Assembly (NCBI GenBank): GCA_963845565.1
Contig: CAWJSJ010000004.1
Location: 64,001-128,000 of the forward strand
Reading direction: 5' to 3'
Source: an uncultured Methylomirabilota bacterium
GTDB taxonomy: Bacteria; Methylomirabilota; Methylomirabilia; Methylomirabilales; 2-02-FULL-66-22
Length of the DNA stretch: 64,000 nt
The position numbers and the translations under genes were made by a program. Shown piece after piece: positions 1-64,000 of the stretch. Position 1 is the stretch's first letter. Every line of letters begins with the position of its first letter. The notes below the pieces were generated by a model. It had not been told where the DNA came from. It saw only the letters and a program-made list of their open reading frames with translations, and did no database searches.

Positions 1-556
1 GCTGCAGCCCAACCGCGGCGTGGTGGTTCGGGACTTCAGCGTGCAAGAGGTCGAGGACGTCTACTATCTCCGTACCGCGCTGGAACGCGCGGCGATTCCC
101 CTCATCGTCGAACGGGTCCGCCCGGCGGACGTCCGGGCGCTGCGGGACCTCCAGCGGGAGTTCGAGCGCGCCTGCCGGGCGGCCGACATGGGCGGCATGA
201 TCCTCAGCAACCTGGCCTTCCACCGGCGGCTCTCGCAGATCTCCGGAAACCCGTTCCTCTGCAAGTCCCTGGAGATCTCGCATCTCCAGACGCAGCAGAT
301 CCGGTACCTCGCCTGGCTGGACGCCGCGCGGGTGCAGACGTCCATCCGGGAGCACCGGCGGATCGTGGCGGCGCTGGCGCGACGAAGCACAGCGGCCTAC
401 GAGCAGGCGCTCGTGACGCACCTGGCGGGCGGAAAGGGAGATTACCAGCGCATCTTCCCCGTGGGGGGTGACGGACAGACGGCAGCGCACAACAGCAGCG
501 ACCGCGGACCCCGGACGCGCGGGGCGGCCCGGCGCAAGGAGGGCTCTCATGCGTAG
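1..556 (+). CDS. GntR-family transcriptional regulator with FCD domain (5' end outside window)
   Basis: Frame open from window start: LQPNRGVVVRDFSVQEVEDVYYLRTALE...NLAFHRRL...SGNPFL...EHRRIVAAL, typical GntR HTH end plus FCD. Confidence 0.9.
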   Translation, partial: LQPNRGVVVRDFSVQEVEDVYYLRTALERAAIPLIVERVRPADVRALRDLQREFERACRAADMGGMILSNLAFHRRLSQISGNPFLCKSLEISHLQTQQIRYLAWLDAARVQTSIREHRRIVAALARRSTAAYEQALVTHLAGGKGDYQRIFPVGGDGQTAAHNSSDRGPRTRGAARRKEGSHA

Positions 557-1505
557 CGGATGGAAGCGTGGATGGATCCTGCTAGCGGCGTGGGCAATCC
601 TGATCGGCGCGTCGCCGGTCGGGGCCCAGGAGTATCCCAGCAAGCCGATCGAGGTCGTGGTCGGGGCCGCGCCCGGCGGCGGCACGGACATGATTGCCAG
701 GGCCGTGGCCGACGTGGCCCCCAAGTATGTAGGGCAGCCCCTGGTCGTGGTGAACAAGGTGGGAGCCGCCATGACCATCGCCGCGCAGTACGTTGCCAGC
801 GCGAAACCGGATGGCTATACGCTGAACGTGGCAGGGGGCAGCGAGACGGTGGCCGTGCCCCACTTCCGGAGCCTCCCCTTCGATCCCCTCAACGATTTCG
901 AGCCCGTCATCCGGTTCATCATCGAGCGGGTCGGATTCTATGTACAGGCGGACAGCCCCTGGAAGAGCATGAAGGATTTCGTGGCGGATGCGAAGCAGAA
1001 CCCCGACAAATACTCCTATGCCCATGCGGGTGTCGGCGGCATCCACCACGCCACCATGCTGGCCGTGGAGAAGCGGGCGGGCATCCGCCTGACCGCCGTG
1101 CCGCACAAGGGGGGAGCGGAGAACCTGGCCGCCCTGGCCGGAGGTCACGTGAACATGGCGGTCGCCTCGCCGAACGAGGCATATGCCCTGGTCCAGGCCG
1201 GGCGCGTGCGCCCCCTGGCCAACGCCTCGCTGAAGCGGTCGGCGACGGAGCCGGACACGCCGACCCTGCGCGAGGTGGGAATCGACGTCTACATCGAAAA
1301 CCAGAAGGGATTCGTCTTCCCGAAGGGGACGCCGGCCCCCATCGTCCAGAAGCTCCACGACAGCCTCCGAAAGGTCTTCGACGATCCGCAGTTCAAGGCC
1401 AACGCCGACAAGCTGAAGCTGGAGCTGGCGTATCTCAACGGAGAGGACTTTCGCAAGGCCCTGAAGGCGATGTACGACCAGATCGGCGAGGCGGTGAAGA
1501 AGTAA
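549..1505 (+). CDS. tctC: Tripartite tricarboxylate transporter substrate-binding protein (Bug/TctC)
   Basis: Signal peptide, YPSKPIEVVV..PGGGTD, KPDGYTL motifs; GGAGG RBS. Confidence 0.92.
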   Translation: MRSGWKRGWILLAAWAILIGASPVGAQEYPSKPIEVVVGAAPGGGTDMIARAVADVAPKYVGQPLVVVNKVGAAMTIAAQYVASAKPDGYTLNVAGGSETVAVPHFRSLPFDPLNDFEPVIRFIIERVGFYVQADSPWKSMKDFVADAKQNPDKYSYAHAGVGGIHHATMLAVEKRAGIRLTAVPHKGGAENLAALAGGHVNMAVASPNEAYALVQAGRVRPLANASLKRSATEPDTPTLREVGIDVYIENQKGFVFPKGTPAPIVQKLHDSLRKVFDDPQFKANADKLKLELAYLNGEDFRKALKAMYDQIGEAVKK

Positions 1506-1530
1506 CACCGACGCTCGCGGGAGCGTGCGC

Positions 1531-1983
1531 ATGACCGTTGATCGGGTGCTTGGTCTGGGAGCCATTCTCCTGGCGATTCCGGTTGCAGCGGCCTCGTGGG
1601 GATTTGGGGTGGGGAGCCCCAAATCCCCCGGCGCCGGGTTCTGGCCGTTGCTCATCGTCGTGGCGATGGCGGGGCTGGGCCTTTCGCTCCTCCTGCATCC
1701 GAGCCAGGCGGTCCCTTCGGCTGCGACGCAGGAGTCCCGCTGGGGACGGCTCTGGATTGCCCTTGGCACGATGGCAGTCTACGTGGTCACCCTGGATCCA
1801 CTCGGGTTCCCGGTCGCAACCACCATCCTGCTCTTCGTGCAACTCCGCTGGGTGGAGAGCCGCACCTGGCGGTCGAGCGCCTGGATCGCCGCCCTGACGC
1901 CGCTCATCGCGTTCGTCCTCTTCCGGGTTCTGCTCAAGGTCCCCCTACCGGCCGGCGTGGTCCCGCTGCCCAGAGGTTGGTAA
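1531..1983 (+). CDS. tctB: TTT small membrane subunit TctB
   Basis: PGAGFWP motif, 4 hydrophobic segments, C-terminal LKVPLPAG; lies between tctC and tctA. Confidence 0.88.
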   Translation: MTVDRVLGLGAILLAIPVAAASWGFGVGSPKSPGAGFWPLLIVVAMAGLGLSLLLHPSQAVPSAATQESRWGRLWIALGTMAVYVVTLDPLGFPVATTILLFVQLRWVESRTWRSSAWIAALTPLIAFVLFRVLLKVPLPAGVVPLPRGW

Positions 1984-2006
1984 GGCCGAGCAAAGAAGGA
2001 GCGAGG

Positions 2007-3521
2007 TTGGATACCATCGGTCCCCTGCTTCACGGTTTTGCCGTGGCCCTGACCCCCGGCAATCTCCTGGCCGTGCTCCTGGGGACGTTGATCGGCACGG
2101 TGATCGGCGTTCTGCCGGGCCTGGGGCCGACTGCGTCCATCGCGCTGCTGCTCCCGGTCACCATCGGCATGGACATGGTGCCGGCCCTCATCATGCTGGC
2201 GGGGATCTACTACGGGGCGATGTACGGAGGCTCGACGACCTCCATCCTGGTCAACATCCCCGGGGAGGCCGCCTCGGTCGTCACCTGCATGGACGGCTAT
2301 CAGATGGCCCGGAAGGGCCGGGCCGGCCCCGCGCTCGGGATGTCGGCCTTCGGGTCGTTCATCGGCGGCACCGTCAGCGTGGTGGCGGTGATGCTGATCT
2401 CGCCGTTCCTGGCCGAGGCCGCCCTGAAGTTCGGGCCGCCCGAGATGTTTGCGCTGCTCTTCTTCGCCTTCACCTGCATCGGGGGTCTGACCGGGAAGTC
2501 GCGGACGCGCGGCCTGCTCATGGCCTGCGTGGGGCTGCTCCTCGGCACGATCGGGACGGACGATATCCAGGGGGTGGACCGGTTCGTCTTCGGGACGCTC
2601 TACCTGCGGGATGGGATCGGCCTGGTGCCGCTGGCCATGGGGCTCTTCGGGCTGGGGGAGATCATCTACAACATCGAGCAGCGGGAGGAGACCGGCTCGG
2701 TGCTGGAGACTCCCAAGAACCTGCTACCGACGCTGCGGGACTGGAAGGATTCAGCCTGGCCCATCGCGCGCGGCAGCGTCCTCGGGTTCGGCATCGGGAT
2801 CCTGCCGGGCGGCATGCCGGCGGTGGCCTCGCTCTTGAGTTACGCCGTCGAGCGGCGGGTGGCCAAGCGGCCGGAGGAGTTCGGCCACGGGGCCATCGAG
2901 GGGGTGGCGGGGCCCGAGACGGCGAACAACGCCGCCACCGCCGGCGGCTTCGTGCCGCTGCTCACGCTGGGGATTCCGACCAACAGCGTCCTCGCACTCA
3001 TGCTGGCGGCCATGATGCTCCACGGGGTCACGCCGGGGCCCCTTTTGCTCCTCAAGTGGCCGGATGTGTTCTGGGGGGTGATTGCGAGCATGTACATCGG
3101 CAACGCGATGCTCCTGGTCCTCAACCTGCCGATGATCGGACTGTTCGTGCAGATCCTCAAGGTCCCCTACGGCATCCTGTCGCCCCTGATCGTCATGTTT
3201 GTCCTGCTGGGGGCCTACGCCCTGAACAACAGCGTCACCGATGTGCTGGCGACCGTCCTGTTCGGGCTGGTGGGATACCTCATGAAGCGACACGGACTAG
3301 AACCGGCTCCGCTGGTGCTGGCCTTCGTCTTGGGGCCGATGCTCGAGAACAACCTGAGCAAGGCCCTGATCATGTCCCGGACGGGGAGCCCGCTGTTCTT
3401 CTTCTCCAGACCCATCTCGGGGACCCTGCTCGCGTGCGCCATCCTGGTCCTGGCCTTTCCCCTGATTCGCTGGGGCTGGCGCCGGGCGACCGGTCGGCGG
3501 CCGGCGCCAGCCGGCGCGTGA
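2007..3521 (+). CDS. tctA: TTT large permease TctA (TTG start)
   Basis: GVLPGLG, YYGAMYGGSTTSILVNIPG, GPETANNA motifs; AAGGAG RBS before TTG. Confidence 0.95.
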   Translation: MDTIGPLLHGFAVALTPGNLLAVLLGTLIGTVIGVLPGLGPTASIALLLPVTIGMDMVPALIMLAGIYYGAMYGGSTTSILVNIPGEAASVVTCMDGYQMARKGRAGPALGMSAFGSFIGGTVSVVAVMLISPFLAEAALKFGPPEMFALLFFAFTCIGGLTGKSRTRGLLMACVGLLLGTIGTDDIQGVDRFVFGTLYLRDGIGLVPLAMGLFGLGEIIYNIEQREETGSVLETPKNLLPTLRDWKDSAWPIARGSVLGFGIGILPGGMPAVASLLSYAVERRVAKRPEEFGHGAIEGVAGPETANNAATAGGFVPLLTLGIPTNSVLALMLAAMMLHGVTPGPLLLLKWPDVFWGVIASMYIGNAMLLVLNLPMIGLFVQILKVPYGILSPLIVMFVLLGAYALNNSVTDVLATVLFGLVGYLMKRHGLEPAPLVLAFVLGPMLENNLSKALIMSRTGSPLFFFSRPISGTLLACAILVLAFPLIRWGWRRATGRRPAPAGA

Positions 3522-3543
3522 TCTTTTTTCTGTGGAGGCGGCA

Positions 3544-4590
3544 GTGACGACACGAGTGAAGCCGGATCAATTGCGCGACTTCTGTGCGGGACTCTTCGAG
3601 GGGGCAGGCGTGCCGTCGGCGGACGCCCGGACGGTGGCCGATAGCTTGGTGGAGGCGGATCTCCGGGGGGTGTCCTCTCACGGGACGACCCGCGTCGGGA
3701 TCTATCTGGAGCGCCTTCAGGCGGGGCTGATCAACTCGCGACCGACGGTGGCGGTAATCCGGGAGACCGCAACCACCCTCCTCCTGGACGGCGACAACGG
3801 CTTGGGGCCGGTCGTCGGCGTGCGCGCCATGGACGAGGCGATCCGGCGGGCAACGGAGTACGGGACCGCCTGGGTGGGTGTCCGGAACAGCAACCACTTC
3901 GGTGCGGCGGCGTACTACGTGACGCGGGCGATCACCGCCCGGTGCATCGGGTTCGCCCTGACGAACGCCCCCGCCACGATGGCGCTGTGGGGAGGCCGGA
4001 CGCCGTTTCTCGGGACCAACCCCTTTGCCATGGGGGTGCCGGCCGGCCGGGAGCGGCCCATCGTGGTGGACATGGCGACCAGCGTGGCGGCGCGCGGCAA
4101 GATCATCCTGGCGGCGAAGAAGGGCGAGGCCATCCCGTCGGGTCTGGCCGTCGACGTCGAGGGCCGGCCGACGACCGACGCGCAGGCTGCGCTGGATGGC
4201 GCGGTCCTGCCCTTCGCGCAGCACAAGGGGTACGGCATTGCGCTCTTGATCGAGATGCTGTCCGGGGTCCTGGCTGGCGCCACCATCGCACCAGCCGTGG
4301 GGAACCTCTACGGCAACCCCACCGGGACGCAGAACCTCGGCCACGGCTTCGGGGCGCTGCGCGTGGAGGCGCTGGCCCCGATCGGCGAGTTCGCGGAGCG
4401 CATGGACACGCTGATCCGCGAAGTGCGACAGAGCCCGCGCGGCGCCGGCATAGAGCGCATCTATCTGCCGGGCGAGATCGAGTTCGAATTGGCGGAACGA
4501 AACCGCCGAGACGGACTGGCGCTGGCGGAGCCGACGGTTCGCGAACTGTCCGCCCTGGGGACGCAGGTCGGGGTTGCCTGTCCGTTCTAG
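3544..4590 (+). CDS. Ldh_2-family oxidoreductase (malate/L-sulfolactate/ureidoglycolate dehydrogenase family)
   Basis: ADLRGVSSHG, NSNHFG, GTNPFA, DMATS, HKGYG, YLPGE motifs. Confidence 0.92.
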   Translation: MTTRVKPDQLRDFCAGLFEGAGVPSADARTVADSLVEADLRGVSSHGTTRVGIYLERLQAGLINSRPTVAVIRETATTLLLDGDNGLGPVVGVRAMDEAIRRATEYGTAWVGVRNSNHFGAAAYYVTRAITARCIGFALTNAPATMALWGGRTPFLGTNPFAMGVPAGRERPIVVDMATSVAARGKIILAAKKGEAIPSGLAVDVEGRPTTDAQAALDGAVLPFAQHKGYGIALLIEMLSGVLAGATIAPAVGNLYGNPTGTQNLGHGFGALRVEALAPIGEFAERMDTLIREVRQSPRGAGIERIYLPGEIEFELAERNRRDGLALAEPTVRELSALGTQVGVACPF

Positions 4591-4713
4591 TCTAGTCAGG
4601 CGGCGGTCGCGAAAGAGCAGGCGATGCGGGACCGCATCCTGACGGGGGAATACCTCTACGACATCCTGAAGTGTGGCGACGTGCTCAACAGGCTTGGCGT
4701 CGCGGAGAAGTGA
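4591..4713 (+). pseudogene. Possible C-terminal remnant of an RraA/HMG-aldolase-like gene
   Basis: Open 40-codon stretch AAVAKEQAMRDRILTGEYLYDILKCGDVLNRLGVAEK* resembling RraA/LigK C-termini; no RBS-supported start. Confidence 0.4.
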
Positions 4714-4748
4714 ACCCGGAGCGAATCGAGAAAGGAAGCGACGTTGCC

Positions 4749-5705
4749 ATGAAACCAAAGGTCCTCGTCACGGAGAACATTCATCAGGTCGGGTGGGAAA
4801 CCCTGCGGGCCGACGCGGAGGCCGTGGCCTGGGGCGGACAGGAAAAGCAGCCGCTCCTCGAAGCGGTCAAGGACGTCCAGGCGATCCTGGTTCGCGTCGC
4901 CAAGCTCACGCCGGAGGTCATTCAGGCCGCGTCGCAGTTGAAGGTCATCGGCAAGCATGGCGTCGGCTACGACAACATCAACATCCCGGCCGCCACGGCA
5001 CGCGGCGTCGTCGTCACCAATACGCCTCTGGCGAACTCCACCTCGGTGGCCGAACACGCGCTGGCGCTTCTCCTGGCAGTGGCCCGTCGGATCGGAGAAT
5101 CCGACCGGGACCTGGCCCGCGGGGCGATGCGCAGCCAGAAGGTCTATCAGGGGCTGGAGTTGTCGGGGAAGGTGATGGGGATCATCGGCCTGGGGAGCGC
5201 CGGATTCCGGCTGGCCCGGATGACCGGGCAGGGTCTCGGCATGCGAGTACTCGGGTTCGATCCGTACAAGGAGCCGTGGCCGGAGGGGATCGAGCGCTGC
5301 CGGGAGGTCGAGCCGCTCCTGGCTCAGGCGGATTTCGTCTCGATCCATGTTCCGCTCACCAAGGAAACGACGAACCTCATCGGCAAAGAGACTCTCGCAA
5401 AGATGAAGCCCACCGCCGTTCTGGTGAACACCGCCCGGGGCGGGATCGTGGACGAGGCCGCGGTGGCCGAGGCCGTGACGGCGGGTCGTTTGGCCGGAGT
5501 AGGGCTCGACGTGGTGGTGGACGAGCCTCTCAAGCCGTCTCACCCCTTGAACGGCGTGCCCAACATCCTCCTCACGGCACACGTGGCCGGCGTGACCGAG
5601 GAGGCCATGATGCGCATGGCTCAGGACTCCGCCGAGGACATCCTGCGGGTGTTGCGGGGAGAGCGCCCAAAGTATCCGGTGAATCGCGAAGTCTTGAAGG
5701 GATAG
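4749..5705 (+). CDS. D-2-hydroxyacid dehydrogenase (SerA-like, no ACT domain)
   Basis: KHGVGYDNI, GIIGLGSAG, NTARGGIVDE, LDV..DEP, TAHVAG. Confidence 0.92.
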   Translation: MKPKVLVTENIHQVGWETLRADAEAVAWGGQEKQPLLEAVKDVQAILVRVAKLTPEVIQAASQLKVIGKHGVGYDNINIPAATARGVVVTNTPLANSTSVAEHALALLLAVARRIGESDRDLARGAMRSQKVYQGLELSGKVMGIIGLGSAGFRLARMTGQGLGMRVLGFDPYKEPWPEGIERCREVEPLLAQADFVSIHVPLTKETTNLIGKETLAKMKPTAVLVNTARGGIVDEAAVAEAVTAGRLAGVGLDVVVDEPLKPSHPLNGVPNILLTAHVAGVTEEAMMRMAQDSAEDILRVLRGERPKYPVNREVLKG

Positions 5706-5723
5706 CGGTGCGGGTTGGGATTC

Positions 5724-5769
5724 CCAAAACGGCCGGGACCGGCAGAGATGCCGACCCCGGCCGTTTTGG
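5724..5769. terminator. Bidirectional hairpin between convergent genes
   Basis: CCAAAACGGCCGGG...CCCGGCCGTTTTGG inverted repeat. Confidence 0.7.
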
Positions 5770-5775
5770 TCTGCG

Positions 5776-6258
5776 TCAGTCGTCGTTCCCCTTGCCCTTT
5801 CCCTTGCCCTTGTGTTTGTCCTTTTCCTTGTGTTTCCCGTGTCCCTTCTCGTTGTCGTATCCCTGGGCTGCCGCCCAGGGCGGGGGCCCGTGCTTCTTCC
5901 AGTGCCCGGGCGGATGCTTGTAGTACGTCACGGGGACGGCCAGGATCGGCCGCGGGACCTGGTGGATGACCAGCGACATCCAGGGGCCATTGTAGCGGGC
6001 CGAGTAAAACCAGCCACCTTCATGGAACAGATAGTAGTAGCCGTCGTAGGTGAAGTAGTTGTGCGACACCGAGGGCGCATATTGCACGGGCACCCCCGGC
6101 ACTGCCACGAGCGGCGGCGGGGCCCCGATGTTGAGGCCGAAGTTCACGCTCGGGGTGCTGATGCCGACACTGACATTCTGGGCACGGGCCGCCTCTTGCG
6201 TCAGCCCGAGGAAGGCCGCGGCCGTGGCCGCGGCAAGAGCAAGTGTTCGAAATCGCAT
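5776..6258 (-). CDS. Secreted Pro/aromatic-rich hypothetical protein with Lys/His/Gly-rich tail
   Basis: Signal peptide, VGISTPSVNFGLNIGAPPP, YNGPW, PPGHWKK; GAAGAG RBS. Confidence 0.75.
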   Translation of the reverse strand: MRFRTLALAAATAAAFLGLTQEAARAQNVSVGISTPSVNFGLNIGAPPPLVAVPGVPVQYAPSVSHNYFTYDGYYYLFHEGGWFYSARYNGPWMSLVIHQVPRPILAVPVTYYKHPPGHWKKHGPPPWAAAQGYDNEKGHGKHKEKDKHKGKGKGKGNDD

Positions 6259-6720
6259 AGACTCTTCTCCGTTTCGGGGTTGTTGATGGCGCAACCGAGG
6301 TTGCCCGGGTGATTACGGACGGGTCCTCGTCGTGGTGGTCGAAGTCGTCGCGCCCGACTTGACCCCCGTGGTCGTGGCGCGCGTGGGCGAACCTTCCTTC
6401 ATCGTGACTACCGATGCACGCCCTCGACACACAGCAAGAATTGTACCGGGAGATCACGGTCGTAACCCATTGAGAAATCAGGGTGCATGCATCTTGCCGG
6501 TAGGCCGGGTCGTGGAAAAGGCACAACGTGGGTAGAAAAATCGTCAGACGATCGAGGGGCACCGTCGCGGGTGTCGCCGGGAAGCCCCATGAGTTCCGCT
6601 AGGTTCCGGCTTGACATGGGCCAGAAGGCCGCCGGATACTTCGACACCGTCGCGGCTTTCGTCGCCCGGCTCTCTGACGACCATGGGTGGGCGAAGGCCG
6701 GCGCTGGCGGAGGCCATGTC

Positions 6721-7575
6721 ATGACGCGGATGAACGCCTGGTGGGACGCAGGTGTATTGCTGTTCATCGCGCTCTTGTGGATCGGTTCGCCCGCCGCCGA
6801 GAGCTGTACGCTCTGGGCGGCGGTGGGGGAGGCCGCCCGGGACGGAGGCAGTCTGGTGGTCAAGAACCGCGACTGGCGGCCCGATCATCGGCAGGCGATC
6901 AAACGCGTGACGCCGAAACAGGGCTTCCGCTACTACGGCCTCTTTGCGTACGGCAACGACTACCCGGGTCTCAAGGCCGGTGTCAACGAGAAGGGGCTCG
7001 TCGTCGTGTCGGCCACCGCGCCCTATCGCCAGCGAGACCTCAAGGAGATGCCCAGGACCAAGGACCGCCTGGGCCGACTTCTTCGGGAGCATGCCACGGT
7101 GGAGGAGGCGCTGAGCCGTCAGGACCTGTTCCTCGGTCCGACGTTTTTCCTGATCGCCGACCGGCGGCAGGCGGCGGTGGTTGAAGTCGGCCCGGGCGGA
7201 ACCTTTGCCATCGGGAAGCCCGTCGGAGGTATCATCGCGCACACCAATCACTATGTCCTGCCCTCGATGGTCCGGTTCAACCCAGCCAAGATCGGCGAGA
7301 GCAGCCGGGAACGCTCGACCCGGATCCACGAGGTGCTGGGAACCGGCGGCCCCTTCGGCCCGGCCGACTTCGAACGGATCAGCGCGTCACGGGACGGCGG
7401 GGTGGATCACGCCATCTGGCGCACCGGCAAGGGGCCTGACGCCACTCGCACGCTTGCCACCTGGATGGTCCGCCAGAGGGCCGACGGCGACATCGCGCTG
7501 TTTGTTCGTCTGGCCAACCCAGGAGACGAGGTCCGGGAGATCCGCCTCTCGGGCGCGGATCTCTTCGGGCGGTGA
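6721..7575 (+). CDS. Exported Ntn hydrolase, peptidase C45/carcinine hydrolase-like
   Basis: Signal peptide then nucleophile CT, KNRD, GVNEKGL, HTNHY motifs. Confidence 0.82.
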   Translation: MTRMNAWWDAGVLLFIALLWIGSPAAESCTLWAAVGEAARDGGSLVVKNRDWRPDHRQAIKRVTPKQGFRYYGLFAYGNDYPGLKAGVNEKGLVVVSATAPYRQRDLKEMPRTKDRLGRLLREHATVEEALSRQDLFLGPTFFLIADRRQAAVVEVGPGGTFAIGKPVGGIIAHTNHYVLPSMVRFNPAKIGESSRERSTRIHEVLGTGGPFGPADFERISASRDGGVDHAIWRTGKGPDATRTLATWMVRQRADGDIALFVRLANPGDEVREIRLSGADLFGR

Positions 7576-7678
7576 GCCGTTGTCAAAGAATAAGTTGAGC
7601 GGAGACATTCCGAAACGGCATAAGGAGCCGTAACGAAATAGAAAGAGATGTATAGGGTATTTCGTAACGGCTCCTAAG
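7575..7678. repeat. ~104-bp AT-rich double-hairpin element, copy 1
   Basis: Near-identical to 35248-35351; contains TAA-GGAGCCGTAACGAAATA...TATTTCGTAACGGCTCC-TAA. Confidence 0.85.
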
Positions 7679-7761
7679 GCGCGACAGCACCGCGGGAAGC
7701 GCCGGCCACCTCTCTTGCCACGGCCGACCGGTCTCGAAGCGATGTCGGCGATGGGCTGTGA

Positions 7762-7884
7762 TCACGGGCAGGCTCGGAACGGATGCTGTGCGATCCAGTG
7801 CCGGGCGATGTCTGCCCGGCGGCAGATCCAGACCCGGTCGTGTTGCTGGACGTAGTCCAGGAAGCGCATGAGCGCGGCGGCGCG
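7762..7884 (-). pseudogene. puuE: 3'-terminal fragment of a second puuE allantoinase
   Basis: Encodes [34 protein letters not shown]; about 95 bp near-identical to 14045-14140. Confidence 0.8.
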
Positions 7885-8602
7885 GCACGGGCTGTGCGTC
7901 ATCGAGGATGCCGCCCACTGCATCGGCGGCGAGTACCGGGGACGGCGGATCGGGAGCTTCGGCGACACGCAGGTGTTCAGCTTCCACCCGAACAAAAACA
8001 TCACGACCGGCGAGGGTGGTTGCGTCGTGACCCGCGACGCCAAGATGCAACGCGACATCAAGTTGTTGCGCTTTCACGGGATCGACCGCGAGGCGACGTC
8101 TGAGTTGGCGCGGCGCGGGTTGCCGCACTACGAAATCGGCCTCGCGGGATACCAGTTCAACATGATGGACCTGCAAGCCGCTCTGGGCCTTCACCAGTTG
8201 CCGCGGCTGGACGCGATCAATGACCGTCGCCGCCGACTGGCCGATCGGTACCGACAAGCGCTCGCCGCCTGCCCCGGCCTGAGGTGTCCCCGGACGCCGG
8301 CCTACCCGCATACGCACGCGTGGCATCTCTTCGCGCCGCTAGTCGAGGCGGACGCTTCTGGCGCGTCCCGCGATGACCTCATGCTCTGCCTCAGAGAGCG
8401 GGGGATGGGCACCGGCTTGCACTACCAGGCGATCCACCTGAGCAGCTTCTACGCGAAACGGTATGGCTGGACGCGAGGCGATTTCCCAAACGCGGAGTAC
8501 ATCTCCGACCGCGTCGTCAGTCTGCCCCAGTTTCCCGACATGACCGAGGCGGACCAAGACCGCGTGGTCGCGGCGCTTGCCGCGATCTTCGGCGAAGTCT
8601 GA
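7868..8602 (+). pseudogene. 5'-truncated DegT/DnrJ/EryC1/StrS (ArnB-like) aminotransferase
   Basis: VIEDAAH, FSFHPNKNITTGEGG (PLP Lys) present; N-terminal third missing. Confidence 0.85.
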
Positions 8603-8774
8603 GTGTCGCCCGCTGGTGACTCTCGGGCCTTTTGTGGCGAATCGTTTCGGTGACCCCGCTGTGTCACTTCGGCCTTGACCCGTGCGCCGTCCACGCGGAT
8701 GCTCTTGAGCGGGTCAACTACCCGCGGCCTGTTGGCCGACCGCGCGCGAGGCGAATGGAGGAGAGGAGGACAAC

Positions 8775-9241
8775 ATGAAATACCTCGCAGTGATCTCGCT
8801 CTCTTGGGAATCGCCACCTCGTTTGCCGCGCAAGACCTCACGTGGCGCAAGGACGTGCAGCCGATCATTCAGGCCTCGTGCGCGGCGTGCCACGGGGCGA
8901 AAGCCCCCGTCTATGAGGAATGGAACCTCGATTGGGAGAAATGGACCAAGCAGAACGTGGGTCCGCGCATGGATCTGTACGAGTACTTCATGCGCCATGT
9001 GGTCTGGCCCGCCACCGGTTCTTTGATACGGCGCCTCGACGACGGCAAGAACGCGGACGGAAAGCCCGGGAACATGTACGTCTTCCTGGATTCTACCGAC
9101 GCGGACCGCGCCAAGAAACTTCAAACGATCAAGGAGTGGCTTGGCGGTGAGGGCGCCTGGTTTCTCAACCGGTGGGAAACACGCGGCAGCGTGCCGGGGG
9201 TGACCAAAGAGCAACTCGACAGGATCAAGGCGAAGTACTGA
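8775..9241 (+). CDS. Exported monoheme c-type cytochrome, frameshift near 8800 in the signal peptide
   Basis: GAGGAGG RBS + ATG MKYLAVISL; shifted frame gives LLGIATSFAAQDLTWRKDVQPIIQASCAACHG (CxxCH). Confidence 0.75.
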
Positions 9242-9308
9242 CGGGGACGATTGGGATGCGCCTCTGCGCGAGGCGTCTTGTGCAGATTGGTTAAGAGCAG
9301 TGAAGATG

Positions 9309-9357
9309 CGAAACGGGCGAGACAGGCCAGAGGCAAGCCTCGCCCGTTTCGATTTTC
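9309..9357 (+). terminator. Rho-independent terminator-like hairpin
   Basis: CGAAACGGGCGAG / CTCGCCCGTTTCG 13-bp stem followed by ATTTTCT. Confidence 0.6.
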
Positions 9358-9417
9358 TGGCAATCGACTCGTTTCGTGTGCTCCTTGACGGGCGCTCCAA
9401 ACCCATACGTTGCAGGC

Positions 9418-9563
9418 TCACCACAAAGCACTATCGGACAGGCCGAATTCTCCGAATCGCCAGCGTAGCCAGCGGTCCCGTGGGGCCGCACAAGATTGTC
9501 CCAGGGTGCCATCGGAGATGACGGGTCGTTCCAGGCCCTTTGTGTCTTCGTGCTTTGTGGTGA
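9418..9563. repeat. 146-bp segment bounded by 14-bp perfect inverted repeats
   Basis: TCACCACAAAGCAC at 9418 and GTGCTTTGTGGTGA at 9550. Confidence 0.6.
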
Positions 9564-9574
9564 AAGGTTTCGGT

Positions 9575-10792
9575 TTATGCGGGAATCCTCAACGGCCGGA
9601 AAAACGCTCTCAGTTCTTCGGCCATTTCTTCCGCGCGTTCGTGCACGGCGAAATGGCCACCCTTCTCGAACTTCGTGAAGCGGGTGACATTGTAGTAGCG
9701 TTCCGCACGCTGACGCACGATCGGCGCAAGTTCGTGCGGGTAGGCGGCCACTCCCGTCGGCACCTCGATCCGCCTTCCAGGTTCCAGCTCCCACGGATTG
9801 TAGTAGGACTCGCTGTAGAGCCGGATGGCCGACCAGAAGGAGTTCGTGACCCAGTAGAGCATCAGGTTGGTGATGATCATGTCGCGCGGAAAGACGCTCT
9901 CAAAATCATCGCCCCACCCGCTCCAAGCGCGCCATTTCTCGACAATCCAGGCCGCCAGGCCCGCCGGCGAATCGGAAAGAGGCACCGCCAGGGTTTGCGG
10001 CCGGGTCATCTGCTGGTGACAGTACGCTCCCTCGTCAATCCAGTAACGTTCGACGTTCTTCCAATACCAGAGCATCTCGGGATCTTTCGGCTTCACCGGT
10101 GCCCACTTCATGCCCAGCCCACGCAACAGGTCCGGGTCCTTGTCTTCCGGTTCGCGCTCGTCTCCGAGCCTCGGGAACAGGCAGTTCAGATGGATGCCCA
10201 CCAGGTGCTCGGGGCACAGGTACCCGTAAGGCGCCGTGATGAAACCGCCCCAATCGCCGCCCTCGATGCCGTACCGCTCGTACCCCAGCCCCTCGGTCAT
10301 CAACTTGTCGTACTTCTCCGGGTGGTGCTGAAACCCGAAGCCCGCCGTCTTCGGGTAGTCCGAGAACCCGAACCCGATGATCGAGGGGACGATCACCGTG
10401 AACGCGTCGGCGGGGTCGCCGCCGTGGGCGGCCGGGTCCGTGAGCAGGGGCAGAATCCTGAGCAGCATGACGAACGACCACGGATAGCCGTGCATCATGA
10501 ATAGCGGCAGGGAATTCGGCCCCTTCCCCTCCTCGCGAATGAAGTGAATGCCCAGACCGTCCACGTCGGCCTTGAAATGGTTGAGCCGGTTCAGCCGGGC
10601 TTCCTGCTCGCGCCAGTCGTATTCGTCCAGCCAATAGGCCACGAGGTTCTTCATGTAGGCGAGGTCCACGCCGCGGCTCCAGCCTCCTTCCGGCATGGCC
10701 TCCGGCCAGCGCGTGCGCGCCAGACGTTCGCGCAGGTCGTCGAGCACGTCCTGCGGAACCTCGATCTTCATTGGCCTGATGGCGGTTGTCAT
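9575..10792 (-). CDS. Epoxide hydrolase (EHN N-terminal domain, alpha/beta hydrolase)
   Basis: LDDLRERLARTRWP, MHGYP, GGDWG, DSPAGLAAWIVEK, GGHFA. Confidence 0.93.
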   Translation of the reverse strand: MTTAIRPMKIEVPQDVLDDLRERLARTRWPEAMPEGGWSRGVDLAYMKNLVAYWLDEYDWREQEARLNRLNHFKADVDGLGIHFIREEGKGPNSLPLFMMHGYPWSFVMLLRILPLLTDPAAHGGDPADAFTVIVPSIIGFGFSDYPKTAGFGFQHHPEKYDKLMTEGLGYERYGIEGGDWGGFITAPYGYLCPEHLVGIHLNCLFPRLGDEREPEDKDPDLLRGLGMKWAPVKPKDPEMLWYWKNVERYWIDEGAYCHQQMTRPQTLAVPLSDSPAGLAAWIVEKWRAWSGWGDDFESVFPRDMIITNLMLYWVTNSFWSAIRLYSESYYNPWELEPGRRIEVPTGVAAYPHELAPIVRQRAERYYNVTRFTKFEKGGHFAVHERAEEMAEELRAFFRPLRIPA

Positions 10793-10883
10793 GCCCTCTC
10801 CTTTTCGTGCAGCCCACCGATCTCACCCGGCCCGCCGTTTCCCTCGCTTCGCGCACGACACGCACGAACGCCTTAATTGGTGT

Positions 10884-12490
10884 CCGGTAGTACCGCTGGG
10901 AGGGTCGGGACAACACAACCCGATCCGAGGGAAGGGGCCGTCACTCTCACCACGCTTCCTAACGGCGGGCACGCGAGGAGGATTGCCGTGAGGCTCGAAC
11001 CTCCGGAGGCAGTGCGCGACCCTCCAGCGGAAGCTCTACCGCAAGGCCAAGTCGGAGCCCACCTTCCGGTTCTACCTCCTCTACGACAAGGTGCACCGGG
11101 CGGACGTCCTGCGTCACGCCTGGGCCTTGGTGCGGGCGAACGGGGGCGCCCCGGGGTGGACGGGGTCACGATCGCGGCCGTGGAGGCGGACGGGGTCGAC
11201 CGTTCCTCGCGCGTCTGGCCGAGGAACTCCGGACGCACACCTACCGGCCCGATCCCGTCCGGCGTGTGTCCATCCCCAAGCGGAGTGGGGGCGAGCGGCC
11301 CGCTCGGCATCCCGACGGTGCGGGACCGGGTGGTCCAGAGCCGCGGCCCGCCTGGTGCTTGGAGCCGATCTTCGAGGCGGACTTCCAGCCGTGCTCCTAC
11401 GGCTTCCGCCCGAAGAAAGAGCGCGCACCAGGCCGTGGAGGAGATCCGCGCCCACCTCGCCGCGGGGCTACACGCAGGTGCTCGACGCCGACCTGACGGC
11501 CTACTTCGACTCGATCCCCCATGACCGGCTGCTGGCGGCGGTGGCCCGCGCGTGACGCAGACCGGCACATCGCTGCGGCTGCTGACCGACAGTGGCTGCG
11601 CGCGCCCGGTGGTGGTCGAGCGGGACGGACGGGAAGCGGGAGGTCGCGGGGCGGCACAGCGGACGCGTCGCGGGACTCCGCAGGGTGGGGTGATCTCCCC
11701 GCTGCTCGCGAACCGTCTACCTGCACGCCTTCGACACGGCATGGCGAGCAGGCGGGCTGGAGCGACGCTGGCAGGCCCGGCTCATCCGGTACGCGGATGA
11801 CTTCGTGATCTGCTGTCGGGCGCAGGCGGCGCCAGGTGCAAGCGGTCGTTACTGAGCAACTCCAGGCGCTCGGGTTGACGCTGAATGCAGCGAAGACCGA
11901 GTCCTGGACGCGCGGCAGCAGGCCTTCACCTTCCTCGGGTTCACGGTGCGGGTCGCACGGAGCCGACGGACCGGGCGGACGTTCCCCCTGATCCAGCCCC
12001 TCGGCCGCCGCCCGCCAGCGACTGCGGGATCACGGTGAAGGCGCTCACCGGTCGTGACGCATCTGGCGCTGCCGACGCCGACGGTCATCACGGCGGTCAA
12101 TCGCGTGGTCCGCGGATGGGCCGGGTATTTCCACTTTCAGCACTGCACGCGCGACCTTCAGCGCGCTCCGGTGGTTCGTCAGCGAGCGGGTCCGGATCGT
12201 ACCTGCGGCGCAAGCACCGGCTCCGGACGCGAGCCTACCAGGCCTTCCCGTAGACTGTGCTGTACGGGCGGCTGGGGCTCTACCGGTTGCCGATGCGGGC
12301 GCCGTGGCCTGCTCCGGCGTCTGCCGGGCGGTGAAGGTGATCGGAGAGCCGGATGCGGGCAAACCGCACGTCCGGTTCGATGAGGGGGTGCTGGCGTCCG
12401 GGCACGGTCGGGCTCGTGAGGCACCGCCAGACGAAAGGGGCGGGAACAGATAGGCCCGACCTACCTTCAGATTCCCAGGCTCTACTCTAC
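10884..12490 (+). mobile_element. ltrA: Group II intron, 5'-truncated, RT/maturase ORF heavily frameshifted
   Basis: RT blocks [54 protein letters not shown] in shifting frames; domain V GAGCCGGATGCGGGCAAACCGCACGTCCGGTTC near 12346; 3' end CTCTACTCTAC. Confidence 0.92.
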
Positions 12491-12491
12491 C

Positions 12492-13730
12492 CTATTTCCG
12501 GTCCAGCAGATATTTCCGCACCTGGGCGAGGGCCAGCTTGGTGGTGCGGTTCTCGACGAAGCGCATGGCGTGCGGCCAGCGCGCTTCCTGGCTGTCGGTG
12601 CCACCGGGATGGGCCAGGGCGATCTGCACGACGTGATCCTGGTTCTTGTCCTTCGCCGCCTGCCCCGTGAGCGCCAGGCCGAGATCTGCTCCGGCCAGCA
12701 CCCGCACGCGTTCCGCGAGGGATCGGGCCGCCTGCTCCCCCAGGATCGGTGAGGTTCCGAGGGTTGATGCAGGGATCTCCAGGAGCTTTCCGGCCGCCGT
12801 CGGGGAGGTGAACGTGGCGCCGAGCCTCAGGAACCGATCGCTGCCCGCCAGCCCCTTCAGGGTTTGGATGATGGAGCTGCCATAGCTCGTCTCGGCAACC
12901 GCCAGCGTCAGCCCGGCGTCGTGGAGGAGCCGCGTCAGGACTCCCTCGTAGGTCTCGTCGTCGGTCCCGAAGATGAACGTCTCCAGCCGCTCCCGGATCT
13001 TTCCCTCCAGGGCGGCGTTCATGGCCTGCGCGTCCGGGGCATGCTCGGCCTTGGCCGTGAGCCGGATATGGACCTCGCCGATCTGGGTGTGCGCCAGCAG
13101 GCCGATGGTCGGATTCGAGCCCGCCTCGATCAGGTCCTTGATCTTTTCATCCACGAGGCTCTCTCCGATGCCGAAGAGCTTCAGGACGCGCGAGACGATG
13201 ATTTCCCGGATGCCCATCTTCTGTCGCAGGTACGGGAGGATGGCGTGCTCCATGAAGTGGCGCATCTCGTGCGGTACGCCGGGGACCGACGCGATGGCGC
13301 GCGATCCCTGTTCCACGATGAACCCCGGTGCCGTGCCCACGGGATTCTCGATGGGGATGGCCCCCTCTGGGATGAGGGCCTGCTTGCGGTTGTTTTCCCC
13401 CATGGGCCGTCCCACGCGCTTGAAGAAGTCGGCGATCTGATCGTAGAGTTGCTGATTGAAGACGAGCGGCCGGCCCGTGACCTCGGCGGCCGCCTCGCGC
13501 GTCAGGTCGTCGAGCGTCGGCCCGATGCCGCCGGTGGTCAGCACGAAGTCGGCGCGGTTCAAAGCGTTCTGCAGCGTCGTCTTGATCCGCTCCAGGTTGT
13601 CCCCGACGGTGGACTTGAAGTGTACGTCCACCCCGATGGTGGTGAGCTGCTGCGCCATGTAGGCCGAGTTGGTGTCCACGGTTTGACCGAGCAGCAGCTC
13701 GGTGCCGACAGCGACGATCTCTGCTTTCAC
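12492..13730 (-). CDS. cinA: Competence/damage-inducible protein CinA
   Basis: KAEIVAVGTELLLG, TGGIGPTLDDLTRE, NPVGTAPG, PGVPHEM; C-terminal PncC domain divergent. Confidence 0.9.
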   Translation of the reverse strand: MKAEIVAVGTELLLGQTVDTNSAYMAQQLTTIGVDVHFKSTVGDNLERIKTTLQNALNRADFVLTTGGIGPTLDDLTREAAAEVTGRPLVFNQQLYDQIADFFKRVGRPMGENNRKQALIPEGAIPIENPVGTAPGFIVEQGSRAIASVPGVPHEMRHFMEHAILPYLRQKMGIREIIVSRVLKLFGIGESLVDEKIKDLIEAGSNPTIGLLAHTQIGEVHIRLTAKAEHAPDAQAMNAALEGKIRERLETFIFGTDDETYEGVLTRLLHDAGLTLAVAETSYGSSIIQTLKGLAGSDRFLRLGATFTSPTAAGKLLEIPASTLGTSPILGEQAARSLAERVRVLAGADLGLALTGQAAKDKNQDHVVQIALAHPGGTDSQEARWPHAMRFVENRTTKLALAQVRKYLLDRK

Positions 13731-13743
13731 CTTGTCCCCCTTG

Positions 13744-13888
13744 GCAGGCTGCTGAAAAAGGTCCATCTGCGGCGTTGGCTCGTTTGGGCACTCGCTGCGG
13801 CGTACAGGAAGTACGCCTCACTCGGCCCCGGGTACCCATCGAAGATGGGTGACGCCGCCTTGCATATGGGCCTTTTTGAGCAGCCTGC
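13744..13888 (+). mobile_element. MITE-like repeat family A, copy 1
   Basis: Ends GGCTGCTGAAAAAGGTCC / GGGCCTTTTTGAGCAGCC; internal CGTAC..GTACG hairpin. Confidence 0.85.
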
Positions 13889-14022
13889 CCGAAAGTGAGT
13901 ATTTCGCGTTCCTCTTGTCAGGAAAGGCGCTGACCTAGCCGGAAGATTTTGGAATCGGACCCGGTTGTGGATTTTGTGCCTCTTGTGGCCATTGGTCGGC
14001 CGCGTGTCTTGCTTATCCCGCA

Positions 14023-14941
14023 TCAATGCGGCGGGGGGTGGTGGGCGATCCAGTGCCGGGCGATGTCTGCCCGGCGGCAGATCCAGACCCGGTCGTGTGT
14101 GCTGGACGTAGTCCAGGAAGCGCATGAGCGCGGCGGCGCGCCCCGGCCGGCCCGCCAGGCGGCAATGCAGCCCCACCGAGAGCATCTTCGGCTCCTCGGC
14201 CCCCTCCGCATACAGCACGTCGAAGGCGTCCTTCAGGTAGGCAAAGAACTGATCCCCGCTGTTAAACCCCTGGGCCGTGGCGAAGCGCATGTCGTTGGTG
14301 TCCAGGGTGTAGGGGACGACGAGGTGCGGTTTCCCGACCACGTCCACCCAGTACGGGAGGTCGTCCGCGTAGGAGTCGGCGTCGTACAGGAAACCGCCGT
14401 GCTCCACCACCAAACGCCGCGTGTTGGGACTGTCGCGGCCGGTGTACCAGCCGACCGGCGGGGCTCCCGTGAGCTTTTGGATGGCCTCGACGGCCAGTCG
14501 GATGTGCTCCCGCTCCGTCGCCTCATCCATAGCCTGATAGCTGATCCAGCGCCACCCGTGGGAGGCGATCTCGTAGTCGGCCTCCTGCATGGCGGCCACC
14601 GCCTCGGGGTTGCGCTGCAGCGCCATGGCGACGCCGAAGATCGTGACGGGGATCCGGCGTGCCGTCAAAATCCGGTAAAGCCGCCAGAAGCCGGCTCGGC
14701 TTCCGTACTCATAGAGCGACTCCATGCTGAGGTGTCGCATGGGAAAGGCGGCGGCCCCGATGATCTCGGACAGAAAGGTCTCCGACCCCGCGTCTCCGTG
14801 CAGGACGCAGTTCTCTGACCCCTCCTCGTAGTTGACCACGAGTTGCAGCGCCAGCCGGGCGTCGTGCGGCCAGCGGGGGTGCGGCGGCCGACGGCCATAG
14901 CCGATCAGGTCCCGGGGGTAGGACGGATCGTTGCGGATCAC
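14023..14941 (-). CDS. puuE: Allantoinase PuuE (polysaccharide-deacetylase family); +1 frameshift near 14098, probably an artefact
   Basis: [57 protein letters not shown] start overlaps the upstream TGA. Confidence 0.92.
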
Positions 14942-15990
14942 GGGGTCCCTCCTTCGGGGCGGTCCAGCCGCCTCTCCTCGACCGCGTGGCAGGCGGTGAG
15001 GGTCGCGTTGGGGGCCGCCATGGGCTCCGGCCGTTCCGAGCGGCAGCGGTCGGTCGCCCACGGGCAGCGAGGGTGGAACGCGCAGCCGGTGGGGGGATCG
15101 AGAGGATTGGGGACCTCGCCGGCGACCGGCGTCCGGCGCTCGCCGGTGACCTCCAGGTCGGGGATCGCCTCCAGCAGCATCCGCGTGTAGGGGTGCTGCG
15201 GTCGGGTGAAGATCTCTTCCGCCGATCCCAGCTCGGCGAGCCGCCCCAGATACATGACGCCCACCCGGTCGGCGATGTGGTGGACGACAGCCAGGTTGTG
15301 GGAGATGAAGAGGTAGGTCAGCCCGAACTCCCGCTGGAGATCCTTCATGAGATTCAGGATTTGCGCCTGTACGGAGACGTCGAGGGCCGAGGTCGGCTCG
15401 TCGCAGACCAGGAACTCCGGGTTGCTCGACAGCGCCCGTGCGATGGAGATTCGTTGGCGCTGCCCGCCCGAGAACTCGTGCGGGTACTTGTCGGCGTCGG
15501 CGGGCGCCAGACCGACCTGGCGAAGGAGGGCCTCCACCCGCGCCCGCAGCGGACCGGCGCCCGCGACCAGCCGGTGGGCGCGGATCGGCTCGGCGATGAT
15601 CTCCTTCACCCGCCAGCGCGGGTTCAGGCTGGCGTAGGGATCCTGGAAGATCATCTGGAACCGCCGCCGGACGGCGGCGATCTCCGCCCGCGCCCGCAGG
15701 CCCGCGAGCTCGATGCCGTCGAACCGGATCACCCCGCGAGTCGGGGTGTAGAGTCCGACCAGCAGGCGGGCTACCGTGGACTTGCCGCAGCCCGATTCTC
15801 CCACCAGGGCCAGCGTCTCCCCGCGGCGGATGTCGAAGCTGATCCCGTCTACAGCCCTGAGCAGCGTGCGGGGCTGTCCTTCCAGCACGCGGGCCAGCCA
15901 GGGCCGGGACACGTCGAAATGGTGGGCGAGATCGCTGGCCTCGATCAATGGGCCCGTCGCCGGCGCCCCGCAGGTCGGCCGGCCGCTCAC
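14938..15990 (-). CDS. Dpp/Opp ABC transporter ATPase (DppF-like)
   Basis: [21 protein letters not shown]-terminal CAFHPRCP. Confidence 0.93.
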
Positions 15991-17027
15991 GATCGTGCCT
16001 CGCCTGGCGACGGCGGCGCGCCGCCGAAGAGCCAGCAGGCGGCGGCGCCGGAATCCGTCGGCCTGAGCTCGGGCCGCAACGTTCGACAGGGTTCAAAAAC
16101 CCGCGGGCAGCGCGGGTGAAAGGCGCAGCCCGGCGGAATCTCGTTCAGGCGGGGCATGGCGCCGTCGATCTGGACCAGGCGCGACACCCGTCGGTGGACG
16201 CTGGGGATCGAGCCCATCAGGCCGATCGTGTACGGATGCCTCGGCTGGCGGATCACGTCGCGAACCGGGCCGATCTCGACCAGACGGCCGGCGTACATCA
16301 CCGCCACCCGGTCGGCCGTCTCGGCGATGACGCCCATGTCGTGGGTAATGAGCATGACGGCGGCACCGTGATCGCGGCACATGCGCTTGAGCAGGGTGAT
16401 GATCTGGGCCTGGATGGAGACATCCAGGGCAGTCGTCGGCTCGTCGGCGATGACCAGCTCGGGATTCGCGCAGAGCGCCAGGGCGATCACCACCCGCTGC
16501 CGCATCCCACCCGAGAACTGATGGGGATAATGATCGATCCGCCGCTCGGCGGCGGGGATGCCCACCTCCTGGAGGAGCTGGACCGCGCGGCGACGCGCCT
16601 CCGTCGGCGTGGCGTCCACGTGCGTCCGGATGGTCTCGACGAGCTGCCGGCTCACGGTGTAGAGGGGATTGAGGGAGGTGAGCGGGTCCTGGAAGACGGC
16701 GCCGATCCGGCGGCCACGGATCCGGCGCAGCGCATCCTCGGGCAGTCCGTCGATCCGCTCGCCGCGCAGCAGGATGCGGCCTCGCGCGATCCGCCCGGGC
16801 GGCTCCAGCAAGCCGATGACCGCGGTGCCGGTGATGGATTTGCCGGCGCCGGATTCGCCCACCACGCCCAGAACCTCGCCCGGATCAATGGACAGGGACA
16901 CACCGTCCACGGCGGTGAGAATCCCACGACGGGTGGGAAACTCCACGGCCAGATCCTCGATCTGGAGGACGGGGGCCGCCTTCGTCCCCGGTGTCTGCAC
17001 GTCCTGCAAATGCTGTCCCGTGTCCAT
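15987..17027 (-). CDS. Dpp/Opp ABC transporter ATPase (DppD-like)
   Basis: [24 protein letters not shown]. Confidence 0.93.
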
Positions 17028-17033
17028 CGTCCG

Positions 17034-17975
17034 TTATTGCAGTTTCGGATTCAACGCATCCCGCAGCCAGTCGCCCAACAGGTTGACCGCCAGCACCAGG
17101 GCGACCAGCCACACGCCCGGAAAGATGGTCATCCACCACTCGCCCGAGAAGAGCACCTCGTTGCCGATCCGGATCAAGGTCCCCAAGGACGGCTGGGTGG
17201 CCGGTACGCCGAGCCCCAGGAAGCTCAGCGTGGCCTCGGTCAGAATGGCGAGGCCCAGACCGAGCGTGGCGATCACCAGCACCGGGCCCAGGACGTTGGG
17301 GAGGATGTGCCGGAACAGGATGTGCGCCGTCGGCTGCCCGATCAGGCGGGCCGCCTGGACATACTCCTTGCTCTTCTCCACCAGAGTCGAGCCGCGGACT
17401 GTCCGGGCGTACTGGACCCAGCTGGCCATGCCGATGGCCAGGACCAGAATCGGGATGGCCAGATCCTGGTGAACGTTCTTGGGCAGGGCGTTCCGGGCGA
17501 TCCCGTCGATCAGCAAGGCGATCAGGATGGTGGGAAAACTCAACTGGACGTCGGCCAGCCGCATGATGAGATTCTCGATCCGCCCGCCCAGATAGCCGCT
17601 GACGAGTCCCAGCGCGACGCCCAGGAGCATGGCGAACAGGGTTGCGGCGGCGCTCACTCCCAGCGAGATCCGTGAGCCGTACAGGATCGTCGAGAGGACG
17701 TCCCGGCCTTGGCTGTCGGTGCCGAGCGGATAGCGCAACTGGCCCCCCTCGATCCACGCCGGCGGCAGCCGCGAATCCCCGATGTTCAGCGCGGCCGCGT
17801 CAAAAGGGTTCTGTGGCGCGAGCACGGGGGCCGCCGCGGCCAGCGCCAGGAACAGAAGGGTCACCGCCGCGGCGACGACCGTCACGGGGGATCGGGTGAA
17901 GTGATACCAGAGGTCGCTGTCCCGCCCGCGCGTGACGCGGTCCCGGAGATCTGCGATCAATCCCGCCCTTGCCAT
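17034..17975 (-). CDS. Dpp/Opp ABC permease (DppC-like)
   Basis: LGTDSQGRD, EYVQAAR EAA loop, RHILPN. Confidence 0.93.
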   Translation of the reverse strand: MARAGLIADLRDRVTRGRDSDLWYHFTRSPVTVVAAAVTLLFLALAAAAPVLAPQNPFDAAALNIGDSRLPPAWIEGGQLRYPLGTDSQGRDVLSTILYGSRISLGVSAAATLFAMLLGVALGLVSGYLGGRIENLIMRLADVQLSFPTILIALLIDGIARNALPKNVHQDLAIPILVLAIGMASWVQYARTVRGSTLVEKSKEYVQAARLIGQPTAHILFRHILPNVLGPVLVIATLGLGLAILTEATLSFLGLGVPATQPSLGTLIRIGNEVLFSGEWWMTIFPGVWLVALVLAVNLLGDWLRDALNPKLQ

Positions 17976-18200
17976 GTCAACCCCACAGCGAAACTACTGT
18001 ACCCCATGACGTCAAGGACGCTGAACGATGATCGGGGGAGTGGGTGACAAGGCGAGTGGGAGACAATGCCGACATAGGGTCGTGGCCTCATTCTTCCCCC
18101 CAATCTCCCAGTCGCTCCGTCTCCCAATCAACTCCTCCCATGGCGGTCATGCGGTTTCTCAGTTTGTGTTTAGCGCGATGCTAAAAAACGCATTCGTACC

Positions 18201-18344
18201 CAGGCTGCTCAAAAGGGCCCAGCTGCAAGGCGGCGCGCCGCAGGCCGGGGGTACCCATCGGGCCGGGTCCAGCCGTACTGGAGGTACGTCGCAGCGAGTG
18301 CCGAGACGCGACAACGCGGCAGATGGGCCTTTTTCAGCAGCCTG
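18201..18344 (-). mobile_element. MITE-like repeat family A, copy 2 (inverted)
   Basis: CAGGCTGCTCAAAAGG...CCTTTTTCAGCAGCCTG, abuts the dppB TAA. Confidence 0.85.
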
Positions 18345-19325
18345 TTAGCCTCCCGCGACGTGCCCCACGCGCAAGCGCGGATCCACGAAGTAGTACAGCA
18401 GGTCCACGATCAGATTGATGGCGACGAAGAGGGCGGACACCAGAACCAGATACGCCGACAGCACGGGGATGTCGCCGAAGGTGATGGCCTGGATGACCAG
18501 CGAGCCCATCCCGGGCCACTGGAACACGGTCTCGGTGATGATGGCGAAAGCGATGATGGAGCCGAGTTGGAGCCCGGTGATGGTGATGACGGGGATCAAG
18601 GTGTTCTTCAGGGCGTGGCCGAAGTGCACGGCGCGCTTGCTCAACCCGCGGGCTCGAGCGAACTTGATATAGTCGGTGCGCAGGACCTCCAGCATCTCGG
18701 AGCGGACCAACCGCATGATGAGCGTGGTCTGGAACAACGCCAGCGTGATGCTGGGCAGGATCAGGGATTTCAGTCCGCTGGCCGTGAACAGGCCGGTCGT
18801 CCACCAGCCGACGCGGAGGACATCCCCGCGTCCGTAGGAGGGCAGCCAGGTTACCTTGACGGAGAAAACCAGGATCAGCAGGATGCCGGTAAGGAACGAG
18901 GGGATGGACACCCCCACCAGGGAGGCGGCCTGGATGGCCTGGCTGGACCAGGCGTTCCGGTGCAGCCCGGTGTAGACACCGGCAGGGATCCCCAGGCCGA
19001 GCGCCAGCAGGACGGCCATGACGCTCAGTTCCAGGGTAGCCGGCAGTCGTGCGATCAGCACGGAAGAGACGGGCTGGAGGTTTCGGAAGGACATGCCGAA
19101 GTCGCCCTGCACCGCGTGCTGGAGGAAGCGCAGGAACCGGACGGGCATGGGCTCGTCCAAACCCAGCGAAAGGCGCAGCTCGGCCTTCCGGTCCGGCGGG
19201 GCGTTCTCGCCCAGCATGTTGGTGACCGGGTCGCCCACGAAGTTGAACAGCGAGAAGGCCACGAAGGCGACGACCAGCATGACCAAAATGGCGTTGGCCA
19301 CCCGCGTGAGGATGAAGGCGAGCAC
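18345..19325 (-). CDS. Dpp/Opp ABC permease (DppB-like)
   Basis: GDP, GDFGMS, RLPATLEL, DYIKFARARG, ETVFQWPG, DPR. Confidence 0.93.
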   Translation of the reverse strand: MLAFILTRVANAILVMLVVAFVAFSLFNFVGDPVTNMLGENAPPDRKAELRLSLGLDEPMPVRFLRFLQHAVQGDFGMSFRNLQPVSSVLIARLPATLELSVMAVLLALGLGIPAGVYTGLHRNAWSSQAIQAASLVGVSIPSFLTGILLILVFSVKVTWLPSYGRGDVLRVGWWTTGLFTASGLKSLILPSITLALFQTTLIMRLVRSEMLEVLRTDYIKFARARGLSKRAVHFGHALKNTLIPVITITGLQLGSIIAFAIITETVFQWPGMGSLVIQAITFGDIPVLSAYLVLVSALFVAINLIVDLLYYFVDPRLRVGHVAGG

Positions 19326-19424
19326 GGCACCCCCGCAATTCGCGATCGCGCAGCCGCTGAGCGGCAAGAACCACGCCCCGGCCCTGTTCATCGGCGCGAC
19401 TGTGGCGAGGACCGAAGGCAGCGC

Positions 19425-19453
19425 ATTATCGAGAGGTGGAGGGCGTCTGTCAA
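19425..19453 (-). promoter_or_regulatory. Sigma70-type promoter for the permease/ATPase/puuE operon
   Basis: TTGACA-17-GATAAT on the minus strand. Confidence 0.6.
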
Positions 19454-19514
19454 TAGCGAGGGCGCTTCCGTTGTCGAGGGCATGGCGCCCACAGCACCTG
19501 GTGCCCACAGTGCC

Positions 19515-19543
19515 TTGACAGAGAAGGGCAGATCGGCGATTCT
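19515..19543 (+). promoter_or_regulatory. Sigma70-type promoter for the substrate-binding protein operon
   Basis: TTGACA-17-GATTCT. Confidence 0.5.
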
Positions 19544-19628
19544 TGCGCGGATTTGATCACTGTCCGTGCCGGTGGAACCCTGACGGGGCGCGGCGGACTT
19601 CTGTAACTCCATGGGAGGAGGCAACGCG

Positions 19629-21206
19629 ATGCGCACGATGTGGCGATTCGGAATCCTGATGCTCTTGATCATCGGCCTGGCGGCGAGTCCGGCGGCCGCC
19701 AAGACGTTCACGTGGGCGTTCAACGGGGACGCGCTGACGATGGACCCCCACGCGTCCAACAACACCTTCACCAACGCGTTTGCGAACTACATCTACGAGG
19801 GCCTCACGCGGCATAACTACGAGATCAAGATCGAGCCGGCCCTGGCGACCTCGTGGAAGACGATCAGCCCGACCGTCTGGCGCTTCACGCTGCGCAACGG
19901 GGTGAAGTTCCACGACGGGGCCGATTTCGACGCGGACGACGTGGTCGCCACCTGGCAGCGCATGAACACGCCCGGCGCCCTGGTGATGACGGTCGTCAAC
20001 CCGATCAAGGATGTTCGCAAGGTGGATTCCCACACCGTGGACATCGAGACCAAGCAGCCGTTCCCGATCCTGCTCTCCATCCTCACCCACTTCTTCGTCA
20101 TGGATAAGGGCTGGATGGAGAAGAACGACGCCAAAGCGTCCACCGACCTTCAGCAGAAGAAGGAGAACTTCGCGAACCGGAACGCCAACGGCACCGGGCC
20201 CTTCAAGCTGAAGAGTCGCGAGATCGATGTCAAGACGGTGCTGGAAGTGAATCCGAGCTGGTGGGACAAGCCGCAGCACAACCTGACCGAGGTGGTGTTC
20301 ACCCCGATCAAATCGGACGCGACCCGGACCTCTTCTTTGCTTTCGGGGGCGATTGACGCCACCATCTCCATTCCCTTGCAGGACATCCAGCGGGTATCGA
20401 GCGACCCGAAGCTCCAGGTCGTCCAAGGGCCGGAGCTCCGGACGATCTTCTTCGGCTTCGACGTGCACCGGGAGGAATTGCTGTACTCGGACGTCAAAGG
20501 GAAGAACCCGTTCAAGGACATCCGCGTGCGCCGCGCCTTCTACCAGGCGATCGACATCGAGGCTATCAAGCGGTCGGTGATGCGCGGGAATGCGTGGCCG
20601 GCGGGCGTGGTGATGTCGCCGTACCTGACGGGGGCTCCCAAGGATCTGAACACCCGGTTGCCCTTCGATCCGGAGGCGTCCAAGAAGCTCCTGGCCGAGG
20701 CGGGCTATCCCAATGGCTTCTCCGTCGGCCTGAGCTGCCCGAACGAGCGGTACGTGTACGACGAGAATATCTGTCTGGCCGTGGTCTCGATGCTGGCCAA
20801 GGTCGGGGTGAAGATCGAACCGCAGATCGAGCCGACGGCGAAGTGGTCGCAGCGGCTGAACAACCTGGACGTCTCCATGTACATGATCGGCCACGCGGGA
20901 TTGCCCACGGCGGATGCCTACAGCACCCTGTCCGAGGTCATCGCCACGCGCGGCGGCGGCATGGGCGGCCTGAACGCGGGCCGTTACTCGAATCCGAAGT
21001 TCGATGATCTGCTGAAGCGAATCGAGCGCGAGGTGGATTCGACCAAGCGGGAAGCCATGATCCGCGATGCGCTGCAGATCGCCAAGGATGACATCGCGTT
21101 CATCCCGCTGCATCAGCAGCCCATCGTGTGGGCCTCCAAGAGGGGCATCGACATGAAGCAGGCGCCGGACAATCGGCTGCGGCTGTGGTACGTCACCATG
21201 CCTTAA
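19629..21206 (+). CDS. ABC substrate-binding protein family 5 (DppA-like)
   Basis: Signal peptide, [45 protein letters not shown]. Confidence 0.93.
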   Translation: MRTMWRFGILMLLIIGLAASPAAAKTFTWAFNGDALTMDPHASNNTFTNAFANYIYEGLTRHNYEIKIEPALATSWKTISPTVWRFTLRNGVKFHDGADFDADDVVATWQRMNTPGALVMTVVNPIKDVRKVDSHTVDIETKQPFPILLSILTHFFVMDKGWMEKNDAKASTDLQQKKENFANRNANGTGPFKLKSREIDVKTVLEVNPSWWDKPQHNLTEVVFTPIKSDATRTSSLLSGAIDATISIPLQDIQRVSSDPKLQVVQGPELRTIFFGFDVHREELLYSDVKGKNPFKDIRVRRAFYQAIDIEAIKRSVMRGNAWPAGVVMSPYLTGAPKDLNTRLPFDPEASKKLLAEAGYPNGFSVGLSCPNERYVYDENICLAVVSMLAKVGVKIEPQIEPTAKWSQRLNNLDVSMYMIGHAGLPTADAYSTLSEVIATRGGGMGGLNAGRYSNPKFDDLLKRIEREVDSTKREAMIRDALQIAKDDIAFIPLHQQPIVWASKRGIDMKQAPDNRLRLWYVTMP

Positions 21207-21330
21207 CGGCTGCTGAAAACGGCCCACCTGCAGCGTTGGAGCGCCTCGCCACTCGCTGCGACGTACTTCCAGTACGCCTCGCTCGGGCCGTCGGCACTCC
21301 GCCTTGCATCTGGGCCATTTTGAGCAGCCT
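21207..21330 (+). mobile_element. MITE-like repeat family A, copy 3
   Basis: GGCTGCTGAAAACGG...TTTTGAGCAGCC directly after TAA. Confidence 0.85.
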
Positions 21331-21461
21331 GGATGAGAGTGAGTCATGGGGCATACTTGAAAGACCTGAGAATCTGTAGGATGCGAAGCGAGCGGGCCGG
21401 GTCCGTGGAGGGCCCGGCCCGCGCGCCGTTTGACCTCTGACACGTTGCCAAGGAGTGTGCC

Positions 21462-22904
21462 ATGGCGGATATTCTGATCACGAACGGCGTCGTCATCACC
21501 ATGGACCCGGACCGCCGGGTTCTGGAGCGCGGTGCGGTGGCCATCGAGGGGTCTCGGATCGTCGCCGTCGGGGACAGCGACACCCTCACGCGTACCCACC
21601 CGGCTCCCCGGGTCATCGACGCGACCAAGAAAGTGGTGATGCCGGGGCTCATCGATGGGCACGCCCACGCCGGGCACGGCCTGGTGAAGACGCTGGGAGG
21701 CGGCCGGGGGGAGCTGTGGTACAAGGCGTGCGAGCAGATCTACACGGTGGGCTCCACGGAGGAGTTCTGGCGGGCGGAGGCGCTCCTGTCGGCGCTCGAG
21801 CGATTGAAGTGCGGGACGACCTGCGGCGTCTCCTACCTGGGAGGCGGAGACGACATCATGCGGACCGACGAGCCGGTTTACGGCGAGCAGCACTGCCGCG
21901 CGGTGCAACAGATCGGCATCCGGTCTTTCTTGGCGGCGGGGGTGTGTCGGCCGCCGTTTCCGCGGACATTTGCGCGCTGGGATGCCGGTACACGAAACGA
22001 CGTGTCCGTCACTTTCCAGCGGCAGTTCGCCACTTGTGAAGAACTGATCCGTGGATGGCACGGAGCGGCCGACGGCCAGATCCGGGTCTGCCTGACGTTT
22101 CCGGTGCAACACCCCAACGCTGCGGAGAAGGGCCAGGCGTCCGTGGACGCGGTACGAGAGCAGGCCCAGGCCGTTCGCAGCCTCAGTCGCGCCCGCGGGG
22201 TGCTCTTCACCCAGGACGGCATCCGGCGCGGGTGCCTGAAGCTCGCGCACGAGTCGTTCGGATTCCTCGGACCGGACGCGTTCTTCTCCCACTCCGTGGA
22301 TCTCACGGGCGAGGAGATCGCCCTGTGCCGCGAGACCGGCGCCAGGATCTGCCACAACCCGAGCGCCAACATCTCGATCCAGGGGCGATGTCCGGTGCCG
22401 GAGCTGCTGGACGCCGGCGTGACGGTGATGCTGGGCTCCGACGGAACGGCGCCGGATCGCGGCTACGACATGTTCCGCCACATGTGGCAGTGCATGCACT
22501 ACCACCGGCGGCACTTCCGGGATACCGGCGTCCTGCCCCCCGGGAAAGTCCTGGAGATGGCGACGATCGATGCCGCGCGGGCGCTCGGGCTGGACGGGGA
22601 GATCGGCTCGCTCGAACCGGGCAAGCGCGCGGACCTCATTCTGGTGGACCTGGCCAAACCGCACCTCTATCCGCAGAACATGCCGGTGTATCGCGTGATG
22701 TACTTTGCCAACGGCGCGGACGTGGACACCGTCGTGGTGAACGGGAAGATTCTCATGGCGGGGCGGCGGGTCCTGACGGTGAACGAGGCGGAGGTCCTGG
22801 ATCTGGCGCAGCAGGAGACCGAGCGGATGCTGGATCGCTGCGGACTCAGACACCTTACCGAGTTTCCGCCGCAGTTTTGGGGACACAGCCGATACCCCGT
22901 GTAG
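21462..22904 (+). CDS. Amidohydrolase, SsnA/AtzA/nucleobase deaminase family
   Basis: PGLIDGHAH, GTT, HNPSAN, LGSDG, GSLEPGKRAD. Confidence 0.88.
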   Translation: MADILITNGVVITMDPDRRVLERGAVAIEGSRIVAVGDSDTLTRTHPAPRVIDATKKVVMPGLIDGHAHAGHGLVKTLGGGRGELWYKACEQIYTVGSTEEFWRAEALLSALERLKCGTTCGVSYLGGGDDIMRTDEPVYGEQHCRAVQQIGIRSFLAAGVCRPPFPRTFARWDAGTRNDVSVTFQRQFATCEELIRGWHGAADGQIRVCLTFPVQHPNAAEKGQASVDAVREQAQAVRSLSRARGVLFTQDGIRRGCLKLAHESFGFLGPDAFFSHSVDLTGEEIALCRETGARICHNPSANISIQGRCPVPELLDAGVTVMLGSDGTAPDRGYDMFRHMWQCMHYHRRHFRDTGVLPPGKVLEMATIDAARALGLDGEIGSLEPGKRADLILVDLAKPHLYPQNMPVYRVMYFANGADVDTVVVNGKILMAGRRVLTVNEAEVLDLAQQETERMLDRCGLRHLTEFPPQFWGHSRYPV

Positions 22905-23030
22905 CCGACTGCTGAAAACGGCCCATCTGCAGCGTTGTCGCGCTCGGGCGCTCGTTACAGCGTACCTGGAGTACGCTTCACTCGGCCCGTCGGTGCGCCG
23001 CCTTGCATCTGGACCGTTTTGAGCAGTCGG
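22905..23030 (+). mobile_element. MITE-like repeat family A, copy 4
   Basis: CCGACTGCTGAAAACGG...CCGTTTTGAGCAGTCGG directly after TAG. Confidence 0.85.
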
Positions 23031-23266
23031 CGGGGCACAGAAGAAAGCAGGGGGCAGGGGAGACGGGAAGGGCGACAGGGGCGAAAAGGGGATGCTGGCA
23101 GCAGGCAGCCGGCAGCGAGCGGGCGACGGAGGTGAGGCTTTCAGCTCTCAGCCGAGAGCTGACCGATGAGTGCTGATCGCTGCAAAAGCCCGAGAGCGTG
23201 CAGTGAGTAGTTCCGAGCGCTACGCGCCATGCGCTTTGCGCTATGCGCAGATGCGAGGGGTGGGGC

Positions 23267-24010
23267 ATGAAGATCAAGGTCATCAATCCGAACACGACGC
23301 AGAGCATGACCGAGAAGATCGGTGCGGCGGCCCGGGCGGTGGCGGCGCTGGGGACCACGATTCTTGCCGCGAGTCCCTCGATGGGTCCGGTGTCCATCGA
23401 GGGCCATTACGACGAAGCGGTAAGCGTGCTCGGCGTGCTGGACGAGGTGCGGCGGGGCGAGGCGGAGGGCTGCGACGGGTACGTCATCGCCTGCTTCGGG
23501 GACCCCGGGCTCCTGGCGGCGCGCGAGATCGCGCGCGGTCCCGTCCTGGGCATCGCCGAGGCCGCCATGCACGCGGCCAGTATGGTGGCAACCGGCTTCT
23601 CCATCGTCACGACGCTGGCACGGACCGTCGGGATCGCCCGCCATCTTGTCGAGGCCTACGGGATGTCCCGCCACTGCCGGGGCATCCGGGCGACGGACCT
23701 TGCCGTATTGGACCTCGAGCGGCCGGACTCCTCGGCGTCCGCGGCCATCCTCGAGGAATGCCGCCGCGCCGTGCGCGAGGATCGCGCCGATGCCATCGTC
23801 CTGGGCTGCGCGGGGATGGCCGACCTGGCGAAACGGATCGGAGACGAACTCCGGCTTCCGGTGGTGGACGGGGTGACGGCCGCGGTCAAGCTGGTCGAGG
23901 CGCTGGTGGCGCTCGGCCTTCGGACGAGCAAGGCGGGGGAGCTGGCTTTCCCGCTGCCGAAGGTCTATACCGGCCTGGTCGAGCCGTTCGCGCCGGACGC
24001 AGGCTGCTGA
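23267..24010 (+). CDS. Allantoin/hydantoin racemase (Asp/Glu racemase family, HpxA-like)
   Basis: INPNTTQSMT, SIEGHYDE, IACFGDPG, LGCAGM, TSK. Confidence 0.9.
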   Translation: MKIKVINPNTTQSMTEKIGAAARAVAALGTTILAASPSMGPVSIEGHYDEAVSVLGVLDEVRRGEAEGCDGYVIACFGDPGLLAAREIARGPVLGIAEAAMHAASMVATGFSIVTTLARTVGIARHLVEAYGMSRHCRGIRATDLAVLDLERPDSSASAAILEECRRAVREDRADAIVLGCAGMADLAKRIGDELRLPVVDGVTAAVKLVEALVALGLRTSKAGELAFPLPKVYTGLVEPFAPDAGC

Positions 24011-24164
24011 AAAAGGCCCATCTGCGGGGACCCATCCTCCGGACGGGTACCCCGCGCGCTCGCGCGCTCGCTGCGGCGTACCTGGAGTACGCCTCGCTCG
24101 GCCCCCGGGTGCCCATCCGTAGGATGGGTGGTGCCGCCTAGCAGCCGGACCTTTTTGAGCAGCC
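24002..24164 (+). mobile_element. MITE-like repeat family A, copy 5; supplies the racemase stop codon
   Basis: GGCTGCTGAAAAAGG...CCTTTTTGAGCAGCC. Confidence 0.85.
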
Positions 24165-24239
24165 CGAGCGAGAGCGTGGTCTTCGGAATCTAGCTCGCCT
24201 CGCCGCCCCGCAAGATGTACGTCTGTGTCGGTGCGTGCC

Positions 24240-24269
24240 TTGACAATCATACCAAGTCGAGAGTAGCCT
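24240..24269 (+). promoter_or_regulatory. Candidate promoter reading into the cassette array
   Basis: TTGACA-18-TAGCCT. Confidence 0.4.
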
Positions 24270-24490
24270 TCCAGCCATCGTACCTCTCCCTCATTACCAG
24301 CGGAGGCGGCTCCATGGGGTCGGCCAGAAACGGCGCTCCGGACCCGAAGCGTGCCAGCGGTTTGGCCCGTCCACCGTGGCCACTCCGGGTGCATTCCCGC
24401 CCCACCTGGCGTCCGTCCTCTCAGCCAGCAATCCAAACCCCTCGACCGCCATCCCACCGAGTTGGCCGGACCGGCGATCAACGCCTGTCT

Positions 24491-24616
24491 GCGGTACGAG
24501 AACTCCCGGGCCATCACGACGTCACCGCCACGATGATCTATTCGCATATCCTCAATCGTGGACCGGCGGGTGTCCGTAGCCCGTTAGGCCGTGACCGAAT
24601 CTATTCACACCCGTAA
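24491..24616 (+). pseudogene. intI: C-terminal remnant of an integron integrase
   Basis: [31 protein letters not shown] matches the IntI box II/C-terminus (ELLGHxDVxTTMIYTHVLNRG..GVRSPL). Confidence 0.85.
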
Positions 24617-24630
24617 GGAACTTTGCCACA

Positions 24631-25377
24631 ATGGACATCCCACGGATCTTCAACATCACCGAAAGTGCTCACCGCATCCATAACCCGATCACACCCGAAA
24701 AACTCGCCACCCTCGGCACGGCGCTGCGTCTGGCACCGGGGGCCCGAGTGCTCGACCTCGGCAGCGGTTCGGGGGAGATGCTGTGCACCTGGGCACGCGA
24801 TCACGGCGTCAGCGGCACCGGCATCGACATGAGCCAGTTGTTCACCGAGCAAGCGAGACGCCGTGCTGTAGAACTCGGCGTCGCCGATCAAGTCAAGTTC
24901 ATCCATGGCGATGCGGCCGGCTATGTCTCTGATGAGAAGGCCAGTGTGGCCGCCTGTGTCGGTGCCACGTGGATCGCCGGGGGAGTCGCCGGCACGATCG
25001 AGCTTCTGGCGCGCAGCCTGCGCACCGGAGGGATCATCCTCATCGGCGAGCCCTACTGGCGGCAGTTACCGCCGACGGAAGATGTGGCCAAGGGGTGTCT
25101 TGGCAACTCCATCTCCGACTTTCTCAGGCTTCCAGAACTTCTCGCGACTTTCGGCCACCTCGGCTACGACGTCGTGGAAATGGTTTTGGCAGACCAAGAC
25201 AGCTGGGACAGATACGAGGCGGCCAAGTGGCTCACCATGCGCCGATGGCTTGAAGCCAATCCCGACGACGAGTTCGCGAAAGATGTTCGAGCCCAACTGA
25301 CCTCGGAACCCGAGCGCTACGCCGCGTACACGCGTGAGTACCTGGGCTGGGGTGTGTTCGCGCTGATGCCGCGGTGA
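24631..25377 (+). CDS. Class I SAM methyltransferase, YjhP-like (cassette 1)
   Basis: MDIPRIF..ES.HRIHNP, VLDLGSGSGE, WDRYEAAKWLTMRRWL. Confidence 0.88.
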   Translation: MDIPRIFNITESAHRIHNPITPEKLATLGTALRLAPGARVLDLGSGSGEMLCTWARDHGVSGTGIDMSQLFTEQARRRAVELGVADQVKFIHGDAAGYVSDEKASVAACVGATWIAGGVAGTIELLARSLRTGGIILIGEPYWRQLPPTEDVAKGCLGNSISDFLRLPELLATFGHLGYDVVEMVLADQDSWDRYEAAKWLTMRRWLEANPDDEFAKDVRAQLTSEPERYAAYTREYLGWGVFALMPR

Positions 25378-25513
25378 TGCGTTGGGGCATCCGGGGATTG
25401 TCAACGGCTGTGCCGCGCAACAGCTGGTGGCTCGCCGAGATGTGATTGCGCCTGAATTCATTTCTTACGGTCTCGTTGTCCGTGCAATCAACAGAAAGGC
25501 CTGTCACAGGCAG

Positions 25514-25573
25514 GCCTAACAACCGGTTGCAGCGGACGACGCTCCGCGCCGCCGGTAAACCGGAGCGTTGCGC
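25514..25573 (+). repeat. attC site of the methyltransferase cassette
   Basis: GCCTAAC-AACCGGTTGCAGCG...AACCGGAGC-GTTGCGC. Confidence 0.8.
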
Positions 25574-25717
25574 GGGCTTGGCACGCAGGTGGCTTGGGCG
25601 CGCCGGCCCGCTGGTCGACACTCGGGTGGTGACCGAATATCTGGCGGCCCCCGCGCCCGTGCAACGGGGCCGCGGCTTGCCAGCCGCCCTCGGGCGTCGC
25701 GTCTTGCGCCGCCCAAC
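25567..25717 (+). repeat. 151-bp ORF-less cassette, copy 1
   Basis: Direct repeat of 26480-26630; starts at GTT, ends at GCCCAAC. Confidence 0.8.
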
Positions 25718-25763
25718 CGCGGGCCCCGTTAGCACCATCGCATGAAAAGACGGAGGACCAGGA

Positions 25764-26423
25764 ATGAACTCATTCGAGCGGCTCGTTCGCGCGGTCGTCA
25801 TCCAGACGCTCCGTGACACCGGGTTCGCTCCTTCGGCCGCGCAGATCGCCGCCACATTGAGCGCCTCTGAACCGGACATCTCTTCGGCACTGCACTCCCT
25901 ATCTGAGAGGCACAGGCTTGCGCTTCTGCCAGGAACCGACAAGGTGTGGATGGCGCATCCGTTCTCCGGCGTGGAAACCGACTTCGCCGTCTCCATCGGT
26001 AAGCGTCGATGGTTCGCCAACTGCGTGTGGGACGGTCTGTCGATACTCGCGCTGCTCGGTGACGGAAACCTCTACACCCACTCGCCGGCCACAGGCGAGC
26101 CGATCCAGCTTACGGTGTCCGCCCGCAAAGTTCTCGGCGAAGCGCTGGTCCACTTTCTGGTGCCAGCCCGGCGTTTCTGGGACGACATCGGATTTACCTG
26201 AGCGAACATCACCGCCTTCCGGTCGGAAGGTGAGTTGGATGCGTGGCTTAGGTCCCGCGGCTACCCCAAGGGAGCGATCGTCGTTCCCCAGATCCTATAT
26301 AATCTCGGTGCTGACTGGTACGCCACCCGCCTTGAGGTTGATTGGAAACCGGCGAGCGCAGAGGAGGCTACGGTCCTGTTCGCGAAGCACGGGCTGGTCG
26401 GCGGTTTCTGGTCGTTAATCTAG
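25764..26423 (+). CDS. MerB-like organomercurial lyase with in-frame UGA (probable selenocysteine, codon 146)
   Basis: MAHPFS, ANCVWD (CxxD); TGA 26199-26201 followed in frame by ANITAFRSEGELDAW...WY.TRL..DW...GFW; SECIS-like hairpin downstream. Confidence 0.8.
26202..26235 (+). promoter_or_regulatory. Putative bacterial SECIS element
   Basis: GCCTTCC-GGTC-GGAAGGT stem-loop; G-starting loop about 20 nt after the UGA. Confidence 0.7.
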
Positions 26424-26429
26424 TAAAGG

Positions 26430-26486
26430 TGCTAACCCCCCACTTCAGCCGACGCGAAACCCGCGCGGCTGATTTCGGCGTGGCGC
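26430..26486 (+). repeat. attC site of the MerB-like cassette
   Basis: TGCTAAC...TTCAGCCG.CGCG-AAACC-CGCGCGGCTGA...GTGGCGC. Confidence 0.75.
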
Positions 26487-26630
26487 GGGCTCGGCACGCA
26501 GGTGGCTTGGGCACGCCGGCCCGCTGGTCGACACTCGGGTGGTGACCGAATTTCTGGCGGCCCCCGCGCCCGTGCAACGGAGCCGCGGCTTGCCAGCCGC
26601 CCTCGGGCGTCGTGTGCCGCGCCGCCCAAC
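26480..26630 (+). repeat. 151-bp ORF-less cassette, copy 2
   Basis: About 9 substitutions and no indels relative to copy 1. Confidence 0.8.
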
Positions 26631-26719
26631 CGTGCCGGCAGCCAACATCCCTCCGCTGTGCTCCGGGGCTTCGCCCCGCCGCCCGCGGCGGGGTGCGGCT
26701 GAGCCGTCGCCCCGTTCGA
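26624..26719 (+). repeat. attC site of ORF-less cassette copy 2
   Basis: GCCCAAC...GGCAGCC...GGCTGAGCC...GTTCGAC. Confidence 0.65.
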
Positions 26720-26726
26720 CGCAGCT

Positions 26727-27476
26727 ATGATTTTGAAATCAATAGCGACATCGATGCTTTTGGTGGCCCTTATCCTTTTCGGGACGGTCGGATGTTCATC
26801 GATTGAAAGGGCGTTGCTCTTCCATCCTACTCATCGGCCTGATAATAACAGTCTGACGCCATGGACCAAAAACGGCGAAACCATCGGCTATTCGCGAAAG
26901 ATCGAATCGCCCAAGAACATATGGCTGATGCTTCACGGAAACGCTGGTCAGGCATCTGACCGCTTGTACGCAGTGCCAAGTTTTTCTGATGAAGATTCGG
27001 TTTTTATTCTTGAATATCCAGGATACGGGAGTCGTGAAGGTGTTCCATCGAAAGAGGCTTTTTATCGGGCGGCCAAAGAAGCCTACCTCCTTCTTAGGGA
27101 GACTTACCCTCACACTCCGGTATGTGTGGCCGGGGAATCGATTGGAACGGGCCCTGCCTCATCCCTTTCAAGCCTCAGCCAGCCACCCGACAAGTTGGTA
27201 CTCATCGTTCCTTTCGATAAACTTTCTTTGGTAGCCAAAGATCAATTCCCATCCTTTCTTGTTGATCTGATCCTGAAGGACGACTGGGACAACGTAGAGG
27301 CGCTTTCAAATCACAAAGGCCCAGTCCATATTTTCGGTGCTGAAGCAGACACAATTATCCCCGTGGGGCGCGCAAAGGCTCTTGCTGCCGTTATTCCCAG
27401 GGCGAAAATGGAGATCATTGGCGGTGGCCATAATGATTGGTCTTATCAGGGACGAGTGACAATAAGGAATCCGTGA
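26727..27476 (+). CDS. Alpha/beta hydrolase, probable lipoprotein (cassette)
   Basis: Lipobox TVGC, HGNAG, EYPGYG, GESIG, GGHND; visibly lower GC than host genes. Confidence 0.87.
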   Translation: MILKSIATSMLLVALILFGTVGCSSIERALLFHPTHRPDNNSLTPWTKNGETIGYSRKIESPKNIWLMLHGNAGQASDRLYAVPSFSDEDSVFILEYPGYGSREGVPSKEAFYRAAKEAYLLLRETYPHTPVCVAGESIGTGPASSLSSLSQPPDKLVLIVPFDKLSLVAKDQFPSFLVDLILKDDWDNVEALSNHKGPVHIFGAEADTIIPVGRAKALAAVIPRAKMEIIGGGHNDWSYQGRVTIRNP

Positions 27477-27495
27477 GGCGTTTCTCATCATTGCT

Positions 27496-27542
27496 GTCGA
27501 AGAATGGCTTGCAGCGGATCGCCGGGAGGGGCCCCGTTGGGC
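27496..27542 (+). repeat. Truncated attC site
   Basis: GTCGAAG..TTGCAGCGGA...GGGCCCC-GTTGGGC; right-hand L box missing. Confidence 0.55.
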
Positions 27543-27751
27543 TAGGTGAGAAAGGAGAAGTTGCGCCGCACGGGAATGGGAGACGCGCTCAGCATCCACG
27601 TCGAGTTCGGGTTCTAACTCGTGTTCACGGTCGTCATTTCGGTCGCTGCATGTGTCGCGGGCTGGCGCTACATCAGGAGCATTTCTCGTCGGGGTGTTGG
27701 AGGCCAGCGCAGCAAGCAGCACGAGAACGACGCCCCGTGAGGCGAGTTGCT

Positions 27752-27839
27752 CCCCGAATACGCGCACCGAGCTGACGCGTTCAGGATTTGCGCACTACGC
27801 TTGGCTTCACGCGCGCAGGTTACGCGCACAACGTTCGCG
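27752..27839 (+). repeat. Degenerate attC site closing a short decayed cassette
   Basis: CCCCGAAT..GCTGACGCGT...ACGCGCGCAG...AAC-GTTCGCG. Confidence 0.5.
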
Positions 27840-27862
27840 GGAACCAAACAGGAGAGTCGAAC

Positions 27863-28399
27863 GTGTCACAGAATCTCGTATTGACTGTAATTGGCGCGGC
27901 AGTTGGTGTTGGGCTTGTGGCAGTGATTGCGTACCAAGTCGCCCGTTTCATGCGGGGATCGATCACGTTGTCCCTGCGACGCGGTGCGTTCAATCCCGGA
28001 GATACAATCACTGGCAGGTGCGAGCTTCATACAAAGAAGGCTATCCACGGAAACCAGCTGAGTGTCAGCCTGATTGGCGTGCAGGTGACCACCTCCTACA
28101 ACGGCGGGAAGCGGCGAACGCGTTCCCGCGAAATCTATAGAAATGAGGTTCTGCTGGAGGAAGGAAAGGCATACCCCGCCGGGCACACAGCAGGATATGA
28201 CTTCCAACTCGTCGTACCGAATGCGAATGCGCCAGAATTCTTGGACTCGCCGCTCGGGCAGACTCTCAGTACCGCCTTGCGACTCCTCAGCAACAGGGAC
28301 TCGCAGTTGAAATGGAAGGTCGAGGCCCGACTCGATGCACAGGGTGTCGACCTTGCGGCCGCACAATCCGTGTCGATCAACACCGGACAATGGCTTTAG
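27863..28399 (+). CDS. Membrane-anchored hypothetical protein, arrestin/SpoOM-like fold (cassette)
   Basis: N-terminal TM helix, FNPGDTITG, WKVEARLD..GVDL; AGGAG RBS. Confidence 0.6.
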   Translation: MSQNLVLTVIGAAVGVGLVAVIAYQVARFMRGSITLSLRRGAFNPGDTITGRCELHTKKAIHGNQLSVSLIGVQVTTSYNGGKRRTRSREIYRNEVLLEEGKAYPAGHTAGYDFQLVVPNANAPEFLDSPLGQTLSTALRLLSNRDSQLKWKVEARLDAQGVDLAAAQSVSINTGQWL

Positions 28400-28550
28400 A
28401 CCAGTGAGTCAGGCATTCTCGCTGACCGTCACGCTTGCATCTCGTCCTTGCGAAATAGTGCAAGAGGACAAGGCGAAGGAGTAGGCGGGCGGCAAGCGCG
28501 CCGGCAGCCAAACGCGCCGTCCGGCAAACATGGTCGCCGCAGTTCCTCTG

Positions 28551-28579
28551 TTGACTCGCGTCACGTGACGCGTTACACT
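28551..28579 (+). promoter_or_regulatory. higBA promoter with palindromic operator
   Basis: TTGACT-17-TACACT; spacer contains the perfect 16-bp palindrome CGCGTCACGTGACGCG. Confidence 0.8.
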
Positions 28580-28585
28580 CCCCTC

Positions 28586-28867
28586 ATGATCAAGACGTTC
28601 GCGGACAAGCGCACGAAGGATCTCTACGACACCGGTCGGGCCAAACGCTTCCCGCCGGATGTGGCAGGTCGCGCAGCCCGCACGCTCGAGTATGTGGACC
28701 TCGCGACCCAGATCGACGACCTGAAGGTTCCACCCGGGAATCGGTTCCACGCACTGGAAGTCGACGGTAAAGGCCAGTACTCGATATCCATCAACGACCA
28801 GTGGCGTATCTGCTTCCGGTTCGTCGACGGGGACGCCTACGACGTCGGGGTCTGTGACTACCACTGA
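28586..28867 (+). CDS. higB: HigB/RelE-family toxin
   Basis: MIKTFADK, DLKVPPGNRFHAL, GQYSISINDQWRICF, DYH. Confidence 0.92.
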   Translation: MIKTFADKRTKDLYDTGRAKRFPPDVAGRAARTLEYVDLATQIDDLKVPPGNRFHALEVDGKGQYSISINDQWRICFRFVDGDAYDVGVCDYH

Positions 28868-28880
28868 GACGAGGTGTGAG

Positions 28881-29195
28881 ATGAGCATCGCCAACACAGG
28901 ACCCATGAAGCGCCGTCCCACCCATCCGGGCGAGATGCTGCGCGAGGACTTCCTCCCGGACTACGGCCTGACCGTGTCCGGGCTCGCTAACGCCATCGGT
29001 GTGTCGCGCCAGTCGGTCAACGACCTACTGCGCGGGCGTCGTGCCGTGAGTCCGGAGATGGCACTGCGCCTCGGCAAGCTGTTTGGGAACTCGCCGGAGT
29101 TCTGGCTCAACGCCCAGCGCGCCGTCGACCTATGGGACGCGGCCCAGGCGATCAAGGACAACGTCGCCGGCATCAAGACGCTGAGTGTCGCCTGA
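28881..29195 (+). CDS. higA: HigA antitoxin (HTH)
   Basis: PTHPGEMLREDFL, SPEMALRL, SPEFWLNAQ. Confidence 0.92.
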   Translation: MSIANTGPMKRRPTHPGEMLREDFLPDYGLTVSGLANAIGVSRQSVNDLLRGRRAVSPEMALRLGKLFGNSPEFWLNAQRAVDLWDAAQAIKDNVAGIKTLSVA

Positions 29196-29290
29196 CAAGC
29201 GCCTGACCCGCGACTACCCGCGGGCCGGAAGAGCAGCCTGAGCGGGGAGCGTGCGCCGGCCGCGGGTTGCGGTTTACGCACCCGTTGGCT
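29190..29290 (+). repeat. attC-like site after higA
   Basis: GCCTGAC overlapping the stop, CCGCGGGCCGG/CCGGCCGCGG inner stem, CCC-GTTGGCT. Confidence 0.6.
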
Positions 29291-29651
29291 TCGACGGTCG
29301 GAGACGGATTCTGCAGCGTCTCAGAAGGGACTGATGTAGGTTTCTCCCATGGGTTCTGTCCGGAATGCTATGCGGAGGAGATGAAGACTGTGCGGAAAAT
29401 GAGGGGAGAGGCATAACGCCGACTCCTATGCGGACCGCCGATCATCACGCTGCACGGGCTCGGCCCGGAGGCGACTTGGACGATTCGGCCTCTGGTCGCA
29501 GGCGGGGTGTGGTGGAGGCGGGGTGGCGGCACCCGCGTCCGGCAGTCGTCACGCCTACACTGCGCTCCGGCGCGACGCCGGAGCCGCCGCGCCGTTCGGC
29601 CTGAACCAACACCGGGGAACTTGCCGTTCCCATCGCGAAGGAGAGCGACCA

Positions 29652-30455
29652 GTGTCGGAAACCAAGGAACAGATTGCCTCGGCCATTATCAGAGCCCGTA
29701 GGGAGTTGGAGGAGGCGCTGTATGAGCTGGAGAAACTCCCGGCGGTGAGTCAAAGTTCTGTCAGTTTTGTCGCACACGCACTGAACAACTATCTCAACAT
29801 CACAGCGGGCACGGTCGAACTACTCTTGTTGTCGCTGGCGGACCATCCCAACCCTCAAATTCGCACCGGGCTGGAGGCATTGCAGCAGGCAACCAACTTG
29901 ATGATGCACACCGTCAGCCAACTGATGATGACCTCGAATGGCGCGGACGGCGAGCTGCGATTTGACCAAGTGGATCTGTCGATCCTGGTCAAGCGCTTCT
30001 CCACCTATTATCAACGCATTGCGGATCGGAAACAGATTCGTTGCCTCCTGGAAACCACGGGCGATGTTCCCCCGGTGCGCACGGATCGGGTGACGGTCGC
30101 CGTGGTGTTGGATAACCTGTTTTCGAACGCGGTGAAGTACTCCCCGCCCGGAAAGGTTATCCGGGTCCGCGTATCTGCCGATCGGGACGGGGTGGTCTGC
30201 AGTGTCCGGGACGAAGGCCCAGGCCTGAGCCAAGAAGACCAGGCCAAACTGTTCCAGCGGGGCGTGCAGTTGACCCCCAAGCCCACGGCCGGAGAGTCGT
30301 CAGCCGGGTACGGCTTGGCGGTAGCCAAGGAGTTCATCGAACGATTGGGGGGCACCATCTGGTGTGAGAGCGTTTTGGGCCAGGGCGCATGTTTCTCATT
30401 TCGACTGCCCCGCGGCGAAGCGCACGCCCACGGAGAACTGAATCGGTCCTCCTAG
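29652..30455 (+). CDS. Short histidine kinase (HisKA + HATPase, no sensor domain)
   Basis: VAHALNNYL, NLFSNAVKYS, DEGPG, GYGLAV. Confidence 0.85.
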   Translation: MSETKEQIASAIIRARRELEEALYELEKLPAVSQSSVSFVAHALNNYLNITAGTVELLLLSLADHPNPQIRTGLEALQQATNLMMHTVSQLMMTSNGADGELRFDQVDLSILVKRFSTYYQRIADRKQIRCLLETTGDVPPVRTDRVTVAVVLDNLFSNAVKYSPPGKVIRVRVSADRDGVVCSVRDEGPGLSQEDQAKLFQRGVQLTPKPTAGESSAGYGLAVAKEFIERLGGTIWCESVLGQGACFSFRLPRGEAHAHGELNRSS

Positions 30456-30627
30456 GGCGGCCATCGGCGGCGAGGAGAACCCTGCATCCCCGGTGTGAAC
30501 GGATTCGCCGGAGGTTTTCCTTGACTCCGACTCGGTCTCAAGGGTAGAAGATCCGAGGTCGGTTTGTTTGCAAGCGGCGGTTCTCATCGGTTCACGTGGC
30601 GGTACGAGACGTCGGGAGGAGAGTCGG

Positions 30628-31146
30628 ATGGCGATCAGGTTGGACGAGGCGATCCAAACAGCCCTGACCTTCGAGAACAAGGTCCTGAAGGTGTACCAGG
30701 ATGCGGCTGTCAAGATAGCCGATCCGGTCGGGAAGAAGGTCTTCCAGCAACTGGCGACCGAGGAGGCGGGGCACGTCGCCTATCTGCAGAGTCGCCTGGC
30801 GGAGTGGACCAAGAGCGGCCACCTCGATCTGGCCGAGATCACGACGATGGTGCCGAGCAAAGAGCGGATCGCTGCAGGGCGCCAGCAGGTGGCGAAGTCC
30901 ATGCGGGGGAGTCGTCCCGCGACCTCGGAGGTCGAGCATCTCCAGCGAGCCCTGGCCGCCGAGAAGGAAACGTCCGCCTTCTACCAGAGAATGGTGGCCG
31001 AACTCTCGGGCGAACGGCAGCGACTCTTTGCCCGCTTCCTGGAGATCGAGGAAGGGCACGTCGCCATCGTCCAGGCCGAGATCGACGCGGTGAGCGGGTC
31101 CGGGTTCTGGTTCGACATGAAGGAGTTCGACCTGGAGAAAGGTTGA
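30628..31146 (+). CDS. Rubrerythrin/ferritin-like protein
   Basis: Two E..EExxH motif sets (LATEEAGH, LEIEEGH). Confidence 0.85.
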   Translation: MAIRLDEAIQTALTFENKVLKVYQDAAVKIADPVGKKVFQQLATEEAGHVAYLQSRLAEWTKSGHLDLAEITTMVPSKERIAAGRQQVAKSMRGSRPATSEVEHLQRALAAEKETSAFYQRMVAELSGERQRLFARFLEIEEGHVAIVQAEIDAVSGSGFWFDMKEFDLEKG

Positions 31147-31204
31147 AGCCACGGTCCCGGCCGCAGGAGCGAGGCACGGAGAGCACTCGCCGGGCGCTCC
31201 GCGC

Positions 31205-32200
31205 CTACGCGTTCGCCCCGTCTCGCAGCCACGCCAGAATGTCGTTCCGGCTCGCCGCCAACCCCTTGTACCGCAACGCCTCGGCGCTCATTGACTCGAT
31301 CGTGGCGCAGAGCGGCTCGCGAAGCCCTGCTTCCTTCCGGATCTCCTCCCCGTCTCGGAACGAGATGCGCACCGCCAGAAGGGCGGCCTCCTGCGCGGGA
31401 AATCCCCACAGGACCTCGCGCTCGACGCGCAAGAAGAGCTGGGGATTCTGCGGGTCGAAGGGGCGCTCCTGCCACGCCTCTGGAGCGATCCCGGGCGGCG
31501 GCTCGCGGTGGTGGTTCAGCCGCGTGTCCGTGCAGAGCTCCCACACGAAGCGCGTGAACGGCCCGAACTGAACCATGTTGGTCACCATGCCAGGCTTCCG
31601 GAAGGTCTCCATGCCGGGAACGGCGAGGTGCATGGTCACGAAGTCCAGGCCGATCTTCTCCTCCGCCGTCCAACGATACGGAAAACACAGATGGATGGCG
31701 CTCGCCCAGTCCTTCTTGGCCACGCGGCGTACTACGGCCAGGTCTTCCTGGACCTGGGCGGCCAAGGCATCGAAGGGATCGGCGTACGGCGGGTCTGCAT
31801 CGCCTCCGGTGACGCGTTGCATTTCCGCGTCGAAGCGCAACGTTTCGTCCGTTAGGGCGCAGCACAGCGTCAACGCACCGCCGTCTTCCGCCAGGGTGAA
31901 CAGTTGCGGATATTCCTCGGCCAGGCGTCGGGCGATGAAGCGACACACGACGCCGGCCACCTCGGGCGCGAACTCGCGGGTCTGGTAATATTTCCCGAGG
32001 CGCTCCGCGCGGGCCGCCTGTTTGACCTTCCGATACTCCGCAAACCCCGCATCGAACTGGAAGACCCGCGTGTCGGCCGCCCCGTTCCCAAAGTCCGTTC
32101 CCAACGGAACCAGCCCGGGCTTGACATCGTATTTGCCGCTGGCCGGGGGAAAGTACATGGCTGCGGTCGACGGCAACGCGATCCTATGCGGTTCGCTCAT
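31205..32200 (-). CDS. DUF3445 / heme-dependent oxidative N-demethylase alpha-subunit-like protein
   Basis: VQEDL, LCFP.RW..EEKIG, HLAVPG, FLRVERE. Confidence 0.78.
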   Translation of the reverse strand: MSEPHRIALPSTAAMYFPPASGKYDVKPGLVPLGTDFGNGAADTRVFQFDAGFAEYRKVKQAARAERLGKYYQTREFAPEVAGVVCRFIARRLAEEYPQLFTLAEDGGALTLCCALTDETLRFDAEMQRVTGGDADPPYADPFDALAAQVQEDLAVVRRVAKKDWASAIHLCFPYRWTAEEKIGLDFVTMHLAVPGMETFRKPGMVTNMVQFGPFTRFVWELCTDTRLNHHREPPPGIAPEAWQERPFDPQNPQLFLRVEREVLWGFPAQEAALLAVRISFRDGEEIRKEAGLREPLCATIESMSAEALRYKGLAASRNDILAWLRDGANA

Positions 32201-32249
32201 GGCATTACCCCTTGTGTGTTCGCGAGACTGGGCGCACTCCGATGGGCGC

Positions 32250-33695
32250 TCACGCCAGCCCGTACTCGGCCCAGCGGCGGTCGACCAGTTCTTTGATCCG
32301 CGGGTCCATCATGATCTCGTCCGGCCAGGGCCGGGTGAAGCCCTCCTCGGGCCATTTCCGCGTGGCGTCGATTCCCATCTTGGAGCCGTATTTCGGGAGG
32401 CGGCTCGCGTGGTCCAGGGTCTCCACCGGGCCCAGGACGAACTCGGTATCCCGCTCCGGGTCGATATGGTTGAGGGCCTTCCAGGTGACCTCGGAATAGT
32501 CGCGGATATTCACGTCTCGATCCACCACGACGATGACCTTAGTCACCATTGCCTGGCCCAGGCCCCACAGGGCGTGCATCACCTTGCGCGCGTGGCCGGG
32601 GTACTGTTTGTCAATGCGCACCAGAACCAGGTTGTGGAAAATCCCCTCGAAGGGCATGTGGAAGTCCACAATCTCGGGGAGCTGCTTCTTCATGATGGGC
32701 AGGAAGAGCGTCTCGATGGCAGCGGCCATGTGGCAATCCTCCATGGGCGGCCGCCCGACGATGGTGGTGTGGTAGATCGGGTTCCTGCGGTGTGTGAGGC
32801 AGGTCAAATGGAACACGGGGTAGGTGTCGGCCAGTGAGTAATAGCCGGTATGGTCGCCGAAGGGGCCCTCGGTGCGCAACTCCTCGGTGTCCACGTATCC
32901 TTCCAGGACGATCTCGGCATTGCCCGGCACTTCGACATCCACCGTCTCGCACTTGACCATCTCCACCGGTTTCTTGCGGATGAATCCCGCCACCAGCATC
33001 TCGTCGATGCCCTCCGGCAGCGGCAGCGTTCCGGCGAAGCAGACGGCCGGATCGGCGCCGATGGCCACCCCCACCTCGACCCGGCGTCCGCGGTGCTTTG
33101 CCTTGCGGTAGTGGGCGGCGCCGCCCTTCTGGACGTGCCAGTGCATGCCGGTGGTCCGCTCGTCGAAAAGCTGCATGCGATAGGTGCCGCAGTTCCGCAC
33201 GCCCGTCTCCGGGTCCTTGGTGAAGACGAGCGGGAAAGTGATATACCGGCCGGCGTCCTGCGGCCAGCATTGGAGGACGGGGATGCCCGCGAGGGACGGC
33301 GTGTCCCGCACGATCACCTCCTTGCAGGGACCGTCCTTGACGGTTTTCGGAAAGGCGCTCGCCAGCTCCTGGAGTTTGGGGAGCATCATAAGCTTGCTCA
33401 GCAGGCCCTGGGGCGGCTTGAGGTCCAGGATCTCCTGTAACCCGTCCGCGAGGTCCGTCAGAGAGTTCACTCCGAAGGCGAGACTCATCCGGGCCGGGCT
33501 GCCGAAGGCGTTGATCAGGACGGGCATGGAGGAGCCCTTCACCCGTTCGAACAGCAGCGCCGGTCCGCCCCGCTTGCTGACGCGATCCGTGATCTCGGTG
33601 ATCTCCAGCGCCGGGTCCACCTCGGCGCGGATGCGCCGGAGCTCGCCGGCTCGCTCCAGGACGGCGATGAACTCGCGCAAGTCAGCATGGGCCAT
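32250..33695 (-). CDS. ubiD: UbiD-family decarboxylase (menaquinone MqnL-like)
   Basis: DLREFI, GPALLFE, RNCGTYRMQ, EGPFGDHTGYY, GSKMGIDAT. Confidence 0.92.
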   Translation of the reverse strand: MAHADLREFIAVLERAGELRRIRAEVDPALEITEITDRVSKRGGPALLFERVKGSSMPVLINAFGSPARMSLAFGVNSLTDLADGLQEILDLKPPQGLLSKLMMLPKLQELASAFPKTVKDGPCKEVIVRDTPSLAGIPVLQCWPQDAGRYITFPLVFTKDPETGVRNCGTYRMQLFDERTTGMHWHVQKGGAAHYRKAKHRGRRVEVGVAIGADPAVCFAGTLPLPEGIDEMLVAGFIRKKPVEMVKCETVDVEVPGNAEIVLEGYVDTEELRTEGPFGDHTGYYSLADTYPVFHLTCLTHRRNPIYHTTIVGRPPMEDCHMAAAIETLFLPIMKKQLPEIVDFHMPFEGIFHNLVLVRIDKQYPGHARKVMHALWGLGQAMVTKVIVVVDRDVNIRDYSEVTWKALNHIDPERDTEFVLGPVETLDHASRLPKYGSKMGIDATRKWPEEGFTRPWPDEIMMDPRIKELVDRRWAEYGLA

Positions 33696-33909
33696 CACGC
33701 CCTCCTCGATGGATGCCGGGTCAGCAACGAAAGGCCGGCGCGCGGTGGGCGCCCACCGCACACGGCGGCGACACTGTACCACATCACGGGCCGGGCTGGA
33801 AAGCGGGGCGCCGGTGCGGCTTTCCGCTTGACACCTCGGTTTGTCCTCGCGTAGCATCGCCCGCAAGTTCTCGAATCCTGTGGGCGTTTCGCCCGGCAAA
33901 GGAATAAGC

Positions 33910-34665
33910 GTGCGCGCCATCATTCTCGCCGCCGGTGTGGGGTGGCAGCCCAAACCCCGCGCGGAAGCCGCGCCCAAGTGCCTTCTGGACATCGGCGGGA
34001 AAACGCTCCTGCGCCGGTATCTGGAGGCCCTCGCTGCCCTGGGGGTTTCCGAAGCCGTCCTGGTGGTGGGACTCCACAAGGAGCAAGTGATCGCCGAGGC
34101 GGCCACCGGACCCGCCACGGTGCGTGTTCGGGTCGTGGAGAACGATCGCTATCAGCGGGGAAGTATCCTCTCGTTGTGGCAAGCGCGGGACGAGTTTGAT
34201 GATGATGTCCTGATCATGGATGCCGGTCCGCTGTATCCGCACGAGCTCTTGGCACGTCTGCTCGCCACTCCCGATGCCAACGCCATCGCGGTGGACGAAC
34301 AGTGCCGGGACACCGGCGAGGTGAAAAAGGTCGTCTGCGAGGACGGCTGGGTCGTCGAGGTCAGCAAGAAGATCTCGCATGGTGCCCGCGTCCGCGGCGA
34401 GGCGGTTGGTATCGTCCGCTTGTCGGCGGAGGCCGCGGAGATTCTCCGGGGCATCCTGGAGGAGTTCATCGAGACCGGCAAGGATTCCGGGGAGTACGAG
34501 GAGGCCTTCCGAGAGCTGGCCGGGGAAGTTCCCATCGGTGTGGTCGAGGTCGGAGACCTCCCCTGGGTCGAAATCGATTCTCGAGAACACCTCGCCCGTG
34601 CCCAAGACGAAATCCTCCCCAAGGTCGACCGCCTGGATCGGGGCGAGGCCGTCCCTGCCCCGTAG
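33910..34665 (+). CDS. Phosphocholine cytidylyltransferase-like NTP transferase
   Basis: RAIILAAGVG..PKCLL, WVEIDS. Confidence 0.8.
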   Translation: MRAIILAAGVGWQPKPRAEAAPKCLLDIGGKTLLRRYLEALAALGVSEAVLVVGLHKEQVIAEAATGPATVRVRVVENDRYQRGSILSLWQARDEFDDDVLIMDAGPLYPHELLARLLATPDANAIAVDEQCRDTGEVKKVVCEDGWVVEVSKKISHGARVRGEAVGIVRLSAEAAEILRGILEEFIETGKDSGEYEEAFRELAGEVPIGVVEVGDLPWVEIDSREHLARAQDEILPKVDRLDRGEAVPAP

Positions 34666-34873
34666 CGCGGGCCCTCCTTCCTGTGGTCGTTCCCTGGGTC
34701 ACCACCGTCGGGCTTCCGACCATTTCCCGTGCCGCGAATCCCGGTCCGTCCGGTGCCGACCGCCATGCGTTTTCCAGCCGCGCTGAATCCATCCGTGGGT
34801 CAAGGACGGGGAGACGAAGGCGTGAGAGGGAGCAGGGACGGTGATGCCGGGGGACGGTGGCTGGGCGGCCGGT

Positions 34874-35152
34874 CCCCCCGGCCAGGGGGGTGAACACATC
34901 AACGGTGGCTTTGTCCGGGATCACGGAGTCGAGCGCCAGAAAATCCCCGTTCATGAGGACGGCGGCCAGGTTGTTGAACGCGTCCTGGGTCAGGCCGCAG
35001 CGGAAAACCTGGAGGCGAAAACCCGGATGCTCTGCGGCGAGACGATGGAGGACCTCGCGAAGCGTGAGGCGGCCTTCCCAGTGCACGGTCACGGTGCGCT
35101 GTCCGATCCAGTCCCTGAACGGACTCGAGAACCAGAACGTCGCTTCCGGCAT
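34874..35152 (-). CDS. MoaD/ThiS ubiquitin-like sulfur carrier (no stop after Gly-Gly)
   Basis: 93-aa beta-grasp pattern ending TPLAGG. Confidence 0.7.
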
Positions 35153-35247
35153 GGACACTCCGGCTGGTTTAGGATAGGTTGGAAATCAAGCGGAAAGGCG
35201 GCCAGGCGGCCGACCGGCGCCCGAAGACGCCATCACCGGATTCGGCA

Positions 35248-35351
35248 AGCCGTTGGTAAAGAATTAGTTGAGCGGAGACATTCTGAAACGGCATAAGGAG
35301 CCGTAACGAAATAGAAAGAGATGTATAGGTTATTTCGTAACGGCTCCTAAG
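35248..35351. repeat. ~104-bp AT-rich double-hairpin element, copy 2
   Basis: Near-identical to 7575-7678. Confidence 0.85.
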
Positions 35352-35400
35352 TGTGCAACGCACGTGCTCCCACGCATTCGGAGCCGTAATGGAGGGTGAC

Positions 35401-35709
35401 ATGGCAACTCCGGAAACCCCGGCGCAACCGCGGCAACAGCTCCAGGTGACCACCGGCGATGAGTTGTCGCGAGGACACTTCAGCAACAATCTCCTGATCG
35501 CCCACAGCAACGAGGAATTCATCCTGGACTGGATCCTGAACTCGCCCAGTGGGATGCACCTGGTGTCGCGGATCGTCGTGACTCCCGGCCACGCAAAGCG
35601 CATCATCGGCGCGCTGACCGAGAACCTGCGCCGGTACGAGCAGACGTTCGGCCCGATCAGCGCCTTCGACGCTCCCGATCAGAAATTCCATCAAACCGGC
35701 CGCGCCTGA
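35401..35709 (+). CDS. DUF3467-family protein
   Basis: GHFSN, EEFILD, SRIVVTPGHAKR, YEQTFG. Confidence 0.8.
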   Translation: MATPETPAQPRQQLQVTTGDELSRGHFSNNLLIAHSNEEFILDWILNSPSGMHLVSRIVVTPGHAKRIIGALTENLRRYEQTFGPISAFDAPDQKFHQTGRA

Positions 35710-35770
35710 CGACTCCTCCCGCGATCCGCGGCCGGATCTCGCGGCGGCCAGGTGGCCGGTGTGGCCGTGG

Positions 35771-36772
35771 CTAATTGCGGGGGGCGCCACCGATGGCGTG
35801 CCGGTCGACGGTCCGGACGCCGATCACCTGGAATTTCCCATCGCGCACGATGACGACCTTGACCTCTGTCCCGACGTCTGTCTTCCAGATCTTTCGATAG
35901 AAATCTTCCTGGCTCTCCACCTTTTCCCCGTTCAAGCGGATGATGACATCGCCCCGCTCGAACCCAGCCTCGATGGCAGGACCCGAGGGGGATGCGCCCG
36001 CCACGACCAACCCCTCCGCCGCCTCCACCGTGTAGAGCCCGAGCCAGGGGCGGGGCGGCCGGCTCTTGACGCGACCCTCGCGAAGCAGTTCCTCCCGCAC
36101 GGCGATGAAATACTCGATGGGAATGGCCAGGTTCACGTGGGGCGGGTCGCCGAGTCGGAGCGAGGTGACCCCGATGACCTCGCCTTGGGGATTGATCAAC
36201 GGGCTACCGCCGAAGGACGGATTCGCGGGGCTCACGATGAAGGCCCGCTCCAGCAGGTATTCCCAGTACCCGGTGAAGCGCTTGATCTCCCGAATGGTGC
36301 CCTGGGTGGCCGTCAGGGCGTTCTCGCTGTCCACGCCGACGATGGCCACCGGATCCCCCACGCCGACCGTCGCGGAATTCCCCAGGGGGGCGTGCGGCCA
36401 GGGCCCCGCCCCTTCGAGCTTGGCGATTCCGATGCCGCTCTCGAAGTCCTGTCCGACGAATCGGGCGGACACCGTGCGGCCGTCCCGCAGCGACACCTGG
36501 ATGAGCGCGGCGTCCGTCAGGATGTACCCGACCGTGGCGACATACCCGGCGGGGTCGAAGATGACGCCGCTCCCGGCGCGCACCGGACCGAGGGTGAGCA
36601 CCGAGGGTCGGTCGAGTGGAATCTTCGTCTGGATCCCGACCACGGCAGGGGCCACGCGCTGGACATAGGCCGGAGTGGTCGGGCTGAGCACCGGTGCTTG
36701 GTCTCGCTGGGCGACGGCAGGGATCACGGGAACGAGCAAAGCGGCGAGCAGTGCGGCGGCGGCATTATTCAT
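35771..36772 (-). CDS. HtrA/S1C trypsin-like protein with PDZ domain; catalytic residues degenerate
   Basis: GSGVI, GG.PLIN..GEVIGV, PWLG, GDVI. Confidence 0.82.
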   Translation of the reverse strand: MNNAAAALLAALLVPVIPAVAQRDQAPVLSPTTPAYVQRVAPAVVGIQTKIPLDRPSVLTLGPVRAGSGVIFDPAGYVATVGYILTDAALIQVSLRDGRTVSARFVGQDFESGIGIAKLEGAGPWPHAPLGNSATVGVGDPVAIVGVDSENALTATQGTIREIKRFTGYWEYLLERAFIVSPANPSFGGSPLINPQGEVIGVTSLRLGDPPHVNLAIPIEYFIAVREELLREGRVKSRPPRPWLGLYTVEAAEGLVVAGASPSGPAIEAGFERGDVIIRLNGEKVESQEDFYRKIWKTDVGTEVKVVIVRDGKFQVIGVRTVDRHAIGGAPRN

Positions 36773-36947
36773 GGCGATCCTCCCCGGGAAAGTCTAGCGC
36801 ACGAGCCCGTTCGAGAAAAGCCCATGCTTCCAGGAGCGCTGTGCGCCCCCCGGCTTTGCCCCGGCGGGTCGGGTTCTGTCGGCGCCTGGTGTCGCTCGCG
36901 CCGCCGACCGGGGCGGAAACCTCGGGAAGGGGCCGCGGGCTCCGCCG

Positions 36948-37259
36948 CTACGTCAGCGGGCGCGGGGCGGCGTCAGGCGGCGATTTGGGCGCGAGGACGT
37001 CGGGCGGTCGGGGCGTGCGCAGGGCATCCAGCTCTTTCGCCTGCTGCCGCAGTCGCCGCCGATCCCGAAACCAGCTCGGGAGGCTGACCAGCGAGGCCAT
37101 GACCGCGCCGACCGCGGCGGCGACCAGGATGATGACCACCAGGGACATTTCCAACGACCAGAACCCGAAGCGGACCGTGACCGGCCCGGCGTTCTGCACG
37201 GCGAAGATGGCAACGCCGGTGGCCAGGAGCAGAAAAGCAATCAGAGCGGTCTGTCCCAC
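36948..37259 (-). CDS. LapA/DUF1049-family membrane protein
   Basis: IFAVQN..PVTVRF..W, second TM helix, coiled tail. Confidence 0.8.
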   Translation of the reverse strand: MGQTALIAFLLLATGVAIFAVQNAGPVTVRFGFWSLEMSLVVIILVAAAVGAVMASLVSLPSWFRDRRRLRQQAKELDALRTPRPPDVLAPKSPPDAAPRPLT

Positions 37260-37421
37260 GGTGCGTTCCTCCTCCGCGCGAGTGGATGACCAAAGGCTAG
37301 CATAGCCGATGGGGCGACGCAAGGCGAACGACCGGCCCCGGCACCGCCGCGAAAGACTTGGGCTTGTCTCGGCACGAGAGAATGTCTATGCTAGGCGCCC
37401 GGTCACCGTGCGGAGGCAGGA

Positions 37422-38279
37422 ATGGCAGAACCGAGGTGGTGGTTGGGACGGGTGATCAGCGATTTCGCCCGCCGCCTGCGCCAGTACGATCTGATGATGA
37501 TGGCAGCCGCCATCGCCTTTTATTGGCTGCTGGGCATCATCCCGATTCTGCTGCTCGGCGGTTCCATCACCGGGTACGTGCTCGGCTCCTCCGACCGGGG
37601 AGTGGACGAGGTGATGACGCTGGCGCGCCGCCTGATCCCTAGGGCGACCGGCCGCGACGTGGAGGATTTCCTCCGTCCCCTCATCCAGAGCCGGCACATC
37701 ACCGGTGTCCTGGGTATCGGGTTCCTGCTCTGGGTGGCCATGGGGGTCTTCGAGGCGATCGCCTCGTCACTCACGGCGCTCAGCGGTGGGCGGGAGAGCC
37801 GATCCTATCTCCGGCGAAAACTGGTCGCCTTGGTGCTGATGGGCACCGCCGGGATGCTGTTCATCTCGGCGCTGATGGGTGGGTGGATCCTCGCCGCGTG
37901 GCCGGAGATCGAGATTCTGATCGGCGCCCGCATCGTCCTGCCTCCGTTCTTGACCCACCCCAGTTTCCCGCGGTACTTTACCTCCATCCTCATGACGTTG
38001 CTCCTCACCATCGTGTATCGGGTCGCCCCGGTCCGGGCCATCCGCTGGCCCTGGGCCATCACCGGGGCGACGGTGGCGGCGTTGCTCTGGCACCAAGCGC
38101 GGACGCTTTTCAACTGGTACCTGATCCACTACGCGCGTTATAACCTGTTCTACGGGATCCTGGGCGGTTTCATCGGCCTGGTACTGTGGATCTACTACAC
38201 GGCAATCATTCTACTGATCGGCGGCATGCTGGCGGACGTCCTCGATCGTGCGGGCCGGCCTGGCCGGAATCGCACCTAG
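37422..38279 (+). CDS. YihY/BrkB-family membrane protein
   Basis: AAAIAFY, YNLFYGILGG..LWIY. Confidence 0.87.
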   Translation: MAEPRWWLGRVISDFARRLRQYDLMMMAAAIAFYWLLGIIPILLLGGSITGYVLGSSDRGVDEVMTLARRLIPRATGRDVEDFLRPLIQSRHITGVLGIGFLLWVAMGVFEAIASSLTALSGGRESRSYLRRKLVALVLMGTAGMLFISALMGGWILAAWPEIEILIGARIVLPPFLTHPSFPRYFTSILMTLLLTIVYRVAPVRAIRWPWAITGATVAALLWHQARTLFNWYLIHYARYNLFYGILGGFIGLVLWIYYTAIILLIGGMLADVLDRAGRPGRNRT

Positions 38280-38410
38280 CGCGGCGGCGCCGCTCGAGGC
38301 CGGGACCGTGACTGTTTCCTCGATTACGCCGGCGCTCACGGAGCGGGGTAGAAACACAGTGGCGCGACATGCCCTGCCGGGATAAGCTCTGGGCGAGGAG
38401 GGGTCATCTT

Positions 38411-39148
38411 ATGGAAACCAAGGTTCTCACGCATCGCCGGTATCAGCCAAAGTCGTATGTTATCGGTGCCCTGCTCACCCTCTGGAGCAGCTCCATCGGG
38501 AAGAAGGCCGTCATGTCGCTCACCGGAATCGCCATGATGAGCTTTGTCCTGATGCACACCTATGGCACACTCAAGATCTTCAAGGGCGAGCAGGTATTCA
38601 ATGACTATGCCGTGTGGCTGCGGGAGGTCGGCAGCCCGCTTCTTTCTCACGGGATGGCATTGTGGATCACGCGGATCGGCCTGCTGGGGGCGGTGTCGCT
38701 GCACATGCTGGCGGCCTGGCTGGTGACCCGGAGAAGCTGGGCGGCGCGGCCGACGCGCTACCAGGAGGTCGAGCCGCTCCAATCCACCTTCGCGTCGCGG
38801 ACGATCCGCTGGGGCGGGGTCGTCATCGCGCTCTTTGTGGTCTACCACATCCTGCACTTCACCTTCGGTGCCGTCGGTTACGGCGCCGGCCAGTATTCGT
38901 CGACGTCCGTGTACCGCAATGTGGTCGTGGGGTTCTCCGTGTGGTACGTGTCGGCTTTTTATATCGTTGCCCAGCTCTTCCTGGGGCTCCACTGGTATCA
39001 CGGAGGTTGGAGCATCCTGCACACGCTCGGCGTCGCGACCGCGTGGGGGGACCGTGTCTATGCGGCAGTGGGTGGCCTGATCGCGTTGGGCGTGACTCTT
39101 GGAAACATCTCGGTGCCGGTTGCCGTTCTGACCGGCCTAGTCAAGTAG
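38411..39148 (+). CDS. sdhC: Succinate dehydrogenase/fumarate reductase cytochrome b subunit
   Basis: [13 protein letters not shown], heme His residues, first gene of sdhCAB. Confidence 0.88.
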
Positions 39149-39161
39149 GGGGGTGTCTGCG

Positions 39162-41107
<1,946 letters not shown>

Positions 41108-41111
<4 letters not shown>

Positions 41112-41890
41112 ACCTCTCTCTCAAGGTCTGGCGACAACGGAATGCGGAGGATCCCGGGCACTTCGAGACCTACGAGGCCACGAACGTCAGCCACGAGATG
41201 TCGTTCCTGGAGATGCTGGACGTCGTCAACGAGGGCCTGATCCTGGACGGCAAGGACCCCATCGTGTTCGAGCACGACTGCCGGGAGGGCATCTGCGGTT
41301 CGTGCGGTTTCGTGATCAACGGTCGGCCGCACGGCCCGTGGCCGGGCACCACCGTCTGCCAGTTGCACATGCGGGCCTTCCGGGACGGCGACCGCCTGCT
41401 CATCGAGCCGTGGCGCGCCGCCGCCTTCCCCGTCATCAAAGATCTGATGGTGGATCGGAACGCGTTCGACCGGATCATCCAGTCCGGCGGTTTCATCGAT
41501 GCCCCGACCGGCGCGGCGCAAGACGCCAACGCCATCCTGGTGCCGAAAGAGCGGGCGGAGTTGGCCTTCGAGGCCGCGGCCTGCATCGGCTGCGGGGCCT
41601 GCGTGGCCGCCTGCCCGAACGCCTCGGCCATGCTCTTCACCGCCGCCAAGATCTCGCATCTCGGCCTGCTGCCTCAGGGACAGCCGCGCCGGCCCCACCG
41701 TGTCCTGGACATGGTGGCGCGGATGGACGCGGAAGGGTTCGGCGGCTGCACCAATCATGGGGAATGCGAGGGGGCCTGCCCAAAGCAAATCCGCATGCAT
41801 TTCATCGCCCGGATGAACCGCGAGCTCCTGACCGCCAGCCTCTGGCGCCCGACATTGGTGGGCCCCCTGCACACACTGGTCGAGGCGTAG
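41108..41890 (+). CDS. sdhB: Succinate dehydrogenase/fumarate reductase Fe-S subunit
   Basis: [32 protein letters not shown]. Confidence 0.95.
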
Positions 41891-41973
41891 CCGGGCGGCG
41901 CGCTCGCGCTGCCCGCGGTGGTTGTTCCGTGCGGCGCTCGCCGCCAATGTGTCGCCCCATGCGAGAGGAAACG

Positions 41974-43787
41974 ATGATGCGCAGCGCGACGTGGTTGCGG
42001 CACCCCGGTCGCACCGGCCGCGAGACGGCGGTGTGCGTGCGGACACCGCCTGGACCTCCTGGCGAGGAGCCGTCGCCGCATCGGGGATCGACGCGCCGCG
42101 CACGGGGTCTGGGGGTGCCGCGGGTGATCCTGGGCACGCTGGTGACGTCGATCTGCCTGGCTGCGGCCTTGACCGGGCAGGCCCTGGCCGCTGCGGACCA
42201 GGCCGCGCCCTCTGCGGCGGGGATCGACGCGGGGACGGAGTACGCGCGGGCGTCGGTCACCTTGGACGGCGAGGAGCTGTTCTCTGTCCGCGGGGTCGAG
42301 GCCTACCCGGCCGACACGCGGGCCCAGGCCATCGGCGGACGCATCACGGCCATGGCGGCCGATCGCTGCCGTGTCGGTCGAGGCGCTCCGACTGGTGGAG
42401 ACGGAGCGTGGGACCGATATCCTGGCCGGCGATCGGTTCCTGATGACCGTGACCGACGCAGACGCCAAACGCGACGGCGTGACGCACCAGTTCATGGCGA
42501 GCGCGGTCCGGCGGCGGATCGCGGATGCGGTGGCGTCGTACCGCAGCGAGCGGACTCCCAAGGCCCTGTTGATCAAGACCGGTGTCGCCGCGGGCGCCAC
42601 GTTGGTGGCCTGGCTTCTGCTGCTCGGGCGTGCGTCGCGCATTTCGGTGGATCGATGCATTCCTGGGGCGGCGGGCCAAGGGTGCCGTGGAGGGTCTGGA
42701 GACCCAAGCCTTTCGACTCATTCAGGCGAAGCAGCTTGTCGCGGCGCTCCACGGCCTCGTCGTCTCGCTCCGGGTGCTGGCGATCGTGGCGGTCGTGTAC
42801 GCCTATCTCCAGGTGGTCCTCGAGTTGTATCCCTGGAGTCGTCCGCTGTCCCGCCACCTGTCCGCCATGTTTCTCGACCCGCTCGCCAGCATGGGCGTGT
42901 CGTTCCTGGAGGCCCTGCCCAACCTGGTGTTCCTCGTCGTCTTGACGCTGCTGACACGCTACTTCCTCAGGCTCCTCAAGCTTTTCTTCAGCGGCGTCGA
43001 GAAGGGCACCGTCGCCCTCGCCGGCTTCGACCCGGACTGGGCCTGGCCGACCTATCGGATTATCCGGCTCCTCGTCGTCGCGTTCGCGGTGGTGGTGGCC
43101 TACCCCTACATTCCGGGCTCGCGGTCGGCCGCCTTTCAGGGGGTGTCGATCTTCATCGGGGTGATATTCTCGCTCGGCTCCTCGTCGTTGATTGCCAACC
43201 TGATTGCGGGGTACAGCATGACCTACCGGCGCACCTTCCGGGTCGGGGACCGGATCCAGGTGGGCGACGTCATGGGGGATGTCACCGAGAGCGGACTGAT
43301 GGTCACGCGCGTGCGGACGCCCAAGAACGAAGAGGTCGTCGTGCCGAACTCCTCGATTCTGAGCAACCATATCGTGAACTACAGCGCGCTGGCCACGCAG
43401 CACGGACTGATCCTGCATACCACGGTGGGAATCGGGTACGAGACCCCCTGGCGCCAGGTGGAGGCGATGCTGATCATGGCGGCTGAGCGGACGCCCGGAC
43501 TGCTCAGGGAGCCGCCGCCGTTCGTCCTGCAGAAGAACCTCGGTGACTTCTGTGTGACGTACGAGATCAACGCCCACTGCGACAATGCGCAGGCCATGGC
43601 CAGGCTGTACACTGACCTGCACCGGAACATCCTCGACCTCTTCAACGAGTACGGCGTGCAGATCATGACGCCGGCATACGAGGGGGACCCGCACCAGCCA
43701 AAGGTGGTGCCGAGGGAGCAGTGGTTCACCGCGCCGGCGCGGTCGCCGGAGACCAGGCCGCCGACGGCGCACGGGACGCAACCGTGA
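41974..43787 (+). CDS. MscS-family mechanosensitive channel with periplasmic N-domain; two frameshifts (~42365, ~42630)
   Basis: Three successive frames join into one protein; ANLIAG, FRVGDRI, VPNS, GVQIMTP. Confidence 0.8.
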
Positions 43788-43833
43788 CCGCGTCCCTGAG
43801 GCGGCGACGCGGCCGGGCGGCAATCCTACGAGG

Positions 43834-44919
43834 ATGAATGGCATGAGCGACCCATCGAGAGATCTAACCCGCACCATGCTCCAGGCGGCGTTCGTCGGCG
43901 CGCTGGTCGCCGGAACCTTCTGGATCCTGTACCCGTTCCTGCTGCCAGCCATCTGGGCCGTGACCATCGTGGTGGCGACGTGGCCGGTGATGCTGTTCGT
44001 GCAGTCGCGACTCTGGGGCAAGCGGGGCTTGGCCGTGACGGTCATGACGCTGGCGTTGCTCCTGATGCTCCTCGTTCCGCTGGCTCTCGGGATCATCACG
44101 ATTGCGCAAAACGCCGACCGGATCGTCGGGTGGGTCAAGTCTCTGATGACCTTCAGGGTTCCGCCGCCGCCGGAATGGCTCGGGGGAGTTCCGATTGTCG
44201 GACCGAGGGTGGCGGCGCAATGGGAACAACTGATCGCCGTCGGCCCGGGGGCGATTTCCGAACAACTGGCGCCCTATGTCAGCACCGTCGCCGGTTGGTC
44301 CGCCGCCCGGGTCGGGGGCGTGGGTGTGATGCTGGTGCAGTTCCTTCTGACGGTCGTGATCGCGGCGATCCTCTATGGCCATGGGGAAACCGCCGCCGCA
44401 ACCGTGTGCCGACTGGCGCGCCGGTTGGGCGGTGTCCGCGGCGAGGGCGTGGTCGAGCTGTCCGCCCAGGCCGTGCGCGCCGTCGCTCTCGCCGTCGTCG
44501 TCACCGCGATCGTGCAATCGGCCCTGGGCGGAGTCGGTCTGGTTATCGCCGGCGTGCCCTTCGCGCCCATCTTGACGGCGGTGATGCTGCTGGGCGCGGT
44601 CGCGCAGGTCGGCGTTGGCCCCGTGCTCATCCCGGCGGTGGGGTGGCTCTACTGGAGGGGCGATTCCGGTTGGGGCACCTTCCTGCTGGTATGGGCGGTC
44701 GTCGTCCTGAGTCTCGACAATTTCCTTCGGCCGGTACTCATCCGCAAGAGTGCCGACCTCCCGCTGTTGCTGATCTTCACGGGTGTGATCGGCGGCCTGA
44801 TCGGTTTTGGAATCATCGGGCTGTTCGTCGGGCCGCCGGTGCTCGCCGTCGCCTACACCCTGGCCAAGGCGTGGCTGGGGGACGGAGAGCGCGACGGCGT
44901 GCCGCCGCCGCTGTCCTGA
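43834..44919 (+). CDS. AI-2E family transporter (YdiK-like)
   Basis: WAVTIVVATWP, DNFLRP, GVIGG..FGIIGLFVGP. Confidence 0.88.
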   Translation: MNGMSDPSRDLTRTMLQAAFVGALVAGTFWILYPFLLPAIWAVTIVVATWPVMLFVQSRLWGKRGLAVTVMTLALLLMLLVPLALGIITIAQNADRIVGWVKSLMTFRVPPPPEWLGGVPIVGPRVAAQWEQLIAVGPGAISEQLAPYVSTVAGWSAARVGGVGVMLVQFLLTVVIAAILYGHGETAAATVCRLARRLGGVRGEGVVELSAQAVRAVALAVVVTAIVQSALGGVGLVIAGVPFAPILTAVMLLGAVAQVGVGPVLIPAVGWLYWRGDSGWGTFLLVWAVVVLSLDNFLRPVLIRKSADLPLLLIFTGVIGGLIGFGIIGLFVGPPVLAVAYTLAKAWLGDGERDGVPPPLS

Positions 44920-44937
44920 CGCGCAGCCGGACGTGTT

Positions 44938-47628
44938 ATGGACGTCATCAGCACGCATATCCATGCCGACTTCGACGCCCTGGCCTCGATGGTGGCGGCG
45001 GCGAAGCTGTACCCCAAGGCACGCCTGCTGTTCCCGGGCTCTCAGGAGCAAAACGTCCGGGAATTCCTCCAGGACACGCGATTCCCGCTGGCGACGGAGC
45101 GGTTGAAGGGGTTTCCCATTGCGTCGATCGCGCGCTTGATCCTGGTGGACGTCAAGCGGGGGACTCGGGTCGGCCCGCTCCGGGAGATCCTGGGGCGGCC
45201 GGGGCTGGACGTGCACATCTACGACCACCATCCGGCCCACCCCAAGGATATCGCCGGGAGCCTGGAAGTCTTGCGTGAGGTGGGGGCCACCACGACGATC
45301 CTGCTCGGCCTCTTGCGGGATCAGGAGGCGGCCATCACGCCGCAGGAGGCCACGCTCTTCGCCCTGGGGATTTACGAGGAGACGGGATTCCTCACCTTCA
45401 CCAACACGACCGAGGCCGACTTTCACGCGGCGGCGTATTGTCTGTCGCATGGGGCCAACCTGTCGCTGGTGGCGGACTTCATTCGGCGAGAGCTCACGGC
45501 GGTGCAGGTGGGGCTGCTGAACGAACTGATCCGCTCGGCGGAGACCCACACCGTCAACGGCGTCCGTGTCGTCATCGGCACCGCCTCGTCGGATCGGTAC
45601 GTGGGCGATCTGGCGATGTTGACCCACAAGCTTCGCGACATGGAGAACATCAACGTCCTGTTCACCCTGGTGCGGATGGACAATCGGGTGCACCTGGTGG
45701 CACGCAGCCGGCTGGAGGTGGTGGACGTCAGCCGGATCGTGGAGCCCTTCGGAGGCGGCGGCCACGCCACGGCGGCTTCGGCCACCATCAAGGACCTGAC
45801 GCTCTTTCAGGCCAAGGAACGCTTGCTGGGCCTGCTGCGCGAGTCCATTCGACCGCTCACGCGGGCGCGGGACATCATGACGGCCCCCGTGAAGGCCATC
45901 CCGGAGCGGTTTACGATCCGGGGCGCCGCGGAGATCATGAACCGGTTCAACTTGGCGCACCTGCCGGTGATCCGGCGGGGCGACATGATCGGGTTGATCA
46001 CCCGCGAGGTGGTGGACAAGGCGATCTTTCACGGTCTCGGCGACGCGGCGGTCCACGAGTATATGACCGGGGAGTTTGCCCGGGTGACCCCCGAGGCGCC
46101 TCTCTCCGAGGTGCAGCGGCTGATGGTGGAACGGAGCCTGGGTTTCGTGCCGGTGATGCAGGGGCAGCGGCTGCACGGGGCGGTGACGCGGGCGGACGTG
46201 CTCCGCCATGCGTACGAGGATCTGCTCACCCGTCCGACGTTCTCGACCTCGGAGGACCGGGAGCCCGCCGGGCCGACCGTCCGTACCGTCGCCAACCTCC
46301 TCGCCAACCACCTGCCGGGACGCGTGCAGGCGCTCTTGCGGTCGGCCGGCGCGGTGGCGGACGAGATCGGCACCCGGATCTACACCGTCGGCGGGTTCGT
46401 TCGGGATCTCTTGCTGCGGCATGAGAACCTGGATGTGGACCTGGTGGTCGAGGGCGACGGGATCGCGTTCGGGGAGCGACTCGGGCTGCGGCTGAACGCC
46501 AAGGTGACGAGCCACCCGAAGTTCGGCACGGCGGTGCTCATCCTTCCCGACGGATTCCGAGTGGACGTGGCCACGGCTCGCACGGAATATTACGAGTATC
46601 CGGCGGCGCTGCCCACGGTCGAACACAGCTCCATCAAGATGGACCTGTACCGTCGAGACTTCACCGTCAACGCGCTGGCGGTGTGCCTGAACGGCGCCCG
46701 GTACGGGGAGCTGTTGGATTTCTTCGGCGGCCAGCAGGACCTGCGGGACAAGACGCTGCGGATCATTCACAACCTGAGCTTTGTCGAGGATCCGACGCGC
46801 ATCCTCCGTGCAGCCCGCTTCGAGATGCGCTTCGGGCTGCATCTGAGCCGGCATGCGGAGCAGCTCAGCGTCAACGCGGTGCAGATGGGGCTTCTCGACA
46901 AGGTGGCCGGCCCACGGGTCTTCACCGAACTGCAATCGATCCTGCGCGAGCCCCGACCCTGGGCGATCCTGCGGCGGGTGGAGGCGTTGGGCGCGCTGGC
47001 GGCCATCCACCCACGGCTCGTGCTGGGGCGGGCGACGGAGCAGCGCTGCCAGCGCGTCGGAGAGGTCCTCACCTGGTACACCCTGCTGTATCTTCAGGTC
47101 CAGCCCGCACCCTGGCTGGTGTATTTCCTGGTGTTGCTGGAGGAGCGGCCCGGCACCGAGGCCCGGGCGATCCTGCGGCGGTTGGGCCCGCCTGCGAAGA
47201 TTGCGAATGTGGTGGCGCGGGACTTGGCCCGGCTGCGGTCGCTGGCGCGGAGTCTCCAGCGCACGCGCGAGGTCGCGCCGAGTCGCATGTATCGATGGTT
47301 GGCAGAGGTCTCGGTGGAGGTGGTCCTGGCTCTCATGGCGGTGGTCGGCCGCCCGGAACTCCGCAAGGCCATCGGTGATTTCCTGGGAGCCAGCGGCCGC
47401 GTGCGGCCCTTGCTCCGGGGCGACGATCTGCGGGCGCTGGGTATCCAGCCGGGGCCGGTGTATCGGGACATCCTGAACTCGCTGCTGTATGCACGGCTGG
47501 ACGGGCACGTGCAGAGCCGTGACGATGAATTGCGGTTCGTGCGTCGCCGGTTCGCCCGGGCGTTTCCCGCGGAGATGACCGGTCCGGCGAAAGCGCCGCG
47601 CACCCGATCCGCCCGACCTGGCGACTGA
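44938..47628 (+). CDS. DHH-DHHA1-CBS fused class II tRNA nucleotidyltransferase (likely A-adding)
   Basis: H.HADFDA, DHH, GGGH, CBS pair, VGGFVRD..DVD, RRDFTVNA, EDPTRILRA. Confidence 0.9.
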   Translation: MDVISTHIHADFDALASMVAAAKLYPKARLLFPGSQEQNVREFLQDTRFPLATERLKGFPIASIARLILVDVKRGTRVGPLREILGRPGLDVHIYDHHPAHPKDIAGSLEVLREVGATTTILLGLLRDQEAAITPQEATLFALGIYEETGFLTFTNTTEADFHAAAYCLSHGANLSLVADFIRRELTAVQVGLLNELIRSAETHTVNGVRVVIGTASSDRYVGDLAMLTHKLRDMENINVLFTLVRMDNRVHLVARSRLEVVDVSRIVEPFGGGGHATAASATIKDLTLFQAKERLLGLLRESIRPLTRARDIMTAPVKAIPERFTIRGAAEIMNRFNLAHLPVIRRGDMIGLITREVVDKAIFHGLGDAAVHEYMTGEFARVTPEAPLSEVQRLMVERSLGFVPVMQGQRLHGAVTRADVLRHAYEDLLTRPTFSTSEDREPAGPTVRTVANLLANHLPGRVQALLRSAGAVADEIGTRIYTVGGFVRDLLLRHENLDVDLVVEGDGIAFGERLGLRLNAKVTSHPKFGTAVLILPDGFRVDVATARTEYYEYPAALPTVEHSSIKMDLYRRDFTVNALAVCLNGARYGELLDFFGGQQDLRDKTLRIIHNLSFVEDPTRILRAARFEMRFGLHLSRHAEQLSVNAVQMGLLDKVAGPRVFTELQSILREPRPWAILRRVEALGALAAIHPRLVLGRATEQRCQRVGEVLTWYTLLYLQVQPAPWLVYFLVLLEERPGTEARAILRRLGPPAKIANVVARDLARLRSLARSLQRTREVAPSRMYRWLAEVSVEVVLALMAVVGRPELRKAIGDFLGASGRVRPLLRGDDLRALGIQPGPVYRDILNSLLYARLDGHVQSRDDELRFVRRRFARAFPAEMTGPAKAPRTRSARPGD

Positions 47629-47885
47629 ATCCGAGGAGCCCGATGAGCCAGCAGCCCAGACTCCCCATAAGGCTGGGCTGTTTCTCCTCCTCGTCGGGTA
47701 CGGTCTGGTGGGAGTGTACACGCTCCGGCGCCGGCGTGGCAGGCCGTCGTGGTCGGCGTGAACTCCGGCCACCCGAAAAGCCCTTAACTTCTCGTATCTT
47801 CTGAGCCGGAGCCGAGTCTCCAATTGACAAAACTGGGGGGATCGGGTACGGTTCTCCATTCATCCGAATGGCAAGAAGGGAGCCT

Positions 47886-48524
47886 ATGTTCGACCTCTCC
47901 GGCACGATCCAGGACCTGGCGATTCGCATCCCCGTTTTCCTCCTGGCGCTGACAATTCACGAATTCGCTCATGCGTGGGTGGCCTACCGCCTGGGGGATC
48001 CGACCGCCCGGTCGCAGGGCCGCCTGACCCTCAACCCTCTGGCCCACCTGGACGTCATCGGGACGATCGCCATCGTCCTCATCGGGTTCGGATGGGCGAA
48101 GCCGGTACCGGTTGATGCGCGGTATTTCCGGCAACCCCGGCGGGACACCATTCTGGTCTCGGCGGCCGGACCGCTCAGCAATCTGCTGCTGGCCGCGGCC
48201 ATGGCGTTCTGCTATCGGATGATCCCCTGGGGGGCGTGGGGGATCGAGGCCGCGTGGCTCGTGGTGCCGCTTCGCGCAATGATCCGGACGGCGGTCTGGG
48301 TCAACGTACTCCTGGCCATCTTCAACTTGCTGCCGATTCCACCCCTGGATGGCAGCCGCGTCGTGTCGGGTCTGTTGCCTCTGCGCCAGGCCATCACGTA
48401 CAGCCAGCTGGAACCGTACGGGTTTGTGATCATCTTCCTGTTGTTCTTCACCGGGATCATGGATCCCATTTTCGGCGCGGCGGTCCGGACTGTGACACTG
48501 GCGCTGTTCCAGATCTGGGGGTAA
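47886..48524 (+). CDS. Site-2 protease (M50)
   Basis: HEFAH, AGPLSN, FNLLPIPPLDG. Confidence 0.92.
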   Translation: MFDLSGTIQDLAIRIPVFLLALTIHEFAHAWVAYRLGDPTARSQGRLTLNPLAHLDVIGTIAIVLIGFGWAKPVPVDARYFRQPRRDTILVSAAGPLSNLLLAAAMAFCYRMIPWGAWGIEAAWLVVPLRAMIRTAVWVNVLLAIFNLLPIPPLDGSRVVSGLLPLRQAITYSQLEPYGFVIIFLLFFTGIMDPIFGAAVRTVTLALFQIWG

Positions 48525-48633
48525 CGCGACGTCGGAGTAACGGCCCATGTCCGATGCGTTTCCCGGGCGCGGCCCTTTATGGGCTGGCGGCTGACCGCTG
48601 ACGGCTGATAGCTTCTCTTCACACGGAGACCGC

Positions 48634-49620
48634 ATGACACGGAAGCGCGTTTTGAGCGGGATGCGCCCGACGGGGCGACTGCACATGGGGCACCTCTTTG
48701 GGGCGCTGGACAACTGGCGGAAGCTCCAGGAGACCTACGACTGCTTCTTTTTCATCGCCGACTGGCACGCCCTGACGACCGACTACGCCGACCCCTCGAA
48801 GGTCAGGGAGTTCACCACCGAGGTGGTCCTGGATTGGCTTGCGGCCGGTCTGGACCCTCAGAAATCCACTTTTTTCGTGCAGTCCCGGCTGCCGGAGCAC
48901 GCGGAGCTGCACCTGCTCTTTTCGATGTTCACGCCGTTGGCTTGGCTGGAGCGGGTGCCCACCTACAAGGAGCAACGGGAGCAGATCACCGACAAGGACC
49001 TGAGCACGTACGGGTTCCTCGGTTATCCCCTCTTGCAGGCAGCCGACATCCTGATCTACAAGGCGCACTACGTGCCGGTGGGCGTGGACCAGGTGCCGCA
49101 CGTGGAGTTGACGCGGGAGGTGGCGCGGCGGTTCAATTTCCTTTACAAGACCGTCCTGGTGGAGCCCGAGGCGTTGCTGACGGAGTTTCCCAAGATCCCC
49201 GGAACGGACGGCCGCAAGATGAGCAAGAGCTACGACAACGCCATCTTCCTGTCCGACTCCCCCGAGGCGGTGACGGCCAAGATCAAGCCCATGATCACGG
49301 ACCCGGCGCGCCAGCGTCGGCGCGACCCCGGTAATCCGGAGGTGTGTCCCGTCTACGATCTCCACAAGGTGTTCACCCCGCAGGGCGAACGAGAGACGGT
49401 GATCGTCCCGGGCTGTACCAGCGCCGGTATCGGGTGCCTGGACTGTAAGCAGGTCCTGCTGAAGCACGCACTCCCGGTCCTGGGCCCGGTCTCGGCGCGG
49501 CGCGCCACGCTGGCCGAGAACCCGGATGCGGTCCGGGCAATCTTAGAGGACGGGACCGCCCGCGCGCAGCAGGTGGCACGCCAGACCCTGGCCGAGGTGA
49601 AGTCGGCGATGCAGATCTAG
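48634..49620 (+). CDS. trpS: Tryptophanyl-tRNA synthetase
   Basis: [26 protein letters not shown]. Confidence 0.96.
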
Positions 49621-49661
49621 GAACCCATTTCCGGCAGGTCAGAGCCGCAAGGGGGACGCGC

Positions 49662-51137
<1,476 letters not shown>

Positions 51138-51146
51138 GCTCGTTTC

Positions 51147-52679
51147 ATGGACAAAGTCCTCATCCTCGACTTCGGCTCGCAGTACACGCAGCTCATCGCG
51201 CGGCGGGTACGCGAACTCAAGGTGTATTCCGAGATCCATCCGTACTCGATGTCGGCGGCCGAGATCCGCGCGTTCGGGCCGACGGCGCTGATCCTGTCCG
51301 GAAGCCCTGCCAGCATTTACCAGGCGGACGCACCCCGACCCGACCCCGGCATCCTGGATCTCGGCGTTCCGGTCCTCGGGATCTGTTACGGGCTGTGCGC
51401 CCTGACGGTTTTGGCGGGCGGGCAGGTGGCGCGGGCGGCGCGGCGGGAGTACGGGCCGGCGGACCTGCTCGTCGATCACGGCGAGGACCTGTTCGCCGAT
51501 CTGCCGAGCCGGCTGCCGGTCTGGATGAGTCACGGGGACCAAGTGACCGATCTCCCCGGCACGTTTCGGGTGCTGGCCCATACGGACAATTCCCCCTACG
51601 CCGCCTTCCGGCACCGGGAGCGCCCGTTCTACGGCGTCCAGTTCCACCCGGAGGTCGTGCACACGCCCCAGGGGAAGGCGATTCTGGGGAACTTCCTCTT
51701 CCGGGTTGCCAAGTGCCGGCCGACCTGGACCATGCGCTCCTTCGTGGAAGCGAGCGTGGCGCGTATTCGTGAACAGGTCGGCGCCGGCCGCCTCTTGTGC
51801 GGTTTGTCGGGCGGTGTGGATTCGTCGGTGGCCGCGGTGCTGGCGCACCAGGCGGTGGGCGATCGGTTGACCTGCGTGTTCGTGGACAACGGCCTGCTGC
51901 GGATGAACGAGGCTGCCCAGGTGGTGGAGATGTTCGGAAAGCACCTGGGCCTGCGCCTCATCGCGGTGGACGCCGGGGCGCGGTTTCTGGAGCGGCTCTC
52001 CGGCGTGACCGACCCCGAACGGAAGCGAAAGATCATCGGCGCCGAGTTTATCGCGGTCTTCGAGGCGGAGGCCAAGCGCCTGGGCAGGACGGAGTTCCTG
52101 CTGCAGGGGACGCTCTATCCGGATGTGATCGAGAGCGTATCCGTCAAGGGGCCGTCGGTCACCATCAAGACGCATCACAATGTTGGCGGCCTACCGGAGA
52201 AGATGGGGTTCGCGCTGGTCGAGCCGCTCCGCGAGCTGTTCAAGGATGAGGTCCGGGAAGTCGGCAAGGAACTCGGTCTGCCGGAGGTGCTCCTCTGGCG
52301 TCAACCGTTTCCGGGGCCGGGACTGGCCGTCCGTTGCGTGGGGGAGATCACCCGGGACCGACTGGACCTCTTGCGGCGCGCCGACGTCATCGTCGAAGAG
52401 GAGATCCGCAGGGCCGGCCTGTACCGCGACATCTGGCAGGCGTTCGCCGTGCTGCTCCCTGTTCGCACGGTGGGCGTGATGGGCGACGAGCGGACCTACG
52501 AGCACGTGGTCGCCATTCGCGCCGTCCAGAGCCACGACGGCATGACGGCCGACTGGGTCCGACTGCCTTACGAGGTACTGGGCACCATCAGCAGCCGCAT
52601 TGCCAACGAAGTCAAGGGTGTGAACCGGGTCGTGTACGACGTCAGCAGCAAGCCGCCCAGCACCATCGAGTGGGAGTGA
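51147..52679 (+). CDS. guaA: GMP synthase
   Basis: [32 protein letters not shown]. Confidence 0.97.
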
Positions 52680-52719
52680 GGGGAGCGCTCCCGCTGTCGT
52701 TTGCGACGCCGTGCCCGCC

Positions 52720-53122
52720 ATGACCGACGAACGGCTGGACCTAGCCGACTTTCTCTTCGACGAGGATCTCCCGGCGGAGATCGTGGCGCCTGGGGCGCAC
52801 ATGCCCACCGTGGATGCCGCCGCGGCCGCCATGCGGGTCGCGCCCGAGCAGATCTTCAAGTCCATCCTGTTCGTCGCGGCCGGTGCGTTGGTGGCGTCGG
52901 AACGCCGCGTGGATCGGCGGGTCGAGGCCTCACGGGATCGGTCTCAAGCTGGCAGCCGGACGTCTGGCGACGGGTATCCCGCGGGCGGACGCCGCCGGTG
53001 GGCACCGGGAGCGGTCCGGTGTCGTGGACAGGTCGCACCAGCTGGGGTACGCCGGCGGCGGGCGGGCCGAGCTCTTGGTGAAGATCCGCTCGGCGGATAT
53101 CATCCGCCTGACGGGCGCCTAG
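52720..53122 (+). pseudogene. YbaK/EbsC aminoacyl-tRNA editing domain, disrupted
   Basis: PTVDAAAAA..QIFKSILF, GYPAG, YAGGG..LVKI in different frames, with internal deletions. Confidence 0.75.
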
Positions 53123-53256
53123 GTCGCCGATGTCATCGCGAATGACCGATGAGGAATGAAGAATGTAAAACCGACAACCGACAACCGGCCGATCGCTTCC
53201 ATTGACCGGTTTTCCGTCGTGTCCGTTATTCATTGAGCACTCGCTGAAGGGTAGCC

Positions 53257-56200
53257 ATGCCACACGCCGATTTTGTTCATCTCCACCTGCACACGCAGTA
53301 CTCGCTCCTGGACGGGGCGTGCCAGCTGGATCGGTTGATCGCCAAGGCCAAGGAATACAGGATGCCGGCCCTGGCGATGACGGATCACGGCAACCTGTTC
53401 GGAGCGGTGGACTTCTACGCGCAGGCCTCCAAAGAGGGGATCAAGCCCATCATCGGGTGCGAGCTCTACATGGCCCCGGGCAGCCGCTTCGAGCGCACGC
53501 CGCAGGACGGCCAGTACGAGGGGGCGAACCATATCACGCTCTTGTGCCGGGACCTCGTCGGATACAAGAACCTGATCAAGCTGGTGACGGCGGGATACTT
53601 GGAGGGGTTCTACTACAAGCCCCGCATCGATCGGGAACTGTTCGCACAGCACGCCCAGGGCCTGGTGGTGCTGTCGGGGTGCCTGAACAGCGAACTGGGT
53701 CACGCCCTGCTCGACACGGACGAAGCCAAGGCCGCGCAGATCGCCAAGTTCTACCTGGACGCGGTGGGCAAGGAGAACTACTACCTGGAGATCCAGGATC
53801 ACGGCTTGGAGGACCAGCGTACGATGACGCGCGGGGTCCTGCCGCTCGCCAAGCGGCTGGGCATCCCGGTGGTCGCCAGCAACGACGTCCACTACCTGAA
53901 CGCGAGTGACCACAAGGCCCACGAGGTCCTGCTCTGCGTCCAGACCGGCAAGACGCTGCGGGACGCGGACCGCTGGCGCTTCAGCTCCCAGCAGTTCTAC
54001 CTCAAGTCGCCGCTGGAGATGCAGACGCTCTTCGGCGAAGTGCCGGAAGCCCTGCGCAACACCATCGCCATCGCGGAACGCTGCAATCTGGAGCTGACCT
54101 TCGGCAAGATCCGGCTGCCCAAGTACGCGGTGCCCGACGGGTACACGCTGGATTCCTACCTGCGGAAGCTGGCCGAGGAGGGCCTCCGCAAGCGGTACGA
54201 CGAGCCTGGCGCGGAGGCGCTCGACCGGCTGAACCGGGAGCTCGAGGTCATCAAGAAGATGGGGTTCGCGGGCTACTTCCTGGTGGTCTGGGACTTCATC
54301 AGCTACGCCCGGTCGCGCGGGATCCCGGTGGGACCCGGGCGCGGCTCGGCGGCCGGGTCTCTGGTGGCGTACAGCTTGGCGATCACCAACATCGACCCGC
54401 TTACGCTACGGCCTGCTGTTCGAGCGGTTCCTGAACCCCGAGCGGATCAGCATGCCGGACATGGACATCGACTTCTGCGACGAGCGGCGAGACGAGGTCA
54501 TCGAGTACGTCCGAAAAAAATACGGGGCCGAGAACGTCTCCCAGATCATCACCTTCGGGACCCTGGGCGCCAAGGCGGTCATCCGGGACGTCGCCCGGGC
54601 GATGGGGATGACGTACGCGGAGGGGGACAAGATCGCCAAGATGGTCCCCAACACCCTGAACATCTCCCTGGACGAGGCCGTCAAGGATTCGGCGCCGCTG
54701 AAGCAGGCGATCGAGCAGCAGCCGGGGGTGGCGGAATTGATCGAGACGGCGAAGGTGCTGGAGGGGCTGACCCGCCACGCCTCGACCCACGCCGCCGGGG
54801 TGGTGATTTCCAGCGAGCCCCTCACCGAGCACGTCCCGCTGTACAAGGGGGCCAAGGGCGAAATCACGACCCAGTACGCCATGACGGCCATCGAGAAGAT
54901 CGGCCTGCTCAAGATGGATTTCCTGGGCCTCCGGACGCTGAGCGTGATCGCCAACAGCGTCAAGCTGATCGCGCAGAGCCGCGGCGTCACGGTGGATGTC
55001 GAGCGCATTCCCCACGACGATCCGGCGGCCTTTCAGCTCCTGGGGGAGGCCAAGACGTTCGGTGTCTTCCAGCTGGAGTCCTCGGGCATGCGCGATCTGC
55101 TCCGGCAGCTTCGCCCAGGCCGGATCGAGGACGTGGTGGCCCTGGTGGCCATGTACCGGCCGGGACCGATGGAGCAGATCCCCAAGTTCATCGAGCGAAA
55201 GCACGGTCGGACCAAAGTGGAGTACGAGCACCCGCTGATGGAGGCCATCCTCAAAGAGACCTACGGGATCATGGTCTACCAAGAGCAGGTCATGCGGATT
55301 GCCTCGGACCTTGCGGGCTTCTCCATGGGCGAGGCGGATATCCTCCGGCGAGCGATGGGCAAGAAGAGCCCGGAGTTGATGGCCGAGCAACGGAAGAAAT
55401 TCGTGGACGGGGCCCTGGCGCATGGCGTGCCGGAGAAGAAGGCGGACAAGATCTTCAGCCTGATGGAGCAATTCGCGGGGTACGGCTTCAACAAGTCCCA
55501 CGCGGCGGCGTACGCCATCATCGCGTACCAGACGGCGTACCTGAAGGCCAACTACCCGGTCGAGTTCATGGCCGCCCTGCTCACCTCGGAGACTTCCGAC
55601 ACCGACAAGATCGTCAAGTACATCGAGGAATGCCGGACCATGGGGATCCAGGTGCTGCCCCCGGACGTGAACGAGTCGAGCAGCGACTTCACGGTGGTGG
55701 GGGACAAGATCCGGTTCGGACTGGTGGCGGTCAAGAACGTGGGGGAGACGGCCATCCACTCCATTCTGGCGGCGCGGACCGGGGAGGGGCGTTTCCGCGA
55801 CCTCTTCGATTTCTGTGAGCGCGTGGACCTGCGGCTGGTCAACAAGCGCGTGGTCGAGGCCCTCATCAAGTGCGGCGCGTTCGACTCGCTGGGAGCGCGG
55901 CGCGCTCAGCTCATGGCCGTGCTGGACAAAGCCGTGGAGGCGGCCGCCTCCACGCAGCGGGACCGCGCCCGCGGTCAGGGGTCCCTCCTGGATGTCCTGT
56001 CGCCGACGGGCACCGGGCACCGCGCGTCGCCGGCCATGCCCGACCTGCCGGAGTGGGACCGGTTGCAGCTCCTGGCGACGGAGAAAGAGACGCTGGGGTT
56101 CTATATCACCGGGCATCCCCTGGCGGAGCACCGCGGGCTGTTGGCCAAGTACGCCACGACCCCGGCGGAGGAGTTGCCCACCCTCCAGGACAAGGCCACG

Positions 56201-56695
56201 GTGCGTGTGGGGGCCATTGTGACCGCGGTGAAAGAGATCAGCACCAAGAGCGGGGATCGGATGGCGTTTGTGACGCTGGAAGACCTGACGGGCTCGGTGG
56301 AGACGGTGGTCTTTCCCGACGTGTATCGGTCCAGCATGCTGCATCTGGCCAAGGACTCGGCGGTTCTCGTCAAGGGGCAGCTTGACCTCGCCGAGGATGG
56401 CGCGGTCAAGCTGCTCGTGAGCGAGGTGCGGCCGCTGGCATTGTCGGGCAATGGGGGCACGCCGCTCGTCGAAGTGACGCTCGGCGGGGCCGCCGCCACG
56501 CCCGAGGCACTGCGTCGACTGGAGGGCATCCTGCGGGCCCATCCGGGGAACGCTGCGCTGCGGCTGCACCTCGACCTGCCCGACGGGAAACGCGTGACGA
56601 TCGCACCGGCGACCTCCCTCAGTGTGACGCCCGACGAGAAGCTCCGACAGGCGTTGGAGGCGGAATTCGGCGTGGGGTGCCTGACGCTGCGATAG
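53257..56695 (+). CDS. dnaE: DNA polymerase III alpha subunit; +1 frameshift near 54403, likely an assembly error
   Basis: [19 protein letters not shown], then [26 protein letters not shown] in the next frame. Confidence 0.95.
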
Positions 56696-56793
56696 TCCGA
56701 CGAGTCGGCCCATCCGCAACGACACGGGTTGGCATCCGAAGGGATCGTTGGTCATTTGGTGTTCAGTGTGGGGTTTCCGAGGGGGTGAGGGGC

Positions 56794-57753
56794 ATGCCGG
56801 GCTACACCTTGGAATTCGAGCGGCCAATTCTCGAACTCCAGACGAAGATCCAGGAACTGAAGCAGCTGGCACAGGACGAGCGGGCGGACTTCACTGCGGA
56901 GATCGTGCGCTTGGAGCGGAAAGTGGCGCGTCTCCAGGACGAGGTGTTTGCCAGCCTGACCGCCTGGCAGCGGGCGCAGATCGCGCGCCATCCGAGCCGG
57001 CCGTACAGCCTGGACTATATTCGACTCATGCTCACCGACTTCGTTGAACTGCACGGCGATCGCGGCTACGCCGACGACCGGGCCATCGTGGGCGGGCTGG
57101 CGCGCCTGGATGGCACGCCCTTGGTCGTGATCGGTCAGCAGAAGGGGCGAGATACCAAAGAGAAGCTGATGCGGAACTTCGCCATGGCCCACCCCGAAGG
57201 ATACCGGAAGGCCTTGCGCCTGATGCACCTGGCAGAGAAGTTCCGACGGCCGATTCTCACCCTGGTGGATACCCCCGGGGCGTATCCGGGGATCGGGGCC
57301 GAAGAGCGAGGTCAAGCCGAGGCGATCGCGCGGAACCTGCGGGAGATGGCGCACCTCCCGGTCCCGGTCGTGGTGGCGATCGTGGGGGAGGGCGGATCGG
57401 GGGGCGCGCTTGGTTTGGCCGTGGGGGATCGCATCCTGATGCTCGAATACGCCATCTACTCCGTCATCTCCCCCGAGGGCTGCGCGTCCATCCTCTGGCG
57501 GGACCCCGGCAAGGCCCCGGAGGCGGCTGCCGCCATGCGGATTACCGCCCATGACCTCCAGCGACTCGACCTGATCGACGAGATCGTTCCGGAGCCGGTG
57601 GGCGGCGCGCATCGGAACCATCCGGAGATGGTCGCCACGCTCAAGGAGGCGGTGATCAAGGCGTTCCGGGCGTTGCGCCAGGTACCGGTCGATGTGCTGC
57701 TGGAGCAGCGGTATCAGAAGTTTCGACGCATGGGCGTCTTCGAGGAAGGGTAG
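56794..57753 (+). CDS. accA: Acetyl-CoA carboxylase carboxyltransferase alpha subunit
   Basis: LEFERPI, ELHGDR, DTPGAYPG, GEGGSGGA, SVISPEGC. Confidence 0.97.
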   Translation: MPGYTLEFERPILELQTKIQELKQLAQDERADFTAEIVRLERKVARLQDEVFASLTAWQRAQIARHPSRPYSLDYIRLMLTDFVELHGDRGYADDRAIVGGLARLDGTPLVVIGQQKGRDTKEKLMRNFAMAHPEGYRKALRLMHLAEKFRRPILTLVDTPGAYPGIGAEERGQAEAIARNLREMAHLPVPVVVAIVGEGGSGGALGLAVGDRILMLEYAIYSVISPEGCASILWRDPGKAPEAAAAMRITAHDLQRLDLIDEIVPEPVGGAHRNHPEMVATLKEAVIKAFRALRQVPVDVLLEQRYQKFRRMGVFEEG

Positions 57754-57936
57754 GGTGGGGAACGCAGAGCCACGAGCCACGAGACGAGAGCCGAGAGCGC
57801 AGGGGGGCGGGTGGCCGAAGCCGGAACGCGCGCGCCACTAATCGCCGACCCCCGAGCTGACCGCTGCCGTCTGACCTCTGATCTCTGCCCTCGGTCCTCT
57901 GATCGTATACGGCCCGATGCATCCGGAGGTGGAGCG

Positions 57937-58209
57937 ATGTTATTTATGGTGATCGAGCGATTCAAGAACCGCGATGCCAAGGCGGTATACCGACGATTCC
58001 GGGAGAAGGGCCGCATGGCGCCGGAGGGCCTGACCTACGTCGGGAGCTGGATCGAGGCGAACTGGGACCGCTGCTTCCAGTTGATGGAGTGCCAGGATGC
58101 CCGATTGCTCCAGCAGTGGGTGACCCAGTGGCAGGATCTGTGTGAGTTCGAGTTCGTCCCCGTCGTTCCATCCAAAGAGACCGTGGACATCATCACCCCG
58201 TTGCTCTAA
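57937..58209 (+). CDS. DUF3303-family protein
   Basis: MLFMVIERF, GRMAPEGL, RCFQLME, WQDL.EFE.VPV. Confidence 0.8.
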   Translation: MLFMVIERFKNRDAKAVYRRFREKGRMAPEGLTYVGSWIEANWDRCFQLMECQDARLLQQWVTQWQDLCEFEFVPVVPSKETVDIITPLL

Positions 58210-58242
58210 ATCCCTCGCAGCCCGTGAAGGAGCGCCCCAACT

Positions 58243-59286
58243 ATGCCGACCCTGAAATGTGAACCACTCGAATCGTTGGCCTGCGACGTCTTCCGGGCCA
58301 TCACCGTTCCGCCGGCCGGCGCGGCCTGGATGGCCAAGCTGCTGATTCGGGCCAACCTGCGCGGGCATGACTCTCACGGCGTGATCCGGGTTCCTCAATA
58401 TGTTGCCTCCTGGAAGAAAGGGGAGGCGGACCCCAAGGCCGAACCGGTGGTGGTCCAGGATGGGCCGGCGACCGCGCTGGTGGATGGGAAGCGCGGGTTC
58501 GGACAGATTGTGGCCAGGCGTGGCATGGAGGTGGCGATGGCCAAGGCGGCCGCCATCGGCGTCGCCGCCGTGGGCGTGTACAACAGCAATCACATCGGCC
58601 GCCTGGCGGACTACACCGAGATGGCGCTGGAGCGGGACATGCTCGCCCTGCTTGCCGTGAACGCGGGCGGCGCGGGGCAGCGCATGGCACCGTGGGGTGG
58701 GCGGGCGCCGCGCCTCAGCACCAATCCGTTCGCGTTCGCCTGTCCCACCGGCAGCGCGGTCCCCATCAGCTTCGATGTGGCGACTACGGTGGCCGCGGAA
58801 GGCAAAGTGCGGCTCAAGCGCAACCGTAAGGAGCAGGCACCACCCGGATGGCTCATCGACGCCGACGGCAAGCCGACGACCGATCCGAACACCCTCTACG
58901 GCACGCCGGAGGGGAGCATCTTGCCGGTGGGCGGCCACAAGGGATACTCCCTGGCCCTGATGGTGGAGGTGCTGGGAGGTATCATGGCACGGGCGGGCCA
59001 CTCCCGCGAGAATCCGGGACCCGTCATGAACGGGATTTTCATGGTGGTGGTGGACATCGCCCGCTTCGTTTCGCCGCAGAACTTCCGGTCGGAGGCGGAC
59101 GACCTGATCCGCTATCTGAAGACATCTCCCCTGGTGCCCGGGGTGAGCGAGATCATGTACCCGGGAGAGCCCGAGGCGAGGTCGGAAGCGGAGCGGTTGC
59201 AGAAGGGCATCTTTGTCGAGGAGGAGACCTGGGGCCAGATCGTCCAGGCGGCGCGGGACCTCGGTGTGACGGTTCCGGCGGTCTGA
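58243..59286 (+). CDS. Ldh_2-family oxidoreductase (second paralog)
   Basis: ANLRGHDSHG, NSNHIG, STNP, GHKGY, YPGE. Confidence 0.9.
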   Translation: MPTLKCEPLESLACDVFRAITVPPAGAAWMAKLLIRANLRGHDSHGVIRVPQYVASWKKGEADPKAEPVVVQDGPATALVDGKRGFGQIVARRGMEVAMAKAAAIGVAAVGVYNSNHIGRLADYTEMALERDMLALLAVNAGGAGQRMAPWGGRAPRLSTNPFAFACPTGSAVPISFDVATTVAAEGKVRLKRNRKEQAPPGWLIDADGKPTTDPNTLYGTPEGSILPVGGHKGYSLALMVEVLGGIMARAGHSRENPGPVMNGIFMVVVDIARFVSPQNFRSEADDLIRYLKTSPLVPGVSEIMYPGEPEARSEAERLQKGIFVEEETWGQIVQAARDLGVTVPAV

Positions 59287-59296
59287 GTGACAAGAG

Positions 59297-59357
59297 CCGA
59301 CAGGGACAGGGACAGGGGGGTGAGGTCGGATATCCCTGTCTCTGTCGCTGTCGGTTT
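59297..59357. terminator. Hairpin built from hexamer repeats between convergent genes
   Basis: CCGACAGGGACAGGGACAGGG...CCCTGTCTCTGTCGCTGTCGG-TTTT. Confidence 0.6.
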
Positions 59358-60740
59358 TTATCCCTGGAGGGCGGCGATCGGCCGGCCCGTGTTGTAGAGG
59401 CGGAGTTTCCGGTAGAGAGTGCGCTCCGCCAGGCCGAGCATCTTGGCGGCGGCGGCGCGGTTCCCGTTGCAGTGCGCCAGTGTGCGCAGGATGGCTTCTC
59501 GCTCCAGGTGTTCCAGCGTGATCCCCACCGGCAACCGCAAGCCTTCCCTCTGCTGTAAGGCCCGCACCGAGGGCGGGAGTTCCACGGCCGTGATGCTGGA
59601 CCCCTTGGCCAACACCACGGCGCGCTCGATGCAATTCTCCAGCTCGCGCACATTTCCGGGCCACGGATAATCCATGAGGAGGGCCAGGGCATCCTCCTCG
59701 ATCCGCTCCACCGGTTTTCGCAGCTTCTTGGCGAAACGCTCCAGGAAATGACTGGCGAGGAGCGGGATATCTTCGGTGCGCTCGGCCAGATCCGGCAAGG
59801 TGATCGTGATGACGTTGACCCGATAGTACAGGTCTTCCCGGAAGGTCCCCTCGTCCACCGCCGTCAGCAAATCCCGGTTGGTGGCGGCGATGAACCGGAC
59901 GTTCACTTTAATCGTCTGGTTGGAGCCTACCGGTTTGATCTCCCCCTCTTGGATGGTACGGAGGAGCTTCACCTGCATGGACAACGGCATGTTGGCGATC
60001 TCGTCCAGGAAGAGGGTCCCGCCGTCGGCTTCCTGGAACACGCCCGGCTTGCTGCTGATGGCCCCGGTGAACGCCCCTTTCATGTGACCGAACAGTTCGC
60101 TTTCCAGGAGCGTCTCGGTCAGCCCGCCGCAGTTCAAGGCCACGAAGCGGCGGTCCTTCCGCGGGCTCTGGGCATGAATCGCGCGCGCCACCAACTCCTT
60201 CCCTGTCCCGCTCTTTCCCTGGACCAGGACGTTGCTCTCGGTTCCCGTCAGGTTCTCCAGCAGCTGAAAGACCTCCTGCAACCGGACGCTCTTCCCGATG
60301 AGGTCCTTGTAGGTGTACCGCCGATCCAGCTCCTGACGCAACGCCTCGTTCTCGCGGCGGAGTCGGATCTCCTCCACGGCCTTGCGGGTCAGGTGCAACA
60401 GGCGGTCGCGGGTGATCGGCCGGGTAATATAGCAGAGGGCCCCCCGCTTGACGGCCTTGACCGCCGAGTCGATGGTCTCGTAGGCCGTGATGAAGATCAC
60501 CTCGGGCGGATCGGGCAGGCTGCGGATCGTGTCCAGCAGGACCAGCCCGCTCGTGTCGGGTAGCGATGAAGCGGTGAAGACCAGGTCCGCCGGATCCTGT
60601 TGCAGCGCGGTCAGGGCCGCCGCCCCGGTGTCGGCCGTCCGGACGCGAAAGCCGTCGGCCTCCAGGGTCTCCCGGACGAGGCCGCAGGCGTCGGGGTCGC
60701 TCTCCACCACGAGGGCACGTCGCTCGAAGGTCATGGCCAC
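59358..60740 (-). CDS. Sigma54-dependent response regulator (NtrC/AtoC family) with atypical receiver
   Basis: GKSGTGKE, ESELFGH..GAFTGA, WPGNVREL, Fis-type HTH. Confidence 0.92.
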   Translation of the reverse strand: MAMTFERRALVVESDPDACGLVRETLEADGFRVRTADTGAAALTALQQDPADLVFTASSLPDTSGLVLLDTIRSLPDPPEVIFITAYETIDSAVKAVKRGALCYITRPITRDRLLHLTRKAVEEIRLRRENEALRQELDRRYTYKDLIGKSVRLQEVFQLLENLTGTESNVLVQGKSGTGKELVARAIHAQSPRKDRRFVALNCGGLTETLLESELFGHMKGAFTGAISSKPGVFQEADGGTLFLDEIANMPLSMQVKLLRTIQEGEIKPVGSNQTIKVNVRFIAATNRDLLTAVDEGTFREDLYYRVNVITITLPDLAERTEDIPLLASHFLERFAKKLRKPVERIEEDALALLMDYPWPGNVRELENCIERAVVLAKGSSITAVELPPSVRALQQREGLRLPVGITLEHLEREAILRTLAHCNGNRAAAAKMLGLAERTLYRKLRLYNTGRPIAALQG

Positions 60741-60816
60741 ATCCGACTCCAGGTCACGGTGTTACCCCCGAGGGGACCGTGGGCGGGGAGCTCCCGCCGA
60801 TTGCGGGGTCGCCACG

Positions 60817-60834
60817 TTGCAGGATTTCCGCCAA
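60817..60834 (-). promoter_or_regulatory. Possible sigma54 -24/-12 promoter
   Basis: TTGGCGGAAATCCTGCA with GG-N10-GC spacing; imperfect match. Confidence 0.3.
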
Positions 60835-60937
60835 GCGCACCGCGAATGCGGACCGAGGCAGCACTTCGTCGCAGCCTGCCTCGGCCGCCACCGTCCGTAC
60901 GACGCCGGTCGCGACGGTGCCATCCTCTCCCGCGCGG

Positions 60938-62155
60938 TTAGTCATGTAGTCGCTTCGGTACCTTCGGGGCCCGCAGTCGGTGGGCCGATTGCAGCCCCGA
61001 ACCGAGCAAAGGCCGGCAGTAGTACCGGAAGGCGTCGGTCACGTTGTTGCCCGCGGCATTGATGAAGTCGTCCGGCATGTGCCGCGTCTTGCCGGCGACC
61101 TCGTTCAATGGGACGAGGCGGTAGTCGACCGAATACTCCCCGATCCGCTGGATCGTGATGGACCCGTCCTGATTGTGCCAGATGGCGTACTGGGCGGCCT
61201 TTTCGCCGACCTCCCGCGCCTCGTGTTGGTCCACGTCCGACACGCAGCCGAAAAACGAGCGTTGCAGATAGCCGAAGGTGTCGGAGCGCACCCGCTTGAT
61301 GTTCAGCTTCTTGCGGACCATCTCGGCCAGCAAGTCCCCCAGGGCACCCGTTCCCGACAGCTGCACGTTGCCGTGGGCGTCCTTTTCCAGGGCCTCCATC
61401 GACTTCATCAGGATGGGGGTCCCCTGGGCGTCCTGGATGCCCTCCGAGGCCGCCACCACACAGCGGCCGAACTTGTCGTGGACCGTTTTCACGTCCCCCA
61501 GGAATCGGTCCATGTCGAATGGCCGCTCCGGGAGATACACCAGGTGCGGGCCGTCGTCCGGGTACTTCCGGGCGAGAGACGAAGCCGCCGTCAGGAACCC
61601 GGCATGCCGTCCCATGACGATGGCGATGTAGACGCCCGGCAGGGCCCGGTTGTCCAGATTGGCGCCGATGAACGCCTGGGCCACGAAGCGCGCCGCGGAC
61701 CCATAGCCTGGGGTATGGTCGTTCACCGTGAGGTCGTTGTCGATCGTCTTGGGGATATGAATCGCGCGAAACTCGTAGTTGGCCGCCTCGGCCTGCTCGT
61801 TCACGATGTGCACCGTGTCCGCCGAGTCGTTCCCGCCGATATAGAAGAAGTAGCGCGCGTCGTGGGCCTTCAGGACGCGGAAAATCTCCTGGCAGTATTT
61901 CTTGTCCGGTTTGTCCCGGGTAGAAAACAGCGCCGAGGACGGCGTGATGGCCACCTGCTCCAGATTGTGGGTGGTTTCCTGGGTCAGATCCACGAACTCC
62001 TCGTTGATGATTCCCCGCACCCCGTTGATGGCTCCATACACGCTGGTGACCTGGGGAAATTTCCGGGATTCGAGGACCACGCCAGCGAGGGACTGGTTGA
62101 TTACCGCAGTGGGACCGCCCCCTTGGGCGACCACGACCTTTCCGACGAGCGCCAT
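60938..62155 (-). CDS. 6-phosphofructokinase, probably PPi-dependent
   Basis: QGGGPT, IGGNDS, PKTIDND, MGR; Asp and Lys at the PPi-type positions. Confidence 0.9.
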   Translation of the reverse strand: MALVGKVVVAQGGGPTAVINQSLAGVVLESRKFPQVTSVYGAINGVRGIINEEFVDLTQETTHNLEQVAITPSSALFSTRDKPDKKYCQEIFRVLKAHDARYFFYIGGNDSADTVHIVNEQAEAANYEFRAIHIPKTIDNDLTVNDHTPGYGSAARFVAQAFIGANLDNRALPGVYIAIVMGRHAGFLTAASSLARKYPDDGPHLVYLPERPFDMDRFLGDVKTVHDKFGRCVVAASEGIQDAQGTPILMKSMEALEKDAHGNVQLSGTGALGDLLAEMVRKKLNIKRVRSDTFGYLQRSFFGCVSDVDQHEAREVGEKAAQYAIWHNQDGSITIQRIGEYSVDYRLVPLNEVAGKTRHMPDDFINAAGNNVTDAFRYYCRPLLGSGLQSAHRLRAPKVPKRLHD

Positions 62156-62321
62156 TGGTTCCTCCTCAGGACCGCGAACCGAACTGCTACGACCGACGAC
62201 GAATGCGACACATCGAAACCGCGTGTATTTCTATCACATCGGCGGAACGTAGGTAAAGCGGAAAGGCCGCCATGCGGGGTAGGAAGGCCCACCCACCGGA
62301 AGGTCCGCTCACCGCGAGGCG

Positions 62322-63014
62322 TCACTCGGCGCGGCGGAAGCGAAACTCCAGAGACGGCGTTCCGGCCAGATCCCGGAGGACGGCGACCAGGCGCAGGTCC
62401 TGGACCTCGGGAGCGGGGCGCGGGAAGTAGAGAAAACCGCGGACCTCCGCCCCGGGCTGGATCGGCCCCTCCGCCAGGCCGAGCGGGATGATGTCCCGGG
62501 TGTCGCTTCCCCAGGAGCCGAAGGTGACTCCCAGTCCGCCCCCAAAGGAGGATCTCCCGCCGGAGGAGCCGCCGAAACCCACCGAGGGTGAGATGCCGAC
62601 GCCGGATCCCGACCCGCCCCCATACATGGCCGCCACGTCGGCCGGGGGGATGGGCAGGTACTGGCGATTGGACTGGTCGAGGAGCGCGAAATCCTGACGC
62701 GCCGCCATCACCGGGCGCGTGCCGGTGTTTCTGAGCGTGATCTGCAGCGGGAGGACGGTGTCGGTGAGGCCGCTGGGTCGCGCCTTCCAGGCGCCGATCT
62801 CCACCGCGACGAGGAGGCCGGGGACCTCCTGCAGGATCGGCCCCGCCATGCCCGGCGCATCCGGGACCAGCGCCGGTCCGGCGCAGGCGCCGATATTCGC
62901 GCACACGAGGAGCAGGCCGAACAGGCGGCCTTTCCCCTTGACACGGTGGAGGCGGCCGAGTACGGTGGCGTCGAAACCGAGCAGCGGTCGGCGCGTCGTC
63001 AGTTGCGGTCGCAT
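62322..63014 (-). CDS. Hypothetical lipoprotein-like protein
   Basis: Hydrophobic stretch ending IGAC, Gly-rich loop, GFLYFP; start uncertain. Confidence 0.55.
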   Translation of the reverse strand: MRPQLTTRRPLLGFDATVLGRLHRVKGKGRLFGLLLVCANIGACAGPALVPDAPGMAGPILQEVPGLLVAVEIGAWKARPSGLTDTVLPLQITLRNTGTRPVMAARQDFALLDQSNRQYLPIPPADVAAMYGGGSGSGVGISPSVGFGGSSGGRSSFGGGLGVTFGSWGSDTRDIIPLGLAEGPIQPGAEVRGFLYFPRPAPEVQDLRLVAVLRDLAGTPSLEFRFRRAE

Positions 63015-63072
63015 GTCATCCTCCGAGGTTACGCGGGTCGCGTGACCTTTTTTCATTTCCCGAGGGGGGCCC

Positions 63073-64000
63073 ATGGCCGAGATCATTCCGTTTCGCGCGC
63101 TCCGGTACGACCCGCACCGCATCCCAGACCTCGCGCAGGTGGTGACGCCCCCATACGACATCATCTCGCCCGAGGCGCAGGACCGGTATTACGCCCGGCA
63201 CCCGCAGAGTGTCGTTCGGTTGGTCCTGGCCAAGTCCGAGACGCAGGGCGGGCCGGGAGCCAGCCGGTACGCGCAAGCCGCCGCGACCTATGCGGCGTGG
63301 CGGCGCGACGGGATCCTTCGTCGCGACCCGACGCCAACGATCTATCTGTACGAACAGGAGTTCTCGGCGGGCCAGACATCCCGCCTGCGGCGGCGCGGGT
63401 TGCTGGCATTGGTCCGGCTTCACGAGTACGCCGAGCGGGTGATCCTTCCCCACGAGCGCACCTTTTCCCGCCACAAAGATGACCGCCTGCAACTCATGCG
63501 CGCCTGCCCCGCCAACCTGGAGGCCATCCTCGGATTCTACCCGGGCGCGAACCAGGCGATCGGTGCCCTTCTGGATCGGTATATGAATACGAAACCGGCG
63601 GTCCGCTTGGTGGACGAGGAGGGGATCGGCCACCGGCTGTGGCAGGTGGCAGCCCCGCCAGACGTGGTGACCCTGTGCGCCGCGCTCCGCGACCGCCCGG
63701 TCGTGATCGCGGACGGCCACCATCGGTACGAGACGGCGCTCACCTTCCGGAACGAGCGTCGGAGCCAAGACCCAACACCGGCGGCCGCGGCGGGCCACCG
63801 ACTCGACGATTTCGTCTTGATGAATCTGGTGTCGTCGGACGATCCCGGGCTGGTGATCCTGCCGACCCACCGGGTGATCCGCCGGCCGCCCGCACGCCGG
63901 GGGGCCGCGCTCGCCGAGGCCCTCGCAGGCCACTTCCGCATCGTGGTGTTTCCGCTGGACGCCGGCAACCCCTTGCCATCCCTCCAGGCGGCGTTAGCCG
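63073..64000 (+). CDS. DUF1015-family protein (runs off window)
   Basis: MAEIIPFRALRYD, PPYDIIS, PHERT, IADGHHRYETA, ILPTHR; absent from the ORF track because it has no stop in the window. Confidence 0.88.
   Translation, partial: MAEIIPFRALRYDPHRIPDLAQVVTPPYDIISPEAQDRYYARHPQSVVRLVLAKSETQGGPGASRYAQAAATYAAWRRDGILRRDPTPTIYLYEQEFSAGQTSRLRRRGLLALVRLHEYAERVILPHERTFSRHKDDRLQLMRACPANLEAILGFYPGANQAIGALLDRYMNTKPAVRLVDEEGIGHRLWQVAAPPDVVTLCAALRDRPVVIADGHHRYETALTFRNERRSQDPTPAAAAGHRLDDFVLMNLVSSDDPGLVILPTHRVIRRPPARRGAALAEALAGHFRIVVFPLDAGNPLPSLQAALA

Follow-up and report, generated by a model that had tools for sequence, protein, structure and literature searches.

The locus analysed here raises the question of whether a gene resembling the organomercury lyase MerB, interrupted by an in-frame TGA and lying between complementary recombination cores, encodes a selenoenzyme that was carried as an integron cassette. 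The gene lies in the window, which is the whole stretch of 64,000 nucleotides that was analysed, and which comes from an uncultured Methylomirabilota bacterium, referred to below as the host. Our preferred reading, to which we give a probability of about 0.6, is that of an intact MerB-fold selenoenzyme gene, cassette-borne and coding for an organometal lyase.

The gene extends as one frame from the ATG at 25764 to the TAG at 26423 with a single internal TGA (Table 1). A sequence-only reading of this DNA had described two open reading frames, 25764-26201 (145 aa) and 26235-26423, that share this frame and are split by the TGA in WDDIGFT*ANITAFRSE (the asterisk stands for TGA); these coordinates were confirmed when re-checked, and re-translation gave the read-through product of 219 aa that had been predicted. 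The TGA was also seen in read-derived data, as a short-read contig of run X4, which was separately assembled but may have kinship with the source sample, matched 25977-26241 with 0 differences, TGA included. Near-identical database proteins (97-98%) likewise stop at residue 145. Together with the presence of the TGA throughout the family (see below), these matches rule out that the TGA is an assembly error.

Table 1. Features of the MerB-like gene, its cassette and the surrounding array (positions in the window)
Feature	Position	Strand	Remarks
Integron integrase 3' remnant (35 codons)	24488..24592	+	TIGR02249 positions 280-314, E 1.4e-7; fused to first cassette
First cassette, SAM-dependent methyltransferase (Pfam)	24631..25574	+	Degenerate attC at 25514-25574
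Non-coding element of ~150 bp, first copy	25565..25719	+	Begins at attC R' position
Upstream recombination-site-like hairpin	25659..25735	+	GTGCAAC ... GTTAGCAC; unusual in that the central spacer is paired throughout
Cassette 5' end, G|TTAGCAC core	25728..25735	+	GTTAGCAC; identity with relatives starts 1 to 4 nt before it
Shine-Dalgarno-like GGAGGA	25752..25757	+	Precedes the ATG; read from the sequence
MerB-fold gene	25764..26423	+	219 aa with TGA 146 as Sec; a winged helix at the N-terminus precedes the MerB lyase domain
Codons for C87-V-W-D90	26022..26033	+	Equivalent to MerB Cys96/Asp99 by structure-sequence alignment
In-frame TGA, inferred Sec146	26199..26201	+	MerB Cys159 position by alignment to 3F2G/5C17
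SECIS hairpin GCCTTCC-GGTC-GGAAGGT	26214..26231	+	7-bp stem, GGTC loop, loop G at +20; fits the consensus of PMC13188914
Cassette's own attC	26429..26486	+	R'' GTGCTAAC, L'' ACTTCAGC, 18-nt variable part, L' GCTGATT, R' GTGGCGC
Non-coding element of ~150 bp, second copy	26478..26632	+	94% identical to first copy; supplies GTG core of attC
Alpha/beta hydrolase-like, next array gene	26727..27476	+	Pfam, below cut-off
HigB/HigA-type toxin-antitoxin pair, near array end	28448..29195	+	Pfam PF05015 and PF01381

Fold, active site and predicted chemistry

The Pfam model PF03243 matched residues 67-186 of the read-through protein, across the TGA, with 73.1 bits (gathering cut-off 27). An AlphaFold model, for which 75 aligned sequences were used and Sec was replaced by Cys, reached a pLDDT of 98, and all 11 Foldseek matches under an E of 0.001 were MerB or MerB2 (best E 5e-10 to 1e-8). 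An independent aligner (VIA) matched it to MerB2 with a Z of 19.1 and an rmsd of 3.2 over 186 residues; the Z values for MerB/MerB2 were 19.1 and 13.6, and the next best was 5.4. According to this model, the window protein has the MerB fold. Alignment to solved MerB paired C87 with Cys96, D90 with Asp99, residue 146 with Cys159 and S107 with Cys117, these being the residues named for canonical MerB in the accessible text of PMC8261052, where Ser at the Cys117 position appears as the '117alt' state. The TGA thus falls on the second catalytic Cys, where the sequence-only reading had placed Sec, and it is kept family-wide. C87 and W89 were almost invariant in the family alignment A1, and CxWD was present in 39 of the 40 genome loci scored in the TGA clade, the remaining one being a fragment without that part. 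The residue before the TGA was Thr in the window and in the 40 genome loci scored, and Asn or Ser in three others; a Cys-Sec dipeptide never occurred among the family loci listed. Many distant Cys relatives carry CxWC instead of CxWD, and in the wider family the chemistry may therefore be different.

The window protein resembles MerB (plasmid R831b; 1S6L, 3F0O, 3F2G) and MerB2 (5C17) in the fold over its whole length, in the equivalents of Cys96 and Asp99 and in the place of the second metal ligand. It differs from them in having Sec for Cys159 and Ser107 for Cys117, in an identity of 20-22%, and in a gene that stands without a mer operon and in carrier genomes that rarely have merA. Membership of the canonical MerB equivalogs was ruled out by scores far under the NCBIfam cut-offs (NF009710, 28.4 vs 193; NF033555, 20.5 vs 200), and membership of SaoL by the score of NF040728 (21.3 bits vs 140). 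SaoL is the Sec-bearing MerB relative described in the accessible part of Haft and Gwadz (bioRxiv 10.1101/2022.07.06.499078). It shares with the window protein the MerB fold, PF03243, Sec at the Cys159 position, database entries truncated at the UGA and a predicted function as a lyase. However, SaoL has a Cys-Sec dipeptide and the window protein Thr-Sec; SaoL belongs to a nine-gene SAO locus of anaerobes (52 loci), whereas the window family is without conserved neighbours and one of its branches is cassette-borne. The SAO neighbourhood was absent from the window locus, where the neighbours encode a methyltransferase and a hydrolase, and a genome-wide search of the host for SaoC, run without a positive control, gave no match.

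The sequence-only reading had held that Sec-bearing MerB-like proteins are known and that only the cassette is unusual. The first part stands, as SaoL is known; the second was too narrow, since SaoL is a separate family and the window family itself, not only its cassette, appears undescribed. SaoL stands alone under MerB in the accessible part of a 2026 inventory of 119 families (PMC13188914), and the same SaoL accession is given in that of PMC9312934. Term searches found no mention of MerB in PMC12013277 and PMC13326102, and the accessible portion of the BSepDB supplement gave 0 matches for MerB, mercury or lyase. A literature search whose range excluded most subscription papers and bioRxiv supplements found nothing on the window family; for cassette-borne selenoproteins, with subscription papers again mostly outside the range, it turned up no more than a cassette with a selenocysteine lyase and one mention without relevance. 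We regard it as well supported that the window gene represents an unrecognised family of MerB-fold selenoproteins, one branch of which is cassette-borne, its lyase function being predicted. Surveys of merB keep only sequences with Cys96, Asp99 and Cys159 (accessible text of PMC8261052 and PMC12484752); since database entries of the window family end one residue before the Cys159 site, such surveys discard it, and 61 of the 150 best representatives at 50% identity, which end exactly at the site, are lost to them.

The chemistry that we propose follows the mechanism of MerB as given in the accessible text of PMC10114901. SelB would bind the hairpin inside the coding sequence, upon which tRNA-Sec would insert Sec at codon 146, and Cys87, Asp90 and Sec146 would take the places of MerB Cys96, Asp99 and Cys159. 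By analogy with MerB, an organometal cation would be bound via the Cys87 thiolate and the Sec146 selenolate, and Asp90 would protonate the leaving carbon, so that the hydrocarbon would be released. The enzyme would work alone, without merA or conserved neighbours. With its recoding signal inside the coding sequence, the cassette would be self-contained, and full-length protein would be made only in hosts with Sec machinery. On balance, from the fold and the active-site residues, we lean towards this MerB-type chemistry, which the sequence-only reading had proposed as organometal cleavage; that methylmercury is the true substrate is a tentative proposal.

The earlier statement that no mer operon is present was borne out, as the neighbouring genes in the window include no mer genes. 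In the host genome (98.7% complete), the best MerA score was 389.7 against a cut-off of 454.45, for a protein without the C-terminal Cys pair, and no HgcA motif was found. Of 62 carrier genomes, 4 had merA; these genomes are incomplete, and at most 21 candidates were scored in each. The 118 ORFs that adjoin the gene at about 70 loci showed no conserved operon and no recurring family of mer, ars or SAO type. Fusions within the family joined the protein to GNAT, RNase H, glyoxalase, DUF3303 and LuxR domains and gave no single clue to function. MerB without MerA is said, in the title of Krout et al. (2022), to lower methylmercury resistance.

Product release is therefore the weak point of a lyase, merA being rare and no partner recurring. 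This makes a different metal a serious rival, and likewise the proposal that the protein, although a real selenoprotein, stoichiometrically traps or chaperones soft metals or metalloids (Hg, Cu, Ag, As(III), Sb(III)), or is a one-shot cleaver that keeps the metal on selenium. The CxWC motif of the Cys relatives would suit such a protein, as would the fusion of four representatives to a DNA-binding domain of LuxR type, which a sensor would have. The accessible text of PMC10114901 adds that D99S MerB binds Cu(II) and that Hg-selenium products have been described as stable end points. Nevertheless, a mere trap would not need Asp90, the proposed MerB proton donor, which is kept in the TGA clade, and we judge the trap to be rather unlikely.

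If the lyase is active, it would change the count of potential methylmercury degraders and would provide a natural test of selenium's role at a mercury-binding catalytic site; Geomonas sp. RF6, a named carrier with a closed genome, makes testing practical. Whether wetland, soil and sediment bacteria hold a large hidden pool of Sec-dependent, merA-independent organomercury lyases, spread across phyla on self-recoding cassettes, is more doubtful. Were this true, a route of methylmercury demethylation would have been missed by merB surveys and by gene callers that stop at UGA, with the mercury possibly left on selenium rather than reduced.

The cassette, its array and its relatives

The sequence-only reading placed the gene between exactly complementary cores, and GTTAGCAC (25728-25735) and GTGCTAAC (26429-26436) are indeed complementary at 8 of 8 bases. 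DNA identity with one relative (L067) spans exactly 25727-26436 and with another (L011) 25724-26436. After dereplication and the removal of 6 short loci, a complementary core pair flanked the gene at 10 of 125 loci, compared to 27 of 2440 shuffles (1.1%). Of three rules for attC, the first found no site, the window's included, and the second passed 5 of 125 loci; the relaxed third rule passed 8 of 127 loci (4 short loci dropped, the match at L045 being probably chance) against 2 of 635 shuffles, with the window's own site failing. Canonical attC sites were present in the relatives L011, L079, L081, L082, L088 and L098, and the attC stretches of L012 and L011, as cut, folded no better than shuffles. 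With the core pair, the identity that ends at the cores and the canonical attC of relatives, the cassette origin proposed earlier stands.

In one Actinomycetes genome, a complete intI is followed by 22 attC sites of the same type and then, at a distance of about 22 kb from intI, by the family gene, whose own downstream site resembles those of the array. The 18 cassette-like loci, picked by eye, had 16 distinct upstream contexts. All 25 leaves labelled cassette-like by eye sit in one 75-leaf subclade (support 0.98), so that most of the family is taken to be ordinary chromosomal DNA and the cassette habit that of one branch. At the level of sequence, these loci show that one branch became an integron cassette and repeatedly entered the arrays of unrelated bacteria. 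Among 20 genomes of the host's genus there was a single close ortholog (73%), located at another site. The plasmid collection gave 102 records, 98 of them from Ralstonia and all under 60% identity (31-34% in the 25 listed), and no close member. At L078, L079, L081 and L010, the cassette is preceded by a stretch similar to the site that lies behind intI in the host (TTATGCGGA...G|TT or TATTG|TT), and the cassette may, as judged by eye, be in first position there.

The window cassette and its relatives share with integron cassettes a single gene with a short leader, complementary cores, an attC hairpin, many different neighbours and, in relatives, a nearby intI. They differ in that the cargo of the window cassette needs host recoding machinery and that its R' core is GTG. 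AAC and GTT are the only conserved bases of attC according to the accessible text of PMC2727003; in the window, R' (26480-26486) reads GTGGCGC, with GTG in place of GTT. This change puts the site below the threshold of our home-made attC rule (5.5 vs 6.5), and the window copy may for the same reason be immobile now. The bottom strand of this attC folds into an attC-like hairpin with a z of -2.26, and that of the upstream hairpin into one with a z of -3.98, with 0 of 200 shuffles as good. The GTG core is supplied by a GC-rich non-coding element of about 150 bp, most copies of which start right at the attC R' position. Partial copies adjoin attC-like sites elsewhere in the host genome (G000 C2:1644469, 2009893, 2010962 and 2011943; C1:427526), and the element could be an empty cassette or a miniature element that targets attC.

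The intI remnant that opens the array is 79% identical over 92 nt to the host's full intI, which lies on another contig (C2:1646488-1647432, 483 bits). The host's cassettes lie behind the 3' end of intI and on its strand, which is an inverted arrangement, and two of the three host arrays (window 24488-24592 and C2:2007315-2007449) retain only the last 35-45 intI codons. The attC of the first cassette matches attC-like sites of the C2 arrays with identities of 87% and 82% and folds no better than shuffles (z -0.21). In three DNA runs, the methyltransferase cassette (24631-25377) was represented by hundreds of variant contigs with a summed depth of thousands, the depth of its neighbours being about 10. 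Contigs of 4 runs, with low depth on the MerB-like cassette, gave no excision joint or circular form. From its sequence context, the array of the window copy is probably decaying, and the copy may have lost the ability to excise by itself. The earlier description of the gene as mobile is borne out for the history of the family rather than for this copy, with its R' GTG and a 35-codon intI remnant at the array. As the SECIS is internal, a gene with special decoding can travel by site-specific recombination, and the cassette form provides a concrete route for the horizontal spread of selenoproteins.

Toxin-antitoxin pairs, such as the one near the array end, are common in cassette arrays. Elsewhere in the window, Rfam recognized a group II intron 3' domain at 12344-12470, and a palindromic repeat of about 190 bp at 24000-24190 has well over 100 partial copies genome-wide.

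Selenocysteine machinery of the host

The sequence-only reading tied the product to hosts with selA, selB, selC and selD. In the assembly, selA (578 bits), selC, in the form of a tRNA-Sec, and selD (343 bits, with its own in-frame TGA) were found intact, and selB carries three 1-base insertions. Four more TGA genes of the host have G-loop hairpins at +18 to +21, and two of them score over NCBIfam cut-offs. Likely host selenoproteins are YtxJ-like (HSPT*P; G000 C2:2390901), YeeE-like (GF*PG; C2:2494387), AhpD-like (CTS*V; G000 C1:128117) and PrxU (TFV*A; C2:2522158); YtxJ has no entry in the accessible part of the family table of PMC13188914.

The three selB insertions (G000 C4:5490-5960) fall within about 320 bp in comparison with the orthologs, which are intact (635-636 aa) in two genomes of the host's genus. 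Such a cluster is unusual, since the background, counted in 43 orthologs (from 183 query ORFs), was 3 frameshifts, and the neighbours of selB have none. It might therefore be argued that the family is recoded but the gene is silent in this host, which would make only a 145-aa fragment, either because selB is broken or because the cassette is promoterless. The array agrees with a silent gene in that only a remnant is left of intI and attI and no promoter-like site was found before the MerB-like cassette, the single one preceding the first cassette (shuffles give 0.4). However, two of the selB insertions lie in G runs, the three together restore the frame, and the remainder of selB differs from its orthologs mostly at third codon positions (92/81/252). 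Clustered indel errors do occur in the same assembly, as shown by an acsC/acsD-like region (G000 C2:493500-496300) riddled with frameshifts, and five other TGA genes of the host look intact. In addition, RNA-run contigs match two parts of the MerB-like gene, where DNA carry-over is possible. Judged from these patterns, the selB insertions are probably assembly errors, and a silent gene in this host is improbable.

Among carrier genomes, selA was found in 39 of 42 (36 over the cut-off). In the Actinomycetota sample, 20 of 22 TGA carriers possessed it, as did 6 of the 7 Cys carriers and 173 of all 251 genomes, so its co-occurrence with the TGA is weak evidence in that phylum. Three of the five selA-negative carriers had tRNA-Sec or SelB; in G018 and G025, selA, tRNA-Sec and the SelB wing were looked for and none was found.

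The TGA and its hairpin across the family

Homologs were expected to carry Cys or TGA at codon 146 with conservation on both sides, and this is what we found. Among the 120 best homologs (of 653 in the database), 118 end directly before the TGA and 2 have Trp. Of 42 genome loci, 40 have TGA at the site, one is misaligned and one does not cover it; of 80 metagenome loci, 79 have TGA and one does not cover the site. TAA or TAG was never seen there in family loci. The TGA-bearing genome loci, with identities down to 36%, belong to at least six phyla, which from record titles we take to be Acidobacteriota, Actinomycetota, Chloroflexota, Gemmatimonadota, Bacteroidota and Desulfobacterota. As the genome and metagenome searches were seeded with the window's own protein, a Cys-bearing relative was used as query in 251 Actinomycetota genomes, including four unpublished ones (G103, G150, G176 and G222) that enter only the 251-genome tallies; its 29 matches comprised 22 TGA and 7 Cys forms. 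The 150 best representatives mentioned above include, besides the 61 that end at the site, 27 with Cys, 2 with Trp and 9 with another letter, mostly motif mis-hits, and 51 that could not be scored by the site motif.

In a FastTree phylogeny of 167 sequences, which leaves out SaoL, the window gene fell in a 102-leaf clade (support 0.92) with 0 Cys members; true SaoL genes sought as an outgroup in 151 genomes gave none above the cut-off. Differences at codon positions 1/2/3 among 14 relatives were 0.20/0.13/0.44 before the TGA and 0.23/0.19/0.47 after it, a substitution pattern by which purifying selection acts on both halves.

The stem-loop GCCTTCC-GGTC-GGAAGGT was found where it had been placed, and its loop opens with a G that lies 20 nt beyond the UGA. 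Bacterial SECIS elements have a loop of 3-9 nt with G in the first two places, a stem of 4-16 bp, a distance of 16-37 nt from the UGA and an energy of -7.5 or lower (accessible text of PMC13188914), and the window hairpin agrees with this consensus in its 4-nt GGTC loop, 7-bp stem and 19-nt spacer. The 47-nt SECIS region folds with -17.9 kcal/mol, only modestly below shuffles (z -2.14), so that conservation across the family, rather than the single fold, is decisive. The loop is closed by a stem of at least 5 bp in 115 of 121 distinct TGA forms compared to 0 of 14 Cys forms. Arg+7 is encoded by CGG in 119 of 119 TGA forms, against 534 of 1630 (33%) elsewhere in the same genes, and Ser+8 by TCG in 115 of 115, against 501 of 1199 (42%). 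Pair counting on the alignment gave 94% of cells paired and 64 two-sided changes, far above all slid controls and with 0 of 500 shuffles as high, in a test that is inflated by relatedness and takes its reference structure from the window sequence. Residues +5 and +10 covary with the stem (Ala/Gly 63, Leu/Glu 18, Gly/Ala 12; n=121), as the outer stem pairs demand. By these comparative data, the hairpin is under RNA-level selection. It shares the GGTC loop and nearly the same distance with the SECIS of E. coli fdhF (+19 vs +20 in the window), whose stem is bulged, whereas that of the window is an unbroken 7-bp helix; in geometry it is closer to the host's own hairpins (peroxiredoxin, AhpD-like).

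From this pattern of conservation, we infer that tRNA-Sec almost certainly inserts Sec at codon 146 of the MerB-like protein. That the TGA is instead a true stop, leaving a truncated 145-aa protein, a split gene or a pseudogene, or is read as Trp or Cys, would fit the 145-aa database proteins (e.g., RefSeq WP_230997545.1 of Geomonas sp. RF6) and the few Trp entries among homologs and representatives, but is highly improbable, as a stop would end the MerB domain ahead of the catalytic residue, the site never holds TAA or TAG, the host tRNA has the anticodon and length of tRNA-Sec, and one Trp entry passes its C-terminal end with Trp too, which suggests a gene caller using TGA=Trp. A split gene was ruled out by in-frame start codons within 10 codons after the TGA at only 29 of 143 loci, together with equal constraint on both sides, and a TGA=Trp code by the many family genes that terminate with an ordinary TGA stop, so that TGA is not reassigned.

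Further MerB-fold genes with in-frame TGA were also observed. In the phylum of L008, the loci L181-L185 and L187 carry genes with two in-frame TGA codons, at the Cys96 and Cys159 positions (WFAQ*AFE ... PYS*STMNFFRSE; YAA*AxD ... xF*xxSVFF), which by their sequence are likely double selenoproteins. A gene nearer canonical MerB (YAWCAVD) at L180:1852-1896 has TGA at the Cys159 site and a hairpin, GCTC-GGTC-GAGC, that lies four bases further out than in the window family, and possibly represents an independent gain of Sec.
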